Program-made: the position numbers and the translations under genes
Shown here: positions 1-64,000 of the stretch, in pieces
Layout: each line of letters opens with the position of its first letter
Position numbering within the stretch: the stretch's first letter is position 1
The notes under the pieces: model-generated
Seen by the model: only the letters and a program-made list of their open reading frames with translations
What the model was told of the DNA's origin: nothing
Database searches by the model: none
NCBI RefSeq assembly: GCF_035594765.1
Contig: NC_085841.1
Span: 329,849,402-329,913,401, forward strand
Source of the DNA: Anolis carolinensis
Lineage: Eukaryota
DNA: 64,000 bases
Direction: 5' to 3'

Positions 1-487
1 TTCCACAGCTAGCATTAGGGTTTTAAAAAACCTGGCTGTTCCAAGCTGTGTTTAGGCTTAGCTGTCAAAATGTCAAAACTTTTGCCTTTTTCAGGAAGAG
101 GCTTTACTGTAAAGAGCCAAAGGAGCACCTGCCACCATTCAAACAATGGGGCCATTGTCTACTTCAAGTCCGCATCCCATAAGGAAAGCCTCAGCCAAAG
201 AGACTCCAGCAAGCGTCCTTCAGCCAAGGATTATGCAAGAGCTAGAATGAATGGACAGGCATTACACCCTAATCTGTCCTTTCTTTTCCATTTCTCCACC
301 TATTCTTCAGAATAAAAAAGAACACAGGAAACTGACTTCTGAGTCATGCCACTGCATGCCCTCCAACATGTCAAATGAAAACGGGGGGGGGGGGAGCAAC
401 ATCAGAGTGTGGTTGAGGTGGCAAAAGTTATTACTGAGAAAGAAGCAAAAAAACTAGCAGAGGCTGTGGCAGTTTGCTTTTGCCTGA

Positions 488-1055
488 GGTCCCATCTACA
501 CTGCCATATAATCTATTTTCTGAATCCAGATTATTTTATTTGAACTGGATTATATGGCAGTGTAGATTCATATATAGTGTTCCCTCACTACTTTGTGGTT
601 CACTTTTCGCGGATTCGCTGTTTTGCGGTTTTTCAATAAACTCTAAAAAACTATTATAAATCATAAAAAATTACAATTTACTGTCTAAGGAAGGGAGGAA
701 GGAGAAGCTGAAAGGGGGAGAAATGGAGCCCAAGCAGCAACGGGAGGAGAATGAGGCGATTTATCAACATACGATTGGTTGATAAAGACTAAAGTAGTGT
801 ATAACTACTAAAATAATGTAGAAATATTAAAATAAATATAGTGTCCCTACTTCGCAGATTTTCACTTATTGTGGGTGGTCCTGGAACCTAGACTCTGCAT
901 TAAGTGAGGGAACACTGTAACCTGAAGCAGATAGTCTGGATTCAGAAACTTGATTATATGGCAGTGTAGATCTACTCTGAGGCACCATCTACACTGCTAC
1001 ATAAAATACAGATTATCCGCTTTGAACTGGATTATATGGAAATGTAGATCCAGCC
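488..1055. mobile_element. Tandem PIF/Harbinger-like MITEs (488-977, 981-1055)
   Basis: GG.CCCATCTACACTG-type termini, TGA at 485-487 and 978-980. Confidence 0.6.
575..917. mobile_element. Tc1/mariner-pogo MITE nested in a Harbinger-like MITE
   Basis: TIR AGTGTTCCCTCACT / AGTGAGGGAACACTG with TA on both sides. Confidence 0.8.
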
Positions 1056-1262
1056 AAAAGGGAATGCAGTTTTCAGAAATTGAAATAAGTTGTGAAGAAA
1101 GGAGGGAAGTGGAAGGAGAAGAAAAATTTGTTTTAAAAGCAGCTGAAATAGTGCGACAACAGAGGATTAATCAGAACCATCACTGCCAAATCAAAACAGT
1201 TGGAGGGTATGGATTTAAGAGGAAATTTAAGAAGAAACCATTCATCTGTTCTGTCTGTCAGT

Positions 1263-1620
1263 CCTAGTTCCTTGCCAATCTAGCAGTTCGAAAACATGCA
1301 AATGTGAGTAGATAAATAGGTACCACTTCAGCAGGAAAAGGCCAAGCAACGCTCCAAGCAATCTTGCCAGCCACATGACCAGGAGATGACAACGCAGGCT
1401 TCTCAGCTTGAAAATGGAGAAAAAACATCTCTCCGGAACCAGAGATGAGCACCGCCTCCAGAAGCTGGAAATGAAAGGAGAAGCCTTTGCTTTGTTTGTG
1501 TTTGCATGTCTCATTGTATTTGACTGTAAAGGCATTGAATGTTTGCCTATGTAAATGCTGTAATCTGCTCTGAGTACCCTAGCGGAGAAGTGAGGAATAA
1601 TATAAATACAGTGTATTATT
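1263..1620 (+). mobile_element. 5'-truncated SINE: Sauria-SINE-like body with L2-type tail
   Basis: Shares CTAGCAGTTCGAAAACATGCAAATGTGAGTAGAT with the Sauria SINE copies; ends in an L2-like CTGAGT...GAGAAG...ATAAATA tail. Confidence 0.7.
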
Positions 1621-2799
1621 ATTAGTAGTAGTAGTAGTAGTAGTACCATTTTACTGATTCAGTATAGCTTTAAGCAAAATTTTAGAAGAGAAAAAAACTA
1701 AAAGGAAAGAAAAAAACTTTGTTGTTCTGATTTATCTTGGAATTAAAAAGAAACCCACCAGAGGGTGAGAGTATGATTCTGCAGCTGGTGCCAGGAATTA
1801 CCAGAAAACAGTCTGGGATAACAGTAATGTCATTTGGATATTTTTATTAATGCTGACAACTAGAGCAGCCAAGTACCACAACTTCCCAATTCACTTGTCC
1901 TGTCTAGAGGAGATGACTGTCTGAAAGGCAACTGTTGTACTTTTCCCGATAAAAAAAGGGCAACTGTTTTATTTTTAGTGTTGAAGTAGAGCCAATTGGG
2001 ATTCTGTGGTCAAATATTCCCTTCTTGAGTCATAGAAAAAAGGCTAGTTTGCTTTCCTGGTGATGTGAGTGTACAGAGTAAGAAATATCTTAAATATCAT
2101 GTTCTTTAAAAAAAAAAAAAGTTAGGTGCTTGGTTTTGTATAGAGTTATAAACACAGGTCTCATACAAATACAGCCAGCGTTTCTCTCCAAATTTACAAC
2201 TCTTTCCACCAAAACATTAGAGATGAAAAGGAGGAATGTTTCAGAAGGAGAGCCACACTGAAAGGGAAGGGGGAGTGTAGATACGCAACAGTGAAACGAG
2301 GAAGGAAAACCGCTAGACGGCTACAGGACGACAATCACGTTCACATAGTTCCTGGGATGCCCTTCATAAGAAAGACAGTCTGGCAGGAAAGAAGATGACG
2401 GGCTCAGTGACTCAGCCGTGCAGCAGAAGGACAACAAAGACCATCAGCATGAGGTCCAATGGCCCTTTCCTTCATGGTGATCTGTGATCTCCCTCCCTCC
2501 CTCTCTCTTTCTCTCTGATGCCTGCCTGCCAATACAGTCATATACAAAGAAACTGTACTGTAATTTAAATCACATTCCGGTGGTTCCTGCAAATCTAAAA
2601 AAGAGACCTATCACTTTCGTCAGGCCTACCCAGTCAAATTTAAACTATGAATTTAATATCTACATTAGTATTGGTGTTTTAATATTTTATGTTTTTAATA
2701 TATTTACTTTAAATATGTGTATTTGTGCTCCATTTATCTATGTATTTTAACTATGTTGTATCCCACCATGAGCCATTAGAAGAGGCTGGTAACAAATAA

Positions 2800-2846
<47 letters not shown>

Positions 2847-2860
2847 CAGCAGCAGCAGCA
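2800..2860. repeat. (TAT)n(CAG)n microsatellite at an L2-type tail; similar (TAT)n at 3778-3813 and 30294-30338
   Basis: Direct inspection. Confidence 0.9.
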
Positions 2861-3210
2861 ATGAAACATTGCTTATAAAATAGGGGCAGAAATTGTACAA
2901 CTTTCCAGATGTTCCATAGACCACATCACCAGGAATTCTTCCCCACTATTTATGCCAGCAATTGGGGCTTATGGCACTTGCAGTTCAACAACATCTTAGA
3001 GGACTACCCCTGTATTAAAATTCAGCATGAAGTAGCAAAACATCTCAGGTCAGATATAATAGTAAGAAGACAATGAGATTCCTCAGATTCCTCAGCTAGA
3101 ACTCCCCTTCTTATCTTGTACACCAAAGTCCCTTAAGGAGACATCCAAAGTAGGAGAAATATCAGTCTCAGGGAGCTCATGCAAATGCAATCTGTACCCC
3201 CAAAGCTTTA

Positions 3211-3690
3211 GGCCAAGTTTTAGCACAACAGATTAACCACTAGCTGCAATAAATCTTACCAATTGAAAGGCTGGCAGTTCGAAGCCTGGGTTGGGGTGAG
3301 TGCCCGACCTTCAGCCCAGCTCACTGCCCACCTAGCAGATTGAAAACAGGTGTAAGTAGATAAGTAGGTACCACTTAAGTGGGGAGGTATTTTAATGGCA
3401 CCATAAAGGCAATACCAGAAAAATGCCGGTGATAAAAATGGAGGAAATCTGTGAACAGGGCTTTTTGACATGTAGGACGGAGCGACAGCACCCCCCCCCC
3501 CCCCGGGGCCGGAATCAAGCACAACCTCCAGGATGCCGAAGACGTGAAATGGATATATACCTCTATCTATTGTCTGTCCTTTCTGTGTATAACGGCATTG
3601 AATGTTTGCTGTATATGTGTTCTGTGATCCACCCTGAGTCCCCTTCGGGGTGAGAAGGGCAGAAAATAAATGCTGTAAGTAAATAAATAA
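3211..3690 (+). mobile_element. Anolis SINE2-type (L2-tailed tRNA SINE)
   Basis: tRNA-like head, GCATTGAATGTTTGC, CTGAGTCCCCTTCGGGGTGAGAAGGG tail, (TAAA)n. Confidence 0.75.
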
Positions 3691-3777
3691 AGCTGCAATA
3701 AAGCAAAACGTATGTTCTATCCTTCTCACATATCAATTGCATTTCTAGGAATCTGAACTCAAATTGTTAGAGATGTC

Positions 3778-3813
<36 letters not shown>

Positions 3814-4139
3814 CATCCCACTTTTCTCTCTCTAAGAAAGAGACTCAAAACGGCTCACCATAAAAACATTGCAATGCAATTAAAACCTAAAAATATACAA
3901 ACATTACAATGGAATTAAACATGGACAGTATTAAAGATAAATAGTGAAAACCTTTGATAAAATGAACAGAATTAAAATGAAACAAAACCCTTAAAAGCAA
4001 TTAAAAGCCCATTCATAGCTCAATTACTTTAATTAAACATAGTGGTTGTATCTATGACTTTTAGTCTTCTGTTTTTAAAGAAATGTCTTCCTCTACAGTC
4101 AAGCAGTAATTCTAAATGTAGCTATAGTGTTGTGATATT

Positions 4140-4330
4140 TTTTTTTCCTAGGGAAAATGGAAATCCTCTTCATAAGGATCTAATTGGGTTCTTCTGTCTG
4201 GCAGCCAGAATGGCTATTGTTCGACTTTGGAAGGAGCACAAGGCACTTACTTATCTGACCAACTAATCAATATATGAAAAATTGCTCTTATGGAGAAGTT
4301 GACAACCCAACTTAAGGATGCAAGAAACAA
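4140..4330 (+). mobile_element. Decayed L1-clade ORF2 C-terminal fragment
   Basis: Translates to LAARMAIVRLWK and IALMEKLT, typical of non-mammalian L1 ends. Confidence 0.5.
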
Positions 4331-4483
4331 TTGGACTCATAAACTTGTTTTATGAGATAAGACATCTGTTTCTTATGTCAATTGAAATCATAATAATTAT
4401 TAATGCATCAGTGCACAGTGTTTTTGCAGTAATCTTTTACAGTGATTTCCTTTTTAAAGTATAAATTGTAACATCTGTGTGTA

Positions 4484-4705
4484 AAGTCAGTCCTCCTTAT
4501 CCAAAGATTCTGTATCCATAGATTCCACAGCTCGAAAATGTGTAGATTTCTTTAAAAATCCAAACAGCAGACCTTGGTTTTGCCATTTTGTATAAATTTA
4601 TTGCCTCAATTTAATTATGGCATTATATATAATGGGGCTTCAACATTCGAGGATTCTGATATCCATGGGGGTCCTAGAGCCAAACCCCAAACAAAAAGCC
4701 CACTG
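4484..4705. mobile_element. Decayed Tigger-like MITE
   Basis: CCTCCTTATCC...GGATTCTGATATCCATGGGGGTCCT termini resembling Tigger elements. Confidence 0.5.
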
Positions 4706-5498
4706 TGTAGTGATGTTAATATGTTGTCACTCCTTTTATGACTTTGATTATATTTTATTGCAGATCTTTATTATCTTCAATTCTATGATTTTAGATAGTT
4801 GCCCTTTCAGAGGTGTATGATGCTATGATATTTAGACTTTTGACTTAAAATTTTAAAAAACTTTTTTTCTTCCCACCCAGCATTCCCATTCCCCAAATAT
4901 ATGACATATTACTGTATATTTTATTACCTCAAAATGAATAAATGTTAATATTCCTTTTATTTTACAATTTTAAAATATAAATGTTTTTAAAAAACAAAAC
5001 AAATATATATATATATGTACCACAAATGTAAAATGGAGAAATTCATCTCTAAAAGGAGGGAAGGCAGGAAGGTAAGTGAGCCAAATGCTCCCCCTGGCAG
5101 ATCTGATTACATCTTGCAGTTTCAACGTCAGCTGGAGAAAATGTGTTATATGGATGCTACGGAGTCCATTCTCCCCTGCCTCATTTGGCCTTTGTAGAGG
5201 GGCCCAAAGTGGTGTCAAACTGCATTAATTGTATAGTGTAAATACACTCATAATTAACTGATAGATGCCTGTATTAAGCAGCTGGAGGGGAACAAGCTTA
5301 CTGAGCAGAGGAGGACAGACAGATCCTTTCAGTGGTTTTGACTTGTAAGACTCTGTTGATTTGAAAAAGGTACAGAGAATTTGTACACAAGATTTCACAA
5401 ACCTTCATAGACCATCAATTGTGTTTCATCCACCAGCTAGAGATGAAGTGGTGGTGAAAAGATTAAAAAGCAAGCAAATAAACACTGAATGAAACACA

Positions 5499-6072
5499 TG
5501 TCAGAAATATTAAAAATTAAATAAGTATTTTTAATTACAAAAAGTGAGTGAAGCACTGAAAGGGTTAAATTGATATAATGACTCAGCAAAAGCTGCAGTT
5601 CAATATAAGCAGGTGTGCCTGTAGCTGAGAAGCCTAAATGTTAGTAGGCCTCAGTGTGAGAGAGGCCCCAGTGTGGGATGGCCCATTGTGAGAAGCTTCG
5701 GTGTGAGAAGCCCCAGGCTGAAGGCCTCATGTGTAAAGCTACTGTGTGAAGCTCCTGTGTAAGTTCAGTGTGAGAGGAGACTCTGTGAAAGTGAAGCTGT
5801 TTATCTGCATGAGAAAAAAACCCAGTGTGGAAGCAAAGAAGGAAGTATAAAGAACTTCATTTGTGTTATGGAAACCTTGTTTTTGTAAATAGTGCAACCA
5901 TATTATTTTGCTACAAAGAAAAGCCTCCAAAGGAAGAGATAACATTGATCTGTGTGTTTTTGTTCTTTTTATCACTTTTAGCTACTGGTGCTGGGTCATG
6001 CTGCTGCTAATAAGTTACTCTGCTATATGTTTAAGGGAAGGATCTTTTGTTAATAAGCCCACTTGCCCAACA
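5499..6072 (+). mobile_element. Probable solo LTR (Copia-like)
   Basis: TG start, CCCAACA end, TATA-like ATATAA near 5604, internal short tandem repeats; TSD imperfect (acaca/gtaca). Confidence 0.5.
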
Positions 6073-8842
6073 GTACACACCAGCAGAGAAGAAAAGGAGC
6101 AATGTTCAAACTTTAAAGCAGCAGTGGACATTTATAATCTTTTGAATATCATATCATGATATGTCCATGATATTCAGAGCCTTACAAAAAGCCAGAGGAA
6201 ACAATGAAGAAACATGGGAAAGTTACAAGTGGAAGACAGTGTTGCTTTCCTACTAATCCCATGTATAATTCCTTGGTTAACCCTGTGTGATGTCAAAATA
6301 AAAGTATAATTGTGAAGCTATCTTGTTTCATTGCTTAAACTGCTCCCCTGGCAAGGCCAATAGTCTGGTGTTTCTGTGACTCTCTTCATTAGTCTCTCAG
6401 CTTGTCCTATTGAAGAAAAAGGCAAATAAAGTAAGCAGAAAGGACTGGGATCCTCCACAATAAGGGTTGACAGGTCAAGAACTACCCAAACCCTGAGATT
6501 CCAGGATCGAAGCATAGGACATGGTCCATTGTAATGTAACAGAAGTCAGGACTTGTAATTATGGAAAATGAATATTTCTGGGAAAACTGCACAGATTTTG
6601 TGGAAAGGTTGCACAGTTTCCTCTCACTGCAGAAAAAAATCCTAAGTGTCTCCAGTCTATAGAGAGACAAAAACCTGTTTCATTATTTTCGGCTTCTGTC
6701 AGGACTTGAAGAAATCAAGATTTACTATCCCTATATTACTAATGGTCTCCAGTGTCATTCCACCAAATAAATTAAGCATTATCCACAGTACACAGAACAT
6801 ACCATTCAAATTAAAAACACCAAGTCTAACAATGAGGAAAATATACAGACACTTTTCAAAGCAGTGATCTCACTCTGTGATTCCTTCTTCTCTCCCTGAA
6901 AATAGCAGAAGAGGATCCAGAAGAGGATTCCTCTTTTAAAAAAAAAAAAAAAAAAAAGGAAGTGGGATATAAATGAATACCATCCTCATCATCATCATCT
7001 AGGCCCTGAAATCTGGCAACTCGACTGACCATTCAGCTACATTTTTCTTTTTGCTCATCTCCCACAATTAATAAAGAACAATATATCAGGAATATCCCTG
7101 TGTTATAATCCAAAAGAGCAACTAGGGTCAAAATAGTTTGTAGGGGCTATTATTTACTGACTTAATTATATCCCACCTTTCTCTTGATGTAGAGACACAA
7201 GGGCCTACCACCCAAAGGTATCAGATTGGTTGGGATCAGGCAGCAGACCACAGAAAAAGGCAAACAGATGGGCAAAACAAGCAAAGCCTGCCAAGCAGAG
7301 ATCATTGGCAGTATCGCTCTCCATGGTTTTGTTCGTAGCGCCAGCACAGGAGGCTACGGAGCCTGGGAAAAGAGTGGGTACTACTTGTTTACTGACCTTT
7401 GGAGAGCTTCTCAAAACACGCCGATAAGAGGAAGGCTCCAGGGACATATGCTGTCTCCAGCTATGGGAAGTCAGCTAAAAAGAGCTACCTATTTCTGTAT
7501 CCCTCTCCATTAAGGGAGATGCAATTCTGTCCTTTCTGCAAGGGGGGAACAATTCTGAGGACTCTAATCCTTTCTTGCAGTTGTTAAAAAGTCAGTTTAA
7601 AAAAAAAGTCAGTGTACAGAATCCCTCAGGCTGGAGAAATCCAAAACTAAAATCCATCCCCAATATCTTTTTCCCTGTTCTGTTAATTTCTCTGCAACCT
7701 TTTATCCTTTTAATAATAATAATAATAATTTTATTTCTTACCCGACTCTCGTCATGGCTCGAGGTGGGTTACAACATTGCTAAAACACATAATCAGAACA
7801 CATAACCATTTAAACACATATTTAAAACATAAAGATCTATCATTTGCCAAACAGAAATATTCCCCTTGCTTTTACTTGCATAAAACTGAAAATATATTTT
7901 GGGTGTTAGGATTAAACCATGGTGTGGTGGAGACAGAGCTTACAGAGTTATAATCGTGGGACTTCCTGACTAGCATAGACAGGGTTCTCTATGTGGAAAA
8001 TGTTTCATTTGATTTCTGATCATAACTGCAATCTTTGGGAGGGGAGCACATTTACCCAGAAACATTATATTATTCTAAAATATTTTTGGGTAGATTTATG
8101 TTAAGGGGCAATTTATATACATTATGCTTATAAAAGATCCTCTCCTGATGAAGCTAAAAACATCCAGATTTGATTTGTTGATATAAACAAAGCTGTCCGC
8201 TTTTTGGAATCTCTTTGGAGAGCCAGCTACAACAAGGACTGTCCCAGTGTGTGCCTCTACATCAAACATTTACCACTACAGCACAGGGACTAAGCTGGGT
8301 TTTCTGCCAGAGGACATTTGAGCTAGTCTCAAAAGGGAGATGCTGTTTAAGCACAGAAGACAGCTAGATCGGAGTCTCCACAGCAAGAACAGTATGCTTT
8401 CTGCTGTCAAAGCAGCAACTTCCACCTTCCAGCAATTGCAGAGAAAGGACTTGCTTTTGGCTTTACCGACCCAGCCCTTTAGGCTGCCAGGAATGGCTGC
8501 TTTCCCATCCCATTTATTTTGGCTCGGCATCCTTCAAATATTCCAGTCTCCAAAATAAATCCAGTATTTCCCCAAAGAGACTCTTGTACTGATGCTTAAC
8601 ATAGATCCTGCATCACACCCTGCAGTCTCTATGTTCTCACAATATGGACCTCTTTTGATACAGGTCCCAAATCCTTCCCAGAGCTGCTTCTTTTCTTTCT
8701 TTTTACTATCCAGTGCACTTTCTATAGGTCCATTCTGTCAGGTTTAAAATGCCCCATAACATTACTACACACATACAGATGGACAAACATTGATCATAGA
8801 GTTGGAAGCAACCACATGGGCTATATCTTTTTTTAGAGCATG

Positions 8843-10404
8843 ATTTTATTTTATTTATTTATTTATTTACATAACTTCTATCCCGCCTTTCTCACCCAAG
8901 GGGACTCAAGGCAGCTTACAAATCTGGCAATATTCAATGCCGATAAACAACACTACAGTAAAATAAAACATAACACAATTAAAACAATTAGAAATAACCA
9001 TAAGACAATATTTAAAAACATATAAAGTCCTTAAAACTATTCATCCAAAAAACCTTGCACATAAATCTTGATCCTTGAAACGCTTGCGGGCATAGCCAGG
9101 TCTTCAATTTCTTTCTAAACCCCAAAAGGGATGGAGCCTACCAGATGTCACTAGGGAGGGAATTCCACAGCCGAGGAGCCACCACTGGGAAGGCCCTGTC
9201 TCTCGTCCTCACCAGCCGCGTTTGCAAGGCAGGTGGGACCGAGAGCAGGGCCTCCCCAGACAATTTTAAAGTTCTCATAGGAGGAGATACGTTTGCACAG
9301 GTAAGTTGGACCAGAACCATTTAGGGCTTTGTAGGCCAAGACCAGCACTTTGAATTGGGCTCGGTAGCATATTGGCAGCGAGTGGAGCTGCGCAACAGAG
9401 GAGTGGTATGCTCCCTGTACGCCGCTCCTGTTATAAGCCTGGCTGCCGCCGTTGTACTAATTGAAGCTTCCAGGCCATCTTCAAAGGCAGCCTCACACAG
9501 TGTGTTGCAGTAATCCAAGCGGGATGTAACAATAGCGTGGACCACCATGGCCAAGTCAGACTTCCCAAGGTATGGGTGCAGCTGGCACACGAGTCTTAGT
9601 TGTGAAAATGCTGCCCTGGTCACTGTTGAGACCTGAGATTCTAGGCTCAGTGATGAATCCAGGAGAACACCCAAGCTGTGAACTTGTGTCTTCAGGGGGA
9701 GTGTGACCTCATCCAACACAGGCTGTAACACTATGCCCTGTTTGGCCTTACAACTGACCAGGAGGACCTCTGTCTTGTCTGGATTCAATTTCAATTTGTT
9801 CGCCCTCATCCAGTCTGACACTGTGGTCAAGCACAGTTCAGGACCTGAACAGCCTCCTTAGTAACAGGTGGGAAGGAGTGACAGAGTTGGACATCATCTG
9901 CGTACATATGACACCGTACCCCAAAACTCCGGATGATCTCTCCCAGTGGCTTCATGTATATGTTAAACAACATGGGGGACAGTATTGAACCCTGCAGGAC
10001 CCCACAAGACAATGGTTGCGGGGCTGAGCAGGTGTCCCCCAGTGACACCTTCTGGGAACGACCCTCTAGAAAGGATTAGAGCTACTGTAAAACAGTACCT
10101 CCGAGCCCCATTCCAGCGAGGCACCCCAGAAGGATACTGTGGTCTACGGTAGTGAAGGCCGCTGAGAGGTCCAACAGAACTAACAGGGCCACACTCCCCC
10201 TGTCCAGTTCCCGGCGTAGATCATCTACTAAGGCAACCAAGGCTGTCTTGGTACCATGCCCCAGCCTAAAGCCAGACTATGCCAGATCTAGAAAATCAGT
10301 GTCTACCAAGAATGCCCGGAGTTGCATGCATAGCCAGGTCTTCAATTTCCTTCTAAACCACAGAAGGGATGGAGCCTGCCTTATGTCAGTAGGGAGGGAT
10401 TTCC
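8843..10404 (-). mobile_element. 5'-truncated, frameshifted L2 LINE
   Basis: RT motifs GVLQGSILSPMLFNIY, YADD, LKLNPDKTEVL, SRLDYCN, APRLWNSLP; 3' stem-loop and (TAAA)n tail. Confidence 0.92.
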
Positions 10405-10429
10405 CTAATTCAATAATTTTTTAACCAGT

Positions 10430-10570
10430 TAAGATGGATGGATGTTATCCTTTAAGTGACTGGCTTGACCTTGAAGGAGCTGAGGGTGGCCACTGCCGAG
10501 AGGGAGCTCTGATGCAGGCTGGTCCATGAGGTCACAAAGCCTTGGAAGCAACTGAACGAATAAACAACAA
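10430..10570 (+). mobile_element. RTE/Bov-B-like 3' end
   Basis: AGATGGATGGATG...GTCCATGAGGTCAC...ACTGAACGAATAAACAACAA. Confidence 0.65.
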
Positions 10571-10623
10571 ATGTCAAACATGTCATTTAATAATGTGTGC
10601 TGTTTGTTTGTTTGCTTACTTCA

Positions 10624-10955
10624 GGTAAAGGTAAAGGTTTTCCTCTGACATTAAATCTAGTCATGTCTGACTTTGGGGGTTGGCGCTCATCTCAATTTCT
10701 AAGCTGAAGAGCCGGCGTTGTCCATAGACACCTCCCAGGTCATGTGGCTGGCATGACTGCATGGAGTGCCATTACCTTCTCGCTGGAGCAGTACCTATTG
10801 ATCTACTCACATTTACATGTTTTCGAACTGCTAGGCTGGCAAAAGCAGGGGCTAACAGTGGGAGCTCACCCTATTCCCCCGATTCAAACCACCAAACTTT
10901 TGGTCAGCAACTTCAGCAGCTCAGCAGTTTAACCTGCTGCGCCACCAGTGGCTCC
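10624..10955 (-). mobile_element. Sauria SINE, full length
   Basis: tRNA head, (ACCTTT)n tail, imperfect TSD tttg.ttgct.tacttc. Confidence 0.9.
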
Positions 10956-11094
10956 TTTTGCTTGCTTTACTTCTATTAGTTCCTTCATAATCTGTGACTC
11001 TGATCTATAGCTCATTTAGCCTGGCAGTGGGCCAACATGCCCAACAACAACACAAGTACAACCATGCTCCCAAACAAGTGGCAGACTTGTTGCA

Positions 11095-11242
11095 AAACAT
11101 GACGGTTTTGTGCTTCATTTGTAAAATCATAACATAATTTGATGTTTAATAGGCTTTTCTTTAATCCCTCCTTATTATCCAACATTTTCGCTTATCCAAC
11201 ATTCTGCCGACCCGTTTATGTTGGATAAGCGAGACTCTACTG
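11095..11242. mobile_element. Partial Tc1/mariner MITE (CAGTAGAGTCTC family)
   Basis: One TIR TTGGATAAGCGAGACTCTACTG; homologous to 14037-14344. Confidence 0.8.
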
Positions 11243-11744
11243 TGTTTTGAATTGACAAACTATTGCAAAATGTGCTGCATGATGTCCCGCAAATGCAAAG
11301 TTTTTGCAGTTTAATAAACCTTTTCCGTATTTTTATGATAGAACCAGTTAGGAAAAGACATTCATATCCCAAGAACAAAAATCATATTAATGTATTAATT
11401 CAATGGGTTACATTTAATGTCACTTTGGACTGCTTCTTCCCATTTCCACAGCCACAAATTCTTATAAAAACAGAAATAAAATGTTTGATTTGCTCTTTCT
11501 TATTCATTATTGTGCTAAATGAGATCACCCAAGCCACAACAAGAGAATCTTGTGACACCTTAAATTGAATGGGAATCTTGGCAATTACATGGGTGAAACC
11601 ATGCTCTTCCAATATATTTGGCCAATTTGGATGGACTCTATGGCCAATTTAGTTAAATATGTTATTTCTATATAATGTACAGCCAGCTGAGAATAACAGA
11701 AAAAAAGGTTCTGCTAAATCCAGCACTCTGCTTCCCATGAGGAG

Positions 11745-11965
11745 AACGCCAAGGTGGTTTAGGTTTTGGACTAGGGCTTTGGCGGGCAGGGCTCAAGTCT
11801 GAACTCAGCCAAGGAAACCCACTGGGTGACCTTGGACAAGTCATGCACTTTCACCTAAGAGAAAGGCAATGACAAACCACCTCTGGATACATTTTTGCCA
11901 AGAAAACACAATGATAGTATCCCCACAAGTTGGGGTCACCATGAAAATAGATAACAACAACAAAA
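11745..11965 (+). mobile_element. Old squamate CORE-type SINE (related copies 19940-20265 -, 42560-42765 -, 50467-50672 +)
   Basis: GGGTGACCTTGGACAAGTCA core and (CAA)n tail. Confidence 0.6.
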
Positions 11966-12039
11966 CATTTTGTTCCTTTGCGGCCAAGCAAATGTCTGTG
12001 GCAAGCCCACAAGCGAGACAGGAGTGCAATAGTTTCCTC

Positions 12040-12280
12040 CCACTTGTATTCCCTAGTAACTGGTACTGGGAGGCATACTGTATCTCACATCAAGTTGATA
12101 TACAGCCACTGCAGCTAGCAATCCTTGATAACTTTATCCTCCATGAATGTTCATAATCCTTAAAAGCCATGCAACTTAGCAGCCACAGCTACATCTTGCG
12201 GTAGCAAATTCCCTATTTTAATGCTGTATTTTGTGAAGAAGGACTTCCCGTTATCGGTTCTAAATCTCCCACCACTAAGA
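12040..12280 (-). mobile_element. CR1 LINE 3' fragment
   Basis: GRFRTDNGKSFFT...NLLPQDVAVA resembles the CR1 ORF2 C-terminus. Confidence 0.7.
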
Positions 12281-12629
12281 CTAAGTTTGGATCCAAGCCT
12301 AAGTACATATAGTTGCATTTGTTTCACATTAATCTCTTGCTTTTTGATATAGCCCATTCCTGCCTCTTTTTTCTCATTTCCTCCTTTTTTTTTTCCTCCA
12401 CCGTTTAGGCTGTAATTGTTTTGAGATAGGCATCTCTCCTAGTATTTCATTGGGAAGTGCAATGTTACATATTGGCACTGTATACATTAAGAACAATGAT
12501 AACACAAAACACAATAAACCATCCTCAACATTTGGATGCTACAGTTTAAAATTGAAACATCTTTAAAAGAACAGTAGCCAATTACAATGCACACAGAGGA
12601 AGTGTGGAGACAAGAAGAAACCAACTCCT

Positions 12630-13165
12630 ATAAGGAACGGATAGAAACACTGGGTGTGTTTAGCCTGGAAAAGAGAAATTTAAAAAGAGGCCTGGCTGTG
12701 GCTTTTCAATATCTGAAGTAGGGATGGAAAGAATATTTGTTCTTATTCATTTCCTGATTGAAAGGGAGGCTCCCAACACTTGGGAAACGTAGTTGGGAGG
12801 AATTTGGTTTTGCACATAGACAGAAAAGCGGTTCTTTTTTATTTATTTTTCTGTACAGCAAACTGCATAGAAAACACTTTAAGAAAGTGCCATAAAAAAC
12901 TGCAAAGAAGTATATATTAGAAAAACATCAGGCAGAGCAGTGGCTGTACTGAACAGCGTTTTCTGGGAGTTGTAGTCAAAAAAGGAACCTTTCCAAGTTC
13001 TGGCATAAGGGGAAGCCTTGTAACAGGCGAGACTCCCTTGGGAGGTGGCCAGTGTGTCTTTGCTGGAAGCATTTCATCAAGAGCAATTCCATTGCTGAAT
13101 CCTGATTCTGGCTAGAGTTTGGACTAGAAGATGTCCAACCCCCCGCCTTCCAGTTGTACTAAGCT
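12630..13165 (+). mobile_element. Decayed CR1 fragments
   Basis: TGTTTAGCCTGGAAAAGAGA (FSLEKR) and TTGGACTAGA 3' motif. Confidence 0.55.
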
Positions 13166-13910
13166 ACAGAAATACCTTTCAAATGCCATTTATAATGGAA
13201 TCAGGTCTGTGTCTGATTAATAGCAGAAAAGAGAGTGGGTGGGAACCTGGCATTTGGGCTGAAATAATTTATTTCTTCCTTTTTGCAGATCACCAATCTC
13301 CCTCTTACATTTTTAGGGCACTCGATGCCAAGGTCACACTAACCTTCCCTGGGAATGGGCCAGAAGGATTTTCTCAGACAGTTTACAGTGGTGAAGCCTC
13401 CCACAGCTGAAATAACAACTGTTTTAACCCAAAACACTGATCTATCAGCCAATGGGAAAGATAAAGAATTGAGGACCAGGGTGAGAGAAAACACTATGTA
13501 GCATCACTCTCTTTAAGGGAAATAAATGAATCAAGTCTGATCTAATTTCCAAGCATAGGCAACCCCCATGTTACGAACAATATAGGTTCTGTAGGTTTTA
13601 AAGATGAATTTGTTTGTAAGTCAGAATTTTTCAGTGTAATCCAGCCAAAACTCCAACAAGACAAAAAAGGATAACTTTCTGGACTGGATTAACCATTAAG
13701 CAAAATAAGCATGTGTTTAGGGCATCAAGAGAAGGGTGGAAGGGAGACACCACATACATTTTCCATTACCAGGTTTACCATCGGTCAAATGGTGCAAAAC
13801 TGCAAATGGTGTAGCTGAACCAGGTTTCACAAAAAGGATCTCCATAATAAAAGACTTTGCAATTAGAAATAGGTGGAAATTTTGTTTCAAATGTCGTTAA
13901 AGTGGAAGTA

Positions 13911-14377
13911 CAGGCAGTCCACAAGTTACAAATAGATAGGTTTGTTCTGAAGTTGAATTTGTAGGTAGGTCTGAACAGGTACATTTTTAAAGTGTAACTC
14001 CAGTCATATATATCACACACAACACACATATATATACAGTAGAGTCTCACTTATCCAACATAAACGAGCCGGCAGAACGTTGGATAAGCGAATATGTTGG
14101 ATAATAAGGCGGGATTAAGGAAAAGCCTATTAAACATCAAATTAGGTTATGATTTTACAAATTAAGCACCAAAACATCATGTTATACAACAAATTTGACA
14201 GAAAAAGTAGTTCAATACGCAGTAATGCTATGTAGTAATTACTGTATTTATGAATTTAGCACCAAAATATCACGATGTATTGAAAACATTGACTACAAAA
14301 ATGCGTTGGATAATCCAGAATGTTGGATAAGTGAGACTCTACTGTATATATAATCCAAAGCTAGCGCTCTCTCTCTC

Positions 14378-14409
<32 letters not shown>

Positions 14410-14734
14410 ACAAGAGAGAGAGAGAGAGAGGGAGAGAGGGAAGGAGGGAGGGAGGGAGTGAGCTTTGGATAGCATAGGGAAGGGTTAATACCCCAGTGGT
14501 GTTTGTTTTGCTGACTGTGCCCCTGTTCAGAAGATTACACCACACTTTCTATCCCTGTGACCATTGGATTTTGAAAAACCAAGCTTATTGTGGAAACAAG
14601 GATTGGCAAGAAAGCTTCAGTGGAGACCCCTTTTCCCCATGATAATACTTTCAGAAGTGAATTTCCCTTCCTAAGGGTAGATTTCTCCTACTTCCTGTTG
14701 TCTCACCCCTGTTCTGTAACTCGGGGACTGCCTG
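13911..14734. mobile_element. Pogo/Tigger-like MITE hosting a second MITE and microsatellites
   Basis: TIR CAGGCAGTCC / GGACTGCCTG, TA TSD. Confidence 0.8.
14037..14344. mobile_element. Tc1/mariner MITE, complete
   Basis: TIR CAGTAGAGTCTCACTTATCCAAC at both ends, TA TSD. Confidence 0.9.
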
Positions 14735-15116
14735 TAGTACAAAAGATACTATAGGCACCCAGAATCTGAGAAGGACACTCTCTCTGTACATATACTATAT
14801 AGGAAAAAAGAGTACAGCCTCCGCAATATCTCATTCAAATAAGGTGCCTTGGGATTGTTACTCTTTGGACCAGAGAACAGAGTTATGAGTAAAAACAAAA
14901 CCTTATCCCTGAGAATTGCCAAGATTAAACTGTGAAAGAATGAGTCCACTCTCATGGCCAGATAGGTCTTATAACTAGAAAAAAACTCTTCTTATGTTTT
15001 AATCTAAAGTACCAGCTTTTGAAATATATGGTTTCAGGTTGATGAAATGACATTACAAAAGCAAAATGTGATACCTCCAGTAACTATACAACAAGAGTTT
15101 TTGTTCATATGACCGA

Positions 15117-15403
15117 GGGCCCTTCCAGACAGATCCTATATCCCAGGATCTGATCCCAGGTTTTCTGTTTATTCCAGATTATCTGGCAGTGCAGACTCAT
15201 ATAATCCAGTTTAAATCAGAAAACCTGGGATCAGATCCAGGGATAAATGGCCTTTCTGGGGGCCCTTCCAGACAGCCCTATATCCCAGAATATCAAGGCA
15301 GAAAATCCCACAATATCTGCTATGAGCTGGGTTATCTGAGTCCATACTCTGATAATGTGGGATTTTCTGCCTTGATATTCTGGGATATAGGACTGTGTGG
15401 AAG
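15117..15403. mobile_element. Tandem Harbinger-like palindromic MITEs
   Basis: GGCCCTTCCAGACAG termini and internal inverted symmetry. Confidence 0.6.
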
Positions 15404-16042
15404 GGAATGGATAATAAAATACTGTTGGTTGTGGGGATTCAATATTAGTAACAACATTTTTATGTCTTGACCTATCAATACTAAAAAAATACACAAATGA
15501 CACCTTGTATTTGTTCCTTTGACATGACTAGAAGAGATTAAGTGTAGAAGGGGAAGTGCAATTTCCATAAAAGGTGTGTGAGACTTGTTTATTTAAGCAA
15601 GATCATTCACCAAGATTAAAATGACTAGTAAGTTATCTCCTGAAATATTTACTTACTTCATTTTAATTCCTTCCTTCCTTCCAGGAACTCAGCACTTTCC
15701 CTATGCTGTGAAATAGTGCAGGCTGCAATAAAATAGAGTAACTTCATTTTTACATTATTCAATCATTCCCTTTCCAAATGAGTCCTGTTATTTTGTTTAG
15801 AACTAAAATTGTCTCTCTTTAACCACCTTGGCTTCAAATAAGGGTTATCAATTTAGATTGCTTTTTAAAGGGATCCTGGATATGGATTTCTTACGTGGTT
15901 TCAGTTCCGCCAAGAGGGTCGAGCTCCCAAAGCATTGAATGAGACACAGACAGATTGAAGGCAAAATCAGAGATGTTTGTTCTTCTTGGACAAAGGGAAT
16001 GTCAGCAGAATCTGCACTCCAAAAACTGACATAGCTCAGTGC

Positions 16043-16057
16043 AAACACACACACACA

Positions 16058-16112
<55 letters not shown>
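16043..16112. repeat. (AC)n and (AT)n microsatellite
   Basis: About 26 perfect AT units from 16061. Confidence 0.95.
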
Positions 16113-16116
<4 letters not shown>

Positions 16117-16399
16117 AATTATTGACAATTCACATTGGTTTTGTTCTTTCTGTGAACATGGTGATGGCCTTTGTTTGGTATCTTCTGTTTCTTGTTCGCT
16201 CTGAGAGTATCCTGTGCATTTTGTACCTGTCTATCATTGTCTTGGTCTTGTATTATTATTATTTTGTTTATTCATACCTCACTTTTTGTCTCCACAAGGA
16301 GACTCAAAACAGCTACAATACAATAAAACTATTTGTGCGCATAAGGAAAACAGGAAAAAAAACCCAGTAGCTCTTAAGACCATTGCATATTCTGTGTAT

Positions 16400-16721
16400 G
16401 GCGCCCCCAGTGGCACAGTGTTAAAGCACTGAGCTGCTGAGCTTGCAGACCAAAAGGTTGCAGGTTCAAATCCCGGGAGCGGAGTGAGCACCCGCTGTTA
16501 GCTCCGGCTTCTGCCAACCTAGCAAATGTACAAATGTGAGTAGATCAATAGGTACCACTCTGGCGGGAAGGTAACGGCACTCCATGCAGTCATGCCTGCC
16601 ACATGACCTTGGAGGTGTCTACGGACAACGCCGGCTCTTCGGCTTAGAAATGGAGATGAGCACCAATCCCCAGAGTCGGATATGACTGGACTTAACGTCA
16701 GGGGAAACCTTTACCTTTTAC
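16400..16721 (+). mobile_element. Sauria SINE, full length
   Basis: ACCTTT tail; 11-bp TSD ATATTCTGTGT at 16387 and 16723. Confidence 0.92.
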
Positions 16722-17089
16722 TATATTCTGTGTGCCTTCCCGGGGTATTATGAAAGGATTATGGTATTTAAAGTGCAGCCATTCTTTGGGGTCTGAGTTA
16801 CATACAGTGCTTGTGCAACATTCAAGGGGGTTCAATGAAAGATTGTCAGAAACGAGAGATGAATTCAACTCCCCAAGTCACCCCTATGGAGCCTATGGGG
16901 TTCATCTTTTTGGGGTCATTTTCAACAACAGATTCAAAATAAATGTACTATGAGGAGGCCTTGGGTTACCAAATTTGAGATTATATTTTGCTGCATGCTG
17001 CTTGATGTGGTTAAAGGAATGGGGACTGCTGAAGAATAAAAGACTTTGGCAAATAGAAGTTGAGGTTCAGTTGGTACAAATATGGGTAC

Positions 17090-17172
17090 TTTGAATGCAA
17101 TGTTCCTGCTTCTTGGCAGGGGGTTGGACTAGATTACCCACGAGGTCACTTCGAACTCTGTGATTCTATGAT
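17090..17172 (+). mobile_element. CR1 3' terminus
   Basis: GGGGTTGGACTAGAT...GATTCTATGAT. Confidence 0.75.
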
Positions 17173-17569
17173 AAGATTAAAGTGAAAACAGTTTTTAATA
17201 ATCATTACATGAGGTGTGTCTCACTGATTTGATGGAAAAGATTCAAATTCAAATTATGCCAGAAAATGGCACTATAGGTCTCAACACTGGAAGCCTTTTA
17301 TAGAAAAGAAGCAACTAGGGCTCCATCTATACTGACCATTAAGTACATTTTCAAACCAGTATTGAAGAAAGTGTGTTTTTTTCTGTGCAGATGATTACAT
17401 AGGAAATTCTGGAGCCACTTTGAGGCCCAGATGGTGATTCCACAAATCATAGAGTATTAATGTGCACCGAGGGCTTTCTTTCACACAGCTTTTGTTATCT
17501 GTCTGACCCAGTTTGAATCTGGCTTGGAACTGCATTAAATAATCTGTGTAGATGAGGCCTGGGAAAGAA

Positions 17570-18330
17570 AAAAGCTTATGGTCCCAAAATTTGTTGGAGA
17601 ACTGTCAAGAAGACTGTACTATGAAAACAAACAGTTACTGAAAAAGAATTATGAATTTCAATTGATTTCTCGAAAGAAGTAAATTAGACAGAAAAGCCTT
17701 TATGGTTTTGAACTCTGTCTGAATTTGAAGCCCAGTTATGCATGAATCAGCAAGAATTGGCAAAATGTATGAACTTTTGTTAGAATTTGGGATGGAAGGA
17801 TTTTATCATAAAATGGGCTAGAAATTTTAGACATAATATACAAATGGCACTGTGGGAAAGGATATGGTCTAAAGCAGGCATGGGCAAACTCCAGCCCTCC
17901 AGGTGTTTTGGACTACAACTCCCACAATTCCTAACAGCCTACGGGTTGTTAGGAATTGTGGGAGTTGCAGTCCAAAACACCTGGAGGGCTGAAGTTTACC
18001 CATGCCTGGTCTAAAGGCTGAAATGTACTTTATGTTATGATTTTGGTAAGATTTTTAAAATGAAATTGTGTATAAAGGAATATGGAATATATACTGGCAA
18101 AGTGGTAAGCCAGAAGGGTCTTTTTCACATATGTGATGGACATGTGGAAATGTTAAAAATATTGGGTTCAAATACAGTGTGCTACCATTAAAAAACCCAT
18201 TAATATTTAATTAAAACCTGAATGTCTGAAAACAGGAGTATGCTCAACTAAAAAAGGTGGCATGGAAGCATATCTCACATCTGAGTAAAAATAAAATAAT
18301 GATGGAATGGGAATAAAGTGTACTGTGCTT
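17570..18330 (+). mobile_element. Decayed L1-clade ORF2 fragment interrupted by a hAT MITE
   Basis: IKWARNFRHNIQMALWERIWSK and remnant cysteine-rich (H..WTC) region. Confidence 0.6.
17875..18008. mobile_element. hAT MITE, 134 bp
   Basis: TIR CAGGCATGGG/CCCATGCCTG; perfect 8-bp TSD GTCTAAAG. Confidence 0.92.
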
Positions 18331-18392
18331 AAATTAAGAAAGCTTGGGGTGCATCTCTATACTATAGAATTAATAGTTTGATGCATTGATGT

Positions 18393-18796
18393 TTTTATGG
18401 CCGGCATCACTGGGTTGCTGTGAGTTTCCCGGGCTGTATGGCCATATTCCAGAAGCATTCTCTCCTGACGTTTCACGCACATCTATGGCAGGCATCCTCA
18501 GAAGTTGTGATGTTTGTTGGAAACTAGGCAAGTGGGAATGAAAGAAGCAGCCAAGCTTCGAAGCTGCAAGGTTATCCAATTCTAATCAAGCTGACCAATT
18601 GCAACATCCACATTTTCTCCAAACAGACAACAGTTCTTTCTTCCACCCTGGACCTTCCAGATATATAAACCCCACTTGCCTAGTTTCCAAAAGGTCTCAC
18701 AACCTTTGAGGCTGCTTGCCATAGATGTAGACGAAACGTCAGGGGAGAATGTTTCTGGAACATGGCGATACAGTCCGGAAAACTCACAGCAACCCA
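18393..18796. mobile_element. Penelope-like element, inverted pair of terminal fragments
   Basis: 18411-18536 is the reverse complement of 18671-18796; carries a CTGAGGA...GAAACGTC minimal hammerhead motif. Confidence 0.75.
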
Positions 18797-19232
18797 ATGC
18801 AGTTTGACACCGCTTTACCTGCCATGGCTCAATGCTATGGAATTCTGGTGAGGCCCCAGCACAGATTGCCATAAAAAGCTGAAGGTCAAGTAAAAGCACT
18901 TCTGCTGCTGCGTCCCTTCACGGTCTGAAAAGCTTGAACCTGGGAGCCTTTGTCCTTTCAACTACATCTCCCACAATCCCTTTCGCTGACAACGACGCTC
19001 GAGCCACGGGTTCTTGCGCTGCCCCCAAAGGCCCCGCCGATGCCCATTGGCGATTGGACACTCCCGTTCCGAACAGGCGGAGCAACATACTCGCTCGTCC
19101 AATGAGAGCAGGGCTGCCCGGAAGTGGGCCCTGTTCTCTGCGAAAGTCCGGGTGGCTACACGGTCCTTTTTTGTTTTGTTCCGCGTGAAGATCGTTCTCC
19201 CTTCTTTCCGTTCCCGTCTTGAAGTCGCGGAG

Positions 19233-25403
<6,171 letters not shown>

Positions 25404-25461
25404 ACAAGAGACATAATTTATATTGCAGAAAACTTGGTTACCCAGGAAGAACCAACAAGTA

Positions 25462-25467
25462 AATAAA
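25462..25467 (+). terminator. Candidate EIF2B2 polyadenylation signal (AATAAA; second candidate ATTAAA 25561-25566)
   Basis: First AATAAA, 58 nt after the stop codon. Confidence 0.6.
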
Positions 25468-26365
25468 ACATAAGACTGAAGAAGCATGTTCTTACTATAT
25501 TTGAAAAAGATTGCTTTGACCCATGTTTATTTCTACAGGCAAAACTGTTCTGTCAACTGTATTAAATAGAATAATTTATTCCTGAGAATGTTCTAGCCGA
25601 GCAGCACCACATTAACATGTACAAAGACCATAATTTAGTGATGGCCTAAATATAGAAAAAATTGCTTGAATTCATATGGCAAATTCATTGTGGGGACACA
25701 GTTCTTTGATTCATTTACTTTGCTTACAAAAGCAAGTGATAAGAAACCTAGAGGTCAGCTGTTCAAGCCCAACTGCCGCTATAACATGGAAATTGGAATC
25801 TTGCCTGGAAATATAAAGTACCATCAAATATTACTTTGCTTGCAGTAACTTTTGAGGTTACTTTATACTTTAAGGCAAGCTAAGAAAATACATACTACGA
25901 GATGGCAGCATTGAATAAGCATTCAGATTGACGATCCTTTTGGCTTTTTATACCAATTTGATTAGAAGCTCTTTTCTATGCTAGTTTCCCAGTTACTAAT
26001 CAGCATTTAAATATAATCCATACCTCATACTGATCAACTGTTACATCTATGTGAAATCAATTAATCCATAGTTACTGCTTATTCCAGTTTCAAGTATAAT
26101 AGGTGAGAGTGTTAACAACGGTTTTTCAAAGGCAAATACACACAGTTCTAGTGCAGGTCGAATCTTTTCTAATTTCTTTACGAGAACAGACCTGAGACAG
26201 ACTACTCAAGACTCTTTCAAGAATTTGAGAAGCACTGATCTCTGCTGCTTTCAAAATGCTGGAGTTCCTCATTATGCTTGCTTTCATAGCAAACGATGTG
26301 CCAAAGATATTGGTACAAACACAACCAGTTTGGTGACACCAGTGTTAAATGAAGTTAGATCTGTC

Positions 26366-38592
<12,227 letters not shown>

Positions 38593-39303
38593 TGCAAAAG
38601 CAGCAAGAGGAAATCAGGAGACTGGAAATGCATCACCACTTTTTCTGACTCTCCTGTTTGAAAACAAATAATTCAAAGCTTAATTTAAACTCTGTGGCAT
38701 TTTTTTTGAAGCCAAAGCCTTTTAAAATCTTTCTAAATATCTTTACTCAGAGTTTTGCACTAATCGTCCTCTGTACATAGCAACTGATGTCTTGGTTTTA
38801 ATAACTGTCATGTTATTTTGTTATATGACTATGTTATTATATTGTGTTTTAAATTTATGGACTGTTTTTCTTATGTAAGCCACCCAAGTCCCTTTGGGGA
38901 GATAGAGGCAGGGTACAAGAATAATGTTGTTGTTGCTGTTGTTGTTGTTGTTGTTGTTACCATTTGCCTACTGTGTTCTTATGATCATTTTTATTTAACC
39001 TGTTCCAATCCCTATTTTTGAAACATTCAGGTACAGAAGACCGCACTTAATTTCTAAGTTGATTATCACTTCTGTTTGTTCTGTTCATATGAATAATCAT
39101 AACACATTCCAAATCCAATGCTACAAAAACCAAATGAGAATTGTGACAATTGATTTTTTGGCAAATTAAAACCAACTGATGACCATGAGCAAACAATCCA
39201 CTGGTCTCAATATGGTCTTCAAACTGCACACATATCCTGACATGTTCCACATATTTTTCCTCCACTTAGCATCAAGGCAGTAAAATCTCTGTGTAGGAGA
39301 TCA

Positions 39304-39465
39304 GGACCCCATCTACACTGTCATATAATGCAGTCTGGAACTGAATTATATGATCAGCATAGACTCATATGAGGAATCTTAACAGTATTGCACTGCATTA
39401 TATGAATCTACATTGAGTGTATAATGCAGTTCCAAGCTGCATTATATAGCAGCATAGATGGGACC
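39304..39465. mobile_element. Harbinger-like MITE
   Basis: CCCATCTACACTG...ATAGATGGG inverted termini. Confidence 0.6.
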
Positions 39466-39706
39466 AAATTAAAAATGCCACAGAATGCATAGAACTGATA
39501 CTGGAAGTATAGACCCAGAAACTAATGGTGTGAGATCACTTTCTTTATGCCTGTCCTGATAGCTCATTTTAATTGTTTTGTATGTATGTAGTCACATATA
39601 TCTTCATCTTGGCTCAAAATGGGCTTATGGTCATGTATGGGCTGAGAAAGCATGGGCCTACTTCAGCCCTCCAGGTGTTTTGGACTTCGACTTCCACAAT
39701 TCATTG

Positions 39707-40394
39707 CTGGGTTGCTGTGAATTTTCCGGGCTGTATGGCTATGTTCCAGAAGCATTCTCTCCTGACGTTTCACCCACATCTATGGCAGACATCCTCAGAG
39801 GTTGCGAGGTCTGTTGGAAACTAGGCAAGTGGGATTGATATATCTGTGAAAAGTCCAGGGTGGGAGAAAGAACTCTTGTCTGTTTGAGGCAAGTGTGAAT
39901 TTTGCAATTGGCCCAATACTAATCAATTTTGCAATTGATTAGTATTGAATAGCCTTGCAGCTTCAAAGCCTGGCTGCCCCCTGCCTGGGATAATCCTTTG
40001 TTGGGAGGTGTTAGCTGGCCCTGATTATTTCCTGTCAATCAAACAGGGGGATTCCAGACAGGAAACAATCAGGGCCAGCTAAAACCTCCCAACAAAAGAT
40101 TCCCCCAGGCAGGGAGCAGCCAAACTTTGACGCTACAAGGTTTTTCAATGCTAATCATGGTGGCCAATTGCAACATTCACTTGCCTCTAACAGACAAGAG
40201 TTATTTCTCCCACCCTGGACTTTTCACAGATATATCAACCCCACTTGCCTAGTTTCCAATAGACCTCATAACCTCTGAGGATGCCTGCCATAGATGTGGG
40301 CGAAATGTCAGGAGAGAATGCTTCTGGAACATGGGCATACAGCTCGGAAAACTCATAGCAACTCAATGATTCCAGCCATGAAAGCCTTCGACAA
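39707..40394. mobile_element. Penelope-like element, inverted pair, inserted in a hAT MITE within MLH3 intron 1
   Basis: 39707-40036 versus 40057-40365 inverted; hAT MITE halves at about 39647-39703 and 40396-40467. Confidence 0.78.
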
Positions 40395-40559
40395 AGCCGG
40401 TAGGCTGTTAGGAATTGTGGGAGTTGAAGTCCAAAATACCTAGAGGGCCGAAGTTGGCCCATGCCTGGTGAATAGAGAAACTATTCCAAACTCCAAAACA
40501 AATCTGAAATCCAACACACTCCAGCTCCCAAGAGATCCCCAACCTGTAAGAATGAGTCA

Positions 40560-40905
40560 GGGCATGGCCTCTTCAGGAAAAGCGACGCCGCTCTCTCCTT
40601 GCCTTTTCCCTCTCCCTCCCTCGATTCCCGCCTTTACTCCCAAACCACAAAGAGCGAGATGGCTCTCCGGCCCCTTCACCCGTTGCCATCAACCGCCGCT
40701 CACCTCAATTTCGGACGTTGACGCCGGAGCCTCAGAAGGAAGGCTCGCGACACCGCCTCGGCGCGCGTCGAAAGGCACCCTGGGCCTTGTAGTTTCATGC
40801 GCCCCCTTGTGGCAGCATCCTGAATTGGCACTCTCCAACTGAGGTCTCCATTGACAAGTCCGTGCAAGACGCACATAGACGTATAGAGAATGGGGCGCTA
40901 CCGTA
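40560..40905 (-). promoter_or_regulatory. MLH3 CpG-island promoter and probable non-coding exon 1 (donor after 40704)
   Basis: CpG cluster; minus-strand donor GAG|GTGAGC at 40703; CTGGGCCTTGTAGTT ZNF143/THAP11-like site 40780-40794; CTCGCGA 40744-40750. Confidence 0.7.
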
Positions 40906-41259
40906 TTTAGCCATTTAGCCCTCCACCCAGAATAGGATTCAATGGCAACCAAATAAATCTTGAGCACTGGAATACTTAAAGAGGTTCTTGTTTGTAATTA
41001 GAAGCATAACTAACGTGGAATATAGACTGGGTCCCTCATGGATCAGATGGATTATTCTTCTGGACTTCTGTTTTATGTGAAGCAAAAGACTGGAGGGAAA
41101 AAAGAAGCAGGAAATATTACACTACTGGATGGCATCAGCTGAGAAGTGGGATGATTACAGGGCTTGCCCTAAAACTGGGCTGTCAAACTCATTTTAATCG
41201 ACAGCCTCATCAGCCTGATGGTTGCCTCCAAAGGGTTGTTGGATCAATGGATGGAGAAT

Positions 41260-41533
41260 CTTGTCAGGTTGTCTTTTAATCTGTCCACTTCGCTTCTGAG
41301 TCTGTTCAGAGACTTCCAAGTTGTCAATTCTTGGTTTGCCCTTGTTTCGTTCAGTGTTATGTCCACCTGCTTTGCATGAGCAGACTTGTGCCAGACAGGA
41401 CAGGCATACTCAGCAGTTGAGTAAGACAAGACCAGGGCTGATGTTCTTATTAATTGTGGGTCTGCACCCCATACACTGCCGGTAAGTTTCCGTAGGATGT
41501 TGTTGCGTGCAGCTACTTTGAGTTTGGTGTCTA
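41260..41533 (-). mobile_element. Vingi LINE fragment with internal deletion
   Basis: [26 protein letters not shown]...AEYACPVW; homologous to 62435-63365. Confidence 0.8.
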
Positions 41534-43896
41534 ACAATGAGGAATACAGGAGTTGTGGTCCAGCATCTGGAGAGCCACATAAAATGACACAGCAGGCTGG
41601 GTTCAGCCAACTGGCCTTGGGTGTAATACATCATGTGCCCTAAAAGTACGGGTAGCATGAAGAAGTAACCTGTCATGGATGTGGGAACAAGCCTTCGGAC
41701 AATAAACTGCAATGCAGTAAATAACCATGGGACAGTGCAATTTAGTCACAGAATGGCTCCTGGAATATGCCTTTGGACTGTGTGGTGTGTAAATAATTTT
41801 AAGATTATGATGTTTTAAGTATTGATTTCAATGTATGTGTGTTGTTTTTACCCTACATGTGTATATGTGGAATTGAATTGTGCCTTTTTGTGAGCTGTCT
41901 TGAGCCTCCTTTGGGGTGAGGACAGATATAAATGCAGAAAATAAGTAATAAATAAAAGTACTGAAGAAGTAACAACCAGCTAAGATCTGGTACCAGGACC
42001 CTCAACCCTTTGAAAAGAAGATGGCTAAATAGTAACCCCCCCCCCCCCCTTTGGGAATAGGAAAATATCAAAAGCTCATTTCTCCTCTTAGCAGAAGTGA
42101 ATAATTTTAAAGTCTTTTGCTTGAAGTCTGATCAGATACCTCCAGTACCAAGGCTTGGATACTTATATATTTCTATCAAGGGTGATTACTGTAAGGCTAT
42201 GTCTCCAACTGCCTACAGAGTTGACAACAGGGGGACTCGATCACCAATATCCCAGCTAGGAACCTACCCACAACAGTAAACGCTACAACTGGATAGGCTG
42301 GCCATAGAGATAGACTGACAACAACAGCGTAGCAGATTGATGATAACCTTGGGATCAGTGCAATTTTAAATTGTTTTATGTTTATGTCTGATGTTTTATA
42401 GCTTTAATGGTTTAATTTATAATGATAGGCCACTGATTTATATGGGTAATGCACTGTTTTATTATTTGTGAGGCACTGAATTTTGCCATTTATTTGATAT
42501 AAATTGCTTTGAGTCCCTTCAGGGGTGAGAAAAGAGGTATCTAAATGCAATAAATAATAATTGTTGTTTTGTACATTAAAGTCATTTCCAACTTATAGTG
42601 ACCCTAAGGCTCGTGGGTATTTTTCCCATTGGCAAGATTGACTCAAGAGGTTTGCCTTTGCCATTTTCTGAGTGTGGCTTGCCTAAATTGGGTGTCTATG
42701 CCATGCAGGGATTCTAACTCTGATATCCAGAGACATAATCCAACACTCAAACAGCGACACCATGCTGAATTTCTAAACATTTATTTACTAGGTTTAAAAA
42801 GGCAACATCCATGCCTGCATTTTTTAAATCCCTGCACTATCCCACCTGCTTTGTCCCCATAGGACCTCTGGTACTATATACCAAAAGTGGTAGGATACGC
42901 ATGTGAGAAAAATGTGTACATTGCATGGAGCCCAATGGGGTAATTACATCTCTGTATAGTGTCAGTAATAGAAACATAAGTTTTACGCCACAATTGTGCA
43001 CTTAAATACACTGCTTTATTTTCTCCATAGGAATGAATGGCATCTATTCACTTATTTGAGAAAAAACAAGGGTAATTCTAGGATACTACTTGGGAAAATA
43101 TTGTTTCCTGCCTCTTATGATCCCAATAATTGTGGAATAACACCTTCCCTATAACCACAGGTTTCATGAAGGATAAGGACTAGCAATGGTTACTAGTATG
43201 GCTATGCATTTCTTCATTAATAGAGGCAGTATGTTTTATAACAGAAGTTAATGGGGAATATGACAGAAACTACTAGTGCCCTCATATCTTGCTTGGCTAT
43301 GATGATAACTGAAGCCTGAACTAAATGGGCCTTCTCCAACACACCTCTTCTCATATACTCAGTCATTTCACTTGCATAGGCTCTTTTATGTTTCCTGGTC
43401 ATAATGGAGTATGACAGATTGTGAGAACCAGCTTTTCTATGTTATAAACAAGATTTACAACAACAAAACTAGGATTTTTCTCACATCCTGTCACCTTATA
43501 CTCTTTAGAAAGCATTAGGAAACATTTATGAATTAAAACCAAGCATATATCATAAAACAACTAAAACAAATGATATTTGTATGGAAATTAAAAATTCCAC
43601 CAATATCCCTGAAAAAACCCTATGACAGCTCATTTACGTCAAGCTTTTCAGTGTGGCAATCCAATTTTTGCACATACTTCTGGACATACACTCCATTAGC
43701 ACATCAAGGTCATACATTACTAAGTTTGTTTATATATTTGACCATTCAATACAGGAACCACATTAAATAAATAACATTAAGGACAGAACAAATCTGCATG
43801 TAAACAATGAACAAACAGAAAATTAAAGGGAAAACTTAATCCAGACAATTTTGAGGCTCTTTCCATGAATGAGGTGCTGTGCTCTCTTGGCCCTTG

Positions 43897-44112
43897 TTAT
43901 TTGACAATAGAAAAACCACTATGGTCTAAGCGAGTGATCTTCTTCTCGTTGTGGAATTCAGCTCGGTCAATGTGGGACTTGGGACTTCCAGTCTTCTGAA
44001 GCCATTCCTGAAGCTGCCGCACCTTGAGAGTTGGGCCTTGGATCTGTCCTTTCACAGTGCCTTGGTCAGTGTTCTGGACCCAGCCAACCACACCTAGCTT
44101 TTTTCCTTGAGC
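43897..44112 (-). CDS. ACYP1: ACYP1 last coding exon
   Basis: AQGKKLGVVGWVQNTDQGTVKGQIQGP...FSIVK TAA. Confidence 0.95.
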   Translation of the reverse strand, partial: AQGKKLGVVGWVQNTDQGTVKGQIQGPTLKVRQLQEWLQKTGSPKSHIDRAEFHNEKKITRLDHSGFSIVK

Positions 44113-45070
44113 CTAAAAGAGAAAATCCATATGCAGAAGATGCAATGATCTGTTTGAATACACAGAAAACCTCAATCTGCCTTTTTATAAGAACCAATAT
44201 TCTTAAAACAGTAAGAAACTTGCTGTTCAACACAAATTTCTGTTATATCGGTCCTCTATCCCTATCCCTGGAAATGCAAACTGAATCTATTTTAAGCCAC
44301 TTCGGGTCTCTTTTTAGAAATATAAAATGGGATATAAATAAATAAGTACATATAATAATAAAAATAAAATATAGCCTGACAGCTGGTTCCAATATTAATC
44401 TTGAATGTGTCTGCTCTTAAGTAAGGCCCCTTCCACACTGCCCTATATTCCAGGATCTGATCCCAAATTATCTCAGATTATATGGCAGTGTAGACCCATA
44501 TAATCCAGTTCAAAGTAAATAATCTGGATCAGATCCTGGGATATAGGGCAGTGTAGATCCAACCTAAGTCTCTTAAGTAAGTCCTGTTAAATTCAGTGAG
44601 ACTTACTCACTAGAAAGGGATACCAAATTGCAATCTATTTTACCCAGCTAAAACCTTTTAAGATGACCATCTGATCCATTTAACAGCTTTTAAGTTTAAT
44701 TTTTTTTATTGACTTGTATGTTTAATTCAATATTTTGATGTTGTGAATTTTTAATGGCATTGGAATTTGAGGTGTTTTTTGTGGTGTGAGCCACTTTGTG
44801 TCTTGGTCAAGAGATAAAAGCTTGATATAACAACAACAAATCCAAAACACCTGGAGGGCCAAAGTTTGCTCATGCCTGCTTTAAAGTGTGTTAAATGGCC
44901 AGCGTAGATGGGGCCTGTGAGAGTGTGACTTGCCGTTCAATACCACTGAACTCAAGTAGCCTTGTTTCCAGGATGGGCATAGATACCTGCGTGTATTTGC
45001 GGAAAAACACCCCTTGCACTTTCCCGAACACTTCATAATCGATTGACACGAGGCCATCTCCTTCAGCCAT
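43897..45070 (-). CDS. ACYP1: Acylphosphatase-1 (2 coding exons, 99 aa)
   Basis: Exons 45070-44987 and 44112-43897 total 300 nt; catalytic motifs VQGVFFRK and GWVQNT; position between MLH3 and ZC2HC1C. Confidence 0.96.
44425..44564. mobile_element. Harbinger-like MITE in ACYP1 intron
   Basis: Palindromic, TAA on both sides. Confidence 0.7.
44987..45070 (-). CDS. ACYP1: ACYP1 first coding exon (acceptor at 45082)
   Basis: MAEGDGLVSIDYEVFGKVQGVFFRKYTQ; ACCATGG Kozak context; CAG|GTATCT donor. Confidence 0.95.
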
Positions 45071-45239
45071 GGTCGGTGATCCCTGGATCAAAAGCAAAAG
45101 CGCAATTAGGCCGGAGAGAAAACGTAGGGGCCGAACCCATATCTCCCCACCAGCCTCCAGTGATCGCTCCATGGGGAGCTGCCCTGTAGCCCTGTCCTCT
45201 GAAGGGGGAAGTGAAGGCCAAATGGCAAGGCAAGGGCAT

Positions 45240-45560
45240 TGGGTAAACTCTGCCTTCATTTGCATCCTCATGAATATGTAAAGCAGGGGGCGGGGGAGAG
45301 TTTTTGGCACCTGCAGGCTCTTTGGGGCCGCCTGAAGGTATATCCAACAGCCTCCCCTCCTCAGAAGAGGGGCTGCCTTCCTCAGCCAATCAGCAGCCAG
45401 AGCGCGCTCTCTGGGCTCTAACCGCCAGTAACGGCTGGGCTCAGAAACCACAGAGCTGACCTCCGTCTTTCTGACTAGAGTAGCCCCTCCCGAAGCCGTA
45501 GACCGGAAGTGAGGTAAACCTCCTTGGGTTACGGACTGCAGCCGGCAAAGACTGCAAAGA
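45240..45560 (-). promoter_or_regulatory. ACYP1 proximal promoter region, possible short exon 1 ending at 45461
   Basis: CpG-enriched. ETS CCGGAAGT 45503-45510, CCAAT 45386-45390, GC box 45287-45295, octamer ATTTGCAT 45258-45265, candidate donor GAG|GTCAGC at 45460. Confidence 0.6.
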
Positions 45561-45669
45561 CCATAGAGAGGGAGCCATCTATTCGAAATTATTTATTTAT
45601 TTATTTATTTTGCTACATTTATATCCCGCCCTTCTCACCCCAAAGGGGACTCAGAGCGGTTATGCAAAA

Positions 45670-45990
45670 CAATATATTATATTATTAGCATAGCACAATA
45701 TTAGCATTATGTATTACAATATTGTACTATACCACTATACTGTAATATTATTAGTAATATTACATGTTATATATAATATATAATTGTATTATATTGTATT
45801 ATTATTAGTATTATAATGTATTACATTATAATATTATTACCAATATTAGACATATATACAATATATTATATTATTATATATTATTGTATATTATATACAA
45901 TATATAATATAAATTATATTATTAGCATAGCATGTTACTGTTAAATTACATCATTAAATAACATTAAATAACATGTTACATGTTAAAATT
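45670..45990. repeat. AT-rich low-complexity tract following an L2-type tail (45590-45665)
   Basis: Extremely A+T-rich, degenerate TATTA units. Confidence 0.8.
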
Positions 45991-46031
45991 ACATCATTAG
46001 AAAAAAACAACCTCAAAACGATCGCATAGAT

Positions 46032-46166
46032 CAGTGGTTCTCAACCTGTGAGTCCCCAGATGTTTTGGCCTTCAACTCCCAAAAATCCTAACAGCTGGTA
46101 AACTGGGTGGAATTTCTGGGAGTTGTAGGCCAAAACACCTGAGGACCCACAGGTTGAGAACCACTG
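46032..46166. mobile_element. hAT MITE
   Basis: TIR CAGTGGTTCTCAACCTGTG; TSD gcatagat/gcatggac. Confidence 0.88.
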
Positions 46167-46198
46167 GCATGGACAGATAGATAGATAGATGTGCCTAT

Positions 46199-46396
46199 GG
46201 GTGCATCTACATTGTCGAAATAATGTAGTTTAATCCCCACTTTAACTGCCATGGCTCAATCCTATGGAATTGTGGGAGTTGCAGCACTTCCCAGAGAAAG
46301 CTAAAGACCTTGTAAAACTGCAACTCCTAGGATTTCAGAGCATTGAGCAGCTAAAGTGTTGTTAATCTGCATTAATGCTACAGTGTGGATGCACCC
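46199..46396. mobile_element. Harbinger-like MITE (related partial copy from 54328)
   Basis: GGGTGCATC / GATGCACCC termini, TAT on both sides. Confidence 0.75.
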
Positions 46397-46834
46397 TATG
46401 GTTGTGTGGGGTGGGGAGAACCCGTATTTGGACATTATCTTTATTAAAATTATTGTTTATACTTGTTTATTTATTTATATCCTGCTTTTTCTCTCTATAT
46501 GGAGACTCAAAGCGGCTCACAATCAAAAACATTACAACTTAAAATATACAACAATAAAACAGTATGTCATTATATATTACTAGTATTATATTTAATATAT
46601 TCTTTTATATTACAACATTATTATTAGTATTATATTGTGTTTTATTATGTTATTAATATTATATGTAGGTAAAGGTAAAGATTTCTACTATACAAAATCC
46701 CAGAATGCTTGTAAAGTATCTATACAAACACAAGATAGTCTATGTACAAAGAAAATATGTCCAAATAGCATATAGTATTACTAAAGTTCCCTGTACAAAG
46801 CTCAATTTCGTAGTACCAGACAAAATGAAAAGAT

Positions 46835-46963
46835 TTCGCTTATCCAAGCTTCTGCCGGCCCGTTTAGCTTGGATAAGTGAGACTCTACTGTATTAGTATT
46901 ATTACATTACGGTGTTATTATTTCTATATATTATTTGTTCTCTCTCTCTCTCTCTCTCTCTCG

Positions 46964-46996
<33 letters not shown>

Positions 46997-47154
46997 GCAA
47001 ATAAAACAATAATTTTTATAGAGAATTAAATGTGTGTGTGTGTGTATCAGGCATGGGCAAACTTCGGCCTTCCAGGTGTTTCCAGCTGAAGTTTGCTCAT
47101 GCCTCATACACACACACATACAGTATATTAAAACCAACCCAAATGGACTTCAAC
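46835..47154 (+). repeat. Local direct duplication, copy A (copy B 48460-48779)
   Basis: Same order of MITE end, (CT)n(AT)n, mini-hAT and unique flank; differences mostly in microsatellite length. Confidence 0.9.
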
Positions 47155-47225
47155 AGCTCTAACACAGAAGTTATCCAAGTCTGATATTGGTTCCAATGTA
47201 TATAGGCTTCAGGGATACATAATCA

Positions 47226-47591
47226 ATGAAAATATCTTCCAAACAAAGTAAACAGACAGTTGGTCATGTTGCTGTATACTGGAATGAAGAAAATAATGAT
47301 AGAGCACCACTGTCAAGAAAGTCTTTGCAAGTAAAGTCTAAATACTTGTTACTCTATGTTTTGTTTTAGATATAAATTCATTGTTGCTGGGTATACCAAC
47401 TCCTGAAGAAGGGGATTTTCTTCCCGAAACAGGGTACAAAAATACCCTGGAACCCCTGTAGACTTGGAACTTTATTTGGACTTTACTTGCGAAGACTTTC
47501 TTGAGAGCGATGCTCCATCATTATTTTCTTCATTCCAGTATACAGCAACACGACCAACCATCTGTTTACTTTGTTTGGAAGATATTTTCAT
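47226..47591. repeat. 119-bp inverted repeat (47226-47344 / 47473-47591) enclosing the hammerhead; probable Penelope-like element remnant
   Basis: Arms are reverse complements with about ten substitutions. Confidence 0.8.
47389..47472 (+). ncRNA. Putative type I hammerhead ribozyme
   Basis: CUGAAGA 47403-47409; stem II GGGGA/UUCCC; GAAA 47426-47429; stem III ACAGGG/CCCUGU; GUA cleavage triplet 47458-47460; stem I CCAACUC/GACUUGG with one mismatch. Confidence 0.75.
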
Positions 47592-48022
47592 GGCAGTGTG
47601 GACTCAAGATAATCCAGTTCAAAGCAGATACTGTGGATTATCCTGCTTTGGCATTCTGGGTTATATAGGTGTGTGGAAGGGCATTGAGTTTACACTGCCA
47701 TATAATCCAGTTCAAATTAGATAATCTGTATTTTATAGGCAACGTGGAAGAGGCCTGAGTGAAGAGGTCCTGGGCACCATTCTGCCTGAGTGGGTTGCTA
47801 GGAGATGAGGTGGGCGGAGCCTACCCTTCTAACTGGCAGCAAGGGGGAAAAACAGTCCTTCCCCTTCCTCTAATTTGGACTTAATTTTTCTAGGTTTTTT
47901 TTGTTTAAAAGACATAGACTGGATGACTATGTCTTTTGTGGCCAAATTTGGTGTGATTTGGTTCAGTGTTGTTGTTTACTCCATAGTAAAACATCACATT
48001 ACATTTTTTTATATATAGAAGA
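47592..48022 (-). mobile_element. Possible non-autonomous Helitron fragment
   Basis: Minus-strand start TCTTCTATATATAAAA and internal MITE-like modules; no 3' CTAG end found. Confidence 0.4.
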
Positions 48023-48192
48023 TTATATTGTACTATCTTATTATACCACAATATATATAATGCACTGCCAGCATATTATACTATTAGTATTATATAATAT
48101 ATTGTAGTATATCGTAAGTTGTAGTCTATATAATATATATTATATTGCAACATTATTAATATTATTAAGATTATATAATACATTAGTATATA

Positions 48193-48515
48193 CAGTAGAG
48201 TCTCACTTATCCAAACCTCGCTTATCCAAGCTTCTGGATTATCCAAGCCATTTTTGTAGTCAATGTTTTCAATATATCATGATATTTTGGTGCTAAATTT
48301 GTAAATACAGTAATTACAACATAACATTACTGCGTATTGAACTACTTTTTCTGTCAAATTTGTTGTATAACATGATGTTTGGGTGCTTAATTTGTAAAAT
48401 CATAACCTAATTTGATGTTTAATAGACTTTTCCTTAATCCCTCCTTATTATCCAAGATATTCGCTTATCCAAGCTTCTGCCGGCCCGTTTAGCTTGGATA
48501 AGTGAGACTCTACTG
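48193..48515. mobile_element. Tc1/mariner MITE, complete
   Basis: TIR CAGTAGAGTCTCACTTATCCAA, TA TSD. Confidence 0.9.
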
Positions 48516-48563
48516 TATTAGTATTATTACATTACGGTGTTATTATTTCTATATATTATTTGT

Positions 48564-48607
<44 letters not shown>

Positions 48608-48779
48608 ATATTAGCAAATAAAACAATAATTTTTATAGAGAATTAAATGTGTGTGTGTGTGTATCAGGCATGGGCAAACTTCGGCCTTCCAGGTGTTTTG
48701 GACTTCAGCTGAAGTTTGCCCATGCCTCATACACACACACATATACAGTATATTAAAACCAACCCAAATGGACTTCAAC
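48460..48779 (+). repeat. Local direct duplication, copy B
   Basis: Matches 46835-47154; contiguous with a complete MITE, so probably the source copy. Confidence 0.9.
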
Positions 48780-48889
48780 TCCCAGTCTCCCCTGCCATTA
48801 CAGCGAGCGTCAAGGGATTGTGGGAGCTGTATCCAGCCAGCGTCATCTGACAGGTCCGGGTGGCACCTCACTTAAAGAGGCAGAGCAGG

Positions 48890-49350
48890 AATGGCTAGGC
48901 GGTCTCTGCGTGCGCGTTGCTAGGCAATCGTGGTAAACAACCTAGCCGGAGTCAGGGTCAGAAGGTTAGCGCGGTAGCGGAGGGAGGGGGGCGTGCCGGT
49001 GCGCGAGCACACGTTGCCATAGTGACGGAGCCGCTCTTTGGGCCTCGCGGCTTTTTGAGGCGGAAGATCCATGTCTCCTCGTTATCGGCAGCGGGTAAGC
49101 CGACTGGGCAGTCGCATTCGTTGTGTGCGACGATGTTAACTGCTAGCCTGCTTCCTCAACGACATGGCTCTCAGTAGTAAACAACCCGGAGTACGAGTGC
49201 CCTTGAACTAGAGACGTCACCTCCAGTTCACGAAAATTAGCTTAACTGCGGCCTGAGGCTTCTGCCAAACAGAGCTCGTTTCTTCAGAACCTCTGAGGCC
49301 AAAATCAAATGCCCCTTCTTGCTGTATGTTTGAATGAACCACACTGAGGT
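48890..49350 (+). promoter_or_regulatory. ZC2HC1C CpG-island promoter and non-coding first exon(s)
   Basis: RFX X-boxes 48916-48928 and 49013-49026, forkhead GTAAACAA 48933-48940 and 49177-49184, donors CGG|GTAAGC (49095) and GAG|GTAAGT (49349). Confidence 0.75.
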
Positions 49351-49597
49351 AAGTCGTCTCCGAGGGAAGCGCTCTCGCTTAACCCTTTGGCTGCCTTTCT
49401 TATTTGCATCGTAGCTGGGAGTTTTGAATATGAATGTAGTTTCTTGAGTTACTATTAAACGTCGGTCTAACGAATACTGTTGCCATACCATAAACTCTGT
49501 ACTGACTAGATATTTAAATACTGTCATTAAAAACAGACGCAAACTTATACAAACATTGATTTTATATTTATTTTTTAAAGTATTGTTTCTTCAGGTT

Positions 49598-50165
49598 ATG
49601 AGTTTTCCTGGACTGTATGGCCATGTTCCAGAAGCCTTCTCTCCTGACCTTTCACCTGCATCTATGGCAGGCATCCTTAGAGGTTGTGAGGTCTGCTGGA
49701 AACTAATAAAGTGGGATTTATATATCTGTGGAATGTCCAGGGTGGGAGAAAGAATTCTTGTCTGTTTGAGGCAAGTGTGAATATAACAGTTGGCCACCTT
49801 GATTAGCATTTAATGGCCATGCAGCTTCAAGGACTGGCTACTTACTGCCGGGGTTAAAAAACTCTAAAATCAGGACAATAAATAAAGAACAACACTCAGA
49901 AAACAGAAAAATTCCAGACAGAAAACAATAAGGGCCAGCTAACACCTCCTAACAAAGAATTCCCCCCAGGCAGTAAGCAACCAGCCCTTGAAGCTGCAAG
50001 GGCATTAATTGCTAATCAAGATGGCCAATTGCTACATTAACACTCTCCTCAAACAGACAAGAGTTCTTTCTCCCACCCTGAACTTTCCAAAGATATATAA
50101 ATCCCTCTTGCCTAGTTTTCAGCAGACCTGACAACCTCTGAGGATGCCACGAAAGCCTTGAACAG
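49598..50165. mobile_element. Penelope-like element, inverted pair in ZC2HC1C intron 1
   Basis: Same family sequence as the 18.4 and 39.7 kb copies; inverted arms about 49675-49848 / 49968-50148. Confidence 0.75.
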
Positions 50166-51642
50166 CATATTATTTCTTCTTTTTTTGTCGACTGCATGAG
50201 TTCCAGTTAACTGATTGTCTACTGTAAGGGTTTTGGCAATTTCCAATTTGAGCTGGTCATTGACCATAATAAAAGTTTACATTACATTACAATTTGGGCA
50301 GGTTTGTTTTCTGAAATTCGTATTACTCTCTGGTGGATATCTGGATATTATCTCCTGCACATGTCTGAGTAGACTTGTTTTATTTGTACTCTGGTGTTTT
50401 AGAATGAGTGTACCAGCAATCTTCAGGCATTTACCCAATCGGATATATTACTATTAGAGAATAGAGAGCCAGCATGGTGTTGCCGTTTGAGCATTGGGCT
50501 GCAATTTTGGAGACCAGGGTTTGAATTTTCAGTCTGCTATGGCTGGCAGGTGACTGGGCAGCCTCAGAAGAAAGCAACAGTAAATATGCACTGAACAAAT
50601 ATTTCAAACAGACAAACAAAAAAAGGAATAGGATGACCATAAATCAAAAACAACTTGGAAGACACACAACAATATTACTAATATTCATTTTGCCAGTTTG
50701 ACTTAGGAGACAGTAATGTCACTGAGAAATAGAACTGTCCACTCTAAATTATGAATGTTGTATTTTCTGAATGTTTTCCAGATGAATAAACTCACTAGTA
50801 CATCTAGATAAGTATTCTGCCAATGGTCAGCTATATGCACTTGGCAATATAGTGTTGTTATGGTGCCTTTCTCCCAAAACTGGGACTCAAGACAACTTAG
50901 AATTTAAAAAGAAGTACTGTTGAAACATGCCAAAAGATGAACATTGAAATAGGACTGAACTATCAAATGATTTAAAACTACATTTAAACAGACAAAATAT
51001 TAAAAAGATGACAATAGCATTAACACAATTTCAGTCTAACATAGTGCAGCACTCAGCTCATTCTTTAAAAACTGTCTATTCACTTGCATTTGCTTTCTAA
51101 GTAATTTTGGGTTCTTTCTTACTATACAATTATAACTGATTCTAGTTCAACTGTCATGGTAACAATGCACAGAATCCTGGGATTTGTCATTGAGGAAGGA
51201 TTATTTAGAATTATCAGCTAGAGAACTCCTCAGTGCCTCCCCAAATTACAAATGCCAGGATTAATAGGATGCAGCCAAACAGGAAATGATCAGAAGCATT
51301 TCTAATCTCTGTGTTTTGGTAATCAGAGGTCTTTCAGGAGCATGATTTGGCACACTAGTTCTAGCATCTCTTGGACAGGTTTGCATAGTTATGTCCTAGG
51401 AATAGTTAGGAATTATTACTGTTATGTATTTTATTTGGAGATGCATTTCAAGTCTGGAAGATAGTGTTGGTTCAACGTACAAGTAGTATGATAGCAACTG
51501 TGAAAAGTGATTTTGTGTATTTTCCACCTCTGATTTGAGCACTTCACTTGTTTTTAAAGCTCTGTAATAGGATTCAAGAAAGCAATACACAATCATAGTA
51601 TGTATGTAACTTGTTTTCCCCAGGCTTTCTTGGAAACGCTGA

Positions 51643-52878
51643 ATGGCTCAGTTGCAGCTGACTGCGTATTCACCTATGGATCCAACAGCATGCAATCCAG
51701 GTCTTCCTGGAACAAGCCAGGAAAGATGTCATTCCGAAGCTCTCAAAGAACAGTCCCAATTGGAACATCTGAGGACTAACATCCAACAACAGCTCCTGTG
51801 CAGTAAAGATAAGAAGCAGGTAGATCTTCATATCCAAAAAGGGCACAAGTCATCTTGTTCTCAGCCTGCAGAACGTACTCGGCTGATCTTAGAGAAAGCA
51901 GGCTTCTATTCTGCTGGCCCTTGCAACTGGTATTTCAAGGGACAGGCTGGCACATTGCCCTCTCATTGGAGAACCAAGCGGAGAGAAGGTGTGGACAGGG
52001 CATATCCACTTAAACCAGTCTTTCACCATGAAGCAGGGAATGCTAATCTTCCCAGTTCTTCAGCTAGAGAGACTCCTTCTAGTGGTACTAGCTCAGAGAA
52101 AAAAGGAAGACTGAATACAGTTAAAGTTCAGCATGGTAGAATGCGAGCCCCTTCTGTTGAAGAATCTAAGAAAACAGCTTCTCATCCACAATGGGCAGAG
52201 TCGGGTTACATTCAAAAGCTGGAGGCTGCTGGACGGAGCTTGGAGGAAGAGATCCAGCGCAAGGAGGCCATTCTCAGGGAAAAGCTGAGGAGAACAGAAG
52301 ACGAGCTTCGAAGAATTCAGTGGGAAAGGCAGCAGGCTGAAGCAGAAGCAAGAAGGGAGCGAGGAGCTCTATGGGTTCCTGAGAGGAAAGCAGCAGGCAT
52401 GGCACAGGGTAGTTTTTCAAGATTTACAACCCAGCCACGTACCTGTCAGAAGGCATATGTTTCAGAGAGCTCCATGGTCTCAGTGGGAACTGTTCGGCTT
52501 TCCCAGCCACAGCATATAGAAAAGCTAAAAAAACAAAGGTTGGTGGCCAGCAACAGTAAAATTCGAGAACATACACCCAACTGTAGCCCAGAACTGACTC
52601 CTGTGCATGACCTAGCTATTTCAGTTGCAACTCCTTTAGGGCAGATTAGCCATTTGGCAGCAGAGCCATTACATACGGAGGCTCCAAGCAATGTGGAGGA
52701 GTGGGGAGAGTGCAGGATCTGTGGGCGGAGACTTTATCGCTCCAGACTAGAGAAGCATGTTAGCATATGCAGCAAGAATCACAGCTCCAAGAGAAAGGTG
52801 TTTGATTCGAGCAAAGCTAGAGCAAAAGGCACTGAACTGGAAACTTATCATCTCTTAAAGGGCTCAGATATTTCCCAG
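51643..52878 (+). CDS. ZC2HC1C: ZC2HC1C large coding exon (acceptor 51624)
   Basis: 412 codons; donor CAG|GTAATA at 52879. Confidence 0.9.
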
Positions 52879-54139
52879 GTAATACACATACTTGCTTATT
52901 ATATGCATCCTGGGTTCTTTCTTTTGTTTATATGATGTTTTCATGCAGTCCTTGATGTGTGCTGACTAGCCTGACTTCTCCTTTGCTTTAGCAACCTAAC
53001 TGCATCATTTGTTCTCAGCTGCATACACCTTGTATGGCTGAGAAGACATTCACTCTGGGTAAGGAGAAGTTATGATAGCTGTTTAAGATCCCTCAAGCAC
53101 CTCTAACTTCAATTCAGGTATTTAAATGTAGCCACGGATAAGGTAATTTCTAGAAGATATAAGATAAGATTCCAGGAAGAAATATTAAAGTTAAAGTTTA
53201 GTTCAAGATTCTGAAACTTGGTCTAGAGAGGATAGGCTTCAAATTCTTTGACCTCTTTTGTCATACACAAATGAGCAGTAGAGGATGTCATAACACGTGC
53301 TCAGAACTGTCACGTTACTATAGGAGAACATGTAACATTAAGTCATATATAACTAATCTCTAAAAGTCATAATGACAAAATAGCATTATAGTCAGGAGCT
53401 CATGGCAATGAAAAGCCATTAATCTCAAGAGTCATGAATAGCAATGTAATTAGGTTTTTTGTTTTCGACTATATGTCTTGACTTCACTGTCCAGTTAAAT
53501 ATTCATAATTCAAGAGAACTAATATACTAATATCATTTATGCTCCAGTGACAACGTTCCAATAAATTGAATTCGGCAAAGTGAGTGGCTTAGGTCTGCTG
53601 TGGGCCCATGAGCAAGATGTCATGACTTTAAAAAGCAGTAATCATTCAGTCCAACCAGTAAAAGGTTGGTCTTCGCATATGTTGTGTAATTTGATGTCCA
53701 ACTGGAATTGGGAATTTACTGTATTAGAACTATCTTGTCTTCCATGTACAGGGCAAAAAATGTATCAAGAAGCATCATATCAGCTATCAGCTTATACTAA
53801 TGGTTTCTCCACTTCCTCTTGTCACTACAGAAAAAAGCTTCCAACCAGTGTTCTGATGCTTCCAAGAAAATTGGTGATATATCTAAACAAAGCAACTGGC
53901 GACAGAAGCATGAATCTTTCATTAAGACCTTGCGCAGGGCTCGTGAAGTCCAGCGAGTAATCTCCAAAGGAGGGAAGGCCTCAGATCTTCCCCCAATACC
54001 TGCCATGGAAAACCCAGACTACAAACTGTGCCCTTATTGCACCCGTCAGTTTGCACCTAAGGTGGCTGAGAGACACATTCCCAAGTGCAAGAACATTAAG
54101 AACAGACCCCCACCACCACAGCAAAAGAAACAATGCTAG
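51643..54139 (+). CDS. ZC2HC1C: Zinc finger C2HC domain-containing protein 1C (FAM164C), about 514 aa
   Basis: Coding exons 51643-52878 and 53831-54139. REGVDRAYPLKPVFH motif, coiled coil, two C2HC fingers (CRICGRRLYRSRLEKHVSIC; CPYCTRQFAPKVAERHIPKC), synteny between ACYP1 and NEK9. Confidence 0.9.
53831..54139 (+). CDS. ZC2HC1C: ZC2HC1C last coding exon
   Basis: ctacag acceptor; SNWRQKHESFIKTLRRAREVQ...DYKLCPYCTRQFAPKVAERHIPKCKNIKNRPPPP; TAG. Confidence 0.88.
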   Translation, partial: KKASNQCSDASKKIGDISKQSNWRQKHESFIKTLRRAREVQRVISKGGKASDLPPIPAMENPDYKLCPYCTRQFAPKVAERHIPKCKNIKNRPPPPQQKKQC

Positions 54140-57100
54140 TAATGAACCAAAGAGACTTTTGGTACTGCCACAGTTGTATTGAGGCCCACTGTTGTTCCCC
54201 TCAGTTTGACAGTACAGAAAACTGAAAGTGTTCCCAGTATTGTTCTTTTAAAAATACTAAACTATAAAGTTAAAAAATATGAACCATGAATAGATTTTTA
54301 AAGGCTTTGTGTTGTATGTTAAATAGAGGGTGCATCTACATTGTCAAATTAATGCAGTTTGATAGCACATTAACTGCCACTGTTCAATGCTATGAAACCA
54401 TGGAAGTTGTAGTTTAGTTGGACATTGGAACTCCTGGGCAGAAAATCCTAAAAAGCTTGTAAAACTACACCTCCCATGATTCCAAAGCATCAATCTATGG
54501 TAGTTAAAAGTGGTGTCAAACAACTGCAGGAAGAACTAGAAATAATAATGGTAGAAGATATTTCAGTATAATTTGGAGTGGCTCAGTTCTCACATCTTTA
54601 TGTTGCTATAAGGTAAAGGAAAAGCTTGAGATGGTTTCAGAAGTATGCGTTTGAGTCGGATGTCACTTTAGTGGTTAAGATAACCTTGAGTTGGCCAGCC
54701 AAATGAAATCCGTGGTCAGCTAGGAAAGTGTCCCGTATATAAAGTAAAAATCTTACAAAACAAACAGTAAGTAGGAAAATATTTATAGCATGGACATTCG
54801 GTTAGCAAACGTATGGTATATTAGTACTGACTTTGGGAATCTAAAGCAAGGAATAATTTACTCCCTTTTGTCATGATTTCTACTTGGAAACCAGTTTCAT
54901 TAAGTGCAACATTTTAACAGATTATGTGTTCCAAAAGAATGTTTACATATCTTCTGTGATACAAAATGCAAGATTGATGCAAAAATGTGTTTTATAATAT
55001 GCAAAAAGTGTTAGGTATGACCACTTTTCTGCATTGCATACATAGAACTGAAAGCTCCAATAGGTTTATTAACAAGTGTTTTAAAATTCAAGAACATTGT
55101 CAAAGCTGAGGGGATCAACTTTCTATGGTACCAGACAAGTTTAAGATATAAATCAATTTCAAAAGGAATGGAAAATTCAGGCCCTATTTCCCTTGGGGGT
55201 TGGCAGCGGAGAAATTATTTCCCCAGTAAAAAAAGGACTGCCTTCCTCACAGGTAGAAAAACCAAAAACATGCACTGTTTTAAAACAATATTGAATCACC
55301 ATGCTAGATTCTGCACTTGTGTTATTACTTGAGAATAAAGAATATATTGACCAAATTTGCACAGAAGAGTAAACCACTATTCTAGCAAATGCTGACTGGT
55401 CCCACCAGGTTTCCATGTTTAGCCAACATACTGCCTCTCTTTCCACAAGGACTGAAGGCAATTGTTGAATGCCTAATCTCCCAAGAAGCATATCTTCTTT
55501 ATTCAGGTTAACCTTGTAATTCCAGTTCAGGGAACCTGACTTGAACAGTGATTGAAAGGCATCATGTATATGCTTTTATTTTTACATACCCCACAACTAA
55601 AGTCACAATTCAAATTCCATTGTATGAAAAGACTTTCATCTCTATTCATAATTTAGTAATGTTTTTCTCATGTCTGTTTGCAATTCCTGCACACTGAAGT
55701 AGACAAAAAATGCTTCTAAGGATAGCTTTATAGCCATGGAACACAGGTAGGTGATTGTAATAATGAATTGCAAGAAGCAGTAGTTCTATGCAACACTCTA
55801 TGTTTGTTTTGATAACTTCTTTCTCATTCCATACTTTTCTTCAAAGTCACACACTTTCTGTGGCTAATGGATGGAATCATAGGGTCAAATCTGTTTTAGC
55901 AGCAGCATTGACTTGCAAAACTAAGCATAAGTAATCTCTGACCACACAAAATACAGAAAAAAATAATTTCCAAGGAAATGAGCACATATTTGACTTGATC
56001 GTCATCTGAAATGCAGCGTTCATATTGGTTTCAAAATTTGTCCCTGAGCTGTAGTATCAGAAAAAGTCAAGCACAAAGGCAACTGAGTGACAAAATTTAT
56101 TTAAACAGAAAACTTCAAACCACTTCACCACTGAATCTTTCATAGATAATGACAAACTAGTTGCCAGTGCAAGCATATGTTGTGTTCCATTATAACAAAT
56201 CAACAGCAGTGTTAGCAAGAGACTGCTATCTACAGAACTAGCACTGCTGAAAAAGGAGAAGGGAACTGGATCTGAAACTGCTCTAAGGCACGTTGGCCTA
56301 TGTGCCCTTCACCTTTCAGGGCACAATCTTTGTTCAAAATGTGTCTTTGGTTGCATAGCAGGACTGGTGCATATATTGTGGTCTGTAACAGGCACAGCTT
56401 GGACAGTGTGAATCCTTTAAGGCACATATATTGCCGTGGAATACAGGTGACTATCCCTCAATAACCCAATACCACCGCTAGACTTCAGGGAAATCTTGTC
56501 TATGCACTTTGTTTTTCAAATTCCGAGTACTGAGAAATAATATAAAATGCTGTAGGAGAGGGACTCCCATTAACACAGCGATTCCTTTAAGATTATGGAT
56601 TGGGCTTAATTCCCTTTCACTTCCTATTTTATAATAGGACAGTCTATTATCATATGAAAGAGATAAAACAATCCAACACTTAATATCAGCCAAGTGGCAT
56701 AATGATTTACTGAACATTTGGTATTTTTTTATTTGCAGGCTCCTTTTCCTTCTTTCCCACTAAGGAAAGGCACAACAAACTTTTTTTTCTTGGGACTGAA
56801 CAGAAGAAAAAAAATCTGATTCAGTTCCAACAGAGAATTAAGAGAGGAATCAAGTGAATCCTTTATAATGCACTATTTGAGGTAAGAAACTCATCTCTAG
56901 GCAAAATAATTTTAAAAACAGATGTAGTTTGTAGTATAAAAGAGTGGATGAGGGGATGCTTAAGAATAGTTTTATGAAAGGTTGAAATTATAATGTAGGA
57001 TTACCAAATCAAAAATACGGGACACTAAGCTGATACAGCAACTCTTCTAGAATATAAAGCTATAATGTTCTTAAAATAAGGAACAATGGGAATTTCACTC

Positions 57101-58115
57101 CATGATAGGGAGGTAACCGGATGTGGCGCCAAGAAGTCACATCTGCACCAAAGTCCTACATTGATTAACTGAACAGTTTAGCAAAGATATTAGCATAATT
57201 TTAATGGGAAAATAGAAAGTCCTATCTTCAAGTTTCCTTCATATACAGCTTAGTACTAAAAATATAAGAAATGCTCTGAAGCGATGTATAATGGCTTCCT
57301 GTAATTTGGCTGCATGGAGGAATTCTATTAAAATGAATATGGCTCCAATTTCCACAAGTACTGGGTAGGAACAACAAACTGAATAAAGGACACAAAGGGG
57401 CTTTCAACAGCTCATTCTGGTATCCATTCTAAGCTGACACTAACTGGTGGGAATGCTAAGGAAAATGTGCCTGAGATCCTCTCCCAATTATTCCTTAAGT
57501 AAAAAAAAAAGCTATAAATACCTTCCATACAAGGTGGAGGAAGCATGGCCATAACTACATTTAAGTGAATGACGTAAATTCTGTTACTGAAGCTTTCATT
57601 TTCAGAGCAAGATCTTTCTTAGACCTCCCTATCTGCAAGCAATTTCCCCAACAGACTGGGGTCCTGCCCCTCTGAGTTTAGCCTGACAGCCTTTCAGTTT
57701 CACTCAAAATGTGAGTGCTCATTTGTTTTTCTCTTTTCAACCACGTTTCCTGGTTCAGTTGCCTTAAAATGAAATGACTATATCTAGGGGTTCAATGCCA
57801 CCTGTCAAAAGTTGTGAAAGAAACTGAGGATGTGCTGCATTGGAGTGGCTATCTGGTCTCAAGGACAGCCTGACATAATGTATATACTGAGAGGGCTTGC
57901 TGCCAACAGGATGTTTAAGCAGACTAAGGCTTGAACCTGGGACTCTGACTCTCCCTGAATTACCTCCTAAGTCCATAGTGCTTCCCTTCTTCCATACATG
58001 GATGCTGTGAAGATCCTGACCTCCTTGTTCACAAAGGACCTGAAGCCAGGAAAGCTGCTCTCTGCATTCAGTTAATATGATGTGAAATTGGATGGATCCT
58101 AGTAGACTCAGAAGA

Positions 58116-58241
58116 CTACAGGCTGAAGCGGCATGACTCAGTTCCCAGAAGGCACCAGGAGTCGGAATCCAAGTCAGGCTTTGGATCCATTTCCGTTTCT
58201 TCTTTGGTGGTTTGTGTGGCTTTGGAATTAGCCTCCATCTT
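58116..58241 (-). CDS. NEK9: NEK9 last coding exon
   Basis: [44 protein letters not shown]. Confidence 0.93.
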
Positions 58242-61200
58242 CTGTCCAGACAGAAAAAAAAAGATTCACTGCCAGCTAAGTAAAAATATCGGTAATGTAT
58301 TACAATATGAAATATGCTCATCAGATGTCTGGTTTGAATGCAGTTGTGCTGAATTCCTGGTTATTTCACAAATCTATAAAGAATAAAATGGCAAAGTGTA
58401 TGGTGCAACATTGCCAATTAAATATTACTAAAATGTCTTCTATGTATTAAGAATATACACACATACATACGGGGACAGTCTGCCCTTGTTATTAGCTAAC
58501 TGGGCTAATATGTACAAAGTATTAGACAAGCAGTTGAGAGAAAAAATAACTGTATTCTAATAATTATAATTGTATCCCGACTGCCAGATCCCAGGGTTCT
58601 CCAAGGTAGGGGAAAGGGAATGAAAGCGGTGTGGTTTAGATGGGGCCCGTCTATTTCCAGTGCTGGCTGACACTAACATTCCAGATTAATTTGGCATTTT
58701 CCCCGACTGCTCTCAAAAACTTGCTTTTTTTTTTTTTACCATACATGGCCTCTTGAAATAATAGAAAGTGAAAGGCCAAGATTGTCTGAAATTCTTGGAT
58801 CATTACAGTGCAATCCAGAGTCTATGTTCAGTCACACGGTAACCCACTCTTATCCAGTGATTCTATATCTCAGCACCAATTGCCAAGAATTTCAAGAATA
58901 CTCAGAACAATTCTGCTTTCTCATCTGACAAATTCCTCCAGTAGAAATGTCACCTCCTGGGTTCCTTGTGTCCTTTTGATGAGACTCTGGAGCTGAGCAT
59001 TGAGGCGGCTGGTTTCCTGCTGAAGCTTCTCCTGGTCAGCCAAGCACTTCGAGATTAAGCTACTCAGGCGCTCCACTTCAGCCTGCAGTAAACTGCATTT
59101 ACATGGAGTTGGTACTGCAGAGGTGTTTTCACCACTACAAGGTTCTGCTGAATCTGGAAGGCGCTGCAACAAAATGAGCTTAAATTAGTTTGTATGTAGA
59201 CATGTAGACATCTATGCCCAATATGTAAAACTGCTTGTCTATGTTATGGCTGGAAAATAAGAACAGAGCTAATTTCAGAATCTAATCTAATTTCGGAAAG
59301 TGATGAGTGATCTAATAGGGTCTTTCATAGGTTTTGTGTGTGTGTGTGTGTGTGTGTGTGTCTGTGTGTCAGGAGCGACTTGAGAAACTGCAAGTCGCTT
59401 CTGGTGTGAAAGAATTGGCCATCTGCAAGGACGTTGCCAAGGGGATGCCCAAATGTTTTTTTTTTTTAATGTTTTTACAATCCTTGTGGGAAGCTTCTCT
59501 CATGTCCTCACATGGAGTTGATAGAGCTCCAGTTGGATTTAAACCTTCAGGTCAGCAACCCAACCTTCAAGTCATCAGTCCTGCCGACACAATGGTTTCA
59601 CCCACTGCGTCGCTGGAGGCTCCCTTTCATAGGTACAGTAGAGTCTCACTAATCCAAGCCTCGCTTATCCAAGCCTCTGGATTATCCAAGCCATTTTTGT
59701 AGTCAATGTTTTCAATATATCGTGATATTTTGGTGCTAATTCGTAAATACAGTAATTACAACATAACATTACTGCGTATTGAACTACTTTTTCTGTCAAA
59801 TTTGTTGTATAACATGATGTTTTGGTGCTTAATTTGTAAAATCATAACCTAATTTGATGTTTAATAGGCTTTTCCTTAATCCCTCCTTATTATCCAAGAT
59901 ATTCGCTTATCCAAGCTTCTGCTGGCCCGTTTAGTTTGGATAAGTGAGACTCTACTGTACTTCATATGATAGCATGAAACAGACATAAAAGATATTGGCC
60001 CCTGATAGTTTTTAGCAGTCTACCCCTCGATTCCACTTGATCAACTGCTTGTGTGGTTAATTGTGTTGCCATTAATTAACCATCATAAAAAGACTGCCCT
60101 CTTCCTGTTTTGTTTACTACATGTAATCTGTTTTCAGACTAATTTATAATCCTTGCTGAGTTCTGTAGATCCATTCAGTTTAAAAAACATTCTATTAACA
60201 CACCTCTTATCCTTAATAGAGAAACGTTTTAAAAGCCGCTCATTATACATGCAATGGACAATCTCAGCCCTAAAGGGTTATATGATGATAGAGGTTTACT
60301 TTACCCAGGAACCTGCATTGGTCTTGTTATTATCAATAGGTGTTGGAGGAGCCATGTGGAGTCCTTTCAGTTCATCATAGGGAAGAGTTTCTTTGTCAGA
60401 TTCAGATTCTAGGCTTGCGAGAGAAGGAGTTTCAGGCATGGGGATGAACTCGGCACTCTCCAACTCCTAGTCAAAAAGAGATGACAAACAGATTTCTTTC
60501 TTATTCTTTCCTAAAGCTTGGGAAAGCAATCCTTTGGGACTGAAGCTCTCAGAATATCTTTACTATCACAAAAGGTAACTTATTACAAACTGTGTTAACT
60601 ACAAACCCCACCATGGATGTAATATGAGAAATACAAAGGAGAGATGCAAGTAGCTTTCTGCTTAGAGAATTGACTGAATGCAGGTGACATCTATACCATC
60701 ACAGAAATATTGTGAACACAGTGATTGTTATACAAATTATTAATACTAATATTATGTAATAATAAATACTATTATTACTAACATTATGAGCACAGCAAAC
60801 TACTGTTGGAAGTATTAATCCTGCTCTTGGAGAGTATCTTCTCAACTGTACACAAGTATCAGAATTGAGGCGCAGTAACAACCTAATTATAGTAGAATCT
60901 TCATAGTGTGGTTTTGTGTCCGAAGAATATTAAAAAATTTTCCACAGCACAGACTGAAAAGCTGGGAATAAGTTTCAAAGTCACTGTGGGAGAAAGGTTA
61001 TTTTGCTTTATCTTCTAATCCCAAGGCTAATGAATGTCATTACCTTGCGTAACCAACTGGGGCAAGAGCTGCAGGCAGCACTGCTATCTGTAATAGCTTC
61101 ATTAGCACAGATGCGATCTCCCATTTTACGGTCAGCTTCCATGGTTCCCCGGAAACCCCTGCTTGGATCAGGGATATCAGTCTCTCGCTCACTGTCTTCC

Positions 61201-63981
61201 TCTTCTCCTCCTTCAGCTGTCAAGCTTTGAGCCACTAACAAGAAATAGCAGAGTATTAAAAACTCTAAATATGTTCTTATTTCCAACCCTGATAACACAG
61301 ACTTTGTCAGGCTCCTGAATAGTAATAATTTAGCCATTATATCACACAGTCAATTATGGAAACACAACACTGAACAAGAAAGCATTGGCTAGACAGTCAC
61401 CATCCCAGCAATTCACTTGAGCCTCAAACATTGCCCACAATGTCCTGCCTCACAGGGGCCAGGCTGTGGCGCAGCTGGTTAGTAGCCTGCTACAATAAAT
61501 CACTACTGACTGAGAGGTTGTGAGTTCAAAGCCCGAGTCGGATTGAGTTCCTGACTGTTAAATAGCCCCAAGCTTGTTGTTTACCTAAGCAACCCGAAAG
61601 ACAGTTGCATCTGCCAAGTAAGAAAATTTAGGGACCACTTATACGGGGAGGCTAATTTAACTAATTTACAACACCATTAAAAGGACTCGTCACAGTGGAT
61701 GATGAAGCAGCAGCTCCTCCTGTGGCCAGAATCGAGCATACCCTCACAGCCAGAAGCTGAAAAGTTAAATAGCCTCTGTGTCTGTCTGTGTGTTGTTTGT
61801 CTAATGGCATTGAATGTTTGCCATATATATGTACATTGTGATCTGCCCTGAATCTCCTTCGGGGTGAGAAGGATGGAATAGAAATACTGTAAATAAATAA
61901 ATAAATAATTTTCATTCAGAGGTCCACCTGTTTCTAAAGACAAAGATGGTTCTAAGTACTGGAAATGACAACCTTCTCTAGCAATCTGTTTATCTATGTT
62001 CTTGTTGCATACTGTTTCCTACATGCATGTTCTGGTGTGCAGCTTCCTTTACTCTATGTTTTCTGAGAAGTTATAAAAGGGGCTGCAGACTACATGCTCT
62101 CTCTCCTTTTGACTATATGACCTATTGATAGCTGTTTTGTTATAAGAGAGATGCCCTGGCTGGCTGGCACAAGGAAACATCTCAAAGATATTTGAAACTG
62201 AACTAAAAAGTTTTTGTACTTGTGTATGTTGAACATATGAAAGTTGTGAGTAAACCAAATATGTTATTTCCATCTAAGTCTACTACATTTTTGTCTCCTG
62301 AGTGCATGATATGAAACAAGTTGTTTTATGGAAGAGTACCTTTTTGGGCACTGAAAAGAAAACACTTCTAAAGCTCTGTTGTTTTTAATGTACTGGCAAA
62401 TCTCTACTTTCCTGACGGATCGGAGATTTCTGCTTTTATTTACTTCGTGTCAAAAGCATTGCATAATAAATAAGTTTAAAAGTGATAAAATAAAGGAATC
62501 ACAAGCAGCTAAATAGTTTTAGACCAAAAGCAGGCAATAGCGATCGCATTGTCCATAGTTTTAAACAACTGCTCCTCTGTACATGAGGCAGGACATTGTG
62601 GGCAAGCATACATATGCAGAGTTATTTGTTCTGCTTCACAGTCACACAAGGTGGAGGATTCCTCCAGATAGTGCCATCTTGCCAGGTTGTCTTTTCATCT
62701 GCCCACTCTACTTCTGAGTCTGTTTAGGGATTTCCAAGTTGCCCATTGTTGGTTTGCCCCTGGAGGCAGACCCTCATGGGGAGGCATCAATTTGGGACTG
62801 CCTGCTTTAGCTACCCAGAGGGATAGTTTTGCTGTTGCTGGAGAAACATTAAGAGAAGTGGGGTTCTCATGAAGCTTTTCCTTGATTTGAGTCTACGGGG
62901 AGGAGGCTGACAGTCATGCAGTGGATGGCTTTGACAATATTCTACCTTATTTCTCTCACAGTTAGCAGTAACTTCCCATCGCACATCCGGGGGGGGGGGG
63001 GGGAATAACACCAGCTAACTTGTAGAGTTTATTAACAGGTGTAGGTTTAAGGCATCCTGTGATTATTCTGCATGTTTCGATCAGTGCTATGTTCACCTGC
63101 TTCGCATGGACAGACTTGTGCCAGACAGGACAGGCGTACTCAGCAGCTGAGTAAGACAAGGCCAGGGCTGATGTTCTTATTAATTGTGGGTCTGCACCCC
63201 ATGCACTGCCAGTAAGTTTCCACAGGATGTTATTGCATGCAGCTATTTTGTACTTGGTGTTCATGCAGTGTTTCCTATATGTTAGCGTTCGATCTAAGAT
63301 GACACCAAGATATTTAGGATGGAAACAGTATTCGAGCACTTGGACTTCCCAAGTAACTTTCAGTTACTACACAAACCCAAATGTTGCTAAATATTTCCCC
63401 CTCCTCAAAGTCTTTACTTAGGAATCAGTTAATGCCCAAAAGCCCATCTAAATGCAAGATATTTGCTTGTTCAAAGGACAGCAAAGATGGGTAAACTCTA
63501 GCCACCCACGGAAGAGAGATCCACAAACTGGGAGCAATGACCAAGAAGGTCCTTTTTCTCACCAAATGTACCTGTGAGGGTGATGGGTTTGACAAAAATA
63601 CTTTCAATGAACGTTGCCAAACCTGGACATATTCAAATGAGGAGATACAATTTTTCAGATAGTTAGGATTCAAGCCACATAGTATTTTATAGGCCATAAC
63701 CAGCACTTTGAATTGTGCCAAGAAACAGATTGGTAACTAGTGGCAGTGTCATAACAAGAAGTTTCTGTTCACTCTCTAACTAGTTCTAATAATGCAAACA
63801 AGTTCCAAATATAGCTCCATATAGAGTGCATTACAGTAGTTCAAACAGGCTGTAACCTAAGTTAAAGCTTTTCAGTCTGTGCATCAGGAACAACTCATGA
63901 TTAAACAATCTGATTACTTACCTGTTGCAATGGACAGGCCACTACTACTGGAACGGAGGATTTTAGAATTTATAACTTTTT
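58116..63981 (-). CDS. NEK9: NIMA-related kinase 9, last five coding exons (gene continues beyond window)
   Basis: Exons 63981-63922, 61234-61044, 60466-60305, 59163-58954, 58241-58116; peptides [45 protein letters not shown]. Confidence 0.95.
58954..59163 (-). CDS. NEK9: NEK9 exon (coiled coil)
   Basis: RLPDSAEPC...[30 protein letters not shown]. Confidence 0.92.
59333..59623 (-). mobile_element. tRNA-derived SINE with (CA)n tail
   Basis: 11-bp TSD CTTTCATAGGT at 59322 and 59624; 3' end GTCGCTCCTGACAC. Confidence 0.85.
59636..59957. mobile_element. Tc1/mariner MITE, complete
   Basis: Near-identical to 48193-48515; TA TSD. Confidence 0.9.
60305..60466 (-). CDS. NEK9: NEK9 exon
   Basis: [36 protein letters not shown]...NAGSW. 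Confidence 0.9.
61044..61234 (-). CDS. NEK9: NEK9 exon
   Basis: [35 protein letters not shown]...CPSWLRK. Confidence 0.93.
61455..61908 (+). mobile_element. Anolis SINE2-type (L2-tailed), full length
   Basis: GTGGCGCAGCTGG A box, GAGTTCAAAGCCC B box, L2 tail and (TAAA)n. Confidence 0.8.
62435..63365 (-). mobile_element. Vingi LINE, 5'-truncated
   Basis: [15 protein letters not shown]...AEYACPVW...[13 protein letters not shown]; 3' end TTTTGACACGAA plus (TAAA). Confidence 0.85.
63425..63860 (-). mobile_element. Decayed L2 fragment
   Basis: [11 protein letters not shown]...APSLWISLP, homologous to 9138-9360. Confidence 0.75.
63922..63981 (-). CDS. NEK9: NEK9 exon
   Basis: [19 protein letters not shown]; strong polypyrimidine acceptor and GTAAGT donor. 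Confidence 0.92.
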
Positions 63982-64000
63982 CTGGAGAGAAAAAAAGGGA

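What the first reader, a model, noticed from the sequence alone, without database searches (positions are those of the whole stretch)
47389..47472. Complete type I hammerhead ribozyme fold between the ACYP1 and ZC2HC1C promoters
Seen: all canonical core nucleotides are present on the + strand. CUGAAGA 47403-47409, one extra A, stem II GGGGA-uuuuc-UUCCC, GAAA 47426-47429, 6-bp stem III ACAGGG(47429-34)/CCCUGU(47454-59), and a GUA triplet predicting cleavage after 47460. Stem I is CCAACUC/GACUUGG (one C-C mismatch), extended by an AUA/A internal loop and GGGU/ACUU. Established: Penelope-like retroelements and retrozymes carry type I hammerheads, and an extra base after A9 is tolerated in natural examples. 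Inference: unlike the minimal motifs elsewhere in the window this one has a real stem III and could cleave as a monomer. Its flanks do not match the common Penelope family seen here, so it may mark a distinct ribozyme-bearing retroelement family.
Basis: partly seen in the sequence, partly recalled or inferred. Interest (0 to 1): 0.82.

Follow-up and report, generated by a model that had tools for sequence, protein, structure and literature searches.

The report
Lone hammerhead-like motif in lizard repeat
A complete-looking hammerhead ribozyme motif really is present in this green anole intergenic stretch, most likely as a decaying leftover of a Penelope-type retrotransposon insertion, but it is a single copy that is predicted to misfold, so it is a minor variant of something already common in this genome.

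Summary
Chance is an unlikely source: 0 of 950 simulated 64-kb windows match an equally lenient descriptor. From the window's own sequence I expect about 7e-4 matches per window, or about 1e-6 if G10.1-C11.1 and C15.2-G16.2 are also required.

The window is Anolis carolinensis, between ACYP1 and ZC2HC1C. The motif lies in the 128-nt unique spacer of a 119-nt inverted repeat (arms 92% alike), next to the right arm and reading outward. That layout fits a Penelope-like head-to-head, 5'-truncated insertion, like the Poseidon mini-element at 39.7-40.4 kb. The motif has the Penelope hammerhead hallmark of an extra base after A9. The element is absent from the orthologous A. sagrei and Phrynosoma loci.

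Against an active ribozyme:
- No Rfam hammerhead model matches, but none matches the two Poseidon motifs either.
- The hammerhead fold is 6.8 kcal/mol worse than the best fold, and a competing hairpin takes stem III (stem III probability 0.002).
- Stem I has a C-C mismatch.
- No second copy was found, so covariation cannot be tested.

Verdict: probable Penelope-type hammerhead relic (about 0.55), chance look-alike (about 0.25), still-active monomer (about 0.15-0.2). Other windows of this genome carry unchecked notes of Penelope-borne hammerheads. None is a look-alike of this sequence.

The parts
47389..47472 (+). Type I hammerhead-like motif (whole). The predicted cut is between 47460 and 47461.
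   Evidence: Letters and pairs verified. It is the only descriptor match in the window. 0 of 950 simulated windows match.
47403..47410 (+). Core box C3-A9 (CUGAAGA) plus one unpaired A between A9 and G10.1.
   Evidence: A base at this position is reported as conserved in Penelope min-hammerheads (PMC4209133). It is also present, as U, in the Poseidon motifs at 39798(-) and 40275(+).
47411..47425 (+). Helix II: 5 pairs opening with G10.1-C11.1, and a 5-nt loop.
   Evidence: Pairing probability is only about 0.025 in the 84-nt RNA and 0.06 in the whole fold-back RNA.
47426..47460 (+). GAA box; helix III of 6 pairs (47429-34 with 47454-59) closed by a 19-nt loop; A17 at 47460.
   Evidence: Forced helix III is -6.3 kcal/mol, and its pairing probability is 0.002 or less.
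47430..47449 (+). Competing 7-pair hairpin (47430-36 with 47443-49) that takes up the 5' strand of helix III.
   Evidence: It forms in the best fold. It is worth -9.0 kcal/mol alone and has probability 0.96 in the whole fold-back RNA.
47226..47344 (-). Left arm of the inverted repeat. I read it as the shorter, 5'-truncated inverted copy, which lacks the hammerhead.
   Evidence: 119 nt, 92% complementary to 47473-47591. The repeat does not extend further inward.
47345..47388 (+). Rest of the unique spacer, upstream of the motif.
   Evidence: The spacer is not self-complementary beyond shuffles (378 of 500 shuffles score as well) and has no other copy in the window.
47473..47591 (+). Right arm of the inverted repeat. 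I read it as the 3' part of the longer copy, which carries the hammerhead 131 nt from its outer end.
   Evidence: The motif reads outward, in the same orientation as in the Poseidon head-to-head element at 39703-40411.

Best explanation
The motif descends from a real hammerhead ribozyme. It is the type I ribozyme of a Penelope-like, or Penelope-mobilised non-autonomous, retroelement that inserted here in the A. carolinensis lineage as a head-to-head pair of 5'-truncated copies. The longer copy is at most 47345-47591 on the + strand. It keeps the ribozyme 131 nt from its 3' end. The shorter inverted copy (47226-47344) is cut off 12 nt downstream of the predicted cleavage site and lacks the ribozyme.

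In the parent element the ribozyme would have cut the transposon transcript after the GUA triplet. The genomic copy has drifted since insertion: the arms differ by 7.6%, about 3 changes expected per 84 nt. It now has a C-C mismatch in helix I and a stronger rival hairpin over helix III. As it stands it should be a poor or dead self-cleaver with no host function.

Shown: the letters, their statistical rarity, the inverted-repeat layout, absence from A. sagrei, and the unfavourable fold. Inferred: Penelope origin, past activity and present inactivity.
For: - All core and helix letters are present. It is the only match in the window.
- 0 of 950 simulated windows match. The empirical expectation is 6.9e-4 per window, or 1.3e-6 with canonical G10.1-C11.1 and C15.2-G16.2. 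That is about 19 and 0.04 per 1.8-Gb genome.
- This genome is dense in Penelope hammerheads. Two Poseidon min-hammerheads lie 7 kb away, each also with an extra base after A9.
- PMC4209133 lists the base between 9 and 10.1 and G10.1-C11.1 as recurrent features of Penelope hammerheads.
- PMC8557442 describes an inverted 5'-truncated copy next to the element as typical of Penelope-like insertions.
- The inverted repeat has a unique spacer, and the motif abuts the right arm and reads outward, as in the Poseidon mini-element.
- The same core, bulge and helix II string occurs in a clear min-hammerhead family in 23 metagenome contigs.
- The element is absent from the orthologous A. sagrei and Phrynosoma loci. 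Arm divergence of 7.6% against 17.4% for alignable intergenic DNA between the two anoles dates the insertion to after their split.
- The hammerhead fold scores -15.2 against -22.0 kcal/mol for the best fold. Helix III probability is 0.002 in the 84-nt RNA and 0.0005 in the whole fold-back RNA.
Against: - No second copy was found anywhere I could search, so family membership, covariation and the true element ends are untested. I could search only 64 kb of this genome.
- There is no similarity to the Poseidon element in the window.
- There is no reverse transcriptase ORF, no clear target-site duplication and no recognisable 'tail'.
- No Rfam hammerhead model matches, even at E<=10 in a 101-nt search.
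- A 325-bp direct duplication of the same age (92.5%) brackets 47155-48453. The inverted repeat could therefore be part of a local rearrangement and not a transposon insertion.
- The G- and C-run composition of the spacer offers more pairings than a Markov model assumes.
Confidence: 0.55

Rival explanations
1. Chance look-alike. The spacer of a local inverted duplication, possibly made in the same rearrangement as the flanking 325-bp direct duplication, happens to contain CUGAAGA and GAAA boxes. Its G- and C-runs can be drawn as three helices. It never was a ribozyme.
For: - It is single copy in everything searched.
- No Rfam hammerhead match.
- The 91-nt stretch folds no better than its shuffles (z = -0.67), and the best fold is not a hammerhead.
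- The direct and inverted repeats have the same divergence.
- With the loose descriptor about 19 chance matches are expected per 1.8-Gb genome, and many windows are being read.
- The 3' strand of helix I overlaps a weak 11-nt tandem duplication at the arm boundary.
Against: - The per-window expectation is 7e-4 at most, and about 1e-6 once the two canonical pair identities that it also satisfies are required. 0 of 950 simulated windows match.
- It also has the Penelope-type extra base after A9.
- It sits in the orientation and position expected of a Penelope head-to-head insertion, in a genome full of such elements (PMC4209133; PMC8557442).
Confidence: 0.25
2. This is a still-functional type I hammerhead with a stable helix III that cleaves as a monomer. 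It belongs to an undescribed ribozyme-bearing retroelement family. The two exclusive pairings of the helix III 5' strand may act as an on/off switch.
For: - The core is intact, with a GUA site, G10.1-C11.1 and a 6-pair helix III.
- About 56% of copies of this age would keep all 15 or so invariant positions. This is my estimate from the arm divergence.
- Monomer-stable hammerheads with a large helix III are known in Penelope-like elements of fungi and protists, and one of them was active in vitro (PMC4209133).
- Unchecked first-stage notes report full-size hammerheads in Neptune-type elements elsewhere in this genome.
Against: - The hammerhead fold is 6.8 kcal/mol above the best fold.
- The rival hairpin is transcribed before the 3' strand of helix III. 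It has probability 0.96 in the fold-back RNA.
- There is a C-C mismatch three pairs from the core in helix I.
- In a transcript spanning the element the 119-nt arms would pair (whole fold-back -201 kcal/mol).
- No family was found. The element is not conserved in A. sagrei, so no selection is visible.
- The shorter copy does not begin at the predicted cut site.
- Metazoan Penelope hammerheads cleave poorly in vitro even when helix III is extended (PMC4209133).
Confidence: 0.17

Closest known systems
Minimal hammerhead ribozymes of metazoan Penelope-like elements (Cervera & De la Pena 2014, PMC4209133), including the Poseidon/PAc motif of A. carolinensis (PMC11167929), present in this window at 39798(-) and 40275(+)
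   Same: - Type I topology and the CUGANGA / GAAA core.
- An unpaired base between A9 and G10.1, and a G10.1-C11.1 pair.
- C15.2-G16.2 followed by U and H.
- A helix II of 5-6 pairs.
- The motif lies within about 60-130 nt of the outer end of an inverted (head-to-head) repeat and reads outward.
   Different: - Those motifs have essentially no helix III (ACGU palindrome) and are thought to work as dimers. This one has a 6-pair helix III with a 19-nt loop.
- It has no sequence similarity to the Poseidon element.
- It has no AUG at the start of helix II (AAG here).
- It is a single copy with the motif in only one of the two inverted copies. The others are an abundant family.
Monomer-stable type I hammerheads with a large helix III in Penelope-like elements of fungi and protists (PMC4209133)
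   Same: A long helix III closed by a loop, helix I open, carried by a Penelope-type element.
   Different: Those occur in endonuclease-lacking, telomere-associated elements of other kingdoms. One was shown to cleave, and they recur in families. Here nothing is shown beyond sequence, and the fold is disfavoured.
Animal non-LTR retrozymes and their solo monomers (Cervera & De la Pena 2020, as cited in PMC8557442; bioRxiv 10.64898/2026.07.22.740005)
   Same: A short non-coding unit with a type I hammerhead, intergenic, in a vertebrate class where such elements and Penelope-like elements co-occur.
   Different: Retrozymes are defined by head-to-tail tandem units, each with a hammerhead. Here there is no tandem array but an inverted repeat.
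Chrysanthemum chlorotic mottle viroid (+) hammerhead with an extra A between A9 and G10.1 (De la Pena & Flores 2001, as cited in PMC4209133)
   Same: The same extra-nucleotide position in an otherwise canonical core. That the base is A is from my own recall.
   Different: It is a type III hammerhead of a plant viroid. The resemblance is limited to that one position.

Membership tests
Hammerhead ribozyme, type I | Invariant core: C3 U4 G5 A6 N7 G8 A9, G12 A13 A14, A15.1-U16.1, and H17 not G | tested here: met
   47403-09, 47426-28, 47429/47459 and A at 47460. There is one extra A after A9, a position tolerated in natural motifs (PMC4209133).
Hammerhead ribozyme, type I | Three helices around the core, with I open and II and III closed | tested here: inconclusive
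   The helices can be drawn: I has 6 of 7 pairs plus 4 more, II has 5, III has 6. The fold scores -15.2 against -22.0 kcal/mol for the best fold. Pair probabilities are 0.2-0.3 for helix I, 0.025 for II and 0.002 for III.
Hammerhead ribozyme, type I | Match to a curated covariance model (Rfam Hammerhead_1, _3, _II, HH9, HH10) | tested here: not met
   No hammerhead hit at gathering score, nor at E<=10 in searches of 64 kb, 601 nt and 101 nt. The two Poseidon motifs used as a control are also missed, so this is a weak test.
Hammerhead ribozyme, type I | Conservation of the core and compensatory changes in the helices among homologues | not testable with these tools
   No homologue was found in the window, in two orthologous lizard loci, in metagenome contigs or in the scan's index. 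The rest of the Anolis genome could not be searched.
Hammerhead ribozyme, type I | Site-specific self-cleavage | not testable with these tools
   Needs transcription and cleavage assays, or mapping of RNA ends.
Penelope-like element insertion | Inverted 5'-truncated copy next to the element, so that inverted repeats share the outer (3') ends | tested here: met
   Arms 47226-47344 and 47473-47591, 92% complementary, with a 128-nt unique spacer attached to one arm. The pattern is described in PMC8557442.
Penelope-like element insertion | Hammerhead in the terminal repeat, with the extra base after A9 | tested here: met
   PMC4209133.
Penelope-like element insertion | Sequence similarity to a known Penelope-like family, or a reverse transcriptase / GIY-YIG ORF | tested here: not met
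   No similarity to the Poseidon element in the window. No long ORF lies in or near the element. Repbase and Dfam were not available.
Penelope-like element insertion | Multiple dispersed copies; a target-site duplication; a 30-40-nt one-sided tail | tested here: inconclusive
   No other copy in 64 kb. The right flank is occupied by another small inverted-repeat element (47590-47701), so the flanks cannot be compared.
Non-LTR retrozyme | Head-to-tail tandem units, each with a type I hammerhead | tested here: not met
   No tandem array of the unit.

The most novel reading that the evidence does not exclude
The motif is the working ribozyme of an undescribed, low-copy lizard retroelement family related to Penelope-like elements. 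Its hammerhead has a stable helix III and cleaves as a monomer, unlike the dimer-dependent minimal hammerheads of metazoan Penelope-like elements. The rival hairpin would gate cleavage.
Probability: 0.12. Interest if true: 0.5.

Novelty: new member of a known kind. Interest (0 to 1): 0.3.

Why it matters
Hammerheads carried by Penelope-like elements are already known and very abundant in the green anole, so one more relic changes little.

It would matter modestly if genome-wide copies showed a family whose hammerhead has a real helix III. Published metazoan Penelope hammerheads are minimal and barely active alone. A monomer-competent animal variant would give a cleaner system for asking what ribozyme cleavage does in Penelope transposition.

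Nothing suggests a role for ACYP1 or ZC2HC1C. The element is absent from the sister anole locus.

Tried and rejected
**Searches that came back blank**
- Rfam at gathering score and at E<=10 on 64 kb, 601 nt and 101 nt: no hammerhead. Rfam on the Poseidon element as a positive control also found no hammerhead, so I do not count Rfam's silence for much.
- Paralogue hunt: BLASTN within the window, the scan index by sequence and by relatives, a word search with the 47-aa arm ORF and an exact 24-mer of the arm in metagenome contigs. All blank.
- Pfam on the long ORFs of the window, to find a transposon protein that could lead to more Anolis DNA: none.

**Orthologous loci**
- The A. sagrei locus (L002) and the Phrynosoma locus (L001) have no trace of the element. 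The intergenic DNA there is made of other lineage-specific repeats, so neither an empty site nor exact insertion ends could be read.

**Ideas rejected**
- That the shorter inverted copy starts at the ribozyme cut site, which would have hinted at in vivo cleavage. The repeat ends cleanly at 47344/47473, 12 nt past the cut, and an anchored extension scores 0.
- That the spacer is a degenerate palindrome. It is not.
- That an ORF starts in helix II as in PAc. The codon there is AAG, and that frame stops after 30 codons in both copies (my reading).

**Steps not taken**
- A covariance model built from the metagenome min-hammerheads. They were picked with a pattern taken from the candidate, so the test would be circular.
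- The large protein-representative search and the third word search. The only queries would be unverified short ORFs.

- No contig I fetched looked human. The window has no N.

Full report
**1. What is there**

- CUGAAGA at 47403-09, followed by one extra A at 47410.
- Helix II, 47411-15 with 47421-25: three G-C pairs, one G-U and one A-U, closed by a 5-nt loop.
- GAA at 47426-28.
- Helix III, 47429-34 with 47454-59: six Watson-Crick pairs opening with A15.1-U16.1 and C15.2-G16.2, closed by a 19-nt loop.
- A17 at 47460.
- Helix I, 47396-402 with 47461-67: 6 of 7 pairs, with a C-C mismatch at 47400/47463.
- An AUA/A internal loop, then four outer pairs, two of them G-U.

**2. Is it more than chance?**

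I wrote a descriptor just lenient enough to accept this candidate:
- core boxes;
- 0-1 extra base after A9;
- helix II of at least 5 pairs;
- helix III of at least 6 pairs starting A-U;
- H at position 17;
- helix I with 7 positions and at most one mismatch.

Results:
- The descriptor finds only this site in the window on either strand. Versions loosened to 3-pair helices also find only this site.
- It finds nothing in 950 simulated 64-kb windows with the same dinucleotide make-up.

I also multiplied component frequencies measured on the real window itself. That gives 6.9e-4 expected matches per window, and 1.3e-6 if the canonical G10.1-C11.1 and C15.2-G16.2 pairs are required as well. For a 1.8-Gb genome that is about 19 and about 0.04 chance matches.

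These estimates carry some hindsight, and the spacer is rich in G- and C-runs. Even so, chance is the less likely source in a genome where real hammerhead-bearing elements are very common.

**3. Model and folding tests**

- No Rfam hammerhead family matches at gathering score, nor at E<=10 in searches of 64 kb, 601 nt or 101 nt.
- Rfam equally misses the two Poseidon-type minimal hammerheads of this window. This negative therefore says little.

Folding is more telling:
- The hammerhead pairing scores -15.2 kcal/mol against a best fold of -22.0.
- Pair probabilities are 0.2-0.3 for helix I, 0.025 for helix II and 0.002 for helix III.
- The cause is a 7-pair hairpin, 47430-36 with 47443-49 (-9.0 kcal/mol alone). 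It uses the 5' strand of helix III and would be transcribed first.
- In an RNA spanning the whole fold-back element that hairpin has probability 0.96 and helix III 0.0005.
- The 91-nt stretch is no more stable than its shuffles (z = -0.67).
- Another first-stage note on the same stretch (s1-565766) called the two pairings a possible switch. The two pairings are real, but the 'off' form dominates strongly.

**4. Where it sits**

- The window is Anolis carolinensis. The ORF at 51643-52935 is 100% identical to its ZC2HC1C protein.
- 35389-38592(-) is the large MLH3 exon, and 44891-45451(-) holds the start of ACYP1.
- Blocks alignable with A. sagrei mark the ACYP1 5' region (44968-45514) and the ZC2HC1C promoter region (48759-49408).
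- The motif is therefore intergenic: 1.9 kb from the ACYP1 block and 1.3 kb from the ZC2HC1C block.

The local structure is an inverted repeat:
- The motif lies in the 128-nt spacer of an inverted repeat with 119-nt arms, 47226-47344 and 47473-47591, 92% complementary.
- The spacer is not itself palindromic, and the repeat stops cleanly at 47344/47473.
- The motif abuts the right arm and reads outward. Its predicted cut site is 131 nt from the outer end.

Nothing resembling 47226-47591 exists in the 22.5-kb orthologous loci of A. sagrei or Phrynosoma platyrhinos. The arms differ by 7.6%, against 17.4% for alignable intergenic DNA between the two anoles. The structure therefore arose after their split, and about three substitutions are expected in the 84-nt motif since then.

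**5. Comparison with known hammerhead carriers**

The Poseidon element in the same window:
- At 39703-40411 there is a head-to-head Penelope-like mini-element with a minimal hammerhead in each arm, at 39798(-) and 40275(+). Both read outward.
- Its AUG falls at the start of helix II, exactly as published for the PAc Poseidon element of this species (PMC11167929).
- These motifs also carry an extra base (U) after A9.

What the literature says:
- Cervera and De la Pena (PMC4209133) list four recurring features of Penelope hammerheads: the base between positions 9 and 10.1, G10.1-C11.1, a palindromic 15.2-16.2, and pairs of motifs on opposite strands 100-700 bp apart.
- Craig et al. (PMC8557442) describe an inverted 5'-truncated copy next to the element as typical.

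The metagenome family:
- A scan for the candidate's core, bulge and helix II string returned 23 contigs. They carry one clear minimal-hammerhead family: CUGAAGA, U, a 5-6-pair helix II, GAAAC, GUC.
- The two contigs I checked are ORF-poor and eukaryote-like.
- This 5' half is therefore a string that bona fide Penelope-type hammerheads use.

The candidate differs in three ways:
- It has a 27-nt insert between C15.2 and G16.2 that can form a real helix III.
- It is present in only one of the two inverted copies.
- It has no similarity to Poseidon.

**6. What could not be done**

The decisive test is paralogues. I could search only this window, two orthologous loci, metagenome contigs, the scan's index and a protein word index, and all were blank. 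The rest of the Anolis genome, Dfam and Repbase were out of reach. A blank here says only that the family, if any, is much rarer than Poseidon.

One complication remains. A 325-bp direct duplication (46830-47154 and 48454-48779, 92.5%) brackets 47155-48453, which contains the element, and it has the same divergence as the inverted arms. A single local rearrangement could therefore have made both.

**7. Reading**

| Explanation | Probability |
|---|---|
| Relic of a Penelope-type, or Penelope-mobilised, element inserted head-to-head. The longer copy retains a type I hammerhead that once processed the element's transcript and is now mismatched and out-competed by another fold. | about 0.55 |
| Chance look-alike in a local inverted duplication | about 0.25 |

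Membership in the hammerhead class is met for the core and drawable helices. It is not met for the curated models, and it is untestable for covariation and cleavage. The non-LTR retrozyme definition (tandem units) is not met.

**8. Novelty and interest**

- Penelope-borne hammerheads are published, and this scan's notes report them in many windows of this genome. These include unchecked notes of full-size 'Neptune-type' ones.
- At best this is a new member, or a minor variant, of a known kind. It is single-copy, unconserved and predicted to misfold. I score interest at 0.3.

Noticed in passing
window 39650-40464: Head-to-head Poseidon (PAc-type) Penelope mini-element at about 39703-40411, with an outward-reading minimal hammerhead in each arm (cores at 39798(-) and 40275(+)). 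It has a 46-nt one-sided extra piece (40366-40411) that looks like the published 'tail'. It sits in the middle of a palindromic small element whose halves are 39650-39702 and 40412-40464. The right copy reads GAAAUGUC where the left reads GAAACGUC. Rfam does not detect either hammerhead even at E<=10.
   Followed up: partly
window 46830-47154 and 48454-48779: A 325-bp direct duplication (92.5% identity) brackets 47155-48453. The upstream copy starts with only the last 64 bp of a roughly 327-bp dispersed repeat (full copy at 48191-48517; others at 59634-59959, 14034-14354 and 11079-11246). It then carries 262 bp of that repeat's downstream flank, whose last 21 nt are orthologous to A. sagrei L002:5483-5503. 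This looks like a read-through (3'-transduction-like) copy or a local rearrangement. It has the same divergence as the inverted arms around the motif.
   Followed up: partly
window 47590-47701: A 112-bp small inverted-repeat element with 18-nt terminal inverted repeats directly abuts the right arm of the fold-back. Related pieces lie at 44482-44529, 15294-15348 and 47702-47732, and in the A. sagrei locus at L002:2127-2226 (86%).
   Followed up: no
window 17901-17982, 20015-20097, 46058-46140: Near-perfect palindromic repeats score 54-72 bits on both strands against the Rfam mir-5408 model, below its gathering score of 90. They are most likely a hairpin-forming transposon family and not microRNA genes.
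   Followed up: no
L003-L025 (metagenome contigs); L023:1629-1696: 23 contigs from a set of related metagenomes carry one minimal-hammerhead family with an extra U after A9. The two contigs checked (L010, L014) have almost no ORFs, so they look like host eukaryote DNA. From memory these are insect-gut samples; I did not check this. In L023 an inverted copy of the usual upstream sequence is joined right at the CUGA box, a head-to-head junction inside the ribozyme.
   Followed up: partly
window 47462-47489: A weak tandem duplication of period 11-12 (TRF score 42) spans the boundary between the 3' strand of helix I and the start of the right arm. Part of helix I may therefore come from a small slippage or junction duplication.
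   Followed up: no
window 47407-47724: One + frame is open for 106 codons. It runs from just after the UGA inside the CUGA box, through the motif and the right arm, and into the neighbouring small element. It has no AUG before 47590, and the left-arm copy has a stop in this frame (TGA where the right arm has CGA). I take it for chance.
   Followed up: partly
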